Shown: positions 1 through 64,000 of the stretch, piece after piece
Layout of the letters: each line of letters opens with the position of its first letter
Numbering within the stretch: position 1 is the first letter of the stretch
Assembly (NCBI GenBank): GCA_944391615.1
Contig: CALXUE010000001.1
Coordinates: 134,550-198,549, forward strand
Length of the DNA stretch: 64,000 nucleotides
Direction of reading: 5' to 3'
Source of the DNA: an uncultured Alphaproteobacteria bacterium
GTDB lineage: Bacteria > Pseudomonadota > Alphaproteobacteria > RF32 > CAG-239
The notes under the pieces: generated by a model
What the model was told of the DNA's origin: nothing
Database searches by the model: none
What the model saw: the letters and a program-made list of their open reading frames with translations, nothing else
Translations under genes and position numbers: made by a program

Positions 1-7433: not shown

Positions 7434-9954
7434 GGGCAATCTCCTCCACCTCATAACATTCAATAAAGTCGCCCACTTGAATGTCGTTGTAGTTTTCAAA
7501 ACTCATACCACATTCATAACCGGATTTAACTTCACGAACATCTTCCTTAAAGCGTTTGAGCTGAGCCAAAGCCCCGTCATGAATAACCACGTTGTCACGC
7601 AACAAGCGCACTTTAGCTCCACGTTTAACAAAACCTTCGGTAACCATACATCCACCGACTTTGCCAACACCGGTAATGTTGAAGACATTACGAATTTCGG
7701 CATAACCGATAATCTTTTCTTTAAGTTCAGGTGACAACATACCCACCAAAGCTTTCTTGATATCATCAACCACATCATAAATGATAGAATAATAACGAAT
7801 ATCAACACCATCTTGACGGGCAAGATCACGCGCATGCGGAATAGCACGAACATTAAACCCGATAATAAACGCATTAGAAGCCTTAGCTAAAGTCACATCA
7901 GAATCTGAAATTGGACCAACTGCAGAGTGAAGAATTTGAACGGTAACTTCATCATTAGAGAGCTTTTTCAACGTACCCTCAATCGCTTCAATCGAACCTT
8001 GAACATCTGCTTTGATAATAACCGGAAGATGCTTAACCTCACCGGATTTAATTTTATCAAGCATTTGCTCCATAGCAGATTTTGCGCTTTTAACCAATTT
8101 TGCATCACGTTCTTTACGAATACGATAACCGGTAACTTCCTTTGCCTGAGCCTCGTCTTTAACAATAACAAAATCATCACCGGCAGCCGGAGTTCCTTGC
8201 AAGCCCAAGATTTCAACCGGCGTAGCAGGCTTAGCTTCCGTAACTTTTTTGCCATGTTCGTTAAACATTGCACGAATGTGTCCCCATTCCTTACCGGCAA
8301 TACAAATATCACCGACATGAAGAGTACCATTCTGGACCAAAACAGTAGCCACAGAGCCACGGCCTTTTTCCATTTTAGCCTCAATAACGGCGCCTTGAGC
8401 CAAACGGTTTGGATTAGCTTTCAAATCCAAAATTTCAGCCTGTAACAAAATAGCCTCAACCAATTTATCAATATTGATGCGTTTTTTAGCCGAAACTTCA
8501 GCACACAAACAGTCACCCCCCATTTCCTCAACAGCAATACCATGTTGCAAAAGTGCTGTTTTAACTTTCATGGGGTCTGCCCCTGGCAAATCGATTTTAT
8601 TAATTGCCACCACAATAGGCACTTCAGCAGCTTGAGCATGGCGAATAGCTTCAATAGTTTGCGGCATAATACCATCATTAGCGGCCACCACCAACACCAC
8701 AATATCCGTCACCTTAGCACCACGTGCACGCATTTCTGAAAAGGCTTCATGCCCCGGCGTATCAATAAAGGTAATTTTTTTGCCACCGGCAACTTCAATT
8801 TGATAAGCACCGATATGTTGCGTAATACCGCCGGCTTCATGAGAGGCAACATTCGTCTCGCGCAAAGCATCCAAAAGGGACGTTTTACCATGATCAACAT
8901 GTCCCATAACAGTAACAACCGGAGGTCTGGGCATAAGCTCGTCTTCCGTATCTTTCGGGCCGGTCAAGCCTTGTTCAACATCGCTATCAGCCACACGTTT
9001 AACCTTATGACCAAACTCTTCCACCACAATCTGTGCCGTATCAGCATCAATCGGTTGGTTAATAGTAGCCATAACGCCTAAAGACATTAATTTTTTAATA
9101 ACCTCAGCACTTTTTTCAGCCATACGGTTAGCCAATTCCTGTACAGTAATAATTTCAGGAATAACCACTTCTTTAACGATTTTTTCTTGTGGTTGCTGAG
9201 GAGCTTGTTGTGGTTTAGGCTGTTTTTTCTTAAAACGTCTGCGGGGAGCCCCAAAACCATAATCATCATCGTCATCATCACTCATTCCCATAACACTGTG
9301 CAGACTGACTTTAGCATTGCGGCGTTGCGGTTCAAAGCTGCGTTTTGTAATTTTTTTGCGCTCTTGCTCAAAAACTTCTTCTTTGCTCATAGACTTTTTA
9401 GAGTGACGATTATCACTAACATCATCATCCTCATCGTCATCATCATCAAAATCGCGAACTTTTTTATCTTTAGCTTTGTTGGTTGCGCGTTCACTTTCCA
9501 CGGCAGCCTTTTCAGGATTAAAGTCAGCGGCGGCAGGTGCATTGACTTTACTCTGAGCAGAACCAGCTTTTTCTTCTTTTTTAGAGGTTGGTTTGATATC
9601 GACTTCAGCTTTTTGTTGAGCCTTTTGCTCTTCTTGTGCTTGTTGAGCCTTCAAGGCCTCTTCTTGTTCTTTACGCAACAACCGCTGGCGTTCTTTTTCT
9701 TCTTCTTCGAGGCGGCGTTTAGCTTCATGTTCTTTAGCCTCGGCAATAAGTTTTAATTTAGCTGCGGTAGCATCATCAATTTGAACCTTTTTTTCTTCAG
9801 GTTTTTGGCCTGAAATAATTCTTTTTTTGCGCACCTCGACCTGCACAACTTTTTTGCCATCATTTTGATGGCGAGAAGCATCTCCCACATTTTTAAGCGT
9901 AAGGGTAGACTTACCTGATAATGTTAACCTGCTTTTTGCATTATCTTCACTCAT
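7423..9954 (-). CDS. infB: Translation initiation factor IF-2
   Basis: GTPase motifs [14 protein letters not shown] and DTPGHEAF. Start taken at [10 protein letters not shown] (9954) rather than the ORF-track start 9975. Order ylxR-nusA-rimP is conserved. Confidence 0.9.
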
Positions 9955-9981
9955 AAACAAAATTCTCCAAATCAAAAAAAA

Positions 9982-10548
9982 TTAAGCATCCAAAAACTGT
10001 TTATAATGTTTCAACTCTTTATAAACGGAATCAGCCATTTTTCCTTTCAAAAAAACAGCATGAACAGTATTTATTTTATCCAGTGCCTTATCCAACTCCT
10101 CCACGGTAAACAAAGTCAAAACATCCAGTTCTTGGGCAGCGGCGGCAATTTTTTGGTGACCATCATTTCCGGCATCAATTGCCTCCAAAACGAAAGCAGC
10201 CTTATGTTTAGCAAGGGCTTCTTTAACCTTATCAAAACCGGTCACAAACTGTCCGGCTTTGCGAGTCAAGTTAATCATTTCGAGACAATGTTTTTTCAAC
10301 AAAGCCTCAACCAAAGCCACCAGATTATCATCAGCACGCGCGGCACCTTTGGTAGCTTTGGCAAACAAATTTTTAGAAACAGCGGTTTGCAGCATAGATT
10401 TTGAACAAGATACATACACGCCTTTACCCGACAATTTTTTCTTAAAATCGGGAATAATAGCACCATCAACGGAGACAAACCTCAGCAAATCGTCCTGAGG
10501 CAAAACCTCTCCGGAAACAATACATTTACGTGTTACAATTTCATTCAT
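9982..10548 (-). CDS. YlxR (DUF448) / L7Ae-like RNA-binding protein of the nusA-infB operon
   Basis: Position between nusA and infB. N-terminal KCIVSGEVLPQDDLLRFV motif. Confidence 0.7.
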   Translation of the reverse strand: MNEIVTRKCIVSGEVLPQDDLLRFVSVDGAIIPDFKKKLSGKGVYVSCSKSMLQTAVSKNLFAKATKGAARADDNLVALVEALLKKHCLEMINLTRKAGQFVTGFDKVKEALAKHKAAFVLEAIDAGNDGHQKIAAAAQELDVLTLFTVEELDKALDKINTVHAVFLKGKMADSVYKELKHYKQFLDA

Positions 10549-10609
10549 TCAAAACACACTTTCAAAACGAAGCTTTGAGTCTGGACGAACCAGACTCAAA
10601 GAAAACAAA

Positions 10610-12148
10610 TTACTTATCAGCATCACCTTCATTTTGGAACCAATGCTCACGAGCTTCCATAATGATTTTGTTAGCCTCAGTCTGAGAAATAACATTATCA
10701 CCAAGCATTTCGATAAGTTCATCAGCAGCCAAATCACCAAGGTCATCCAAGGTTTTAATCCCTTTTTCAGCCAAAGTAATAATCATATCTTGGTCCAGAC
10801 CCTCCACATTCATAAGAGCATCATCGATTCCCAAAGATTTTTTCTTATCAGCAAAATCAGCCTCGCGTTTTGCCACAAATTCTTTGGCTCTGGCTTGCAA
10901 TTCTTTGGCAACATCATCATCAAACCCTTCAATAGAAGATAGTTCAGACAAGTCGACCATAGCCACTTCATCAACGGTGGAGAAACCTTCGGCAATCAAG
11001 AGATGGGCAATCATCTCGTCAACATCCAAAGCGTCCATAAAGCGTTGAGAGCGAACTTTATTTTCATTAGAGCGACGTTCTTGCTCTTGTTCTTCAGTCA
11101 AAACATCAATATCACAACCCAAGAGCTGAGAAGCAAGCTTAACATTTTGCCCTCTACGACCGATAGCCAAAGAAAATTGGTCTTGAGCCACAACAGCCTC
11201 AATGCGATTATTTTCTTCATCGAGCACAACTTTTGTAACCTCAGCCGGAGCCAAAGCACTAACAATATATTGAGCTTTGTCTTCAGAATAAGGCACAACA
11301 TCAATCTTTTCACCTTGAAGTTCATTAACCACGGCCTGCACACGAATACCACGCAAACCGACGCAAGCACCAACGGCATCAACCGTAACATCTTCAGCTT
11401 TAACGGCAATTTTAGCCTTTGAGCCTGGGTCGCGAGCCACACCCATAATTTTCACAATACCATCATAAATTTCCGGCACTTCTTGCGTAAAGAGTTTAGC
11501 CAAGAATTCAGGACAAGTACGAGACAAAAAGATTTGCGGACCTCTGTTTTCGCGGCGCACATCCAAAACATAAGCTCTGATTCTGTCACCATTTTTGAAT
11601 TTTTCTCTCGGAATAATTTCATCACGGCGCAAAATAGCCTCTGTTTTACCAATATCAAGCACCACATTTCCAAATTCGATTCTCTTAACGGTACCGTTAA
11701 CAATAGTGCCGATTTTTTCTTTATATTCCTCAAACTGCTTATTACGCTCAGCTTCGCGGACTTTTTGCACAATAACCTGTTTAGCGGTTTGTGCAGCAAT
11801 ACGACCAAAATCAATCGGAGGAAGTTCATCAATCAAGAAATCACCGACTTTTGCATCAGACTTATATTTTTTAGCCAAAGAGAGTGGAAGTTGAGCAGCT
11901 TCATTTTCAATCAAAGCATCATCATCCACCACTTCACGATAGCGTGACAAAGAAATAGCACCGGTTTTGCGGTCTATTTTGGCTCTAATATCATGTTCTG
12001 CGCCGTATTTAGAACGTGCACCTTTTTGAATAGCCACTTCCATAGCCACAAAAACATCTTCGCGGTCAATATTTTTTTCACGAGCAACCGTATCCGCCAC
12101 CAAAACAATTTCTGGTCTGGGCATGTTTTCGATATTTTCCATAATCAA
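10610..12148 (-). CDS. nusA: Transcription termination/antitermination factor NusA
   Basis: ADTVAREKNIDREDVFVAMEVAIQKGARSKYG; S1/KH region; 512 aa including the C-terminal acidic repeats. Confidence 0.9.
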   Translation of the reverse strand: MIMENIENMPRPEIVLVADTVAREKNIDREDVFVAMEVAIQKGARSKYGAEHDIRAKIDRKTGAISLSRYREVVDDDALIENEAAQLPLSLAKKYKSDAKVGDFLIDELPPIDFGRIAAQTAKQVIVQKVREAERNKQFEEYKEKIGTIVNGTVKRIEFGNVVLDIGKTEAILRRDEIIPREKFKNGDRIRAYVLDVRRENRGPQIFLSRTCPEFLAKLFTQEVPEIYDGIVKIMGVARDPGSKAKIAVKAEDVTVDAVGACVGLRGIRVQAVVNELQGEKIDVVPYSEDKAQYIVSALAPAEVTKVVLDEENNRIEAVVAQDQFSLAIGRRGQNVKLASQLLGCDIDVLTEEQEQERRSNENKVRSQRFMDALDVDEMIAHLLIAEGFSTVDEVAMVDLSELSSIEGFDDDVAKELQARAKEFVAKREADFADKKKSLGIDDALMNVEGLDQDMIITLAEKGIKTLDDLGDLAADELIEMLGDNVISQTEANKIIMEAREHWFQNEGDADK

Positions 12149-12175
12149 TCCTCACAAAAATTTAGGGTTAGAAAA

Positions 12176-12676
12176 TCACAATTCGACACTATCCTGAGCA
12201 TCGGCATATTTTTGCAAAAGCTCATCGGTCAACAAAATCTTAGCTTTAGCCACATTATCAAAGGCAATACTATATTGCACACCATCCATCTCAAAAGAAA
12301 TATTCTGAGCGTCATCGATAGCCAGTATTTTACCCTTAAAACGTTTTCTGTTTTCAACTGGATGAATCGTTTCAATTTTAGCATCATATCCGGCAAACCG
12401 AGCAAAATGCTGGGGCTTGGTTAAAGGTCTGTCAATTCCCGGAGAGCTAACCTCCAAAGAATACTGGTTTTCAATCGGGTCTTTTTCATCCAACACATCA
12501 GACAATGCTCTGCTGACGGTTGCGCAATCATCCACCGTAATATCTTTGCCGTCCAAGCGATCAATCATAACTTGGAGTGTTGGGTTTTTAGCGCCTATTG
12601 TTATAACCCGCACCAATTCATAACCCAATTTTTCAACGACGGGGCTGAGCAAATCTTCCAAAGGATGTTTATCCAT
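12176..12676 (-). CDS. rimP: Ribosome maturation factor RimP
   Basis: 166 aa immediately upstream of nusA; RimP-like N-terminus. Confidence 0.8.
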   Translation of the reverse strand: MDKHPLEDLLSPVVEKLGYELVRVITIGAKNPTLQVMIDRLDGKDITVDDCATVSRALSDVLDEKDPIENQYSLEVSSPGIDRPLTKPQHFARFAGYDAKIETIHPVENRKRFKGKILAIDDAQNISFEMDGVQYSIAFDNVAKAKILLTDELLQKYADAQDSVEL

Positions 12677-12788
12677 TTACCGATTCCTTTTTATGTTAAC
12701 AAAAAAGCGGGGTTTTTGCGCCCCACTTTCAAACTAATACAATCAACTATTGTCAAGGAATATACCATAAATTTTTAAAATAGCAAGC

Positions 12789-12832
12789 AAAAAAAAGCAG
12801 GTTTCGGAATTTTCCGAAGCCTGCATATTTTT
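12789..12832 (-). terminator. Intrinsic terminator for the 12831-13271 gene
   Basis: 11-bp stem gcaggtttcgg / ccgaagcctgc with one G-U pair, loop aatttt, T8 on the minus strand. Confidence 0.6.
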
Positions 12833-13271
12833 AAGATTGTAAAGAATAGAGAGCCACCGGCCGAACCCGATACAATGGATGTATTCCCATAGAAACACTC
12901 CAAATCCGCAAATCAGCCCCGACTGCTTTATAGCAATTTTTGGGCTCTTGATCAAACCAATAGGGCGTATCCGAAGCAAGTGGGATTAGCCCGACGGTTT
13001 CACAAAGTTTGTTAAATGCCTCTCGCATCTTATTTCGCAACAGCATTTTCCAAACCTCTTTTGCCCCCATAGTTGCATAAGGTTTTGACTTTCTGTAGCT
13101 GCGGCAATATTTTTTGGCATTAGTATACCCCATTTTGCGGGGAGCCTCATCAAAAACAATAACCCCATTCACCCAAATACCGATAGCATTTTTCCCTTCA
13201 ATCGGCGTTTCAGACATCTTCAGCCCCTGATAAACAATCAACATAGGGCTCTTTTCTTGAATATTTTCCAT
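12831..13271 (-). CDS. Paralog family member C (146 aa from MENIQEK)
   Basis: Shares Y-x-x-A-x-x-YC and EVWKMLL blocks with the 5261-5800 product, and the identical 19-nt upstream motif. Confidence 0.45.
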   Translation of the reverse strand: MENIQEKSPMLIVYQGLKMSETPIEGKNAIGIWVNGVIVFDEAPRKMGYTNAKKYCRSYRKSKPYATMGAKEVWKMLLRNKMREAFNKLCETVGLIPLASDTPYWFDQEPKNCYKAVGADLRIWSVSMGIHPLYRVRPVALYSLQS

Positions 13272-13356
13272 AAATAAAAATTTATATATGACATAAAAAT
13301 AAAATAACTGCACTCAAGGTACAGTTATTTTAGACAAAAGTCAACAAAATTTTAGA

Positions 13357-14466
13357 TTAGCCGTCTTCCTGCTTCAATAAAGCGGATACGCTCACCAAAG
13401 CCGTAATCAAAATCGGCGTCCACACAGCCATAATTGAGGGAATATATCCGTTCAAACCAAAAGCATAAATCACCTGAGAGGCAAAATACACCACAAAGCC
13501 TGAGGCCACACCGCCAATAATCAAAACCATCACGCCGCCTTTACGCATATTTGGCCTGAGAGCAAACACAGCCGCAACCAAGACCATAACACACAAAAGG
13601 AAAGGCGAAGCCAACAACGACATAAACCGCATCTGATGTTTAAGAGGAGAAAAGCCGGATTTTTTATAAAAATTAATCGTATCGGGCAGTTGCCAAAAAG
13701 AAATTGCCGTCGGATCAACAAAATTTTCCTTAATACGCTCCACATCAATAGATGTTTTATAAGAAACTTTATTCAGATTTAAGCGTTTCTTCCCCGGTTC
13801 AAAAACAATCACGTCACGGAGCTCAAATTGCTTATTTTTCAACACTGCCATAAATGACTTAACCTGCCTGATAATTTGTGAGGCTTTATCAAGCTCCAAG
13901 ATATCAACATTGTATAAAAAGAGCGTATCATCATCTTGCTGATGCACAGATTTAGCCTGCATCACCAAAACATTTCCGTTTTCGCCGGCTTCTCTAATCC
14001 ATAATCCCTTGTCCGAAAACAACACCGCTTTAGGATTTTTGGTTTTAAAGCGATAATTAAGCGTTTCATAAACTTCATTAAGATAAGAAGACACCGGATT
14101 AAGCAGGGTCACATTAACCACCCCGACCAAAAACACCACAAACAGCACCGGAGCCAAAAATCCCCAAACCGAGACCCCCGCTGCGCGAATAATCACAAAC
14201 TCACTGTTTTTACTAAGCCGCCAAAACGTAATCATAGCGGCAATCATCATCACAAAGGGAAATACAATTTCAAGCGTATTTGGTAACTTGGTAAAAGCCA
14301 TTTCCAACACAAAACCAAATCCCACGTCTGGCCTATCAGCCACGCGCCGCAGCAAGTCGATAATTTCAAACATATAGACAATACCGATGACCATCAGCAG
14401 AACTCCCAAGAAGTTCCACAAAATCTGCTTCATCAAATATCGTCCCAAAATCGTATTCGGTTTCAT
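13357..14466 (-). CDS. lptG: LPS export ABC permease, LptF/LptG (YjgP/YjgQ) family, probably LptG
   Basis: 369 aa, six predicted TM segments; N-terminal LGRYLMKQILWNFLGVLL is typical of YjgQ. Confidence 0.7.
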   Translation of the reverse strand: MKPNTILGRYLMKQILWNFLGVLLMVIGIVYMFEIIDLLRRVADRPDVGFGFVLEMAFTKLPNTLEIVFPFVMMIAAMITFWRLSKNSEFVIIRAAGVSVWGFLAPVLFVVFLVGVVNVTLLNPVSSYLNEVYETLNYRFKTKNPKAVLFSDKGLWIREAGENGNVLVMQAKSVHQQDDDTLFLYNVDILELDKASQIIRQVKSFMAVLKNKQFELRDVIVFEPGKKRLNLNKVSYKTSIDVERIKENFVDPTAISFWQLPDTINFYKKSGFSPLKHQMRFMSLLASPFLLCVMVLVAAVFALRPNMRKGGVMVLIIGGVASGFVVYFASQVIYAFGLNGYIPSIMAVWTPILITALVSVSALLKQEDG

Positions 14467-14543
14467 TTACCCCAACTCAGTTCATCAAGAATAAAAGCTA
14501 ACATAGCGAAAAAGAATAATTTGTGCAACGAAAAAATCTCCAT

Positions 14544-15470
14544 CTAAAACAAATCCATAGACATATAGCGTTCATAAGCATCCGGCAAAATAACCACAAT
14601 ATTTTTGTGTTTAAACTCATTTCTGTCAGCCAAGCTTATAGCCGCCGCCAATGCAGCACCGGCCGAAACACCGATAGCCAAGCCCTCTGTTTCCGCACAA
14701 AACTTAATCATAGCGGCAGCCTCATCATCCGCCACATCAAAGACCTCATCCACCAAAGCCGCGTCATAAAACTCCGGCACAAATCCAGCACCTATACCGG
14801 GAATTTTATGAGGTCCGGCCGCATGACCGGAAAGAACGGCACTAGACTTTGGTTCAACGGCCGCCACAAACAAATCCGGATTACAAGATTTCAACGCCGA
14901 GGCGATTCCCGTAAGCGTGCCGGAAGTTCCAACCGCACAAACAAGAGCATCGACATTTCCACCGGTTTGCTCCATAATTTCCATACTTGTGCCCAGTTTA
15001 TGAGCATTTGGATTTGCAGGATTAGAAAATTGCTTAAGCATAATCACATTTTTGTTTTTTTCAGCCAAAATTTCCGCTTTTTTAATAGCGCCGCTCATAC
15101 CGTCTTCTGCCGGTGTCAAAATGATTTCCGCCCCAAACAAGCTCATAAGCTTAATTCTTTCAACCGACATATTTTCAGGCATGGTAATCACCAATTTATA
15201 CCCCTTTGCAGCACAAATAGCAGCCAAGCCGATTCCCGTATTTCCGGAAGTTGCCTCCACAAACACCGTATCTGAAGAAATTTTATGACTTTTTTCAGCC
15301 TCTTCAATCATTTTAAGGGCGACACGGTCTTTAATGGAAAAAGCCGGATTATAAGCCTCACACTTAGCCAAAATATTAGCCTTTAACTTTAGTTTTTTCA
15401 TAACATTATTCATCTTAAGCAGCGGCGTATGCCCGACCATTTCGACCACAGAATCAAAAATTTTCTTCAT
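14544..15470 (-). CDS. cysK: Cysteine synthase (O-acetylserine sulfhydrylase), PLP-dependent
   Basis: SIKDR lysine motif and TSGNTG loop. Start taken at MKKIFDSV rather than the ORF-track start 15503. Confidence 0.8.
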   Translation of the reverse strand: MKKIFDSVVEMVGHTPLLKMNNVMKKLKLKANILAKCEAYNPAFSIKDRVALKMIEEAEKSHKISSDTVFVEATSGNTGIGLAAICAAKGYKLVITMPENMSVERIKLMSLFGAEIILTPAEDGMSGAIKKAEILAEKNKNVIMLKQFSNPANPNAHKLGTSMEIMEQTGGNVDALVCAVGTSGTLTGIASALKSCNPDLFVAAVEPKSSAVLSGHAAGPHKIPGIGAGFVPEFYDAALVDEVFDVADDEAAAMIKFCAETEGLAIGVSAGAALAAAISLADRNEFKHKNIVVILPDAYERYMSMDLF

Positions 15471-15536
15471 AACATTTTTTCCTAACTTGTTTATAAAGCA
15501 CAAAATAAACTTCTTTTACAAAAGCATTTTGATAAG

Positions 15537-16172
15537 ATGGCTGTAATGTTAACAGATAAACCTAAAAAAATGATAAAAATCGCATACATATCGGTTTTAT
15601 GCGCAGTTTTTTTGATAAGCGCCGGCAACGTCCAAGCACAATCCACCAGCTTGGATGCGATATACCGTGACTTAGTACGTTCGGACAATTCGGGCTACCT
15701 CCCGATATACATAAAAAACCGAAATGCGCCGGAATTTATCATTGACGAAGAACGCGCCCAAAAAAGCCAAGAGGGACAAGAAATATATCAACTAAAAGAC
15801 CAAGATTTAATCATCAATTTTGAAGACAACCGCATCGACCAAGATGAAGTTGACAGAATGAACGCCCTAAAATGGCAACAAACCATTCAAGCCGTAAAAA
15901 ACAATATGGTCACCCCTAAAGAATTGGATGAAATAAAAAACCGTATCAAACAAAACAACCCTGATGCCATTGAAATTTATGCTTATATGAATGCCAAAGG
16001 CATCGGCGTCCAAAAAGATTTTATCAAGTCGTTCAACCTATACCGCCAAGCAGAAAAACTTGATGTTCCGCAAGCCAAAGAAAACGCCATCAAAGTATTC
16101 AAAGCCATGTCACCGGAACAAAAACAAAAGCTCTACAATCCACAACTGGGCAAAACCCCAAACCTTAACTGA
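15537..16172 (+). CDS. Secreted Sel1/TPR-like repeat protein
   Basis: Signal peptide; AYMNAKGIGVQKDFIKSFNLYRQAEKLD fits a Sel1 repeat. Confidence 0.5.
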   Translation: MAVMLTDKPKKMIKIAYISVLCAVFLISAGNVQAQSTSLDAIYRDLVRSDNSGYLPIYIKNRNAPEFIIDEERAQKSQEGQEIYQLKDQDLIINFEDNRIDQDEVDRMNALKWQQTIQAVKNNMVTPKELDEIKNRIKQNNPDAIEIYAYMNAKGIGVQKDFIKSFNLYRQAEKLDVPQAKENAIKVFKAMSPEQKQKLYNPQLGKTPNLN

Positions 16173-16659
16173 TCATTTGTTGCAAAGCCTGCCAGTGGGT
16201 ATAATTAATCTTCACTTTACCCTCAAAAATATCTTTGATTTTCACCCAACGGGCAAAACCGCGCTCTGGGGTTGACCATGGCTCGGATTTGATATAAACA
16301 TCATATTTTTCAAGATTATAAGCATAAAAGACTTGCTCATAAATATAAAACATACCGCAAGGAGGCTCATCATCTGCAAAATAAGGCACCGTTTGCTCAA
16401 ACGTCTGATCACCGCGACCAAGCATTAACTCCAAACCTGTCTCTTCATAAAGCTTGCGAAACAAACAATCATGAAAATCCTCTCCACGCAAAATACTCCC
16501 GCCCGGAAATTCAGGAACTTTTTGCTTAGGAGGAATAGTCAACAACACCCAATCATCTTTGACCAACAGCACAAAATATCCCTTTTTGTGAGACGGAACA
16601 ATGTCATCATTAAATTTCTGACGTCCATATCGGTCAAAAAAGACATTGGGTTCAAACAT
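16165..16659 (-). CDS. Nudix hydrolase
   Basis: Nudix box GGSILRGEDFHDCLFRKLYEETG. Overlaps the gmk start by 8 nt. Confidence 0.65.
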   Translation of the reverse strand: MFEPNVFFDRYGRQKFNDDIVPSHKKGYFVLLVKDDWVLLTIPPKQKVPEFPGGSILRGEDFHDCLFRKLYEETGLELMLGRGDQTFEQTVPYFADDEPPCGMFYIYEQVFYAYNLEKYDVYIKSEPWSTPERGFARWVKIKDIFEGKVKINYTHWQALQQMIS

Positions 16660-17314
16660 TTTTAGCCTCTTTCACCAAAGCATCAACAAATTCCTGTAAC
16701 CCCGGCTGACGCACACGTTTCATACGTTCACCGGAAATAATACGTTGCACTTTGCGAATAGTGTCTTCCAAATCTTCATTAATCAACACATAATCAAACT
16801 CTTTCCAGTGGCTAACCTTATCCACAAATTGCCCCATTCTCTGTTCAATCACATCCCGAGAGTCAGTTGCTCTTCCTTCCAAACGTTTTCTGAGTTCTTT
16901 AATTGAAGGCGGCAACAAATAAATGGTAACCACATCATTTGGAGCTTTTTCAAGCATTTGGCGGGCTCCCACCCAATCCATATCAAACAACACATCTTCA
17001 CCGACATTCAAAAAACTATCCACCTCAGAGCGCAAAGTTCCGTAACGATGTCCATATTGCGAATTAACTCTTTCATAAAAAGCGTCTTGTAAAATAAGCT
17101 TATCATATTCCTCCTCAGAGATAAAATGATAATCAACACCATCCACTTCACCTTCACGCGGTGCGCGCGTTGTCACCGAAACCGAAAACTTAATATGAGG
17201 GTCGCGCGCCAAAACCTCTTTACACACAGCCCCTTTTCCCGTACCGGAAGGACCTTCAACAATAAACATTGCGCCGCGTCTGACTTTTTTCAAATAATCA
17301 ATAGCACCACTCAT
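16652..17314 (-). CDS. gmk: Guanylate kinase
   Basis: P-loop GPSGTGKGAV; 220 aa. Confidence 0.8.
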   Translation of the reverse strand: MSGAIDYLKKVRRGAMFIVEGPSGTGKGAVCKEVLARDPHIKFSVSVTTRAPREGEVDGVDYHFISEEEYDKLILQDAFYERVNSQYGHRYGTLRSEVDSFLNVGEDVLFDMDWVGARQMLEKAPNDVVTIYLLPPSIKELRKRLEGRATDSRDVIEQRMGQFVDKVSHWKEFDYVLINEDLEDTIRKVQRIISGERMKRVRQPGLQEFVDALVKEAKNV

Positions 17315-17409
17315 ACCTTGCCCCTTTTCAAAAACATAAAAGACTATTTTAATTTAGATAAATATAGATTAAACTATCTCCAAAATAATTCAACAAGGAA
17401 ATAAACAAG

Positions 17410-18186
17410 ATGCAAAAAACCCGTAACAAAAATATATTAATAACCGGAGCCTCCTCAGGTATTGGAGAGGCTTTGGCGCTAGAATACGCCAAAACCACGG
17501 CAAAAAATTTATTCATATGCGGCCGTAACGAAAAGCGCCTGAACGAGGTAGCGCGCAAAGCAACAGAACTTGGTGCCAAAGTCCACACCAAAATCATAGA
17601 TGTTTCGAGCCGTTCTGAAATGGAAAAATGGTTGGAAGAATGTCATCAAACAGCACCATTAAACTTGGTTATAGCCAATGCGGGAACAAGCAGTGTGGGT
17701 GAAACATTGGATTCGGTATACAACACATTTAACACCAACTTATATGGTGTATTAAACACGATTCTTCCCGCTATTGAGTTATATCGAAAAACCCCGATAA
17801 GCAGTCCCGCAAACCGTCCGAGCATAGCCGTTGTCAGCTCCATGGCAGGGTATCACGGCCTTGCCACCTGCCCGTCATACAGTGCAAGCAAAGCGGCCGT
17901 AAAAGCCTATGGTGAAGCCTTAAGGGTCAAACTCAAACCTGAAGGAATTAATGTAAGTGTAATCTGCCCTGGGTTTGTTCGCTCCCGTATCACAGACCAA
18001 AACACCTGCCCCATGCCTTTCTTTATGGAAGCCTCAGAAGCTGCCAAAATCATTGTAAAGGGAATAGAGAACAACAAAAGCATAATCTCATTCCCATTGC
18101 CTTTACGTTTTGTAGTGTGGTTAGCTTCGATTCTGCCCAATTGCATAAGTGACTATCTTTATGGCAAGCTCCCGAAAAAAGCTTAA
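17410..18186 (+). CDS. Short-chain dehydrogenase/reductase
   Basis: TGASSGIGEA Rossmann motif; YSASK active-site motif. Confidence 0.8.
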   Translation: MQKTRNKNILITGASSGIGEALALEYAKTTAKNLFICGRNEKRLNEVARKATELGAKVHTKIIDVSSRSEMEKWLEECHQTAPLNLVIANAGTSSVGETLDSVYNTFNTNLYGVLNTILPAIELYRKTPISSPANRPSIAVVSSMAGYHGLATCPSYSASKAAVKAYGEALRVKLKPEGINVSVICPGFVRSRITDQNTCPMPFFMEASEAAKIIVKGIENNKSIISFPLPLRFVVWLASILPNCISDYLYGKLPKKA

Positions 18187-18197
18187 ATTAAATAAGG

Positions 18198-19520
18198 TTA
18201 TGATTTATCAGACAAAGGCGTTGACTGAATAACGCCTTTTTTGTTGAGTATCCACAACAACGCCAACCCCGGAACAACCATAAGAGAGGTTAAAACAAAG
18301 AACCAATCCCAACCAACGGCTTCCGCCATATAGCCGGAAGTTGCCGCCACCAAATCCCTTGGCAAACTCATCAAGGAGGACAAAAGCGCATATTGCGTTG
18401 CGGTATAAGCGACCGAACACAAAGAAGAAAGATAAGCTACAAAAGCAGCCACACTCATCCCGCCTGAAATATTATCAAGAGAAATACAAGAAATCAGCAT
18501 AAAGATATTATGCCCGCTCCAAGCCTGCAAAACAAATACCAAAGTAGTTAAACCTTGCAAAATTCCGCAAATCCACAAAGATTTATAGAGGCCCCAGCGA
18601 CTGACGACGATTCCGCCGACAATTCCGCCCAAAATAGTCGCGCCCATACCAAATATTTTGGAAACAGAAGCAATTTCCGTCAAAGAAAAACCCATTTCAT
18701 AATAAAACACATTCGCCATCGGCCCCATATAAGCATCACTCATTTTATAAAAGAACACAAACCATAAAATGATGAGCCAGTGAGGCCGCTTGATAAAATC
18801 AACAAAAGGAGCAACGACAGCATTTACAAAAAAACGTTTAATCCGTTCAACATAAGTTCCACGTGCAGGCTCAGTGTTTATACACAAAATTTTATCACAA
18901 TCTGGTTCATGAGCCAAAAGCGTTGTAACCATTCCAACAACGGCTCCCAAAGCCATAATCAAATAGACTTCGCGCCACGAAAGAACAGAGGCCAAAATCA
19001 AAGCCAACGCCCCCGAAAACAAAATTCCCAACCGATATCCCAACACAAAAATTGCCGCAGCCGCACCTTGTTCATCTGTTGAAAAAGATTCGATTCGATA
19101 GGCGTCCACGACAATATCTTGAGAGGCAGAAGCAATCACCACCAGCAATGCAGCCATAGCTAAAGTAAACGTTTGCGTTTTAGCATCAAGCAAAGCCATC
19201 CAAACAATTGCGGCCATCAGCACAATTTGGCAAAAAAAAGCCCACCCGCGCCGCCGGCCGAGTTTACCCAAAAGCGGCAGCCGCACATGGTCAATAATGG
19301 GCGACCATAACCACTTAAAGCTATAAGGCATTTTCACCAAAGAAAAAATCCCGATGGAAGCCAAAGCCACTTCAGCCGACCCCAGCCATAAGCTGAGCGT
19401 ACCGCTGACGAGCATCAAAGGAAACCCGCTGGAAAAACCCAACCCGACCATAACCAGCATACGCTTGTCGGCATAAATTTTCAAAGCATCAAAAAGGCGC
19501 ATTTTTAATCCTAAATCCAA
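18198..19520 (-). CDS. ampG: AmpG-family MFS permease (muropeptide transporter)
   Basis: 440 aa with about 12 TM segments; AmpG-like N-terminus. Confidence 0.6.
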   Translation of the reverse strand: MDLGLKMRLFDALKIYADKRMLVMVGLGFSSGFPLMLVSGTLSLWLGSAEVALASIGIFSLVKMPYSFKWLWSPIIDHVRLPLLGKLGRRRGWAFFCQIVLMAAIVWMALLDAKTQTFTLAMAALLVVIASASQDIVVDAYRIESFSTDEQGAAAAIFVLGYRLGILFSGALALILASVLSWREVYLIMALGAVVGMVTTLLAHEPDCDKILCINTEPARGTYVERIKRFFVNAVVAPFVDFIKRPHWLIILWFVFFYKMSDAYMGPMANVFYYEMGFSLTEIASVSKIFGMGATILGGIVGGIVVSRWGLYKSLWICGILQGLTTLVFVLQAWSGHNIFMLISCISLDNISGGMSVAAFVAYLSSLCSVAYTATQYALLSSLMSLPRDLVAATSGYMAEAVGWDWFFVLTSLMVVPGLALLWILNKKGVIQSTPLSDKS

Positions 19521-19621
19521 TCATTCAAAAATTGGGGATAGTATAGAACATTCACCTTAACAAAAGCTAAAAAATAATTTTTAATAACCCCGAATTTAGC
19601 ATTTACAAAATATTTACATAT

Positions 19622-19668
19622 ACAATATATTGTGCATAAAGAATTGTGACAATACTTTATATAGTTAT
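19622..19668. promoter_or_regulatory. Candidate NrdR operator (one strong palindrome, one weaker) upstream of nrdA
   Basis: acaatatattgt is a perfect 12-bp palindrome at 19622-19633; a second related site acaatactttatatagtt sits about 30 bp downstream. NrdR-box consensus recalled as acaCwAtATaTwGtgt. Confidence 0.35.
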
Positions 19669-19679
19669 TTAAGGAACTT

Positions 19680-21974
19680 ATGATGCAAATACAAAAAGTT
19701 ATCAAACACAACGGCGAGAGCCAAAACTTTGCCCCCCACAAACTCCTTCAAACACTCCAAAGAGCAGCCCAAGGATTCTCTGTTGACCTCAACAAAATCA
19801 TCAACCAACTCTCCGACATCGGCAGTGAAGAAATCACCACCACCCGCCTGCAACAAGAAATAACCATGATGGCCTTAAACCTAACATCTGTCGAAGAACC
19901 CGAATGGAAAAACATCGCCGGCCGCCTCAAACTTTTTGAGCTTTACAAAAGAACCATGCGTTTAAGAAACAAAAACCATCAACCGATTCAAAATCTGTAT
20001 GATTATGAATCCACTTTGAATTACGCCGTAGAAAATCACGTCTACACGACCGACATTTTCAATCACTATACCAAAGAAGAGCTTAAAGAAGCCAGCACTT
20101 TTATCAACCCCCAATATGACCTGATTTATGATTATGCCGGCATCAACTTATTGATAAAAAGATACCTATGTGAATACCACGATTCGATAGTTGAATTGCC
20201 GCAAGAAATGTTTTTAACCATCGCGTTATTACTGGAAGAAAATGAACCCAAAGAAAAAAGACTTGCTCAGGTAAAAGACACTTACCAAAAATTAGCTGAC
20301 CGCAAGATATCTTTAGGCACACCGTTATTAATGAACCTGCGTCGCCCGAACGGCAATTTAAGTTCATGCTTTATCACGGTGATGGACGACAATCGCGATT
20401 CCATTTTCTATGTAATCGACCAAATATCCGCCATATCAAAATTCGGTGGCGGCGTCGGTGTTAATATTTCCAGAGTACGTTGCAAAGGCGCAAGAATCAA
20501 AGGTGTAAAAAATGCATCTGGCGGCGTCATACCATGGATTCGTATTATTAATGACACAGCCGTCGCCGTCAACCAACAAGGTAAAAGAAAAGGTGCCGTA
20601 ACCGTATCTCTGGATATGTGGCACCGTGACATTGAAGACTTCATGGAACTCCGCACCGAAAACGGCGACCAAAGAATGAAAGCTTATGACATCTTCCCTC
20701 AAGTTGTTATTCCGGATCTGTTTATGAAAAAAGTCGAAAAAAACGAAAAATGGCTTTTGGTGGACCCACATGAGATAAGAGAAAAATATGGTGTTGAAAT
20801 CGCCAACCTCTGGGGTGAAGAATTCGAAAAATTATACAATCAACTATATCTGGATGCTGAGTTTGGCAAACTTGAAATGGCCAAGTTTTATCCAGCCAAA
20901 GAACTTCTGAAAAAGCTCATGAAGTCACAAATCGAAACCGGCATGCCTTATATTGCATTCAAAGATACCTTAAACCGCTATAACCCCAACAAGCACGACG
21001 GCATTATTGTCGGCACAAATTTATGCACGGAATCTCACAGCAATGTCCGCCCGAGCGCGTTTGAAGAAAAGGAAATCTCTTCAGATGGAACAATTGTTCA
21101 AAAAGTTCACGATGGCTTAGTTCATGTCTGCAATTTGGTTTCCATCAATCTGGCATTTATTGAAAGCGATGAGGAGTTGGAGTCGGTATGTCACACCAGC
21201 GTCCGCATATTAGATAATGCCATAGACTTAACCCGAGTTCCCATTCCGGAAGGCACATTACACAACCAACGCTACCGCACCATCGGTATAGGAGCCATGG
21301 GCTTGGCCGATTATTTAGCCAAGAAGTCGATTCCCTACATCAAATCAGCCGAATTTGTTGATGAATTGTTTGAAAAAATCGCATTATATAACATTTCCGC
21401 CAGCATAGACATTGCCCGCCGTAAGGGAACATTTGGCGCATATAAAGGCTCAGATTGGGATAAAGGACTTATATTAGGCCATAACCAAGATTGGTTTAAT
21501 AAAAACGCCCATTTCCCGCAAAAATGGTCGGTTGTATTTGAAAACTTAAAACAATACGGCATCCGCAATTCGCAGTTATCAGCCATTGCCCCCAACACAA
21601 GTTCGTCCTTAATTCAGGGCTGTTCAGCTTCTGTTTTACCGATATACAGCAAGTTTTTCATTGAGACGCACGGCAAAGGCAGTGTTCCGAATTGCCCACC
21701 GTTTATCAAAGAAAAATTCTGGTTTTATCAAGAAAACCGCAACATCTCACAACAAATTATTATTGATATCATGTCCCATATTAACAAATGGATTGATACC
21801 GGTATTTCCATAGAGCTGATGTATAACCTAAATCGCAACATCAAAGCGGTTGATGTCTATAACACGATTATGGACGCCTGGAAAAAAGACATCAAAACCT
21901 TATACTACACCCGTACCATTCAAAGGGACGGCTCATCAGCGGACAAAGAAGAATGTGTCAGCTGTGCCGGATAA
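19680..21974 (+). CDS. nrdA: Ribonucleoside-diphosphate reductase alpha subunit (class I, with ATP-cone)
   Basis: N-terminal ATP-cone VIKHNGESQNF; 764 aa; followed by the beta subunit. Confidence 0.85.
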   Translation: MMQIQKVIKHNGESQNFAPHKLLQTLQRAAQGFSVDLNKIINQLSDIGSEEITTTRLQQEITMMALNLTSVEEPEWKNIAGRLKLFELYKRTMRLRNKNHQPIQNLYDYESTLNYAVENHVYTTDIFNHYTKEELKEASTFINPQYDLIYDYAGINLLIKRYLCEYHDSIVELPQEMFLTIALLLEENEPKEKRLAQVKDTYQKLADRKISLGTPLLMNLRRPNGNLSSCFITVMDDNRDSIFYVIDQISAISKFGGGVGVNISRVRCKGARIKGVKNASGGVIPWIRIINDTAVAVNQQGKRKGAVTVSLDMWHRDIEDFMELRTENGDQRMKAYDIFPQVVIPDLFMKKVEKNEKWLLVDPHEIREKYGVEIANLWGEEFEKLYNQLYLDAEFGKLEMAKFYPAKELLKKLMKSQIETGMPYIAFKDTLNRYNPNKHDGIIVGTNLCTESHSNVRPSAFEEKEISSDGTIVQKVHDGLVHVCNLVSINLAFIESDEELESVCHTSVRILDNAIDLTRVPIPEGTLHNQRYRTIGIGAMGLADYLAKKSIPYIKSAEFVDELFEKIALYNISASIDIARRKGTFGAYKGSDWDKGLILGHNQDWFNKNAHFPQKWSVVFENLKQYGIRNSQLSAIAPNTSSSLIQGCSASVLPIYSKFFIETHGKGSVPNCPPFIKEKFWFYQENRNISQQIIIDIMSHINKWIDTGISIELMYNLNRNIKAVDVYNTIMDAWKKDIKTLYYTRTIQRDGSSADKEECVSCAG

Positions 21975-22003
21975 AGAGCAATAAAGACAAGGAGAACATA
22001 AAG

Positions 22004-23038
22004 ATGCAAAGAAAAATTTTGTTTAATGTAACGGGTGATGATAGCTTAACCAACCGCAAAATGATAAGAGGCAATGTCACCAACTTGTTTAACCTAAACA
22101 ATGTCAAATACCAGTGGGCAAACAAGCTCTATCGTTTAATGATGGAAAATTTCTGGATTCCCGAAAAAGTTTCATTATTTGATGACAAACGCGCTTATGC
22201 GGAACTAACACCGGACGAACAAAAAGCCTATGACGGCATCTTGTCATTTTTGGTCTTTTTGGACAGCATCCAAACCAACAACCTTCCGAACATAAACGAA
22301 TACATCACCGCACCGGAAGTCAATTTGGTCTTATCCATCCAAACATATCAAGAAGCCGTCCACTCCCAAAGTTACGCCTATATTATTGAAAGTATCATAC
22401 CGGTAGAAAAACGCGCTGAAATTTATGACAAATGGCGGACAGATAAAGTTTTGCTTGAGCGCAACAAATATATAGCGGAGATATATCAAAACTTCATCGA
22501 CAATCAAACCGACAAAAACTTTGCCCGCGTTCTGATAGCCAATTACCTTCTGGAAGGTGTTTATTTTTACAACGGCTTTAACTTTTTCTACAATTTAGCC
22601 GCGCGCAGCTTGATGATAGGCACGGCAGATGAAATCAAATACATCAACCGAGATGAGCTGACTCATTGTGTTTTGTTTGCCAACATCATCAAAGAAATCA
22701 TGGCCGAAGATGACACCTTTTTCAGCATAGATGAAATAAATCAAATGTTTGAAAAGGCCGTTGAACAAGAAATTCATTGGAGCAACCACATCATCGGCAA
22801 CAACGTCAGCGGCATAAGCGAGAGCAGCATAGAACAATACACCAAGTTCATCGCCAACAAACGCTTAAAAGACATTGGTTTACCAAAATTATACGAGGGC
22901 TTTGAAAAAAATCCTTATCAGCAGCTCGAAAACATAGCAGACACGAATGGTGCCGGCAGCGTCAAAGGCAACTTTTTTGAGGCCAACGTGTCATCATACA
23001 ACCAAAGTTCTGCTATTGAAGGTTGGGACGAAATTTAA
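22004..23038 (+). CDS. nrdB: Ribonucleoside-diphosphate reductase beta subunit
   Basis: Start at MQRKIL with RBS aaggag. The di-iron/tyrosyl-radical family is supported by the conserved ELTHC... region. Confidence 0.8.
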   Translation: MQRKILFNVTGDDSLTNRKMIRGNVTNLFNLNNVKYQWANKLYRLMMENFWIPEKVSLFDDKRAYAELTPDEQKAYDGILSFLVFLDSIQTNNLPNINEYITAPEVNLVLSIQTYQEAVHSQSYAYIIESIIPVEKRAEIYDKWRTDKVLLERNKYIAEIYQNFIDNQTDKNFARVLIANYLLEGVYFYNGFNFFYNLAARSLMIGTADEIKYINRDELTHCVLFANIIKEIMAEDDTFFSIDEINQMFEKAVEQEIHWSNHIIGNNVSGISESSIEQYTKFIANKRLKDIGLPKLYEGFEKNPYQQLENIADTNGAGSVKGNFFEANVSSYNQSSAIEGWDEI

Positions 23039-23051
23039 GTCAGTCATAAGT

Positions 23052-23080
23052 CTTGCAATCTAAAAAAACACACCCTAAAT
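23052..23080 (+). promoter_or_regulatory. Sigma-32 (RpoH)-like heat-shock promoter for hslVU
   Basis: CTTGCAA - 14 nt - CCCTAAAT, compared with the E. coli sigma-32 consensus CTTGAAA-N13-15-CCCCATnT. Confidence 0.35.
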
Positions 23081-23116
23081 AAAAGGGAAAGTAACAAAAG
23101 AAAGGTAAAAGATAAT

Positions 23117-23647
23117 ATGACCACCATACTTTGTGTCCGCAAAGGCCCTGAAGTTGTAATGGCTGGTGACGGCCAAGCCACTTTAGGAGAAGCAATAATC
23201 TTCAAATCAAAATCCATAAAAGTCAGACGCATCGGCAACGGCAGCATCATTGCAGGCTTTGCCGGAGCAGCGGCCGACGGCTTAACCTTGATAGAACGTC
23301 TGGAAGAAAAGCTTGAAAAAAACGCCAACCAACTCAAACGAGCAGCTGTTGAATTAGCTAAAGACTGGCGTATGGATAAATATTTAAGACAACTGCAATC
23401 TGTAATGATTGTTGCCGATAAAGACACATCGCTCGTTATATCCGGCACAGGAGAAGTCATGGAACCGGACGATGGCATCATCGGCATCGGCTCCGGCGGA
23501 AATTATGCCATGGCGGCAGCTAAGGCTCTCGCCGATGTTTCAGGATTAAGCGCGGAAGAAATCGCCCAAAAAGCCATGAAAATCGCCGGAGATATTGATG
23601 TCTATACCAATCACAATGTCATAATCGAAAAAATAGAGAGCAAATAA
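23117..23647 (+). CDS. hslV: ATP-dependent protease subunit HslV
   Basis: N-terminal TTILCVRKG with Thr1 after Met. Confidence 0.9.
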
Positions 23648-23650
23648 AAG

Positions 23651-24964
23651 ATGACCGCAAATTTTTCACCAAGAGAAATCGTATCAGAGCTTGACCGCTA
23701 TATTGTCGGCCAAGCCGAAGCCAAAAAAGCCGTAGCCATAGCCTTAAGAAACCGCTGGAGAAGAATGCAACTACCAGATAGATTAAAAGAAGAAATTGTT
23801 CCGAAAAACATCTTGATGGTCGGCCCAACAGGCGTCGGAAAAACCGAAATTTCACGGCGATTGGCTCGCTTGGTCAAAGCTCCGTTCATCAAAGTAGAAG
23901 CAACCAAGTTTACCGAAATTGGCTATGTCGGACGCGACGTTGAATCCATCATCCGCGATTTGGTCGAAGTTGCCATCAATACCACCAAAAAAGAGCAAAG
24001 AAAAGTCGTTCACGTCAAAGCAGAGGCAGCGGCAGAAGAGCGCATTTTAAAAGTTTTGGTAGGCAAAGATTCTGGAGAAGAAACCAAACAAAAATTCAGA
24101 GAGCTATTAAGAAACGGCTCATTGGATGAAAAAGAAATCGAGATTGATATTGTCGATAACAGCAGCAACACAATGCCCACCATAGACATCCCCGGAATGC
24201 CGGGAGCACAAATGGGCATGATAAGCTTGGGTGACCTGCTGGGCAAACCTTTTGGCGACAAATACAAAACCCGCAAATTAAAAATATCCGAAGCCAAGAA
24301 AATCATCACCGATGAAGAAAGCGACAAATTGCTTGATAACGACGCCATTGTAAATATAGCAATAAAATCGGTTGAAAACGACGGCATTGTGTTTATTGAT
24401 GAAATCGACAAGATATGCGGCAAAGATGACCGCCGTGGCGGTGATGTATCAAGAGAAGGCGTGCAAAGAGATTTGCTTCCCTTAATAGAAGGCACAATAG
24501 TCAACACCAAATACGGCGCAGTTAAAACCGACCACATATTGTTTATCTGCTCAGGCGCATTTCACTTGGCCAAACCGTCCGATTTGTTACCGGAACTTCA
24601 AGGCCGTTTGCCAATAAGAGTAGAACTTCAGGCTTTAACCAAAGAAGACTTCATAAACATTTTGAAAGAACCCGAAGCCAACTTGATAGAACAATATGTC
24701 GCTTTGCTGGGTACAGAAAATTTTGAACTTAAATTTGCTGACGATGCTATAGAAAAAATCGCCGACATCGCTGTTCAGATTAACGAAAATGTTGAGAATA
24801 TCGGAGCCAGAAGACTGCACACTGTTTTAGAGATATTGCTTGAAGACATCAACTTCAATGCCTCTGACAGGAGCGGCCAATCCGAAACCATAACCGCACA
24901 AATGGTTGAAGAAAAGCTCAGCAAATACACCAAGAGCATGGACTTATCAAAGTTTATCCTCTAA
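23651..24964 (+). CDS. hslU: ATP-dependent protease ATPase subunit HslU
   Basis: Walker [11 protein letters not shown]; 437 aa. Confidence 0.9.
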
Positions 24965-24966
24965 GT

Positions 24967-26118
24967 ATGATGACAATAAAGACCAACAACATACCAAAGC
25001 CAAGGTCGGATACAAAAACCAATATCCGACCTTTCGGCATATATATACACTGGCCTTATTGCAAGAGCAAATGCCCTTATTGCGACTTTTTTTCATCCGT
25101 CAAAAAAGACATAGAGCAAGAAAAAATCATTTCAGATTATATTGAAGAACTCAAGTTTTACCACCAATATACCACTGATGAAAAAGTCAGCTCCATATTT
25201 TTTGGCGGCGGAACCCCGTCGCTGATAAAACCAGCATTGATAGAAAAACTCATTACCGAAATCACCAAACTCTGGAAAGTCAAAACAGATGTTGAAATAT
25301 CGCTTGAAGCCAATCCCAACACAGATGATGGAACACTGTTTTTAAATCTGAAAACAGCCGGCATAAACCGCCTCTCACTCGGTGTTCAGGCACTAAACGA
25401 CACAGACCTCAAATTTTTGGGGCGTACGCATAACCTGCATCAGGCCCTAACCAGCATAGACCACGTTCTAAACACCTTTGACAATCATTCAATGGATTTA
25501 ATTTATGCCCGCCCCCACCAAAAAGCAAAAGATTGGCAAAAAGAGCTTGAACAAGCAACATCTTTTGGCTTCAAACATTTATCGCTCTACCAGTTAACAA
25601 TAGAAGAAAGCACAGTCTTTGCCAAAAAAGGCATAACACCGTTGGAAGAAGAACAAGCCGTAATCATGTACGAAGACACAGTTTCTTACTTAAAGAGCAA
25701 AGGTTACCCCCGCTATGAAGTTTCAAATTTTGCCACTAAAGAATATGAATGTAAACACAACAAAATTTATTGGCAAGGAGACAATTATTTAGGTATCGGT
25801 ATGGGTGCGCATGGCCGCATACAAACAACAAATAAAAAAATATACGCCACGACCCACCGCTGCCAATTAGAAGAATTAAGCCCCAAAGAACGCGCGGAAG
25901 AACTCCTGTTTATGGGGTTGAGACTTAAAGAAGGCATTAATAAAACACTGTATTTAAATCGCTGTGGAATAGAATTGGAACAATATATCAACACCACCGC
26001 CAAACAAGAGATGATAAACTTAAAATTACTCAAAGAAACAAACTCACATTTGCGTTTAACACCTCAAGGATTTTTAGTTATGAACAAGGTCATAGAAGAG
26101 CTCATTCCTCAAGACTAA
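24967..26118 (+). CDS. hemW: Radical-SAM heme chaperone HemW (HemN-like, oxygen-independent coproporphyrinogen oxidase family)
   Basis: CxxxCxYC motif (YCKSKCPYCDF). Confidence 0.8.
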   Translation: MMTIKTNNIPKPRSDTKTNIRPFGIYIHWPYCKSKCPYCDFFSSVKKDIEQEKIISDYIEELKFYHQYTTDEKVSSIFFGGGTPSLIKPALIEKLITEITKLWKVKTDVEISLEANPNTDDGTLFLNLKTAGINRLSLGVQALNDTDLKFLGRTHNLHQALTSIDHVLNTFDNHSMDLIYARPHQKAKDWQKELEQATSFGFKHLSLYQLTIEESTVFAKKGITPLEEEQAVIMYEDTVSYLKSKGYPRYEVSNFATKEYECKHNKIYWQGDNYLGIGMGAHGRIQTTNKKIYATTHRCQLEELSPKERAEELLFMGLRLKEGINKTLYLNRCGIELEQYINTTAKQEMINLKLLKETNSHLRLTPQGFLVMNKVIEELIPQD

Positions 26119-26413
26119 AATACCCCACGGCATCAGCAATTTTTTGCAAATCCGCCACCGACACATCAGCTTTTTGTTCAAGCATTTTTTCCAAAACCGA
26201 TAGTTCAATTTGTGTACGCTCGCTCACCTCAGATAAAGACACATTTTTTGCTTTAAGCATTTGAGCCACTTTGGCGCGCAATTGCTTTTGCAAACAAGAC
26301 ACAACAAAAGCTTCATTATCATCATCTGATGATAAATTTGAATTATTTTTAAAATTCTGAGAAAAAAGCTCTACCATAAACAATCCTCCAAAAACAAATC
26401 TGTGCACACACAC
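26102..26413 (-). CDS. Small XRE-family helix-turn-helix transcriptional regulator; start uncertain
   Basis: HTH_3-like LRAKVAQMLKAKNVSLSEVSERTQIELSVLEKM. The 3' end overlaps the hemW 3' end convergently. Confidence 0.4.
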   Translation of the reverse strand: MCVHRFVFGGLFMVELFSQNFKNNSNLSSDDDNEAFVVSCLQKQLRAKVAQMLKAKNVSLSEVSERTQIELSVLEKMLEQKADVSVADLQKIADAVGYFSLEE

Positions 26414-26580
26414 AAAACAACAGAGCGGAGGGAAAAAGGCACGTCCTCAAAGTCCGGTTCCAATCTCCACAAACTGGAAATAATAAAAAAACTACATCTA
26501 ATCTAATAAACGAACTAATACACCAATTTAATATAATAAATAAATAATCGCCCAAAACCCAAAAACAAGACTTCATACAA

Positions 26581-26612
26581 AAGAAAAAAAAGAGAGCCCG
26601 ACAAAGGCTCCC
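26581..26612 (-). terminator. Weak intrinsic terminator after trxA
   Basis: 5-bp GC stem gagcc / ggctc followed by T-rich tract on the minus strand. Confidence 0.35.
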
Positions 26613-26632
26613 TGCAAAACAAAAAGCGACAA

Positions 26633-26947
26633 TTAAAGATTAGCTTCAATCCAAGCCACCATAGAAGACTTAGGATTCAAACCTACTTTAACATCAATTT
26701 GCTTGCCATCTTTGTATAAAAAGATAGAAGGAATACTTCTGATACCGAGTTCAGCGGCTTTGTCAGGACATTCATCAACATTAATTTTGCAAATTTTAAC
26801 TTTGTCACCCATTTCTTTAGAAATTTCTTCCAAAATAGGGAGCATTTGGCGGCAAGGACCACACCATTCAGCCCAAAAGTCAACCAAAACCAAGCCTTTG
26901 GCATCCAAAACTTCACTTTTGAACTCACTGTCATTAATAGCTTTCAT
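26633..26947 (-). CDS. trxA: Thioredoxin
   Basis: WCGPC active site; 104 aa. Confidence 0.9.
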   Translation of the reverse strand: MKAINDSEFKSEVLDAKGLVLVDFWAEWCGPCRQMLPILEEISKEMGDKVKICKINVDECPDKAAELGIRSIPSIFLYKDGKQIDVKVGLNPKSSMVAWIEANL

Positions 26948-27028
26948 AATAAAACCCCTTTCTAATCAAATAAGCTAAATATAATATAGTCAATAAAAAG
27001 CAAGAATAAAAGTCTTTTCTTACAAGAA

Positions 27029-30000
27029 TCAAAAAATAGGCATAAGTTTTGCGGTATCGGTCCACAAAATAAAGGCTTTAATAACTTTATCAGGATAAAT
27101 TTTAGCGCATAGCTGTTGATAAGCTCTGAGCTGTTTCAAATAAGCCAGCGGCACATCGGAGAGCTTTTGTGCGGCGGGACGGTTTGTTTTGAAATCAATA
27201 ATCAAAACTTCATTTTCACACACCACCAAGCGGTCGATTTGTCCGGCAATAATTTTGCCGTCAACTTCACCCATCAATGGAACCTCAGCTTTGGAATTTG
27301 CACCAAACACCTTGGCAAAAGATTCGTTTTTAAGCAAAAGAGAAACCTCTTCCACAATGCGTTGTTTTTCCTTATCAGAAAAATCGGGAGCATTTTTATC
27401 CAAAAAGTTCAAAATAATCGCAGACAAATCATGCGTATGCACATCGGGCAAAAACTGTAAAAGCTTGTGAATAACACGCCCACGGTAATATCGCCGCTCA
27501 CTCACTTTTTCAATCGGGGAAAGCAAAGCTGGTTCTTCCTCTTCTTCATCTATTTTAGAAGGAGCATATGGCTTTTGCAAAGGACTTTCAGAAACAGGAC
27601 ACACTTTCATCCACGCTTCCATTTTTACAGGAATGTTATTTACACTGTTATTTTCAGGCTGTTTATCACTTTCAACTTTGCGCATTTGCGGCGTGTTGAG
27701 AATCAAACATCCCGCATCATCGGGCGTCAAAACATCTTGCAAATTGCGCTGACAAATATCATACCAGGCATCACTTTTAACCGCGCTTTTCCCTTTATAT
27801 CCGCAAATACAAAGCCTGTCCTCAGCACGGGTCAAAGCGACATAAAGCAACCTTCTGTATTCTTGCAAAGCTTTCTGATTGGCTTTTTCATTGATACGGG
27901 TACAAACATCGTCATAATCACTTGAAGAAAGCGGGAAAAACATCATCTCATCCCAAAGCATAGCGGCCTCTTTTTTCTCTTTAGGCACACGCACGCTATC
28001 CGGCAAAACCACAATCGGGGCTTGCAAGCCTTTTGAACCATGAACAGTCATAATACGCACGGCATTAATCGTACCTTGCTCTTGTTCACGCTTAATTTCC
28101 ACTTCATCAGAGGCCACCCAGTCAATAAAGAGCTGCAAACTCGGAATATGATCTTGTTCAAAGGCAATTGTTAGATTAACAAATTCATCCAACCCATCGC
28201 AAACTTCTTCACCCATACGCTCCACAAATTTTTTCCGCCCCTCCATTGTGTTCAAAATATACGAATACAATTCAAAGGGGCGCACAAAATCCGCCATATT
28301 AAGCAAATTTTGCAACGCTTGATAAACTTGTTCGTAAGCAGGCTCATCACCCAATCTGGTCCAAAGAGAGGCTTGCCCGCGCCCAATACAAAGTTTCATC
28401 AAATCATCATCATCCAGTCCCCAAAGCGGTGATTTCAAAATTTCCGCAAGGGTCAAATCATCGGTAGGCAGGAGCAAAAACTTTCCAACGGCAATTAAAT
28501 CTTTAACCGCCATCTGTTCCAAGAGTTTAATTTTATCAACACCGGCAATTTCAACGCCCTCACTCTTGCAGGCTCTGACCAATTCTTCCACAAAAGCATT
28601 TCGCCGTTGCACCAAAACCAAAAAATCAGAATACTGAACAGGCCGCCCGCGGGAAGGCAAAATTTCATGGTTAACCACCATAGACCTAATTTTGCGAGCA
28701 ATATTCTGAGCCAAACGAGAACTTGTAGATTGAGACGGAATTTTCTCCACCGGCGGCCGCCATTCATCTTTGTTTTCATCAGCTTTAGGCTCGATTAGCG
28801 GCCAAATTTCAACCTTTCCGGCTTCTCCCATACGAAATGGCAAATGAGCCACTTTCTGATTCTCAAGCACCACACCGTCTTTGGCTTGAGCATCTTCAAA
28901 TACTTTGTTAACACTATCCAAAACCGCCGACACAGAGCGGAAAGACACATCCAGATGCACTTCTTCAAAATTTTCATCTGCTGATTTGAAGTATTGCCGC
29001 ATTCTTTCAAATTCTTCAGGATCCGCCCCCTGAAAACTATAAATAGATTGCTTTCTGTCTCCAACCACAAACACCGTTCGCACAACATCATCAGCCCCGA
29101 TTCCCGCAAAAAATTCTTCGGTTAAGGCTTTAACGATTGCCCACTGGTCAGGAGATGTATCTTGCGCTTCATCAATCAACACGGCGTCAATTCCGCCATC
29201 AAGTTTATACATCACCCATTGCGCCACATCCTGATTTTCCAACAAATTGCGGGTTAAAACAATCAAGTCTTCATAATCCAGTTTGGAGTGTAAGTTTTTA
29301 TAATGATTATATCCTTTAATAAGCTCAGAGGCCAACATCAAAATAGCCTTTGTAGCCGCAAACAAATGCAAAGCCTTCATTTGCTTTTGAAGTTTCAGCA
29401 CACGTTCGGCTTCTCCGGCCAATTTTTCAAGCAAATCACCACATACCGCAACGGCAGACTTTGTCGCCCCGCGAACAACCGATTCTTTGGTCAAAAACAC
29501 TTCTCGATATTGCGAAAACATTCCTTTTTTATCGACTTTAGCCAACACGTTGGCCAAAGTTTCAGCCCGCGTGACATCAGTTTTAGTCCCCTGAAACAGC
29601 GCATTCATAATTTCTTTAATAAGCGGAACATTAAGTTCCGCCCAAAATTGTGTTTCAAGCTTGTCGGCATCATCGGTAGCCAAAATTCCCAAACGTCCGG
29701 CCAAATCATCAATCAAATCTTCAAAATGAGCATATTTCAAAAATAAGCGGATAATTTTATTTCTGTTTTCGGCAATAGCGGACATCACATCAGGAAATTT
29801 TGCTTCGCTGACATTTTGCGTCAAAAAAGCCAAAGCTTGTCCGGCAGCAGATTCGGGGTTTTGTTCGGCCTGAGCAAGCATTTGCGCCTGAATATCATCC
29901 AAAGCCTCCGCCGCAGTACGATCATCCATAACCGAAAAGTATGGTGATACTTGCGCTTCTAGAGGAAACCTTTTGAGCACATCCTGACAAAAGCTATGAA

Positions 30001-30412
30001 TAGTCTGAATTTTCATTCCCCCTGGAGTATCTAAGAGCATAGCAAAAAGCTGTCTGGCACGCGCGGTCAATTTTTGAAAGTCAGCAAGATTTTGCGGCAC
30101 ATCCCCCAACAAATCGGTCAACTCTTTCGCCAATTTATTATCATCGGCCACCGCCCACATACTAAGCCTTTTGGCAATACGACTGCTCATCTCCACGGCC
30201 GCCGCTTTGGTATAAGTCAAACACAAAATTTTAGAAGGCTTTATCCCGTTTAAGAGCAAGCGCAAAACTCTATCGGACAACACTTTTGTTTTGCCTGTTC
30301 CGGCTGAGGCTTCCACCCACACGGAATGCAAAGGGTCTGATGCTTTTCTCTGTTGCAAAGTAGCTGTATTTCCACGTTCTGCTCGAATATCTGAAAAATC
30401 ATTATCCACCAT
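27029..30412 (-). CDS. addA: Double-strand break repair helicase AddA (UvrD-like helicase with a C-terminal PD-(D/E)xK nuclease)
   Basis: AGTGKT Walker A; 1127 aa. Order addB-addA-trxA is what I expect in alphaproteobacteria. Confidence 0.85.
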   Translation of the reverse strand: MVDNDFSDIRAERGNTATLQQRKASDPLHSVWVEASAGTGKTKVLSDRVLRLLLNGIKPSKILCLTYTKAAAVEMSSRIAKRLSMWAVADDNKLAKELTDLLGDVPQNLADFQKLTARARQLFAMLLDTPGGMKIQTIHSFCQDVLKRFPLEAQVSPYFSVMDDRTAAEALDDIQAQMLAQAEQNPESAAGQALAFLTQNVSEAKFPDVMSAIAENRNKIIRLFLKYAHFEDLIDDLAGRLGILATDDADKLETQFWAELNVPLIKEIMNALFQGTKTDVTRAETLANVLAKVDKKGMFSQYREVFLTKESVVRGATKSAVAVCGDLLEKLAGEAERVLKLQKQMKALHLFAATKAILMLASELIKGYNHYKNLHSKLDYEDLIVLTRNLLENQDVAQWVMYKLDGGIDAVLIDEAQDTSPDQWAIVKALTEEFFAGIGADDVVRTVFVVGDRKQSIYSFQGADPEEFERMRQYFKSADENFEEVHLDVSFRSVSAVLDSVNKVFEDAQAKDGVVLENQKVAHLPFRMGEAGKVEIWPLIEPKADENKDEWRPPVEKIPSQSTSSRLAQNIARKIRSMVVNHEILPSRGRPVQYSDFLVLVQRRNAFVEELVRACKSEGVEIAGVDKIKLLEQMAVKDLIAVGKFLLLPTDDLTLAEILKSPLWGLDDDDLMKLCIGRGQASLWTRLGDEPAYEQVYQALQNLLNMADFVRPFELYSYILNTMEGRKKFVERMGEEVCDGLDEFVNLTIAFEQDHIPSLQLFIDWVASDEVEIKREQEQGTINAVRIMTVHGSKGLQAPIVVLPDSVRVPKEKKEAAMLWDEMMFFPLSSSDYDDVCTRINEKANQKALQEYRRLLYVALTRAEDRLCICGYKGKSAVKSDAWYDICQRNLQDVLTPDDAGCLILNTPQMRKVESDKQPENNSVNNIPVKMEAWMKVCPVSESPLQKPYAPSKIDEEEEEPALLSPIEKVSERRYYRGRVIHKLLQFLPDVHTHDLSAIILNFLDKNAPDFSDKEKQRIVEEVSLLLKNESFAKVFGANSKAEVPLMGEVDGKIIAGQIDRLVVCENEVLIIDFKTNRPAAQKLSDVPLAYLKQLRAYQQLCAKIYPDKVIKAFILWTDTAKLMPIF

Positions 30413-30433
30413 AAAACTCTGCCTCTCTAAGCT

Positions 30434-33361
30434 TTAGTCTTCATCATTATCAACCACTTTCCACTCAGCCACACGCGCCAAATTAAGATAATCAGAATAT
30501 TTTGGAGCTTTTGCCGGATTCGGCTGACAATAATAAGGTGTCGCCTCATCATCAAAAGCGGCAATAAGGGTGCGTACTTTTTCAAAAGTGTTATCTAAAA
30601 CATCTTGAACATTTTTATCTAAAACGACTTCTTTTTTAGCCAATTGCCAATAAATCAGCTTTGCCACCTCTTTTTTATCCAAACCATCAAATCCGCCAAA
30701 TTGCGCAATGAGCCCCTCGATAGGAAGCTGAGGAGCAAAACCTTTTTCCATTTCGGCAATGGTCCTTGCCTGCCCTGTTTTATAATCTAAAATATTGAGC
30801 TTACCGTCATTGGTTTCATCCACACGGTCGGCTTTCGCCGTGAGCGTAAAATCTCCCCCTTTGGATTGGAAGGTGAGTTTCCCCGAAATTTCATTGTGAA
30901 CACGAAAGATATCTTGCCGATAATTTTTTTCTTTTTCCAAAACCCAAGTCATACATTTTACAAAATTCGGCCACCAAAACGCGCGTGTATCAAAAGCCAC
31001 ACCCGTTTCGGCAAAACACTTTTCGCCCAAATCGAGCAAAATATCCAAAGCATTATCAGGCAGCTTTTGCGGATAAAGATTATTAAATTCTTGCAAAACC
31101 TTATGAACAATATTTCCATAATCCACAAACTCAAGCTTTTTATCCAAATCATTAAGCGGATAGAGCTTGAGAATATATTTTGCAAAAATAATGTACGGAT
31201 CACGCATTAAATTTTCAATCGCACTTGCCGAGAGCTTACGCGGCCTAAAACAAAGCCTAGGCCTTGGCTCCGGCGGCTTTATCGGGAAGAAGCCGTCCGG
31301 TTTTTCCAAAATCTGCGCCCGCTCAAGATAAGATTTGTCTTCAATTTCAGCAATATCATGTTGCAAAGCTTTCATCACCGTCTGTAGCCTGAGCCACCAA
31401 CGAGAATGCACCATCGGCGTTCCCTCGACACGCTCGGCTCTGGTCAGCACAACTTCCTTAGCGCCCAACAAATGGCAAAAATCCAATGCCTCCACTCCAA
31501 TGTCTTTTTCCGGCAAAGACAAACCAAAACTTTTTTTCATCGGCCGCGACATCCACGGGTCGGAATTAGGAATTTTAGGCCAAGCCCCCTCGTTGAGTTC
31601 GCCGACAATCATCAGGTCAAAATGAGACAATCTCGCCTCAATCGGTCCCAAAATTTTAAGTCTGGGATGAGTACCGAATTTTGGCCGCACCGTAATCTGA
31701 CGCATAAGAGCCTCAAACAACCCCAAATATTCTTCACCGTGAATTTTTTCAAGCATATCGGCATAATCACACACCGCCGAAATCAGCATAGCGGCGGATT
31801 CGCCATCATCACCGCGCCACAAAACATCCGTCCCGTTTTTTTGCGCTGTTGTAGCCAACTTTTCAGCAATCTGAATATGGGTTATGAGCAAAGTTTTAAA
31901 ATCGGCAAAAGAAGACATTAAAGCTTTTAGCGGAGCCAAAACATTTTGCAGTTCAACATAAACAGCTTGAATTTCTATGTCATCCGAAGGCTCATCTGCT
32001 CTCAAGACAAGCTTTTCAAAATCCCGAACTTTTCGCCGCACCCCGCCATAATCATTTCCGTTTGCAAATAAGGGGTGTTTCATCAAGGAAAGCACATCAA
32101 CCGGCTTTTGTTCAACCTGACAAGCCTCAATAATCAAGCGCAAAAAAATTCCCGCTGGCGTTAAGTGTAAAGGCTTACCGGCACTATCATCCACCTTAAC
32201 ATCCCAGCGATTAAGTTCTGCGGCCACACGTCTTGCCAAATCTCTGTCTGTCGTAACCAAAGCGGCGGTTTTTTCAGGCACTTCCAAAGTATGACGCATC
32301 ATCAAAGCAATAGAGAGCGCCTCAGCTCGAATATCAGCACAAGACAAAACCTTAAGGTCGTCCCAAGCATGAGCAGAAATATGTTTAGCCCCGATATCGC
32401 GCCACAAATGTGTTGATTTGGCCGGCCGCATAATTTCCGAAACAAGCTTTTCACGTTCCTCATTTCGCGCCAAACAAAAATCCTTCACCGAAAACCGAGA
32501 TATATCCAAAAATTCAAACAATTGCTTAAATTCAAATTGCGGATGCGTCTCATCAATCAGCTTAAAACTCTCATCATCCAAAAATTTATCAACACCGGAA
32601 AGAATAACCATCCCGTTAGGCAAATTCAAAACCGTTTTCACCAATCGCCTCATCACGGGAAAAGCCGCCGTCGTACCAAGCACAACAATTTTTTTGCACA
32701 CCTTTTGCTTAAGCCAAAGGTTCATCTGGATTTCCAACATCTGGATTCGACGTTTAACACCGTCAACAAGATTATTTTGTTGCAAAAATTCGGGCCACTC
32801 ACGTGTAATCACATCCAAAAAGCTGAGTGTTTGCAGCCAGTGTGCGGCATATTCTTCCGGCACCAAATTTTTCAAATTATCAAAAGAAAGTTCTTGATAA
32901 GCCGTTTCATCAATTAAGGAACAAAGTTCCACCGCCAGAGCGCAAGCTTGATCAGCCGAAAAACGCTCCAACCCAAACTTTGGAGCATCCTTCAAAATGC
33001 GTTTAACAAACCAAAACAAACGATAATAAGCATCGGGAGAGGGTTTAATCTGTGCCAACGCTTGAGAAAAATCAAACCCCTTTACCCAAAGCTCATCCTC
33101 TTCCACATCTGCAATCGGCATCATCTGCGGCAATAAAGTCGGCGTTAACCCCTGCGCCCGAACAAACGCCTCTTTCAAGGATTGGCAGGCACGTCGATTC
33201 GGCAGCAAAAACAACACATCCGTTAATTCTAAAGGATTCTCGGCATAATCTTGCAAAAAACGCTGAGCGACTTCATCAACAAAATCGCAGCTAATCGGAA
33301 TATTAAAAATATTGTCATACATCATGGTTAATGAGTGTAAAGCACTCACCCAAAGTGTCAA
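30434..33361 (-). CDS. addB: Double-strand break repair protein AddB
   Basis: 975 aa immediately upstream of addA. Confidence 0.8.
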   Translation of the reverse strand: MTLWVSALHSLTMMYDNIFNIPISCDFVDEVAQRFLQDYAENPLELTDVLFLLPNRRACQSLKEAFVRAQGLTPTLLPQMMPIADVEEDELWVKGFDFSQALAQIKPSPDAYYRLFWFVKRILKDAPKFGLERFSADQACALAVELCSLIDETAYQELSFDNLKNLVPEEYAAHWLQTLSFLDVITREWPEFLQQNNLVDGVKRRIQMLEIQMNLWLKQKVCKKIVVLGTTAAFPVMRRLVKTVLNLPNGMVILSGVDKFLDDESFKLIDETHPQFEFKQLFEFLDISRFSVKDFCLARNEEREKLVSEIMRPAKSTHLWRDIGAKHISAHAWDDLKVLSCADIRAEALSIALMMRHTLEVPEKTAALVTTDRDLARRVAAELNRWDVKVDDSAGKPLHLTPAGIFLRLIIEACQVEQKPVDVLSLMKHPLFANGNDYGGVRRKVRDFEKLVLRADEPSDDIEIQAVYVELQNVLAPLKALMSSFADFKTLLITHIQIAEKLATTAQKNGTDVLWRGDDGESAAMLISAVCDYADMLEKIHGEEYLGLFEALMRQITVRPKFGTHPRLKILGPIEARLSHFDLMIVGELNEGAWPKIPNSDPWMSRPMKKSFGLSLPEKDIGVEALDFCHLLGAKEVVLTRAERVEGTPMVHSRWWLRLQTVMKALQHDIAEIEDKSYLERAQILEKPDGFFPIKPPEPRPRLCFRPRKLSASAIENLMRDPYIIFAKYILKLYPLNDLDKKLEFVDYGNIVHKVLQEFNNLYPQKLPDNALDILLDLGEKCFAETGVAFDTRAFWWPNFVKCMTWVLEKEKNYRQDIFRVHNEISGKLTFQSKGGDFTLTAKADRVDETNDGKLNILDYKTGQARTIAEMEKGFAPQLPIEGLIAQFGGFDGLDKKEVAKLIYWQLAKKEVVLDKNVQDVLDNTFEKVRTLIAAFDDEATPYYCQPNPAKAPKYSDYLNLARVAEWKVVDNDED

Positions 33362-33385
33362 CTATTTTTAAATTCAAAACGCCAT

Positions 33386-33979
33386 CTAAGCAAAAATTTC
33401 TTGAATAAGTTTTTGGAAAGCTCTGCCTCTATGAGAAATTTTGTTTTTTTCTTCTTCACCCAGTTCGGCAAAAGTCTTGTCAAACCCATCGGGAACAAAA
33501 ATCGGATCATAACCAAAACCTTTTTTACCGGCTTTTTTCTCAGCGATTTTACCCTCAACTTTTCCTTCAAAAACATAAGTTTTACCCTGCGGGTCAGCCA
33601 AAGCCAACACACATTCAAAATAAGCGCTTCTATCGGCGGAGCCTGTTTGTTTAATTTCATCCAAGAGCATATCCATAGCCTTGTCAAAGTCACGATTCGG
33701 AGCATATCTTGCCGACAACACTCCTGGTTTTCCGCCCAAACATTTAACGCACAAGCCGGAATCATCACCCAAAGCAAAAAAACCACTCATATGGGCAAGC
33801 GTTTCAGCTTTAAGCTTAGCATTTTCAACAAAAGCATGTCCGGTTTCAGGCACATCGGGCATTCTGAGTTCATCGGCCGACACAACCTCAACATTAAACG
33901 GCGCCAACATATCTCTAATTTCTTTAATTTTACCTTGATTATGACTTGCCACTAAAATTTTAGAAACAACAGGTTTCAT
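33386..33979 (-). CDS. rdgB: Non-canonical purine NTP pyrophosphatase (dITP/XTP pyrophosphatase)
   Basis: KILVASHNQGKIKE N-terminus and FGYDP motif. Start at MKPVVSK overlaps the rph stop. Confidence 0.8.
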   Translation of the reverse strand: MKPVVSKILVASHNQGKIKEIRDMLAPFNVEVVSADELRMPDVPETGHAFVENAKLKAETLAHMSGFFALGDDSGLCVKCLGGKPGVLSARYAPNRDFDKAMDMLLDEIKQTGSADRSAYFECVLALADPQGKTYVFEGKVEGKIAEKKAGKKGFGYDPIFVPDGFDKTFAELGEEEKNKISHRGRAFQKLIQEIFA

Positions 33980-33980
33980 T

Positions 33981-34706
33981 TTACAATACCCCCAAAGCAA
34001 TTTTTTGTTTTTTAATAAGTTCTCCTATTCCCTTTTGAGCCAATTTCATCAAAGAAAGAAACTGTTCATTATCAAAAGGTTCTTCTTCTGCCGTACCTTG
34101 AATTTCCACAATACGTCCGCTTTCGGTAAACACAAAATTCGTATCGGCTTGGGCATGAGAATCTTCTTCATAATCTTCATCCAAAATAGCTTGCCCGTTA
34201 TGAATACCGCAAGAAACAGCCGCCACAAATTCTCTAATTGGGTTTTCGGGAAGTTTTCCACCCTTAACCAAAGATTCCAAAGCCAAATACAGAGCCACAA
34301 ACCCACCGGTAACCGAGGCTGTACGTGTTCCGCCGTCGGCTTGAATAACATCACAATCAATAATCACCGAGATATCAGGCATTTTGGTCAAATCAACGCC
34401 GGCACGCAAAGCCCGCCCGATAAGCCGTTTAATTTCTTGAGAACGTCCGGAAGGTTTTAATGTTTCGCGCGGGGTGCGTGTGAGTGTCGCACGCGGCAAC
34501 ATAGCATATTCAGCCGTAATCCAGCCTTTTCCCTCATCTTTGAGCCAAGCAGGCACTTTATCTTCCACACTGGCCGTACAAATCACATGCGTATTGCCGC
34601 TTTTAATCAAACAAGAGCCTTCGGCATAAGGATTAAAATTAGGAATAATTTCGACCTTGCGGAGTTCATCATTCTGACGATTATTCTGACGCATTTTGCA
34701 CCTCAT
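33981..34706 (-). CDS. rph: Ribonuclease PH
   Basis: [20 protein letters not shown]; 241 aa. The start may be the internal MRQNN (34694). Confidence 0.9.
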
Positions 34707-34765
34707 AAAATCTTAACTAAACACGAGGGCAAAATAGCACAAGGCAATAAAAATATTATTAACAA

Positions 34766-36802
34766 TCAAATTCCGAGATGAAAAAGCTTATAATACTGTT
34801 CCAACGGCCCCTTATTCCAGCTAAAATCCTTTTTCATAGCATTAACTTTCATGGCCAAAATTGCTTCAGGATTCTCATAAAACACTTTCAAAACATTTTT
34901 GAGCAAATCAGCATAAGCATTAACATTGTTTTTAAGACGCCTTGCTGCCAAGTTGCTGCCATAAACCCTAGAATTGTCAACAAAAAAGACTTCACTTCTA
35001 AAACCGTCAACACCGTTAATAATAGTATCGACCAAACCGCCGGTAGACATAGCCACGGGCAAACTACCTTTAGCCAAAGCCTCCATTTGCGTCAAACCGC
35101 AAGGCTCAAACCGACACGGCATCATATAAAAATCAGCCGCCAATTGAATAGCATAAGCAAATTCGTCTTTATAACCTCTAAACACAAAGATTCGCTTACC
35201 CAGCTCAGGATTCATCGCCGTAATTTTGTCTTTAAACTTTTTCAGTTCATCAAAAATAGCTTCATCACCGGCGCCCCCCAAAACAAAAATCGGCATTTCA
35301 AGCTCGGGATGATTATTCAAAAAGTCCTCTGCAGCAAGCAAAATTGCCTCTGCGGCAATATCATAACCTTTTTGTTCAACCATACGGCTGGTAGCACAAA
35401 AAACCGGCACTTTATCGGGATTTTTAATATCTAAAGACTCAAAATAATAAAAATCAAGTAGGGGCAAAACTTCTTGCTTATATGTTTTATCTTTTGCCAA
35501 CCGATTAAGCAGTTTGATAAATTCTGCTTTATTGCAAACCTTGCCGCCAAGATTATTTTCATCATATGTTTCAAAAGAAAAATATTTGAAAAACTGATTA
35601 AGATGACTAATTTTCTGAGGGCTGGGTACAATTTTAGACTTTTCGTACCCATTCACGATTCCCAAAAAAGTTCTATGGTCTTTTCTTATTTTCAAAATAT
35701 CGCGAAAGTCTCGCCCAAATTCCAAAAACTTAGACACCTCTTCAGCATAATTTTTAGAAACGGTCACTACCCTGTCAGCAAACTGAATATGCCCGTTGGC
35801 TTGGTTATAGGTATCATAAACCAAAATAGCCGATTGTGTGCGCGGATTCGCATTTTTAACCGCTTTGGCGTTTTTATAAATCAATTCCGCACTATACTCA
35901 AACAAACTATTAAGGATTCGCTGAGTATTTGGATAATCCCACCCTTGATATCCCAAATGATGTGCAATATGCACAATAGGAATTTGCCTGATTTTTTCAG
36001 ACAAGCTGAGAGAATCAACAAAATTCTGTTCTTCTTGGGCCAAAGAGGCCATTTTCATCAACGGAGCCATAGCACCGCAGTGCCAATCATTGGCAATAAT
36101 AAGGTTTGGGCGCATAATCGGATTTTGCCTGTTCTGCAACACATCTTTCAGCAACACGCACACCGCTTTTGAAAAGAAGGCAAAACGCTCCACCTCATTA
36201 ACATTGTGAACATTCAAAACGTAGCATCCCCCTTGAGCAGAAGGATTCTCTTTGTGCGGCTGAATTGAAAAGAAATGCTCATTTTCCAACAAAACATAAG
36301 TCACACCCCAAACCTCACCCACAAACACGCCGACACGGTTTGACACCAACTTATTATGATTAATAAAGGGCACTTCAATCGTGGTAATTTTTTTCAAGAA
36401 AAGAGAAACGCCTTCGGCTCCTTTATACTCATATGTTTCAGGATTAAACAGAGCTGTTTTTTTGCCCGTATCACCAACATAAAGCGGCGTAACAATAATA
36501 ACATTATCTCCCGAAACGCCATATTCTTTGTTATAAGCTTCCGGCAGTTCGGAAGCCACAACGCCCAGTCCGCCCATTTTCATAAAAGCTGACGTTTCCG
36601 CCGACACCATCCATGCTTGGAGTTTATCAATTTCGGGCCACGGATTTTTGCCATAACACTGCACCGTGGATAAAGCCTGCATTTTAGCAGTAATTTCAGT
36701 TTTAGGTAAAAAGAAGAGAGGAGCTTTTTTAGACTTATTAAACCCGACGGGCAACATTTTTTGTTCTTCCATCGGTACGGCATTTTGCTTTAAACCTAAC
36801 AT
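34766..36802 (-). CDS. GT5-family glycogen/starch-synthase-like glycosyltransferase (678 aa)
   Basis: K-x-GGL motif KMGGLGVV; ANDWHCG and IAHHLGYQG blocks; C-terminal FEPCGLTQMEALAKGSLPVAMSTGGLVDTI. Sits between grpE and rph, and no hrcA lies between them in this window. Confidence 0.65.
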   Translation of the reverse strand: MLGLKQNAVPMEEQKMLPVGFNKSKKAPLFFLPKTEITAKMQALSTVQCYGKNPWPEIDKLQAWMVSAETSAFMKMGGLGVVASELPEAYNKEYGVSGDNVIIVTPLYVGDTGKKTALFNPETYEYKGAEGVSLFLKKITTIEVPFINHNKLVSNRVGVFVGEVWGVTYVLLENEHFFSIQPHKENPSAQGGCYVLNVHNVNEVERFAFFSKAVCVLLKDVLQNRQNPIMRPNLIIANDWHCGAMAPLMKMASLAQEEQNFVDSLSLSEKIRQIPIVHIAHHLGYQGWDYPNTQRILNSLFEYSAELIYKNAKAVKNANPRTQSAILVYDTYNQANGHIQFADRVVTVSKNYAEEVSKFLEFGRDFRDILKIRKDHRTFLGIVNGYEKSKIVPSPQKISHLNQFFKYFSFETYDENNLGGKVCNKAEFIKLLNRLAKDKTYKQEVLPLLDFYYFESLDIKNPDKVPVFCATSRMVEQKGYDIAAEAILLAAEDFLNNHPELEMPIFVLGGAGDEAIFDELKKFKDKITAMNPELGKRIFVFRGYKDEFAYAIQLAADFYMMPCRFEPCGLTQMEALAKGSLPVAMSTGGLVDTIINGVDGFRSEVFFVDNSRVYGSNLAARRLKNNVNAYADLLKNVLKVFYENPEAILAMKVNAMKKDFSWNKGPLEQYYKLFHLGI

Positions 36803-36925
36803 ATTTCACCTAAACTTTTTTCAAAAACAATATTTTCAATACCTCTTGACTTAAAGAGAATGACTAACTAAGTTTTAATATAGATAAGGATAACATCTCA
36901 AAAAAATATTTTAAAGAGGAAAGAC

Positions 36926-37540
36926 ATGACTGACCACAAGAATCAACACCATCATGATGCCGAAAAAGAAGAAATAAAAGAAGAAAAAAACACCTCGGCG
37001 CCTCAACCCAAAGAGGAAGAAGCACAAACCGCACCCCAAGCTGAGGAACAAGCCTGCTGGGACGGACAAGAAGAGCTTGAACAGCTAAAAGAAGAAAACA
37101 AAAAACTCAAGGAAGATTACTTAAGAGCTTACGCCGATGCAGAAAACACCAAACGTCGCTGTACCCAAGAAATAGAAAAAAACAACAAATACGCAATTTC
37201 CAACTTTGCAAAAAATTTGCTCAGCGTTGCCGACAATCTCGACCGCGCCCTAAAGTCGATTCCCGAAGATAAAAAAGACGATTGCGAACACCTGAAAAAT
37301 CTTTTAACCGGTGTTGAAATGACTCAGCACGAACTGGATAAAGTTTTTGAAAAATTCGGGATAAAGAAGATGGATATTATTGGCACAAAATTTGACCCGA
37401 ACTATCATCAGGTTATACAAGAGGTTGAAGACAAAGAAAAACCCAACGGCACAATCATCAGAGAATTGCAAAGTGGTTATATGATAAACGACCGCATTTT
37501 GCGTGAAGCAATGGTAATCGTCAGCAAAGGCGGAAAATAA
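36926..37540 (+). CDS. grpE: Nucleotide exchange factor GrpE
   Basis: Acidic N-terminus and coiled coil; 204 aa. Confidence 0.85.
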   Translation: MTDHKNQHHHDAEKEEIKEEKNTSAPQPKEEEAQTAPQAEEQACWDGQEELEQLKEENKKLKEDYLRAYADAENTKRRCTQEIEKNNKYAISNFAKNLLSVADNLDRALKSIPEDKKDDCEHLKNLLTGVEMTQHELDKVFEKFGIKKMDIIGTKFDPNYHQVIQEVEDKEKPNGTIIRELQSGYMINDRILREAMVIVSKGGK

Positions 37541-37574
37541 AAATAAGAAATAAAAAAAATTTCTTTCTCCTAAA

Positions 37575-37604
37575 GCACCTGTTTGAAAAAGCAGGTGTTT
37601 TTTA
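37575..37604 (+). terminator. Intrinsic terminator after grpE
   Basis: cacctg-tttgaaaaag-caggtg followed by T7. Confidence 0.6.
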
Positions 37605-37683
37605 TGACACACCATCAGCTCGTTCAACCAACAAAAAAGAGAGAAAGGCTTTCACCAATCTCTCTTTTCATAATTTTTTGCTG

Positions 37684-38172
37684 TTACCCGAGCTTTGCCA
37701 ACATTTCGGGTGTGAATAAACTACCCAAACCTGTTGTTGCAGTTGCAGCTGCCGGCTTAGCATATTTTTCTGCCAGCTCATACTGCTCCATGTCTTTCAG
37801 AAGCTCTATTGCTTCCTCAGAAAGATACGGACCTTCAGGATTCTCTTTGACGTAATCCGCCAAAAGCTCCCAGTTTTCGAGGTCAACAAGGAGCATTTCG
37901 TTTTCAGGATGGAGCGAACATCCCACAACGGACTTCCGCACCAAATCCACATCAACCTCTTCAGCCTCCAAAACAGCCGTTACAAACTGTTTACACGGAC
38001 GCCGCATTGAAAGGTAAAGGTCGCGGCTTTCTTTTCTTTCCGGCTCCAACAAAAGTAGCTGAGAAGACGGCAACAGCCAAAATTCCTCAAAATATTTCTT
38101 CTGCTCTTCCAATGAAGAGTTCAAGACATTTAATTCAACTTTCTTGCTGGGGTGCTGTATTGTTTTATTCAT
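37684..38172 (-). CDS. Hypothetical protein (162 aa)
   Basis: Intact ORF with native AT-rich composition; no recognisable motif. Confidence 0.4.
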   Translation of the reverse strand: MNKTIQHPSKKVELNVLNSSLEEQKKYFEEFWLLPSSQLLLLEPERKESRDLYLSMRRPCKQFVTAVLEAEEVDVDLVRKSVVGCSLHPENEMLLVDLENWELLADYVKENPEGPYLSEEAIELLKDMEQYELAEKYAKPAAATATTGLGSLFTPEMLAKLG

Positions 38173-38400
38173 AATTAAAAAAATTTTTTAAGACAAAGAA
38201 AAGACCAGACAATCTTTCCTCTATTCAAAAAATTCCATTATTCTGAATGAACGCCTTTCCGAAGAAAAAAACTCATTGTCTGCAAAATAATAGAACCTTA
38301 ATAATCTCAATTCGAAAACAACAATACCACAAATCGCAACCACGGTCAACACGAAATTAGACAAATTTTACATATATCACAAAAATGTAACAATTCTAAC

Positions 38401-40785
38401 CTACAACACTTGCCGCCGTCCGGTATGGTCAGGCGCAGAAATAATTCCTTCGTCTTCCATACGCTCAATCAAGATTGCCGCGCGGTTGTAGCCGATTCGC
38501 AAACGTCTCTGGACATAACTGGTTGAAGCCTTTTTATCATTGCGCACAATCTCCACCGCTTGATTATACAAGTCATCATCGCTTCCACCGGCCATATCAC
38601 CTTTGTCAAAAACAGCCCCGCCGCCGTTTCCGGAAGACTTGTCGGTGTTCAATTCACCCTCGGTAACACCCTCTACATATTCCGGAGCTTTTTGCGACTT
38701 AATAAAATCCACCACCTTTTCAATTTCGGCATCAGGAGCAAATCCACCATGCACACGTTGCGGACGCTGTCCTGCCGGCATATAGAGCATATCACCGCGC
38801 CCCAAGAGCTGCTCAGCACCTTGTTCACCCAAAATCGTGCGGCTGTCAATTTTAGAAGTCACTTGATAGCTAATTCGCGTCGGGAAATTAGATTTAATCG
38901 TACCGGTAATCACATCAACCGACGGACGCTGAGTTGACATAATCAAGTGCAAACCGGCCGCACGTGCCATTTGCGCCAAACGCTGAATAGCTGCTTCAAC
39001 TTCCTTGCCGGCCACCAACATCAAATCAGCCATTTCATCCACCACAATCACAATATACGGCAACGGCGTCAAATCCAACTCTTGCTCTTCAAAAATCGGC
39101 TTACCCGTTTCTGCATCAAACCCCGTCTGTACCGTGCGTTTAATCACTTCACCTGAGGCTTTGAGCTCTTTCAGCTTTTGGTTATAGCCCATAATATTGC
39201 GCACATTGAGTTGCGCCATCGCGCGATAACGGTCTTCCATTTCGCGCACCGCCCATTTCAAACCGATAACCGCCTTGGCAGGATCGGTAATCACCGGTGT
39301 CAACAAATGAGGAATTCCGTTATACATCGAAAACTCAAGCATTTTCGGATCAATCATAATAAACTTGCATTCATCCGGCGTCATTCGATAAAGCAAAGAC
39401 AAAATCATACCGTTCACACCAACAGACTTACCCGAACCGGTCGTACCGGCAACCAACAAGTGCGGCATTTTTGCCAAATCGGCATAAACATTTCGCCCGC
39501 CGATATCTTTACCCAAAGCGATATTCAATTCGTTTTTATTTTTGCGGAATTGCTCATCATCAATCAAATCTCTGAGCCAAACGGTTTCTCTGTTTTTGTT
39601 CGGTAATTCAATACCAATCGTATTTGACCCCGGCACAACGGCAATACGCACCGACACCGCCGACATAGAGCGGGCAATATCATCAGCCAACCCGATAACG
39701 CGTGCGGTTTTTGTTCCCGGAGCAGGTTCAAGCTCATAAAGTGTCACCACCGGCCCCGGACGAACTTTAACAATACGCCCGTGCACACCAAATTCCTCCA
39801 ACACACTTTCGAGCTGACGAGCAATTTCATCCAACTCTTTTTGAGAGATTGTGCTTCCGCCTTTATCTGCCGGTCGAGAAAGCAAAGCCACATCCGGAAA
39901 TTGATAACCATCGTTATTATTTTTAGCAGAAGAAGATGTTTTAAGAGCTTTGCTCTTTGCCGATTTCGATTCTTTTTCAGGTTGAACATCTTTATCATCT
40001 TCTGCGGGAGAGTCCCCAAATTTTGGCTCTTTACGCAGAATAGATTTTTTGGCTTTTTTAGCCGGTTTAGCATCTTCTGCAAGTGCCACAAAATCATCTT
40101 CATCGTCCGTCTCATCAGATTCGCTGTTTTTTCTTGAAAACAAACGTTTGACAATAGAAGAACAAATCACGGCTCCCTTATAAACATACAAACACCAAAC
40201 CGAAACAACCTTATAAACCCCCAAAGCAAATACCTTAAACCAATGAGCCCAGTTTTTAAGAGTAATACCGAAAGCATAATCAAAGCACAACAGCGTCATG
40301 CAAAACAAAATAACACCAACCAAAACATCGCCATAAGCATAAGGATAAATTATATTAACAAAAGTCATCAAATGAGATAACAAAGCCTCACCGACCGCCC
40401 CGCCAAAATTAAATCTACCATCATACAAAGGCAAGGCCGCCCCAAAGGCCGTAGCACAACATATACCCAAAATCCAAGCAAACACACGGCTATAAGGGTT
40501 AATAAATTCATTAAGTTTGAGCCTATTCAAGCCCCACGGAAAAAACACCAACAAAAAGATTGGCAAAACACATCCAAAAAACGACAAACAAAAATCAGCC
40601 GTTTTGGCACCGACAAGCCCCAACAAATTTTTCACACCATTACTGGTTGCCAGATTAAGAGCATTATCGCCGGCATGATAAAAGACAATGCTTCCATAAA
40701 CAAAAACTGCACCGAGAATGAGTAAAAGTCCCAAAAATCTCTTAATTAATTTTTTCCAAACTGAATTTTTTTTCTTAGCCATCAT
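38401..40785 (-). CDS. ftsK: DNA translocase FtsK
   Basis: N-terminal TM domain, acidic linker, motor domain with GTTGSGKS Walker A and a C-terminal gamma wHTH. Confidence 0.9.
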   Translation of the reverse strand: MMAKKKNSVWKKLIKRFLGLLLILGAVFVYGSIVFYHAGDNALNLATSNGVKNLLGLVGAKTADFCLSFFGCVLPIFLLVFFPWGLNRLKLNEFINPYSRVFAWILGICCATAFGAALPLYDGRFNFGGAVGEALLSHLMTFVNIIYPYAYGDVLVGVILFCMTLLCFDYAFGITLKNWAHWFKVFALGVYKVVSVWCLYVYKGAVICSSIVKRLFSRKNSESDETDDEDDFVALAEDAKPAKKAKKSILRKEPKFGDSPAEDDKDVQPEKESKSAKSKALKTSSSAKNNNDGYQFPDVALLSRPADKGGSTISQKELDEIARQLESVLEEFGVHGRIVKVRPGPVVTLYELEPAPGTKTARVIGLADDIARSMSAVSVRIAVVPGSNTIGIELPNKNRETVWLRDLIDDEQFRKNKNELNIALGKDIGGRNVYADLAKMPHLLVAGTTGSGKSVGVNGMILSLLYRMTPDECKFIMIDPKMLEFSMYNGIPHLLTPVITDPAKAVIGLKWAVREMEDRYRAMAQLNVRNIMGYNQKLKELKASGEVIKRTVQTGFDAETGKPIFEEQELDLTPLPYIVIVVDEMADLMLVAGKEVEAAIQRLAQMARAAGLHLIMSTQRPSVDVITGTIKSNFPTRISYQVTSKIDSRTILGEQGAEQLLGRGDMLYMPAGQRPQRVHGGFAPDAEIEKVVDFIKSQKAPEYVEGVTEGELNTDKSSGNGGGAVFDKGDMAGGSDDDLYNQAVEIVRNDKKASTSYVQRRLRIGYNRAAILIERMEDEGIISAPDHTGRRQVL

Positions 40786-40949
40786 GACACCTAAATAAAA
40801 ACAATAGAAAAATAATACACAAAAAACCTCAATTTTATATTAACAAAAAAGCCCCTATTCTGACTAAAAATGTTTTAAAACTTGACTTTTTGGCACAAAT
40901 GACTAAAGCTCAAAGACGAAAATAAAAAAACAAAAGGAAAGAAAATATA

Positions 40950-41894
40950 ATGAAATATGCTTTTGTATTCCCCGGACAAGGTTCACAGTTTGTCGGCATG
41001 GGGAAAGAACTTGCAGAAAATTTCAAATCCGCGAAAGAAGTTTATGAAGAAGTCAATGAAGCCCTGTCACAAGATTTATATAAAATAATGACCGAAGGCC
41101 CCGAAAGCGAGCTAACCCTAACCGCCAACACCCAACCGGCCTTAATGGCACATTCAATGGCGGTTATAAGAACATTGGAAAAAGAATTCGGAATTAACCT
41201 AAAAGACAAAGTGTCTTTTGTTGCCGGACATTCATTGGGTGAATACGCTGCGGCTTGTGCTGCCGGCGTTTTTTCATTATCTGACACGGCAAAATTATTA
41301 CGCATCAGAGGCGATGCCATGCAAAAAGCCGTTCCGTTAGGTGTCGGCGGTATGGCAGCCGTTTTGGGCGTATCATTCAAAGACATTGATGCTTTGGTTG
41401 AGGCCTGCAACGACGAAAACAGCATTTGCGTCGCCGCCAATGACAATTCCGACGGTCAAGTTGTTTTGTCCGGCCACATGGCAGCCATTGACAAGGCTGT
41501 AGCAATAGCATCGGAGTTTGGCGCTAAAAGATGCATCAAATTAGCCGTCAGCGCACCATTTCATAGTCCGTTGATGCAGCCGGCCGCACAAACCATGGCG
41601 AAAGCATTGATGGAAGTTGAAGCCCACGATGCGCAGATTCCACTGATAGCCAATGTTTTGGCCGCACCGGAACAAGATAAAAAAGAAATTATCAAGAACC
41701 TGATTAGCCAAGTAACGGGCACCGTCCGCTGGAGAGAAAGCGTTAATTATATGAAAGAAGCCGGTGTGACCGACGCGGTAGAAATCGGCGCCGGTAAAGT
41801 ACTTACCAACATCATCAAGAGAAGCCAACCCGATATCCACGCCTACACGGCAGGAACAGTGGCAGAAATTGAAGAATTGGCAAAAAATTTATAA
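40950..41894 (+). CDS. fabD: Malonyl-CoA:ACP transacylase
   Basis: GHSLGE active-site motif. Confidence 0.9.
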   Translation: MKYAFVFPGQGSQFVGMGKELAENFKSAKEVYEEVNEALSQDLYKIMTEGPESELTLTANTQPALMAHSMAVIRTLEKEFGINLKDKVSFVAGHSLGEYAAACAAGVFSLSDTAKLLRIRGDAMQKAVPLGVGGMAAVLGVSFKDIDALVEACNDENSICVAANDNSDGQVVLSGHMAAIDKAVAIASEFGAKRCIKLAVSAPFHSPLMQPAAQTMAKALMEVEAHDAQIPLIANVLAAPEQDKKEIIKNLISQVTGTVRWRESVNYMKEAGVTDAVEIGAGKVLTNIIKRSQPDIHAYTAGTVAEIEELAKNL

Positions 41895-41919
41895 AACAAA
41901 CAACATAAAGGAAAATAAA

Positions 41920-42657
41920 ATGTTTGACTTAACAGGAAAAGTAGCCTTAATCACCGGAGCAGCCGGCGGATTGGGTGATAAAATAGCCAGAACCTTGCAT
42001 GCACAAGGAGCCACCTTGGCGTTAACAGATATGAGAGCAGAACCGATGGAAAAATTAAAATCGGAATTAGGCTCAAGAGTAGAAGTATTCACCGCCAACT
42101 TAACGGATGCCGAAGCCGTAAAAACACTTGTAGCTGATGTAGAAAACAAAATGGGCAAGATAGACATTTTGGTCAACAATGCCGGTTTAACCAGAGACAA
42201 CATTTTTATTCGTATGTCAGATGAAGAATGGCAGTTGGTATTGGATGTTAACTTAACCGCAGGGTTTAAGCTTGCCAGAGCTGCCGTCAGAGGCATGATG
42301 AAAAGACATTTTGGCCGCATCATCGGCATTGCATCCGTAGTAGGCGTAATGGGCAACGCCGGACAAGCCAACTATGCCGCATCCAAAGGCGGAATGATAG
42401 CCATGAACAAGAGCTTGGCACAAGAAGTTGCATCCAGAGGTGTTACGGTTAACTCAATAGCACCGGGCTTCATCCGTACCCCGATGACCGACGTTTTAAC
42501 CGATGAAGTCAAAGCCAAATTAATGGCTCGTATTCCGGCCGGAAAACTTGGTGAAGCACAAGATATTGCCAATGTTGTAGCCTTCTTGGCAAGTGATGAG
42601 GCACAATACATCACCGGCCAAACCATCAACATCAACGGCGGTATGGCCATGATTTAA
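41920..42657 (+). CDS. fabG: 3-oxoacyl-ACP reductase
   Basis: Start at MFDLTGK with RBS aaggaa. TGAAGGLG motif and YAASK catalytic motif. Confidence 0.9.
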   Translation: MFDLTGKVALITGAAGGLGDKIARTLHAQGATLALTDMRAEPMEKLKSELGSRVEVFTANLTDAEAVKTLVADVENKMGKIDILVNNAGLTRDNIFIRMSDEEWQLVLDVNLTAGFKLARAAVRGMMKRHFGRIIGIASVVGVMGNAGQANYAASKGGMIAMNKSLAQEVASRGVTVNSIAPGFIRTPMTDVLTDEVKAKLMARIPAGKLGEAQDIANVVAFLASDEAQYITGQTININGGMAMI

Positions 42658-42681
42658 AGGATTCGTCAGGATTCGTTTAAA

Positions 42682-42716
42682 AGGAAGACTTTTCAAGGGT
42701 CTTCCTTTATTTTTTT
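42682..42716 (+). terminator. Intrinsic terminator after fabG
   Basis: 8-bp stem aggaagac / gtcttcct followed by ttatttttttt. Confidence 0.65.
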
Positions 42717-42804
42717 GAGTATCAAAAAAGAATATCTTTTGTTGACTTTTGCTAAGAATTCACCTACAAATTCATAATATAAAAATAGCTAGCTAAAGTA
42801 TTTA

Positions 42805-43935
42805 ATGAAAATATTAAACAAATACATATTAAAGCAGATATTTATAGGTTTTCTGCTGATAAGTTTTTCGCTGTTAGCCATTTTGTGGCTGACACAATCA
42901 TTGCGTTTTGTGCAATTAATCACCAACAAAGGCTTGCCGATAAGCTTATTTATAGAATTAACATCACTGTTAATGCCGCGGTTATTTTCTTTGCTGTCCC
43001 CGATTGCAGCCTTTGCGGCAGTTTTGTTTGTATATAACCGCATGCTATCGGACAGAGAATTGGTGATTATGAAATCGGCAGGTATTTCACCGGCAGAAAA
43101 TGCCAAAGCAGCAATATATTTTGGCATTATAATGAGCATTTTCGGACTATACCTAAACATATGGGGCATACCGCAAGCAGAAGCCGAATTTAATGACCTA
43201 CAATGGAAAGTCAAAAACGACGTATCACATTTGATGTTCAAAGAAGGGCAATTTACGGAGATTCAGCCCAACTTAACCGTATTCATCTCCACACACGAAC
43301 CTGATGGCTCGATGTCAAGCTTATTGCTCAATGATGAAAGGAACCCCAAAACGCGTTCCACAATTTCTGCGGAAAAAGGTCGCATTATATACACAGATAA
43401 AGGCCCGAGAATAATATTGGTCAACGGTATCCGCCAAGAAATCAGCACCGATTCGAACCAATTTTCATCTTTATCATTCAAAAGATATTCTGTTGATTTA
43501 GGCTACGGACAAAACAAAAAAGAAAAATCAGAAAACGCCCGAGAAAAAACTACCTGGGAACTTCTAAATGCGGATGAAGATAAAACATTGGATGAAGATG
43601 ATATAAGACACTATAAAGTCACCGGACACAATCGTTTAGTCAGCCCCTTTTACAATTTATTGTTTGCGCTAATTGGTTGTGTCGGATTAATTGTCGGCAA
43701 CTTCAACCGCCGCGGCCAAACAAAAATAATTTCCATTTCCATAGCTGCAATGATAGCCATTCAAGCACTATCCATCGCTTTGGACAATATGTGTAGCAAA
43801 AACTTAAGTTTGTTACCTTTGCTATATCTAAATCTGCTCATTCCACTAGGTTTAAGTGTTTATATATTGTTATATTACAATGCCTCGGCACGAATACACC
43901 GCCGCTCAACCGGAGAAGACAAGAATGAAGACTAA
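42805..43935 (+). CDS. lptF: LPS export ABC permease LptF (YjgP family)
   Basis: 376 aa; N-terminal ILNKYILKQIFIGFLL; followed by lptD. Confidence 0.7.
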   Translation: MKILNKYILKQIFIGFLLISFSLLAILWLTQSLRFVQLITNKGLPISLFIELTSLLMPRLFSLLSPIAAFAAVLFVYNRMLSDRELVIMKSAGISPAENAKAAIYFGIIMSIFGLYLNIWGIPQAEAEFNDLQWKVKNDVSHLMFKEGQFTEIQPNLTVFISTHEPDGSMSSLLLNDERNPKTRSTISAEKGRIIYTDKGPRIILVNGIRQEISTDSNQFSSLSFKRYSVDLGYGQNKKEKSENAREKTTWELLNADEDKTLDEDDIRHYKVTGHNRLVSPFYNLLFALIGCVGLIVGNFNRRGQTKIISISIAAMIAIQALSIALDNMCSKNLSLLPLLYLNLLIPLGLSVYILLYYNASARIHRRSTGEDKNED

Positions 43936-46261
43936 AACATCAAAGACCGGAGCGGTCCTTTTGCTTTCAAGCCTAATGGGAATGATGCCGCTTCACCAAG
44001 CAGAAAGTTCTTCGGTTATGGATGATCAAGAACGAGATATGTTGGAGTTTGTCGCAGGACAACCATATCCCAGTGATGAAAACAAAACCAAGATGCCCAA
44101 AGCCGAAATTCAGCCGCTTAACTTAATGGGATTTTCGGATTCAACCTTACCCAAAGAACACAACTCGGAAGACACCTATTTCAGTGCCGATGAAATGATA
44201 AATGATGAGGTAAACCAAACCATTACAGCCATAGGCAAGGTCAACATCATCAAAGACGATATGTCGGTCATAGCCGATAAAGTCGTCTACAATCAAAAAA
44301 CAGATGTCGTGACGGCAACCGGCAATGTTGTTATGATGAACAAAGAAGGCGACGTTGTGTTTTCGGATAATGTCATTTTAACAAACGAAATGAGCCAAGG
44401 CACCATGCATGATGTCAAGGTTGTAATGGCTGATGAAACCAAAATCACAGCCAAAAGGTTTCGCCGTTTGGCCAAAGACCACAAGGTTATGGATTCGGCC
44501 ACATACACCCCATGCGATGCCTGTGAAAACAAATCGCCGCTGTGGAAATTAAACGCTCGTAAAGTCAAACATTATGCCGATAGTCAAGATGTTGTTTATA
44601 ATGACGCTTATTTAACGTTTAAGGGAATACCGGTATTTTACACTCCCTATTTTTCACATCCGGACCCAACAGTAAAAAGACGTTCAGGTTTTCTGTTTCC
44701 CGAAATTGGCAGTACCAATTATTTGGGACAATACATAACCCCAAAATATTATTGGGCGATAGACGACCATCAAGACTTTTTGTTTTCACCCTCCATCACG
44801 GCCGACAGAGGTATAGTATACGGGGGAACATATCGCAAATACTTTGAAAACGCCTATATGAACATTGACGGAAGTTATGTAAACGCGGCTGAACACAATG
44901 TCAATTACAAATCAAGAAAACTTCCGGAATACGGAAAAGATCGGGATAGAGGTCACGCATTCATAGACAGCCGCATAGAATTAAACGATTCTTGGTTAGC
45001 TAACGCCAATATCAATTATGTTTCTGACCGTTATTACCTGAAAGATATGTCATTGCCGCAAAAAGACGATATGTGGCTGACAAGTCATATAGGATTACAA
45101 AACTTTGACAACCGAAACTATGCATCGGCGGATGCTTTTTACTATAAATTTGTCAGTTTAATGAATTTGCCGGAAGCAGAAGACAAGCCCTATGTTTTGC
45201 CTTTGGTTAATTATGAAATGTATTCCGATCCGAATGAATACGGTGCCTACACCAAAACAACATTAAATTACGCATCCGTATTAAGGGATGAAACAAATTC
45301 CAGCCAAAGGATGACAATGATAAATGCCTGGAATTTACCTTACACAAGTCCTTATGGAGAAAAATACAAATTTGTAGCATCCCTCAAATCTGATTTATAT
45401 TATGTAGACAATTATCAAAGCAGCTACAACCAAGATTTTACAGGGAGCGTTGGAAGAGTTTTCCCACAAGTGGGAATGGAGTGGAGACTACCATTTATCA
45501 AGGCCAGTGAAGATTCGCGTCAAATCATAGAACCGGTCATTGTTGCGGTAGCGGCACCGAACGGCGGGAACAAGACCAGCAAAATTCCAAATGAAGATAG
45601 CCAAGACATACAGTTTGACGACACCAATATTTTAAGTTTAGACAGATACCCCGGATATGATAGAAACGACACCGGCAGCAGAATAAGCTATGGTGTTAAC
45701 TGGAGTTCATACGGAGATGTAACCGGCCGCACATCTGCCTTTATCGGCCAAAGTTATCGTTTCAAGAAGAGCGAAGGATTCGGAGAATACCTAGACCAAA
45801 GGAGCTATTTTAGTGACTATGTCGGCCGCATAAATGCATCTCCGAACCAATATCTTGATTTAAACTATCGTTTTACGATAGACAAAGATGACTACAAATT
45901 AAAATACAGCGAATTAACGGCAGCGATTGGTCCGAGTATGATGAAATTTTATGTGTCATACATATATCTTGAAAACAACCCGAACGCCATCATACAAGGA
46001 TACCGTCAAAGACAAGAACTATACACCTCTGTATCCTTAGGCTTAACGAGAGATTGGAGTTTAAGGTTGTACAACCGACAAGATTTGGCAGATGTAAACA
46101 CATCACTTGAGAACGGCGGCGGATTAACCTATGAAGATGAATGCTTTAAGTTTATCTTAAACGCAACAAGATATAATTACGAAAATTCAGATTATGACAA
46201 TTCTTACGAATACACGGCAACATTTGTATTCAAAACATTGGGGACCATAGGTTCTGAATAA
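43925..46261 (+). CDS. lptD: LPS-assembly outer membrane protein LptD (OstA/Imp)
   Basis: Start at MKTKTSK with a signal peptide; OstA N-terminal domain then a large beta-barrel; followed by surA. Confidence 0.85.
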   Translation: MKTKTSKTGAVLLLSSLMGMMPLHQAESSSVMDDQERDMLEFVAGQPYPSDENKTKMPKAEIQPLNLMGFSDSTLPKEHNSEDTYFSADEMINDEVNQTITAIGKVNIIKDDMSVIADKVVYNQKTDVVTATGNVVMMNKEGDVVFSDNVILTNEMSQGTMHDVKVVMADETKITAKRFRRLAKDHKVMDSATYTPCDACENKSPLWKLNARKVKHYADSQDVVYNDAYLTFKGIPVFYTPYFSHPDPTVKRRSGFLFPEIGSTNYLGQYITPKYYWAIDDHQDFLFSPSITADRGIVYGGTYRKYFENAYMNIDGSYVNAAEHNVNYKSRKLPEYGKDRDRGHAFIDSRIELNDSWLANANINYVSDRYYLKDMSLPQKDDMWLTSHIGLQNFDNRNYASADAFYYKFVSLMNLPEAEDKPYVLPLVNYEMYSDPNEYGAYTKTTLNYASVLRDETNSSQRMTMINAWNLPYTSPYGEKYKFVASLKSDLYYVDNYQSSYNQDFTGSVGRVFPQVGMEWRLPFIKASEDSRQIIEPVIVAVAAPNGGNKTSKIPNEDSQDIQFDDTNILSLDRYPGYDRNDTGSRISYGVNWSSYGDVTGRTSAFIGQSYRFKKSEGFGEYLDQRSYFSDYVGRINASPNQYLDLNYRFTIDKDDYKLKYSELTAAIGPSMMKFYVSYIYLENNPNAIIQGYRQRQELYTSVSLGLTRDWSLRLYNRQDLADVNTSLENGGGLTYEDECFKFILNATRYNYENSDYDNSYEYTATFVFKTLGTIGSE

Positions 46262-46279
46262 GATAAGAAAGGAAAGAAG

Positions 46280-47347
46280 ATGAAAAAAATCATTATAGGA
46301 ATAATGAGTATATTAACAAGCATAAGCCAGGCGCAAGCGTTTGACTTTTCATCCATAGACCCGAGACTATCATCAGACCGAGCAGCAGAGTCCGAAGAAG
46401 AGCCGGCACAAAAATCGCAACTTGTGCGCACCCCGCAAACGATGACACAAAATGTTGAAAAAAAAGGAGATTCACAAGCATTATCCTTAAAGAACAGTTT
46501 GGTTAAAATCATAGCAGTGGTAAACGGAGACATCATATCGACAGAAGATCTTGATAACAGAGTAAGAGCCTTTATTATGGCCAATCAAATTCCCGTAACT
46601 GACGAGAACAGAAACGTCATATATCAAAGAGTTTTAACTGCCACAATAGATGAAAAGCTCAAATTGCAAGAAGCGGAAAAGAACGGCATCAAAATCAGTG
46701 AAAAAGAGATAGATTCGGCGATTGCCAATTTTGAAAACGTCAACAAAATTCCACAAGGCAAGATGAAAAACATTTTGAAAGAATATGGCGTAGAAGAAAC
46801 CGCATTCAGGGAGCAAATGAAAGCCGACTTGGCATGGATGAGATTAATCCGTCAAAAGAGCAGTGCGGAAGGAAATATCAGCGACAAACAAGTAGCCGAA
46901 GAGCTTGAAAAAGCCAAGAAGGATTTTGCGCAAACCAAATACCAAATATCAGAAATATTCATCAGCGGCAAGAACGCCAAAAAAGCAAAAGAGCTGGATG
47001 AAATTTTGCAAGAAGACAATCGTTTTGAGTATTATGCATTTCAGTTTTCGGAAGCACCGACAGCATCAGCCGGCGGTCGTTTAGGCTGGGTCAACGTCAC
47101 CACCTTATCAGAGCCTTTGCAAAAAGCCCTGAAAAAAATGAAAAAAGGTCAAATATCACATCCGATAAAAGTCGGAGATGACTATTACATCATCAGACTA
47201 GAACAAGTCTACAAGCCAGAAATGAACAAACACGAACCAACCGAAAAAGACATCAGAACATTTTTGGAGAATCAACGACTGGATACATACGCCACCAAAT
47301 ATATACAAGAGATTCGCCAAAAAGCGGTGATAGAGTTTAAGGGATAG
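46280..47347 (+). CDS. surA: Periplasmic chaperone/PPIase SurA
   Basis: Signal peptide; PpiC-type domain; position between lptD and ksgA. Confidence 0.8.
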   Translation: MKKIIIGIMSILTSISQAQAFDFSSIDPRLSSDRAAESEEEPAQKSQLVRTPQTMTQNVEKKGDSQALSLKNSLVKIIAVVNGDIISTEDLDNRVRAFIMANQIPVTDENRNVIYQRVLTATIDEKLKLQEAEKNGIKISEKEIDSAIANFENVNKIPQGKMKNILKEYGVEETAFREQMKADLAWMRLIRQKSSAEGNISDKQVAEELEKAKKDFAQTKYQISEIFISGKNAKKAKELDEILQEDNRFEYYAFQFSEAPTASAGGRLGWVNVTTLSEPLQKALKKMKKGQISHPIKVGDDYYIIRLEQVYKPEMNKHEPTEKDIRTFLENQRLDTYATKYIQEIRQKAVIEFKG

Positions 47348-47349
47348 AG

Positions 47350-48204
47350 ATGCAGATCAGCGCAGCAGAAAAAATTTCAACCCTGCCTTCATTAAGCTTA
47401 ACGGTTGAAGCACATGGTTTGCTGGCGAATAAGGCGCTAGGGCAAAACTTTTTGCTGGATTCTAACATCACCAACAAAATCATAAACTTGTCGCTGGAGA
47501 GGCAAAAAAAAACCTCTTATGAAGATGATTTTGTTTATGAGATTGGCCCCGGCCCCGGAGGATTGACCAGAGCAGTGTTAAGTCATAATCCTAAAAAGCT
47601 GACGGTGGTAGAAATGGATGAGCGCTGCATTTCAATTATGGAAGATTTGCAGTCAAAGTTTCCCAAACAATTAGAGATTATTCAAGGCGATGCGCTCAAA
47701 GAAGATTTTAGCAGCAAGGACAGCAAGCCACGACACATCGTCAGCAATTTGCCGTATAATATTTCCGTTCCATTATTAACGGGCTGGCTGGAGCAAATGG
47801 AAGCATATGAGAGCTTAACATTGATGTTTCAAAAAGAGGTTGCGGAAAGAATCATAGCCCCGATAAACACCAAGGACTACGGCAGATTGTCGATTCTTGC
47901 GCAGTTGCAGTGCAAAATTGAAAAATTGTTGGATTTAAACCCAAATTGCTTTACACCCGCACCCAAAATTTGGTCGAGTGTTTTGCTCTTTCGCCCCAAA
48001 GAAAAACTTTTGACCAAAGAACAAATAAAAAAAATAAGCCATATCAGTACGTTAGCCTTTGGACAACGTCGCAAAATGGTGCGCCAAAGCTTAAAGCAAA
48101 TTCCGCAAATAACCGAGAAACTCGCCACATTAAACATTCCGGAAACCTATCGAGCGGAACAAATCACACCGGAACAATATTTGCAGTTAGCGGATATGAT
48201 TTAA
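47350..48204 (+). CDS. rsmA: 16S rRNA (adenine1518/1519-N6)-dimethyltransferase
   Basis: GQNFL motif and EIGPGPGGLT SAM-binding motif. Confidence 0.9.
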   Translation: MQISAAEKISTLPSLSLTVEAHGLLANKALGQNFLLDSNITNKIINLSLERQKKTSYEDDFVYEIGPGPGGLTRAVLSHNPKKLTVVEMDERCISIMEDLQSKFPKQLEIIQGDALKEDFSSKDSKPRHIVSNLPYNISVPLLTGWLEQMEAYESLTLMFQKEVAERIIAPINTKDYGRLSILAQLQCKIEKLLDLNPNCFTPAPKIWSSVLLFRPKEKLLTKEQIKKISHISTLAFGQRRKMVRQSLKQIPQITEKLATLNIPETYRAEQITPEQYLQLADMI

Positions 48205-48309
48205 AAAATTTTGTCAATTTTCAAAAAAAAGCTTGCATAAAACAATTAGCGGTGCTAGATTAAGCGCCGTGTTAAATATTTTTATGTAAAACATTAAATA
48301 CCTACAATT

Positions 48310-49011
48310 ATGGAAACAATTCAAAAAAGCAAAGAATTGAAAGAAAAACTGGTAAAAGCTCTCGGTGCTGAAAATGCAAAAAAACTCCTTGCTATCGCAC
48401 CGGCAATTCTCACAACAGAACTGGATGAAACTATCGCGGAATTTCCACGCCTGCACAAAAAGCAGGTGATTCGCCTGTTTGAAAATGCCGCTAATGTAAA
48501 GAAAAGCGACAGCATTTCCGGTGGCCGTATTTTCCGCCCGACATTGATTTCTTTGATTGAACGTCTGGAGGCCTACACCGGTCGCAAGATGCTCAAAGAA
48601 AATTCTTTAGCACCACTCCGCTATCTGGAAGAGGCAAACGAAAACAGAAAAAAAATAATCAAGTCTTCAAAGAACAAAGAAATCACGATTGAAGACATCG
48701 CCGATTTCTTTTCAGAAAGGGAAGACCGAAAGATTGAACATCTGATTGCTTTAAGTGCAACTCAGATGACAACCAAAGAAAAAGACCATTCGGTCCATGC
48801 CGTTGAGCAGTTCTTGCAGGGATGTTGCAAACAGCCGCTTCAAAACGACACTAAGGTCTGCGACTTGATTCCTCAGGATGTTCCTGCCGGACAAGACAGC
48901 TACTATATCGTTCTGTTCTGGATGGAACAGCAGTACGACAAAATGCTGCCAAAGTCATTCGACTTCCAAACAAAAACGGTTGGAGACCTCATCAAATTCT
49001 TTGCGGTTTAA
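48310..49011 (+). CDS. Hypothetical protein (233 aa) with foreign nucleotide composition
   Basis: Intact ORF with its own promoter-like region and terminator. Hand-counted GC is about 47% over 240 nt against about 40% in the neighbours; CTG/CGC/CGT-rich codons. Confidence 0.5.
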   Translation: METIQKSKELKEKLVKALGAENAKKLLAIAPAILTTELDETIAEFPRLHKKQVIRLFENAANVKKSDSISGGRIFRPTLISLIERLEAYTGRKMLKENSLAPLRYLEEANENRKKIIKSSKNKEITIEDIADFFSEREDRKIEHLIALSATQMTTKEKDHSVHAVEQFLQGCCKQPLQNDTKVCDLIPQDVPAGQDSYYIVLFWMEQQYDKMLPKSFDFQTKTVGDLIKFFAV

Positions 49012-49026
49012 AAAAAACAAACACAA

Positions 49027-49062
49027 AAAAGAGGCGGACTTTAACAGTCCCCCTCTTTTTTT
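49027..49062. terminator. Bidirectional intrinsic terminator between convergent genes
   Basis: Stem agaggcggact / agtccccctct (one mismatch) followed by T7. Confidence 0.65.
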
Positions 49063-49702
49063 ATATCTTTAACTTATCTTTAGCATGACACAAATCATAA
49101 ATCGGACAATTTCCACAATCCGGCCGCTGAGCTTTGCAAACATATCGCCCAAACAAAACCAGCCAATGATTTGCTTTTTTAATGTATTCTTCCGGCAAAA
49201 CTTTAACAAGGTCTTGCTCCACGGCTTCAGGCGTCTTACCATCACTCAATTCCAATCGATGAGCCAAACGCATAACATGCGTATCCACCGCCAAAGCAGG
49301 CTCATCAAACCATACATTTAAAACAACATTAGCTGTTTTACGCCCAACACCGGGAAGTTCCACCAATTTTTCACGGCTGTGCGGAACTTCTCCACCATAA
49401 CGTGCCACCAATTCTTGACTAAGCGCAATAATGTTTTTGGCTTTGTTATTAAACAATCCGATAGTACGAATATATTTTTTAAGATTTTCTTCTCCGAGTT
49501 CCAACATTTTTTGCGGCGTATCAGCAATTTTGAACAAATCTTCGGTTGCTTTATTAACTCCTTTGTCTGTTGTCTGCGCCGACAAAACCACCGCCACTAA
49601 CAGAGTATATGCGTTATGATAGTTTAATTCGCATTTTGGATTCGGATTAAGCTTTTCAAACACCGACATAATCTCTAAAATTTCTTTTTTATCGCGTATC
49701 AT
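49061..49702 (-). CDS. nth: Endonuclease III
   Basis: HhH-GPD fold; C-x6-C-x2-C-x5-C 4Fe-4S cluster at the C-terminus. Confidence 0.9.
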   Translation of the reverse strand: MIRDKKEILEIMSVFEKLNPNPKCELNYHNAYTLLVAVVLSAQTTDKGVNKATEDLFKIADTPQKMLELGEENLKKYIRTIGLFNNKAKNIIALSQELVARYGGEVPHSREKLVELPGVGRKTANVVLNVWFDEPALAVDTHVMRLAHRLELSDGKTPEAVEQDLVKVLPEEYIKKANHWLVLFGRYVCKAQRPDCGNCPIYDLCHAKDKLKI

Positions 49703-50775
49703 GCCTTAACACCTCCGGCACCAGCTGCTTTGGGAGCATTAGCATCCAAAGGCCAACGTGGACGCGGTTTAAAATCCAACGGATCGCTGTACCCTTTTTG
49801 AAAACGCTCCAACCCTGCCCAAGCAATCATCACCCCGTTATCGGTGCAAAAACGTATTGGCGGAGCCGCAAAATTAAGTTTAGCATGTTTAGCCAAACGT
49901 TCCAAAGATTCGCGCAAATAAGTGTTAGCGGCCACCCCGCCGGCTACCACCAAATCTTCTCCGTCAGGATAGTTTTCTTTGAAGTATTTGATTGCCTTTT
50001 CAAGCTTGCAGACAAGACATTCGGTAGCGGTTTTTTGAAAACAAGCACAAATATCAGCCGTATCTTGCGGTAACAAAATAGCATGTTCAACCTTTCCGTC
50101 AGGAGAATAAGATTCGATAATTTTGCGTACGGCGGTTTTCAACCCCGAGAAAGACAAGTTCAAATCACCTGAATATTGCAACGGGTGTGGCAAAGAAAAT
50201 CGATTCTCATTTCCCTGTGCAGCCAATTTTTCAATCATCGGCCCTCCGGGGTAACCAAGCCCGAGCATTTTAGCCACCTTGTCAAAAGCCTCACCGGCGG
50301 CATCATCAATGGTTGTTCCGAGGCGTTCGAAATCATCCACCCCTTTAACAACCAGAATTTGGCAATGACCGCCGGAAACTAGAAGTAACAAATATGGATA
50401 TTCCACACCGGCTGTTAGGCGCGCGGTCAACGCATGCCCTTCCAAGTGATTAACGGCAACAAACGGCTTATTAAAAGCCAAAGCCAAAGCCTTTGCGGCC
50501 ATCACGCCAACCACAACCCCGCCGATAAGCCCCGGACCGGCCGCCGCGGCAAAAGCATCAATATCTTCCAACGAAATTTGAGCTTTTTTAAGCGTAAGTT
50601 CAATAATTTCATCAATATGTTCAAGGTGCGCACGTGCGGCAATTTCCGGCACCACGCCACCAAATTTTTTGTGTTCTTCCTGAGAGAGAACGGTTTCAGC
50701 CAAAATCTCTCTTTTGTCATTTACGATAGCGGCAGCGGTTTCATCACAGCTGCTTTCAATTCCCAAAACAATCAT
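49699..50775 (-). CDS. tsaD: tRNA N6-adenosine threonylcarbamoyltransferase
   Basis: MIVLGIESSCDETAAAI N-terminus; 358 aa. Confidence 0.9.
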   Translation of the reverse strand: MIVLGIESSCDETAAAIVNDKREILAETVLSQEEHKKFGGVVPEIAARAHLEHIDEIIELTLKKAQISLEDIDAFAAAAGPGLIGGVVVGVMAAKALALAFNKPFVAVNHLEGHALTARLTAGVEYPYLLLLVSGGHCQILVVKGVDDFERLGTTIDDAAGEAFDKVAKMLGLGYPGGPMIEKLAAQGNENRFSLPHPLQYSGDLNLSFSGLKTAVRKIIESYSPDGKVEHAILLPQDTADICACFQKTATECLVCKLEKAIKYFKENYPDGEDLVVAGGVAANTYLRESLERLAKHAKLNFAAPPIRFCTDNGVMIAWAGLERFQKGYSDPLDFKPRPRWPLDANAPKAAGAGGVKA

Positions 50776-50847
50776 AGGTATATTCCAAAATATCTTATTG
50801 CAGTTTTAATTTAATCTTTTAAGATTATATACACTATAAAAACAAAT

Positions 50848-51972
50848 ATGCCAAGCATTTATAAGAGGGAATTTCCAATGAGCAAAAACAAATCTTCTCA
50901 GGCAGAAGAAAAAAAAGAGGAAGAAAAAACATCTACCAACGCAGCAAAATCAAAAACAAATAACCTGCACTACTCTAAAATTGTTGTACGGATATTTATG
51001 TGGTTAATATTTTTGGCCATATTACTGGGCTTATGGCTCAATCCTGAAGTAATAGAAAGCGGCCTAAACAGCTTTCAACAACAATCTCAACAGCCACAAA
51101 CACAACAACAAAGCACTATCAACGAGTCCACCCCTGACCAGTTATCTCAACAGATAGATAGCATAAAAACAGAAATACAAATTATCAAACAAAACGCACT
51201 CAACCAAAATACCGGCGAGGTTAATAAAGAAGACCTCAAAAACCTAAACGCACGCATAAATAATTTTGAAACACAAAACATAGCTTTGATAGAAAAAAAA
51301 GCCGACAAAGACAGCTTACTAGGCTTAATAAACCGCTTAGATAAAATCGAGCAACGTCTGGATAATATGGCAAAAATCTCTGACCAAGGCGCATTAATAT
51401 TATCAACCACCATGATGATAAAAGATTCGGCCTCCAGAGGAAACAGCTATGAATATGAAGCCGAAATGTTGTCGCAACTGGCGCAAAAAGAACCCCAAAT
51501 TTCAGATTCAGTCAGAACATTAGCCAATATGTCGCAACTCAAAATATCATCTTCAACAGAACTTCAAAAATCATTCAAAAAAATTTATGAAGAGGTAGAA
51601 AAAGCTGAACAAGCACGCCAAACCGAAAATAAAAATTGGAAAGAGCGCTTGAATATGAAAATCAAAGAATACATTCAAGTCAAACGCTTAAAGGAACAAG
51701 ATTCAACCCCTCAACCCATTTCTCCGGAAGAAATCCAAAAAAATATGTTGCAACAAGCACAAGAAGAAGTATCAACCAAACACTTTGACAAAGCCATCCA
51801 CACCCTAAACAATATGCCTGAGCTTTTGCAAAGATATACAGCACTTCAAAATTGGATAGGTCAAGCACAAAAAAACGTTGTGTTTAACCAAGCCATCAAT
51901 CAAATTTCAACATATTCATTGGCGTTAATGAAATTAAACTATGTTCATCCCCAAACGGCTGAACAGCAATAA
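50848..51972 (+). CDS. Membrane-anchored coiled-coil protein, possibly the alphaproteobacterial Mic60/HemX-like protein (COG4223)
   Basis: Basic N-terminus, one TM helix (IVVRIFMWLIFLAILLGLWL), Q-rich linker, long coiled coil. Lies divergent from tsaD, where, as I recall, Rhizobiales carry hemC-hemD and the COG4223 protein. Confidence 0.4.
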   Translation: MPSIYKREFPMSKNKSSQAEEKKEEEKTSTNAAKSKTNNLHYSKIVVRIFMWLIFLAILLGLWLNPEVIESGLNSFQQQSQQPQTQQQSTINESTPDQLSQQIDSIKTEIQIIKQNALNQNTGEVNKEDLKNLNARINNFETQNIALIEKKADKDSLLGLINRLDKIEQRLDNMAKISDQGALILSTTMMIKDSASRGNSYEYEAEMLSQLAQKEPQISDSVRTLANMSQLKISSSTELQKSFKKIYEEVEKAEQARQTENKNWKERLNMKIKEYIQVKRLKEQDSTPQPISPEEIQKNMLQQAQEEVSTKHFDKAIHTLNNMPELLQRYTALQNWIGQAQKNVVFNQAINQISTYSLALMKLNYVHPQTAEQQ

Positions 51973-52012
51973 TAAAGAAAAAAGAAAAAAGAAAAAAGAA
52001 AAGGTAAAGAAA

Positions 52013-53410
52013 ATGGAAAATAAACAACTAAAAACATCATGGCTCAAAAAATATGCCACAGTACCCCAATCACTTGAAAGAATGAAAGAAGTCAAATCTG
52101 TTGCCACCGCCTTCAACACCAATGTAGACGCCGTCTTAAAAATCAGCGGAAAAAAAATAGCTGAACTGGCACAAAAATTGGGCTTAGGCTTAAAAGAACT
52201 TGAAGATATCAAACATACCAAACTCGAAACACCACAAGATGTCCTAAAAGGCTTGTTCAAATGTTTCAAAAGCGGTATAGCCGAAGAATGGTTAACAGAA
52301 GACAAAACCGTCTATGACTGGATGGTCTCCAACTTAGGCTATGACAGATTACAAATGGGCGGCCAAGGAGGCATTGTAGCCAATGCTTTGGCAGTAACCG
52401 GAGCCCAAAAAGTTTATGCACATACCAATTCTCTGCCCAAGCTGCAGGCCCAACAATTTTTAGAGCTTGAAAATCTTATGTCTTTTGATGAAAACGGAGC
52501 AGAAAAACCGGCATACAAAATCAATCGAGAAGAAGATACAGCTCTTATCCACTGGATTCTGGAGTTTGATAAAGGCGATTCTGTAAATATTAACGGACAA
52601 ACATTCACCTGCCCAAAATCCAACCGTTTTATAGCCACTTATGACCCCTTAAATCTGCATCTGGTTATGGATAAACATTTTGTAAAACAAATTTCTAATC
52701 AAAAGATAGATTACATTGTCTTATCAGGCTACCACGCCTTAACCGAAAACAATTCCGGCACAAAATTAGTGGCAGAAAGCCTCCCGATAATCAAACAATG
52801 GAAAGCAAACGGAGATTTAATTCATTTAGAGATAGCCTCCACCCAAGACATTGCCGTAAGAAAAGCAATCATAAACAAAATCGCACCGGAGGTTGATTCT
52901 GTTGGTGTTAATGAAAGAGAAGCAATTGATATTTTGGAAATAACCGACCAAGAAGAGTTAGCAAAAAAATGCAATGAAGATACCCACAGTATCAATATGT
53001 TTGATGCCTTGCTTAAAATAAAGAAAACACTAAAAACCCCGCGCATACAGTTGCACATGTTTGGCTTGTATATAACCATACAGGATAAAAAATACAAAAT
53101 CACACCTGAGGCCAACTTGCGCGGTATGATGCTAGCGGCAACGGTTGCTGCCGGAAAAGCAGGCACCGGAAGCATTAATGATGCCAAAAACCTGCTTTGG
53201 GCACAAGGCAAAGAAGTTTCCGATGTTGGACTAAAAGAGCTAAAAGATTTGGCAGAACACATCAACCAACCACAAATGCTTGAAACAGGTATCGGCGAAA
53301 TTGATGGATTCGATGTCATAGCTTTGCCGACAATATTGGTAGAAAAACCGGTCACCTTAGTTGGTATGGGAGATACGATATCATCAATTTCGTTAATAGG
53401 TGCCAGATAA
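52013..53410 (+). CDS. ADP-dependent sugar kinase (ADP-glucokinase/phosphofructokinase family PF04587, ribokinase superfamily)
   Basis: N-terminal AFNTNVDAV (the family NxNxD motif), GGQGGIVANALA, NEREA, and C-terminal GMGDTISS (GxGDxxS). About 466 aa from MENKQL; the ORF-track start is 51941. Native-like GC of about 37%. Confidence 0.6.
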   Translation: MENKQLKTSWLKKYATVPQSLERMKEVKSVATAFNTNVDAVLKISGKKIAELAQKLGLGLKELEDIKHTKLETPQDVLKGLFKCFKSGIAEEWLTEDKTVYDWMVSNLGYDRLQMGGQGGIVANALAVTGAQKVYAHTNSLPKLQAQQFLELENLMSFDENGAEKPAYKINREEDTALIHWILEFDKGDSVNINGQTFTCPKSNRFIATYDPLNLHLVMDKHFVKQISNQKIDYIVLSGYHALTENNSGTKLVAESLPIIKQWKANGDLIHLEIASTQDIAVRKAIINKIAPEVDSVGVNEREAIDILEITDQEELAKKCNEDTHSINMFDALLKIKKTLKTPRIQLHMFGLYITIQDKKYKITPEANLRGMMLAATVAAGKAGTGSINDAKNLLWAQGKEVSDVGLKELKDLAEHINQPQMLETGIGEIDGFDVIALPTILVEKPVTLVGMGDTISSISLIGAR

Positions 53411-53425
53411 ACAAAAAAACAAGAA

Positions 53426-53458
53426 AAAAGCCGCTTAATATAAAGCGGCTTTAATTTT
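53426..53458. terminator. Bidirectional intrinsic terminator between convergent genes
   Basis: Perfect 9-10 bp stem aaagccgctt / aagcggcttt with loop aatat. Confidence 0.7.
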
Positions 53459-53469
53459 CTTAAAATCAA

Positions 53470-54003
53470 TCACTTAACAAAAGCATCAATGGCATCCACA
53501 ACACGACTAACCGTATTGTCAACAGCCTCTTCTTTGGTTTCAACCACAATATCCGCTTCAGAATAAAATGGATATTCTTCCTTAATATATTCCTCAAGTT
53601 TATTTTTAAGATGAGCATCATCACCTTCCAAAAAAGGCCTATGTTTACGTCCGGCCGTACGCGCGTAAAGCACATCAATATCAGCCTTGAGCCAAATAGT
53701 AATGGCATGCTCTTTTGCAAGCTTACGTGTTTGTTCAGCCACAAAAGACCCACCGCCTGAAGCCAAAACGCAAGGGCTACCTTGAAGCAGTCTTTTCATC
53801 ACGCGAGCCTCGCCGGCGCGGTATTCCTCCTGCCCAAAACACTTCAACACATCAACCAAAGACAATCCGGCAGCTTTTTCAATTTCTTGATCACCATCAA
53901 CAAACGGCAAATTCAGCTTTTTAGCCAATCGCTTGCCGACACTGGTTTTGCCACTTCCCATCAAACCGACAAGTAAAATTATTTTATTAATATTTTTTAA
54001 CAT
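53470..54003 (-). CDS. aroK: Shikimate kinase
   Basis: P-loop GLMGSGKTSVG; 177 aa. Confidence 0.85.
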   Translation of the reverse strand: MLKNINKIILLVGLMGSGKTSVGKRLAKKLNLPFVDGDQEIEKAAGLSLVDVLKCFGQEEYRAGEARVMKRLLQGSPCVLASGGGSFVAEQTRKLAKEHAITIWLKADIDVLYARTAGRKHRPFLEGDDAHLKNKLEEYIKEEYPFYSEADIVVETKEEAVDNTVSRVVDAIDAFVK

Positions 54004-54114
54004 TGCTTATTCAAAAAATTTAACTGTTCATTCAAAAAAAATATGATAATAATAATACATAGTTTATATAACAAATTTTCGCAATAGGCTTTTTTTTATA
54101 AAGGTAAAAAAATA

Positions 54115-54261
54115 ATGAGAAAAGAAAAATCCAATTCCATGATAATCATGACCATAATCGCCGTGATAGTTGTTTTCATTGGCTATCTTGCTATTCACGA
54201 TGCTCCTTTAAACCACGAACACGTAGAAACCAGATTAGATAACACATTTTTAGATAAATAA
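54115..54261 (+). CDS. Candidate 48-aa single-TM small protein (MRKEKSNSMIIMTIIAVIVVFIGYLAIHDAPLNHEHVETRLDNTFLDK)
   Basis: Not in the ORF track (it is under 60 aa). Its stop overlaps the xerD ATG (taATG); there is a hydrophobic core. Confidence 0.25.
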   Translation: MRKEKSNSMIIMTIIAVIVVFIGYLAIHDAPLNHEHVETRLDNTFLDK

Positions 54262-55166
54262 TGAGTTCGGCATATCTGATTTCAGAGTTTTTAGAAATGA
54301 TGTCAGCCGAAAAAGGCGCATCAGAAAACACCATTGAGGCTTATCGACGGGATTTAGAACAATTTTGGGAACAGAGCATAAAACCAAACATAAAATCCAT
54401 CACCAAAGAAGATGTCAAAGACTACATCCATTATCTTGGTGAACAAGGTTATGCCACCAAAACACTCAATCGCAAACTATCCACACTGAGAGAATATTTT
54501 CGCTTTTTATACAGTGAAAAAGAAATAGATAAACTACCAACAAGTAACATAAAAGGCCCCAAACCGGAACGCCCGCTTCCTAAATGCCTGAGTGTGGAAG
54601 AAATAAACAAATTGATAGAAACCGCTGAAAAAAAGCCTGATATGAAATGGCAAAGAATGTCGGTTATGCTAAAATTAATGTACGCTTGCGGGTTACGCGT
54701 ATCCGAATTGGTCAGTTTACCTGAAAACTGTATAAATTATGATAAAAAGCAAATTTTTGTAAAAGGCAAAGGCAGCAAGGAACGAATTATACCGATAGCC
54801 GATTCGGCCATAGATTCGGTTTTGCAATATGTAGAGATTCGGGCGGCCTTTATAAAAGGACAAAACAAAAACTCACCATGGCTTTTCCCCTCTTTTTCAC
54901 AAGAGGGACATTTTACCCGCAACGGCTTTTACGAAAACATCAAAGAACTTGCGGTTTTGAGTGGTATTTCCCCATCAAAAGTCACACCTCACGTTTTAAG
55001 ACACTCCTTTGCCACGCATTTACTAAACAAAGATGTTGATTTAAGAGCCGTGCAAAAAATGCTTGGCCACGCAAGTATAGCCACCACAGAAATATATACC
55101 CACGTTGCCAATGAAAGGTTAGTTGAAATCGTCAAAAGCAAACACCCCTTGCATAATTCACAATAA
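54261..55166 (+). CDS. xerD: Tyrosine site-specific recombinase XerD
   Basis: RHSFATHLL box and a C-terminal Tyr in IYTHV. Confidence 0.85.
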   Translation: MSSAYLISEFLEMMSAEKGASENTIEAYRRDLEQFWEQSIKPNIKSITKEDVKDYIHYLGEQGYATKTLNRKLSTLREYFRFLYSEKEIDKLPTSNIKGPKPERPLPKCLSVEEINKLIETAEKKPDMKWQRMSVMLKLMYACGLRVSELVSLPENCINYDKKQIFVKGKGSKERIIPIADSAIDSVLQYVEIRAAFIKGQNKNSPWLFPSFSQEGHFTRNGFYENIKELAVLSGISPSKVTPHVLRHSFATHLLNKDVDLRAVQKMLGHASIATTEIYTHVANERLVEIVKSKHPLHNSQ

Positions 55167-55192
55167 AAAAGCCGCTAAAAAGCGGCTAACAA
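55165..55192 (-). terminator. Intrinsic terminator after secB
   Basis: agccgct-aaaa-agcggct with T6 on the minus strand. Confidence 0.55.
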
Positions 55193-55210
55193 ACAAATTG
55201 ATAAAAAGAC

Positions 55211-55717
55211 CTAAGCCTGCTGAGTTTGATTATCTTGCTGTGCTTGATTGGCGGCTGCTTGGCGATTTTGATACATAGCCACAAAATCAATCGGATTAAG
55301 CATCAACGGAGGCAATCCGCCTTCAGTCAAACAATGAGTCACAATGCTGCGAGCAAACGGAAACATCATACGCGGCACTTCAATTAACAACACCGGCTCC
55401 ACGTGCTCTTTCGGAATATTCAAAGACACAATAGCATCGTATTCTAATTCCAAAATAAAAAATTTTTCATGATTAACATCGCCGTCAATTCTCAAGTTCA
55501 AAGCCACATTAAAAAAATTATCATGCATATGATTAGCATTAACATCAACATTCACATGGACATCTGGAGCCTGCGTAAGCTTACGAAAAATTTCGGGAGC
55601 ATGAGGAATTTCCAAAGACAAATCTTTAATATATTGCGTATTAATAACAATCGGCGGCGTCTGATTTTGATTATTCTGAGCCGGATTATCATTCGCGGTA
55701 TTAGTATTTTCAGCCAT
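55211..55717 (-). CDS. secB: Protein-export chaperone SecB
   Basis: Start at MAENTNT with RBS aaggag; PIVINTQYIKDLSLEIPHAPEIF. Confidence 0.85.
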   Translation of the reverse strand: MAENTNTANDNPAQNNQNQTPPIVINTQYIKDLSLEIPHAPEIFRKLTQAPDVHVNVDVNANHMHDNFFNVALNLRIDGDVNHEKFFILELEYDAIVSLNIPKEHVEPVLLIEVPRMMFPFARSIVTHCLTEGGLPPLMLNPIDFVAMYQNRQAAANQAQQDNQTQQA

Positions 55718-55852
55718 AAAATTTCTCCTTAAAAACAATTTTAAACAAACATATACCAAATAAGTCAGAAGGTCAAACAATTATAGTTGATAATCAAAGT
55801 AAAAAACTCTATATAATATAACAGATAAAAACAAAATAAACAGGGAACCAAA

Positions 55853-56533
55853 ATGTCACAATACTTAGATATCATCATACTTTTAGTCGTCGTGGTTTTA
55901 ATTTTCCAAAAACTAAAAACCTTGCTAGGCACACGCCCCGACATGGAAGAAAGAAACATAGCTGAAACAAAAGCTACCAAATTGATAGATATAATAAATA
56001 AAGAATTGGAACAAACAGAAGAAAAACTTTCAGAAATAAAGAAAGAAGAAACGAAAAACCAACAAACAACCACAGAAGAAAAAACAGAATTGAGTGAAAC
56101 CGACAAAGCTTTGTCATTAATACCTAACTTCAACAAAGAAAACTTCATCAATAGTGCAAAAAAAGCCTTTGAACTGATAGTAACATCATTCAGCAAAGGT
56201 GATGTAAAAACGCTTGAAATGCTGGTTAACTTAAAACTTTTCAAAAAATTTCAAGAAGTCATTAATCAACGCCAAAACGATGGTATAACATCTGAAACAG
56301 ATTTTATCGGCTTTGATTCAGCAGAAATTACACATGCTGAAATCACCAAAAATGATATTGCCAAAATCACGGTTAAGTTTATCAGCGAACAAGTTAACCT
56401 GCTCAGAAACAAAGAAGGTGAAGTAATTGAAGGTGATGAACAATACATTCAAAACATCACCGATGTCTGGACATTTGAAAGAGCCCTCACCTCCACCAGC
56501 CCGAACTGGCTTTTAGCCTCAACCAAAAAGTAG
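55853..56533 (+). CDS. Tim44-like domain membrane protein
   Basis: N-terminal TM helix; neighbourhood divergent from secB and upstream of mltA. Confidence 0.55.
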   Translation: MSQYLDIIILLVVVVLIFQKLKTLLGTRPDMEERNIAETKATKLIDIINKELEQTEEKLSEIKKEETKNQQTTTEEKTELSETDKALSLIPNFNKENFINSAKKAFELIVTSFSKGDVKTLEMLVNLKLFKKFQEVINQRQNDGITSETDFIGFDSAEITHAEITKNDIAKITVKFISEQVNLLRNKEGEVIEGDEQYIQNITDVWTFERALTSTSPNWLLASTKK

Positions 56534-56541
56534 AAAAATTC

Positions 56542-57756
56542 ATGAAAAAAACAAGCCTAACCTTATTAATCTTGAGCCTGTTTTTAATCAACTCTTGTGA
56601 TTCGCAAAAACCGGCAGAAGAAACCAAAGAACAACCTGTTGAAACCAAAATTTCAGAAAAAACAACACCATCAACTTCTGCCCAAATAAAGCTTATTTCC
56701 AAGAGCTTTTCTGACTTAAAAAATTGGCCGCAAGATAATCCTCAAGCTCTCATAAAAGCATTTAAGGATTCTTGCGAAAAAATAGCCCTTGAAAAAGACG
56801 AATTTTTATCCAACGCCGCAGCCAAAATTCCAACCAAAATTTATCAAGAAGTCTGCAACAAATACCAAAAATCAAACATAAAAACCGCGCAAGAATTCAA
56901 ACAATTTGTTGAACAAAATTTTACGCCATACCTTGTAACAAATAATGATAATGAAGAAGGAAAATTCACTTCATATTACGAAACATCTATTCATGCCTCA
57001 TACCACAAAAGCGACAAATACAAATACCCAATATATGGAAAACCCTATGATTTAATAGAATTTAATGCCCATGACTTTGACAAATCGGCACCGGATAAAA
57101 GATACACGGGCCGCATAGTCAATCAAAAATTAGTTCCCTATTATACAAGAGAAGAAATATCAAAAAAACCAATAAATGCGCCGATTCTTTTGTGGGGAGA
57201 CAGCTTAGTGGATATAAACATTATGCAAATCCAAGGTTCTGCTGTTGCAACTTTGGATAACGGAGAAAAAGTCCGTGTAGGCTATGCAGATAACAACAGC
57301 CACCCGTTTAAGGGGATAGGTTCCATATTATTGTCCAAAGGCTTAGTCAAACCGGGAGAAGCCTCAATGTTGCACATCAAAAAATGGCTCAAAAAACATC
57401 CCGAGCAAGCTGAAGAATTATACAACGAAAACAAACGTTTTATTTTTCACCGTTTTGTAAAAGCAGAAGGCCCTATTGGCGGACAAGGCGTGCCACTACA
57501 CGCCGGTAGAAGTTTGGCTGTTGACAAAAGCTATATTCCTTTAGGAAGCTTACTTTGGCTTGAAACCAAAGGACCTAATAATAAACAGCTGGAAAAATTA
57601 GTTATTGCTCAAGACATCGGAAGTGCTATAAAAGGAATAGTCAGAGGAGATTATTTTTGGGGCAGTGGCGCGGATGAAGTTTTGGAACACGCCGGTAAAA
57701 TGAACCAAAAAGGAAGATATTTCATTATGCTTCCCAACAAAATGATTGAAGAATAA
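56542..57756 (+). CDS. mltA: Membrane-bound lytic murein transglycosylase A (lipoprotein)
   Basis: Lipobox LINSC; MltA/3D domain architecture. Confidence 0.8.
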   Translation: MKKTSLTLLILSLFLINSCDSQKPAEETKEQPVETKISEKTTPSTSAQIKLISKSFSDLKNWPQDNPQALIKAFKDSCEKIALEKDEFLSNAAAKIPTKIYQEVCNKYQKSNIKTAQEFKQFVEQNFTPYLVTNNDNEEGKFTSYYETSIHASYHKSDKYKYPIYGKPYDLIEFNAHDFDKSAPDKRYTGRIVNQKLVPYYTREEISKKPINAPILLWGDSLVDINIMQIQGSAVATLDNGEKVRVGYADNNSHPFKGIGSILLSKGLVKPGEASMLHIKKWLKKHPEQAEELYNENKRFIFHRFVKAEGPIGGQGVPLHAGRSLAVDKSYIPLGSLLWLETKGPNNKQLEKLVIAQDIGSAIKGIVRGDYFWGSGADEVLEHAGKMNQKGRYFIMLPNKMIEE

Positions 57757-57758
57757 CA

Positions 57759-58277
57759 ATGATATATAATATAAAAACACCAAACAAAGCCGAAAAACTG
57801 ATATTTAACGCTTTCAAAAAAGCCCTATCGGAAGACAAGCTGCGTTTATATATTGATTATTCAAAGCTCAATCGCCCTGGATCACCGGTCTATGACCCAT
57901 GGGAAAATCTTTTACCGATTCTCACCCCAACCATCATAGGCTTATTGCTCATAATTTCATCAAATGTCATCATAGGATTGTCTTTTATCGTCATAATGTT
58001 GATGATATACAGCAGTTATTTGAAAAAATATTTTTCCCATCGGTTAATAGAGCGCACTAAAAATTATATTATTTATGACTACGAAAATTGCGAAAAACTA
58101 TGGCAATTCGGTGGTATTGTTTTTGTAAACGCCGACAACAAAAACAGAGGCTGTGTTTCACCGGAAGGTGATTGGAAAGAGTTTGTAGTTAGAAACTTTG
58201 CCTATTTAATGACCGATAACAACAACGAAAAGAACAAAGATGAAGAACCTCAAGCCGATAAAAGCGCAACCGCCTAA
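57759..58277 (+). CDS. Hypothetical membrane protein (172 aa)
   Basis: Two adjacent hydrophobic helices. The ORF overlaps the smr start by 38 nt. Confidence 0.35.
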   Translation: MIYNIKTPNKAEKLIFNAFKKALSEDKLRLYIDYSKLNRPGSPVYDPWENLLPILTPTIIGLLLIISSNVIIGLSFIVIMLMIYSSYLKKYFSHRLIERTKNYIIYDYENCEKLWQFGGIVFVNADNKNRGCVSPEGDWKEFVVRNFAYLMTDNNNEKNKDEEPQADKSATA

Positions 58278-58794
58278 ATTTGATGAGAAAGCTTGGGAAG
58301 AAGCCACGCAAGGTGTCAAAAAAATAAAAACACCGAATAAAAACCAAGATTCCGAACCATTGATTATCGAGATAAAAGATTCGCAAAAAACATTAACGGC
58401 AAGCGGAATGCTATCCCTTCCCGATTTAGAAATAGATTCGACAATCGGCATAGATAATCAAACCGCAAAAAAATTCAAACGAGAAGAATTTAAGGTTGAA
58501 GCAGTATTAGACTTACATGGTCAAACTGAAAAAAACGCTTATGATAAAGTATATAATTTTATTAATTCAGCTTACGCAAGCGGTAAAAGATGTGTAATTA
58601 TCATAACCGGAAAAGGCCTAAACGACCACGGCGATGAAGATATTTTTGCCAGCCGCGGTGTTCTGAAAAACAGTGTTCCGAACTGGTTATCATCAGCAGA
58701 AATACGCCCGATGATAATGGCTTATAAACACCCATCAGAGAGCAAAGGCGGTTCCGGAGCTTTATATATTTTACTAAGACGCAAAAGAGCCTAA
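58240..58794 (+). CDS. Smr-domain protein
   Basis: LDLHGQT...IIITGKG Smr motif. Confidence 0.75.
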   Translation: MKNLKPIKAQPPKFDEKAWEEATQGVKKIKTPNKNQDSEPLIIEIKDSQKTLTASGMLSLPDLEIDSTIGIDNQTAKKFKREEFKVEAVLDLHGQTEKNAYDKVYNFINSAYASGKRCVIIITGKGLNDHGDEDIFASRGVLKNSVPNWLSSAEIRPMIMAYKHPSESKGGSGALYILLRRKRA

Positions 58795-58797
58795 CAA

Positions 58798-64000: not shown

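Follow-up and report, generated by a model that had tools for sequence, protein, structure and literature searches.

A predicted ADP-dependent glucokinase of archaeal type in an uncultured alphaproteobacterium

A 64,000-nucleotide stretch of a contig from an uncultured alphaproteobacterium of gut type (the window) carries, on the forward strand at 52013..53410, an intact gene for a sugar kinase of the ADP-dependent glucokinase/phosphofructokinase (ADP-GK/ADP-PFK) family, and the residues at its specificity positions narrow the predicted function from glucokinase or phosphofructokinase to glucokinase. ADP-dependent sugar kinases are textbook enzymes of the modified glycolysis of Archaea. Judging from alignment to characterized enzymes and a predicted structure, the gene product is probably an ADP-dependent glucokinase (EC 2.7.1.147 type) that is cytoplasmic, has two domains, and belongs to the PF04587 branch of the ribokinase superfamily.

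The gene and its family

The open reading frame begins with ATG, ends with TAA, and encodes 465 amino acids. The initial annotation had the coordinates right and gave 466 residues, having counted the stop codon. An alternative in-frame ATG at 51941 would yield a protein of 489 residues. Because 114 of the 120 homologues used to assess conservation (63–100% identity) are 463–467 residues long, and the loci that were inspected begin at the equivalent of 52013, this position was taken as the start. The GC content of the gene is 39.8% (GC3 37.8%) in a window of 40.7%; the composition is native, as had been claimed, with a measured value above the ∼37% first quoted. The reading frame, the Pfam and PDB matches, and the AlphaFold (AF2) model identify a real, intact coding sequence.

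The product had been read as an ADP-GK/ADP-PFK family kinase, with a search against the Pfam profile PF04587 (ADP-specific PFK/GK) proposed as a check. That search gave a full-length match, covering positions 2–429 of the 430 in the profile, at 261.4 bits (cut-off 27; E = 1.6e-77). The matches in a sequence search of the PDB were all ADP-GK/PFK enzymes (E = 1.7e-59 to 5e-36). The AF2 model (pLDDT 91, pTM 0.87) has a large Rossmann-like α/β/α domain and a small lid and is superposable on solved members of the family; Foldseek gave TM scores of 0.78–0.86 to 18 archaeal and ancestral ADP-GK/PFK structures, among them 6c8z, 1ua4, 5o0i, 4b8r, 1u2x, and 5od2. Together with the invariant motifs and full-length relatives described below, these results support a PF04587 kinase, not a PfkB enzyme, in an alphaproteobacterium. 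The host assignment agrees with the named relatives, which are alphaproteobacterial metagenome-assembled genomes (MAGs), Ca. Scatocola faecigallinarum among them. NCBI already names the orthologues "ADP-dependent glucokinase/phosphofructokinase," and family membership in itself is clear and unsurprising. The family is sparse, as the initial annotation held: with E ≤ 1e-3 as the limit, a set of 1.84 billion representatives yields only 661 matching clusters (50% identity).

A Shine-Dalgarno-like AAGG (52001..52004, forward strand), presumed from the sequence to function as such, lies 8 nt 5′ of the ATG, and purine-rich sequences of the same kind occupy the matching place in relative loci L001 and L002. 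The 40-nt spacer between the kinase gene and the gene upstream contains an A-rich tract, as noted earlier; its real extent is 51974..52002 (forward strand) rather than 51975–52012, and it consists of 4.1 copies of the heptamer AAAGAAA (Tandem Repeats Finder, 100% matches). Copy number varies among the conspecific contigs L004–L007, which encode an identical protein, and the tract is absent in L001–L003. On the 3′ side, a consensus scan found a hairpin with a 10-bp stem and T-runs on both strands (53427..53452) where the kinase and aroK genes converge. It is kept in L004–L007, and a different hairpin stands at that place in L001. The hairpin is likely a bidirectional terminator serving both genes.

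The upstream gene (50848..51972, forward strand) encodes a conserved protein of 374 amino acids that, like three of its orthologues, matched no Pfam or NCBIfam family even at E values up to 5. Its orthologue stands directly 5′ of the kinase gene in L001, L003, L013, and L004–L007, within 2–3 nt of it in L003 and L013, and one gene farther upstream in L002. The two genes are probably co-transcribed.

Residues that determine sugar specificity

Residue roles were mapped by alignment to experimentally defined residues of PfGK and of AncMsPFK (6C8Z/6XIO), a reconstructed ancestor of the Methanosarcinales ADP-PFK/GK that acts as a PFK and, promiscuously, as a GK. The four motifs quoted in the initial annotation all lie where expected: AFNTNVDAV, GGQGG (residues 116–120), NERE (300–303), and GMGD (451–454). 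All of the features that follow are on the forward strand. The NxNxD sugar-binding motif, N35/N37/D39 (52115..52129), corresponds to N32/N34/D36 of AncMsPFK and N30/N32/D34 of PfGK, and the glycine-rich sugar-binding loop, G116/G117/Q118 (52358..52372), to AncMsPFK G114/G115/Q116. Two motifs are assigned to Mg-ADP: HxE, H271-L-E273 (52823..52831; E273 is E282 of the AncMsPFK HXE), and NxxE, N300-E-R-E303 (52910..52921; D310/E313 in AncMsPFK, N292/E295 in PfGK). R205, the arginine for the ADP β-phosphate (AncMsPFK R206, PfGK R197), opens the segment 52625..52645, and the catalytic base D454 closes the GxGD motif G451-M-G-D454 (53363..53374; AncMsPFK D471, PfGK D440). Each of these residues is invariant in the 120 homologues.

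The same alignment places the specificity determinants. E92 (52286..52288; AncMsPFK E90, PfGK E88) is the glucose-binding glutamate of GK and bifunctional enzymes and is invariant in the 120 homologues. L178-I179-H180 (52544..52552), aligned with K179/N181 of AncMsPFK and C174/H176 of PfGK, has the GK-type histidine without the lysine that binds fructose-6-phosphate (F6P). D211, at the end of the segment that begins with R205, is the GK-type aspartate (PfGK D203) in place of the PFK arginine (AncMsPFK R212) and is likewise invariant. Positions 92/178/180/211 thus read E/L/H/D here, E/C/H/D in PfGK and PhGK, and E/K/N/R in AncMsPFK. H180 is present in 119 of the 120 homologues, the remaining one having a gap at both 178 and 180; position 178 is Leu or Met. 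These columns divide 119 full-length representatives of the family cleanly into a GK type and a PFK type, and the GK-type signature is found in all 12 members of the clade to which the window protein belongs.

Mutagenesis of AncMsPFK gives these positions their meaning: K179A raised the Km for F6P ∼1000-fold, and N181A and R212A ∼200-fold (PMC7948494). Conservation of the K179/N181/R212 triad is limited to PFK and bifunctional enzymes (TlGK has His at the N181 position), and that of the glutamate at the E90 position to GK and bifunctional enzymes (PMC7948494). Since E92, H180, and D211 are of the GK type, position 178 is not Lys, and the K/N/R triad is absent, the protein is predicted to be a specific ADP-dependent glucokinase.

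None of the curated equivalog models was reached. TIGR02045 (ADP-PFK) was the top NCBIfam match by a hair (217.2 bits against a cut-off of 408.1), with the archaeal ADP-GK models NF010642 (215.8 against 387) and NF010641 (210.9 against 554) close behind. Scores of 211–217 bits against GK and PFK cut-offs of 387–554 indicate that the protein, a GK by its signature, lies outside the curated archaeal equivalog groups and has no equivalog among characterized enzymes. This distance, together with an identity of ∼30% to characterized ADP-GKs, leaves a minor chance that the enzyme is an ADP-dependent family kinase acting on another sugar (mannose, glucosamine, 1,5-anhydroglucitol, or another hexose) or using another nucleoside diphosphate donor. 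Archaeal members of the family are reported to take donors such as CDP, and ADPGK to phosphorylate 1,5-anhydroglucitol (PMC12965863), which fits such a reading. So does the replacement of PfGK Q235 by His, though His stands there in P. horikoshii GK too. Against it, every other glucose-contacting residue in the alignment is conserved, and the genes beside members of the subfamily and its nearest kin point to glucose or glucose-6-phosphate. A myxococcotal clade member lies 4 nt 3′ of a GH31 α-glucosidase gene on the same strand, another member is <3 kb from PGM and PGI genes, and P0135, the closest sequence outside the clade (35%–36% identity), lies between a glycogen synthase gene and a GH57 gene.

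A bifunctional ADP-PFK/GK or a specific ADP-PFK, as in Methanosarcinales and Methanococcales, would instead replace ATP-PFK in glycolysis; we regard this as quite improbable. It draws on the rank of AncMsPFK as the highest-scoring solved relative by both sequence and fold (E = 1.7e-59, TM 0.83, with nucleotide-binding and catalytic residues in common), on the narrow lead of TIGR02045, and on the generic name that NCBI gives the orthologues. All three determinants for the F6P phosphate are nevertheless missing (Leu, His, and Asp replace K179, N181, and R212, respectively), the triad is absent throughout the 120 homologues and the 12-cluster clade, and single alanine substitutions within it cost 200- to 1000-fold in F6P Km. 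The lead of TIGR02045 is itself at 217 bits against a cut-off of 408. Moreover, 6c8z is also the best match of P0145, an unrelated member of a different subfamily, and its top rank is therefore attributed to the consensus-like character of a reconstructed ancestor. A PFK or bifunctional function read from the 6c8z match was accordingly ruled out by the residue mapping.

Relatives and inheritance of the gene

The predicted glucokinase can be set beside the Thermococcales ADP-GKs (P. furiosus 1UA4, P. horikoshii 1L2L/5O0I, and T. litoralis 1GC5/4B8S). It shares with them PF04587, the two-domain fold (TM 0.78–0.86), the catalytic GxGD aspartate, NxxE, HxE, the ADP-binding arginine, and the Glu/His/Asp set of PfGK E88/H176/D203. 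It differs in its low identity (∼30%) and sub-cut-off NCBIfam scores, in a host that is a bacterium and presumably mesophilic, and in forming a separate clade, recovered in 183 of 200 neighbor-joining (NJ) bootstraps. That clade comprises 12 representative clusters, and its named members (Alphaproteobacteria, Myxococcota, and Opitutales) are all bacterial. The NJ tree, which is crude, did not resolve its sister group. The nearest identifiable sequences outside it are archaeal and of the GK type; one is named Heimdallarchaeota, and one lies on a contig with an archaeal/eukaryotic-type ribosomal protein gene. P0137 (Heimdallarchaeota MBN1327952.1) and P0135 are 33%–36% identical to the window protein and share the NNE-x-H-D signature, whereas these Asgard/archaeal proteins are longer (494–503 amino acids), stand in an archaeal context, and fall in separate NJ clades.

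The gene had initially been labeled archaeal/eukaryotic-type, and the archaeal half of that label holds. Mouse ADPGK (5CCF) shares PF04587 and the general fold (TM 0.67) but is distant, matching at E = 8e-12 over a partial stretch with 20% identity. A published phylogeny places eukaryotic ADPGK as sister to Asgard archaea (PMC11976288), so the alphaproteobacterial gene is not a candidate for a mitochondrial-ancestor source. Given this placement and the weak mouse match, a link of this gene to eukaryotic ADPGK or to mitochondrial ancestry was rejected.

An ordinary ATP-dependent kinase of the PfkB/ribokinase type with coincidental ADP-GK motifs is effectively refuted: such kinases share the superfamily core and the C-terminal GxGD anion hole, and PfkB (PF00294) gives a weak partial match (E = 0.098), but at 12.4 bits this is below its gathering threshold of 25.8 and far from the 261 bits for PF04587, the TM score to ATP-dependent adenosine kinase, ribokinase, and PfkB (the next matches outside the family) is ≤0.41 rather than 0.78–0.86, and the length and domain layout fit ADP-GK, PfkB-type enzymes being ∼150 amino acids shorter with another lid. 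The initial annotation had named a best match to PfkB, or truncation in relatives, as grounds for abandoning its reading; PfkB is not the best profile, and the homologues are full length.

The history of the gene was read from closely and distantly related genomes. Four conspecific contigs differ from the window by 2–4 nucleotides each in the kinase gene, all at third codon positions and all synonymous. In the indexed assembly collection, 96 blocks contain this identical protein, and the same genes flank it in many independent assemblies. The order nth-tsaD-x-ADPGK is kept in relatives whose kinases are 69%, 56%, and 44% identical, and divergence of the kinase parallels that of the neighboring Nth, TsaD, and XerD. 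The gene is judged native because its GC content matches the window, strain differences are only synonymous, and synteny is kept down to 44% identity. We think it likely that it is a vertically inherited chromosomal gene under purifying selection in a low-GC clade of uncultured Alphaproteobacteria related to Ca. Scatocola. A mainly archaeal family and archaeal nearest identifiable sequences outside the clade might suggest recent horizontal acquisition or an archaeal assembly chimera, and decay to a pseudogene was also considered, but native GC, constant flanks in independent assemblies, conserved synteny with parallel divergence, synonymous-only variation, and full-length reading frames here and in 114 of 120 homologues refute all three. 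Any inter-domain transfer must be old, and a putative ancient one is likely.

Within the window, no carbohydrate-metabolism genes neighbor the kinase gene, and a tRNA scan of the window found none, hence no integration-site signal. The initial annotation had tentatively linked the kinase to a GT5 synthase and a β-phosphoglucomutase-like HAD hydrolase in a shared glucose-phosphate and α-glucan route. Both genes exist, on the reverse strand at 34766-36802 (GT5-like, ∼15 kb away) and 62621-63367 (HAD, ∼9 kb away). The GT5-like protein is under the GlgA cut-off, and the HAD protein is a generic HAD-IA member (83 bits against a β-PGM family cut-off of 153), which does not bear out the β-phosphoglucomutase label. 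Unrelated housekeeping genes lie between, and the proposed route has no positional support; with these distances and sub-cut-off scores, an operon or pathway link among the three genes was rejected.

Proposed reaction and significance

By homology with the solved archaeal enzymes, glucose would be held in the cleft that separates the large Rossmann-like domain from its small lid, with contacts from N35, N37, D39, E92, G116–Q118, H180, and H241. Mg-ADP would sit on the large domain through H271xE273, N300xxE303, R205, and H348. D454 of GxGD is predicted to act as catalytic base, activating the 6-OH of glucose for attack on the β-phosphate of ADP, and the expected products are glucose-6-phosphate and AMP. 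No phosphofructokinase activity would be expected, as the Lys/Asn/Arg triad for the phosphate of fructose-6-phosphate is absent. The choice of ADP over ATP as phosphoryl donor is inferred from family membership only; glucose is the presumed substrate, and the physiological role would be the entry step of glucose into glucose-6-phosphate metabolism. The GH31, PGM/PGI, and glycogen-gene neighbors seen in relatives offer indirect support for the predicted glucose phosphorylation. We know of no assay of any enzyme from this bacterial subfamily, and literature searches for a characterized bacterial PF04587 enzyme and for the metabolism of RF32/CAG-239 gut Alphaproteobacteria returned nothing relevant.

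A recent review of glycolysis places ADP-GK solely under Archaea (PMC12965863). This gene and its relatives reveal a distinct subfamily, under purifying selection and including named bacteria among its members, that has become fixed across an entire lineage of uncultured Alphaproteobacteria. The glucokinase prediction is sharper than the generic "glucokinase/phosphofructokinase" label carried by public annotation and MAG metabolic reconstructions. Understanding of the enzyme family is otherwise unchanged, and the gene has no bearing on the origin of eukaryotic ADPGK. More tentatively, and with the odds against it in our view, an old ADP-GK of archaeal derivation may have become a vertical core gene and the cell's sole glucose kinase in place of Glk, ROK, and PTS. 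Glycolysis or glucan synthesis in these bacteria would then begin with ADP rather than ATP, and characterization of the enzyme would be the first for a bacterial ADP-GK, presumably a mesophilic one.

Family and fold of the kinase

The open reading frame at 52013–53410 (+) starts with ATG, ends with TAA, and encodes 465 amino acids. An alternative in-frame start at 51941 would overlap the upstream gene and is not supported, as 114 of 120 homologues are 463–467 residues long; the relatives inspected also start at the equivalent of 52013. The initial annotation had assigned this frame to the ADP-dependent sugar kinases rather than to PfkB, citing four motifs, all of which were found (N35-T-N-V-D39, G116-G-Q-G-G120, N300-E-R-E303, and G451-M-G-D454). 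The Pfam search that it proposed returned a full-length match to PF04587 (ADP_PFK_GK; profile positions 2–429 of 430, 261 bits, E = 1.6e-77), whereas the PfkB profile gave only 12.4 bits (E = 0.098). All significant sequence matches in the PDB were ADP-dependent glucokinases (GK) or phosphofructokinases (PFK): AncMsPFK, the reconstructed ancestor of the Methanosarcinales ADP-PFK/GK (6c8z/6xio, E = 1.7e-59), P. furiosus GK (PfGK; 1ua4, 6e-50), P. horikoshii GK (PhGK; 1l2l, 7e-47), 1u2x (2e-37), and mouse ADPGK (5ccf, only 8e-12).

An AlphaFold2 model built from 37 homologues has a mean pLDDT of 91 and a pTM of 0.87. In Foldseek, its TM scores to every solved archaeal and ancestral member of the family were 0.78–0.86, whereas the best ribokinase-superfamily structures outside the family (adenosine kinases, ribokinases, and PfkB) reached at most 0.41. 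These Pfam, PDB, and fold results dispose of the possibility that the motifs are coincidental in an ATP-dependent ribokinase. The possibility of a pseudogene is excluded by the uniform length of the homologues and by strain differences that are synonymous only. Membership of the ADP-dependent PF04587 family is as good as certain and, by homology, the phosphoryl donor is very probably ADP.

Residues governing substrate choice

Residues were mapped using HMMER alignments and a MAFFT alignment that combined 119 full-length representatives of the family with AncMsPFK, PfGK, and PhGK; numbering and roles follow the AncMsPFK–F6P structure paper (PMC7948494). The sugar-binding residues N35/N37/D39 and G116/G117/Q118 correspond to AncMsPFK N32/N34/D36 and G114/G115/Q116, R205 (ADP β-phosphate) to R206, E273 (HxE motif) to E282, N300/E303 (NxxE motif) to D310/E313, H348 (ribose contact) to H360, and the catalytic base D454 to D471. 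At the four discriminating positions, the window protein has E92, L178, H180, and D211, where AncMsPFK has E90, K179, N181, and R212 and PfGK has E88, C174, H176, and D203. Conservation of AncMsPFK K179, N181, and R212 is limited to PFK and bifunctional enzymes; the Km for F6P rises about 1000-fold in K179A and about 200-fold in N181A and R212A, and at the N181 position the specific T. litoralis GK carries His (PMC7948494). Together, these observations give the window protein a complete GK signature and no ligand for the F6P phosphate. The signature is invariant across 120 homologues of 63–100% identity (L or M at 178) and is present in all 12 representative clusters of the protein's clade; the family as a whole splits cleanly at these columns into GK-type (non-K, H, D) and PFK-type (K, N, mostly R) sequences. 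The top PDB rank of AncMsPFK does not speak for a PFK function: P0145, a member of an unrelated subfamily, also matches 6c8z best, as expected of a consensus-like reconstructed ancestor. We regard glucose as the probable main substrate, without PFK activity.

The family alignment also contained a third signature class, with H-(V/T/N)-D instead of NxNxD, Q/H/R replacing the glucose Glu, T replacing Q118, and N replacing D211/R212. Its members (P0145, P0154, P0155, P0166, P0170, P0175, P0178, P0181, P0183, P0209, P0234, P0245, and P0250) form their own clade in a neighbor-joining (NJ) tree, and their best PDB matches are archaeal, so this class is not the eukaryotic ADPGK type.

Placement and inheritance

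A set of 1.84 billion 50%-identity representatives, searched exhaustively with phmmer, yielded only 661 clusters of the PF04587 family (E ≤ 1e-3). Scores dropped sharply from 11 full-length clusters at 43–62% identity (337–655 bits) to the remainder at ≤36% and ≤238 bits. In the NJ tree, these 11 clusters and P0140 form one clade (bootstrap 183/200), whose named members, covering part of the 12 clusters, are Alphaproteobacteria MAGs, a Myxococcota bacterium (MBP7125981.1), and an Opitutales bacterium (MGF1451899.1). The nearest sequences outside, which are not an established sister group, are both GK-type: P0137 (a Heimdallarchaeota protein) and P0135, which shares its contig with a gene for a ribosomal protein of archaeal/eukaryotic type (Pfam Ribosomal_S27). 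An Asgard-named GK-type cluster, P0171, is more distant (29% identity). Published phylogeny places eukaryotic ADPGK as sister to Asgard archaea (PMC11976288). The enzyme had been described as archaeal/eukaryotic-type; the archaeal half of that description agrees with these neighbors, but the very weak likeness to mouse ADPGK shows that the protein is not of the eukaryotic type. A further homologue cluster, P0029 (594 aa, on a 5.7-kb contig), joins PF04587 to a response-regulator receiver domain (PF00072), either as a real fusion or as a gene-calling artefact.

The window has the gene content of an ordinary chromosomal region (infB, nusA, nrdAB, an AddAB-like pair, ftsK, fabD/fabG, lptFG-lptD-surA-rsmA, nth-tsaD, aroK, xerD, secB-Tim44, mltA, and rho), and the GC content of the kinase gene (39.8%; GC3 37.8%) is close to that of the window (40.7%). 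In the assembly collection, the identical protein has index entries in 96 blocks. Four conspecific contigs encoding it were inspected; all have the same flanking genes, and their kinase genes differ from the window at 2–4 nucleotides, all synonymous third codon positions. The order nth-tsaD-(gene of about 340–370 aa without a family)-ADPGK is kept in Ca. Scatocola faecigallinarum (69% identity; one extra gene inserted between the family-less gene and the kinase), a Pseudomonadota MAG (56%), and GCA_045643605.1 (44%), and kinase divergence runs parallel to that of Nth, TsaD, and XerD. The gene is thus vertically inherited in this lineage, and any inter-domain transfer is ancient.

The upstream gene (50848–51972, +) encodes 374 residues, the middle of which is Q-rich and of low complexity, and matched no Pfam or NCBIfam family. 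All alphaproteobacterial relatives examined, the most divergent of which has 44% kinase identity, carry an orthologue between tsaD and the kinase gene; in two of them it abuts the kinase gene (L003 and L013; 2–3 nt gap). Mic60/HemX-like genes of alphaproteobacteria presumably have a comparable location, close to tsaD and hemC.

The kinase 5′ spacer carries 4.1 perfect copies of AAAGAAA (51974–52002), followed by a Shine–Dalgarno (SD)-like AAGG 8 nt before the ATG. Copy number differs among conspecific assemblies with identical protein (L004–L007, about 9968–10000): spacer lengths are 40 nt (window), 33 nt (L004, L006, and L007), and 24 nt (L005). Since the SD and the ATG stay equally far apart, it is not obvious that expression would change; more distant relatives lack the tract. 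A second homopolymer length polymorphism lies directly 3′ of the stop (53413–53419; A7 in the window, A8/A9 in L004–L007). Between the kinase gene and that for shikimate kinase, which converges on it, lies a hairpin with a 10-bp stem and T-runs on both strands (53427–53452). The top sigma-70-like match nearby (51785–51813, +; TTGACA-17-AACAAT, 10/12) is located inside the upstream gene, at its 3′ end, some 200 nt ahead of the kinase start codon; promoter-like matches in the region were no more numerous than in shuffled sequence.

Sugar metabolism and proposed role

None of the genes adjoining the kinase in the window is sugar-related. A route shared with a GT5 synthase and a HAD hydrolase had been suggested, but about 15 kb and 9 kb, with unrelated genes in between, separate them from the kinase, and their position lends the proposal no support. 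The former (34766–36802, −) is a 678-aa glycogen/starch-synthase-like protein (GT5 plus GT1) that exceeds the GlgA it resembles by about 200 aa and scores 204 bits on TIGR02095 (cut-off 328); the scanned window ORFs contained no other glycogen gene. The hydrolase (62621–63367, −), initially called β-phosphoglucomutase-like, is only a generic HAD-IA protein in NCBIfam (83 bits against 153 for the β-PGM family; 59 against 189 for bPGM).

Sugar-related neighbors do occur in relatives. The Myxococcota orthologue (46% identity; L008–L010, 5588–9437) starts 4 nt after a GH31 α-glucosidase gene on the same strand, an apparent alpha-glucoside-to-glucose-6-P operon, and another clade member has phosphoglucomutase and glucose-6-phosphate isomerase within 3 kb. 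Outside the clade, the gene for P0135, the closest sequence and of archaeal GK type, sits between a eukaryote-type glycogen synthase gene (PF05693) and a GH57 gene (L016, 6014–10784); this locus is a compact glycogen cluster. These neighbors are consistent with the kinase capturing free glucose as glucose-6-P. In the proposed role, free glucose would enter metabolism through this enzyme, and ADP use may spare ATP when energy is limiting, adenylate kinase recycling the AMP.

The window protein shares its fold, catalytic set, and specificity signature with the Thermococcales-type specific ADP-GK, but it is no equivalog of the curated archaeal groups (211–217 bits against cut-offs of 387–554). 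It is predicted to work like the Thermococcales-type enzyme and belongs to a separate subfamily. PMC7948494 records the family in bacteria, and a 2025 glycolysis review lists ADP-GK under Archaea only (PMC12965863); no bacterial member had been characterised biochemically in the literature searched. Orthologues in NCBI already carry the name 'ADP-dependent glucokinase/phosphofructokinase [Alphaproteobacteria bacterium]'. The present analysis narrows that annotation to glucokinase and delineates a vertically inherited clade that includes named bacteria.
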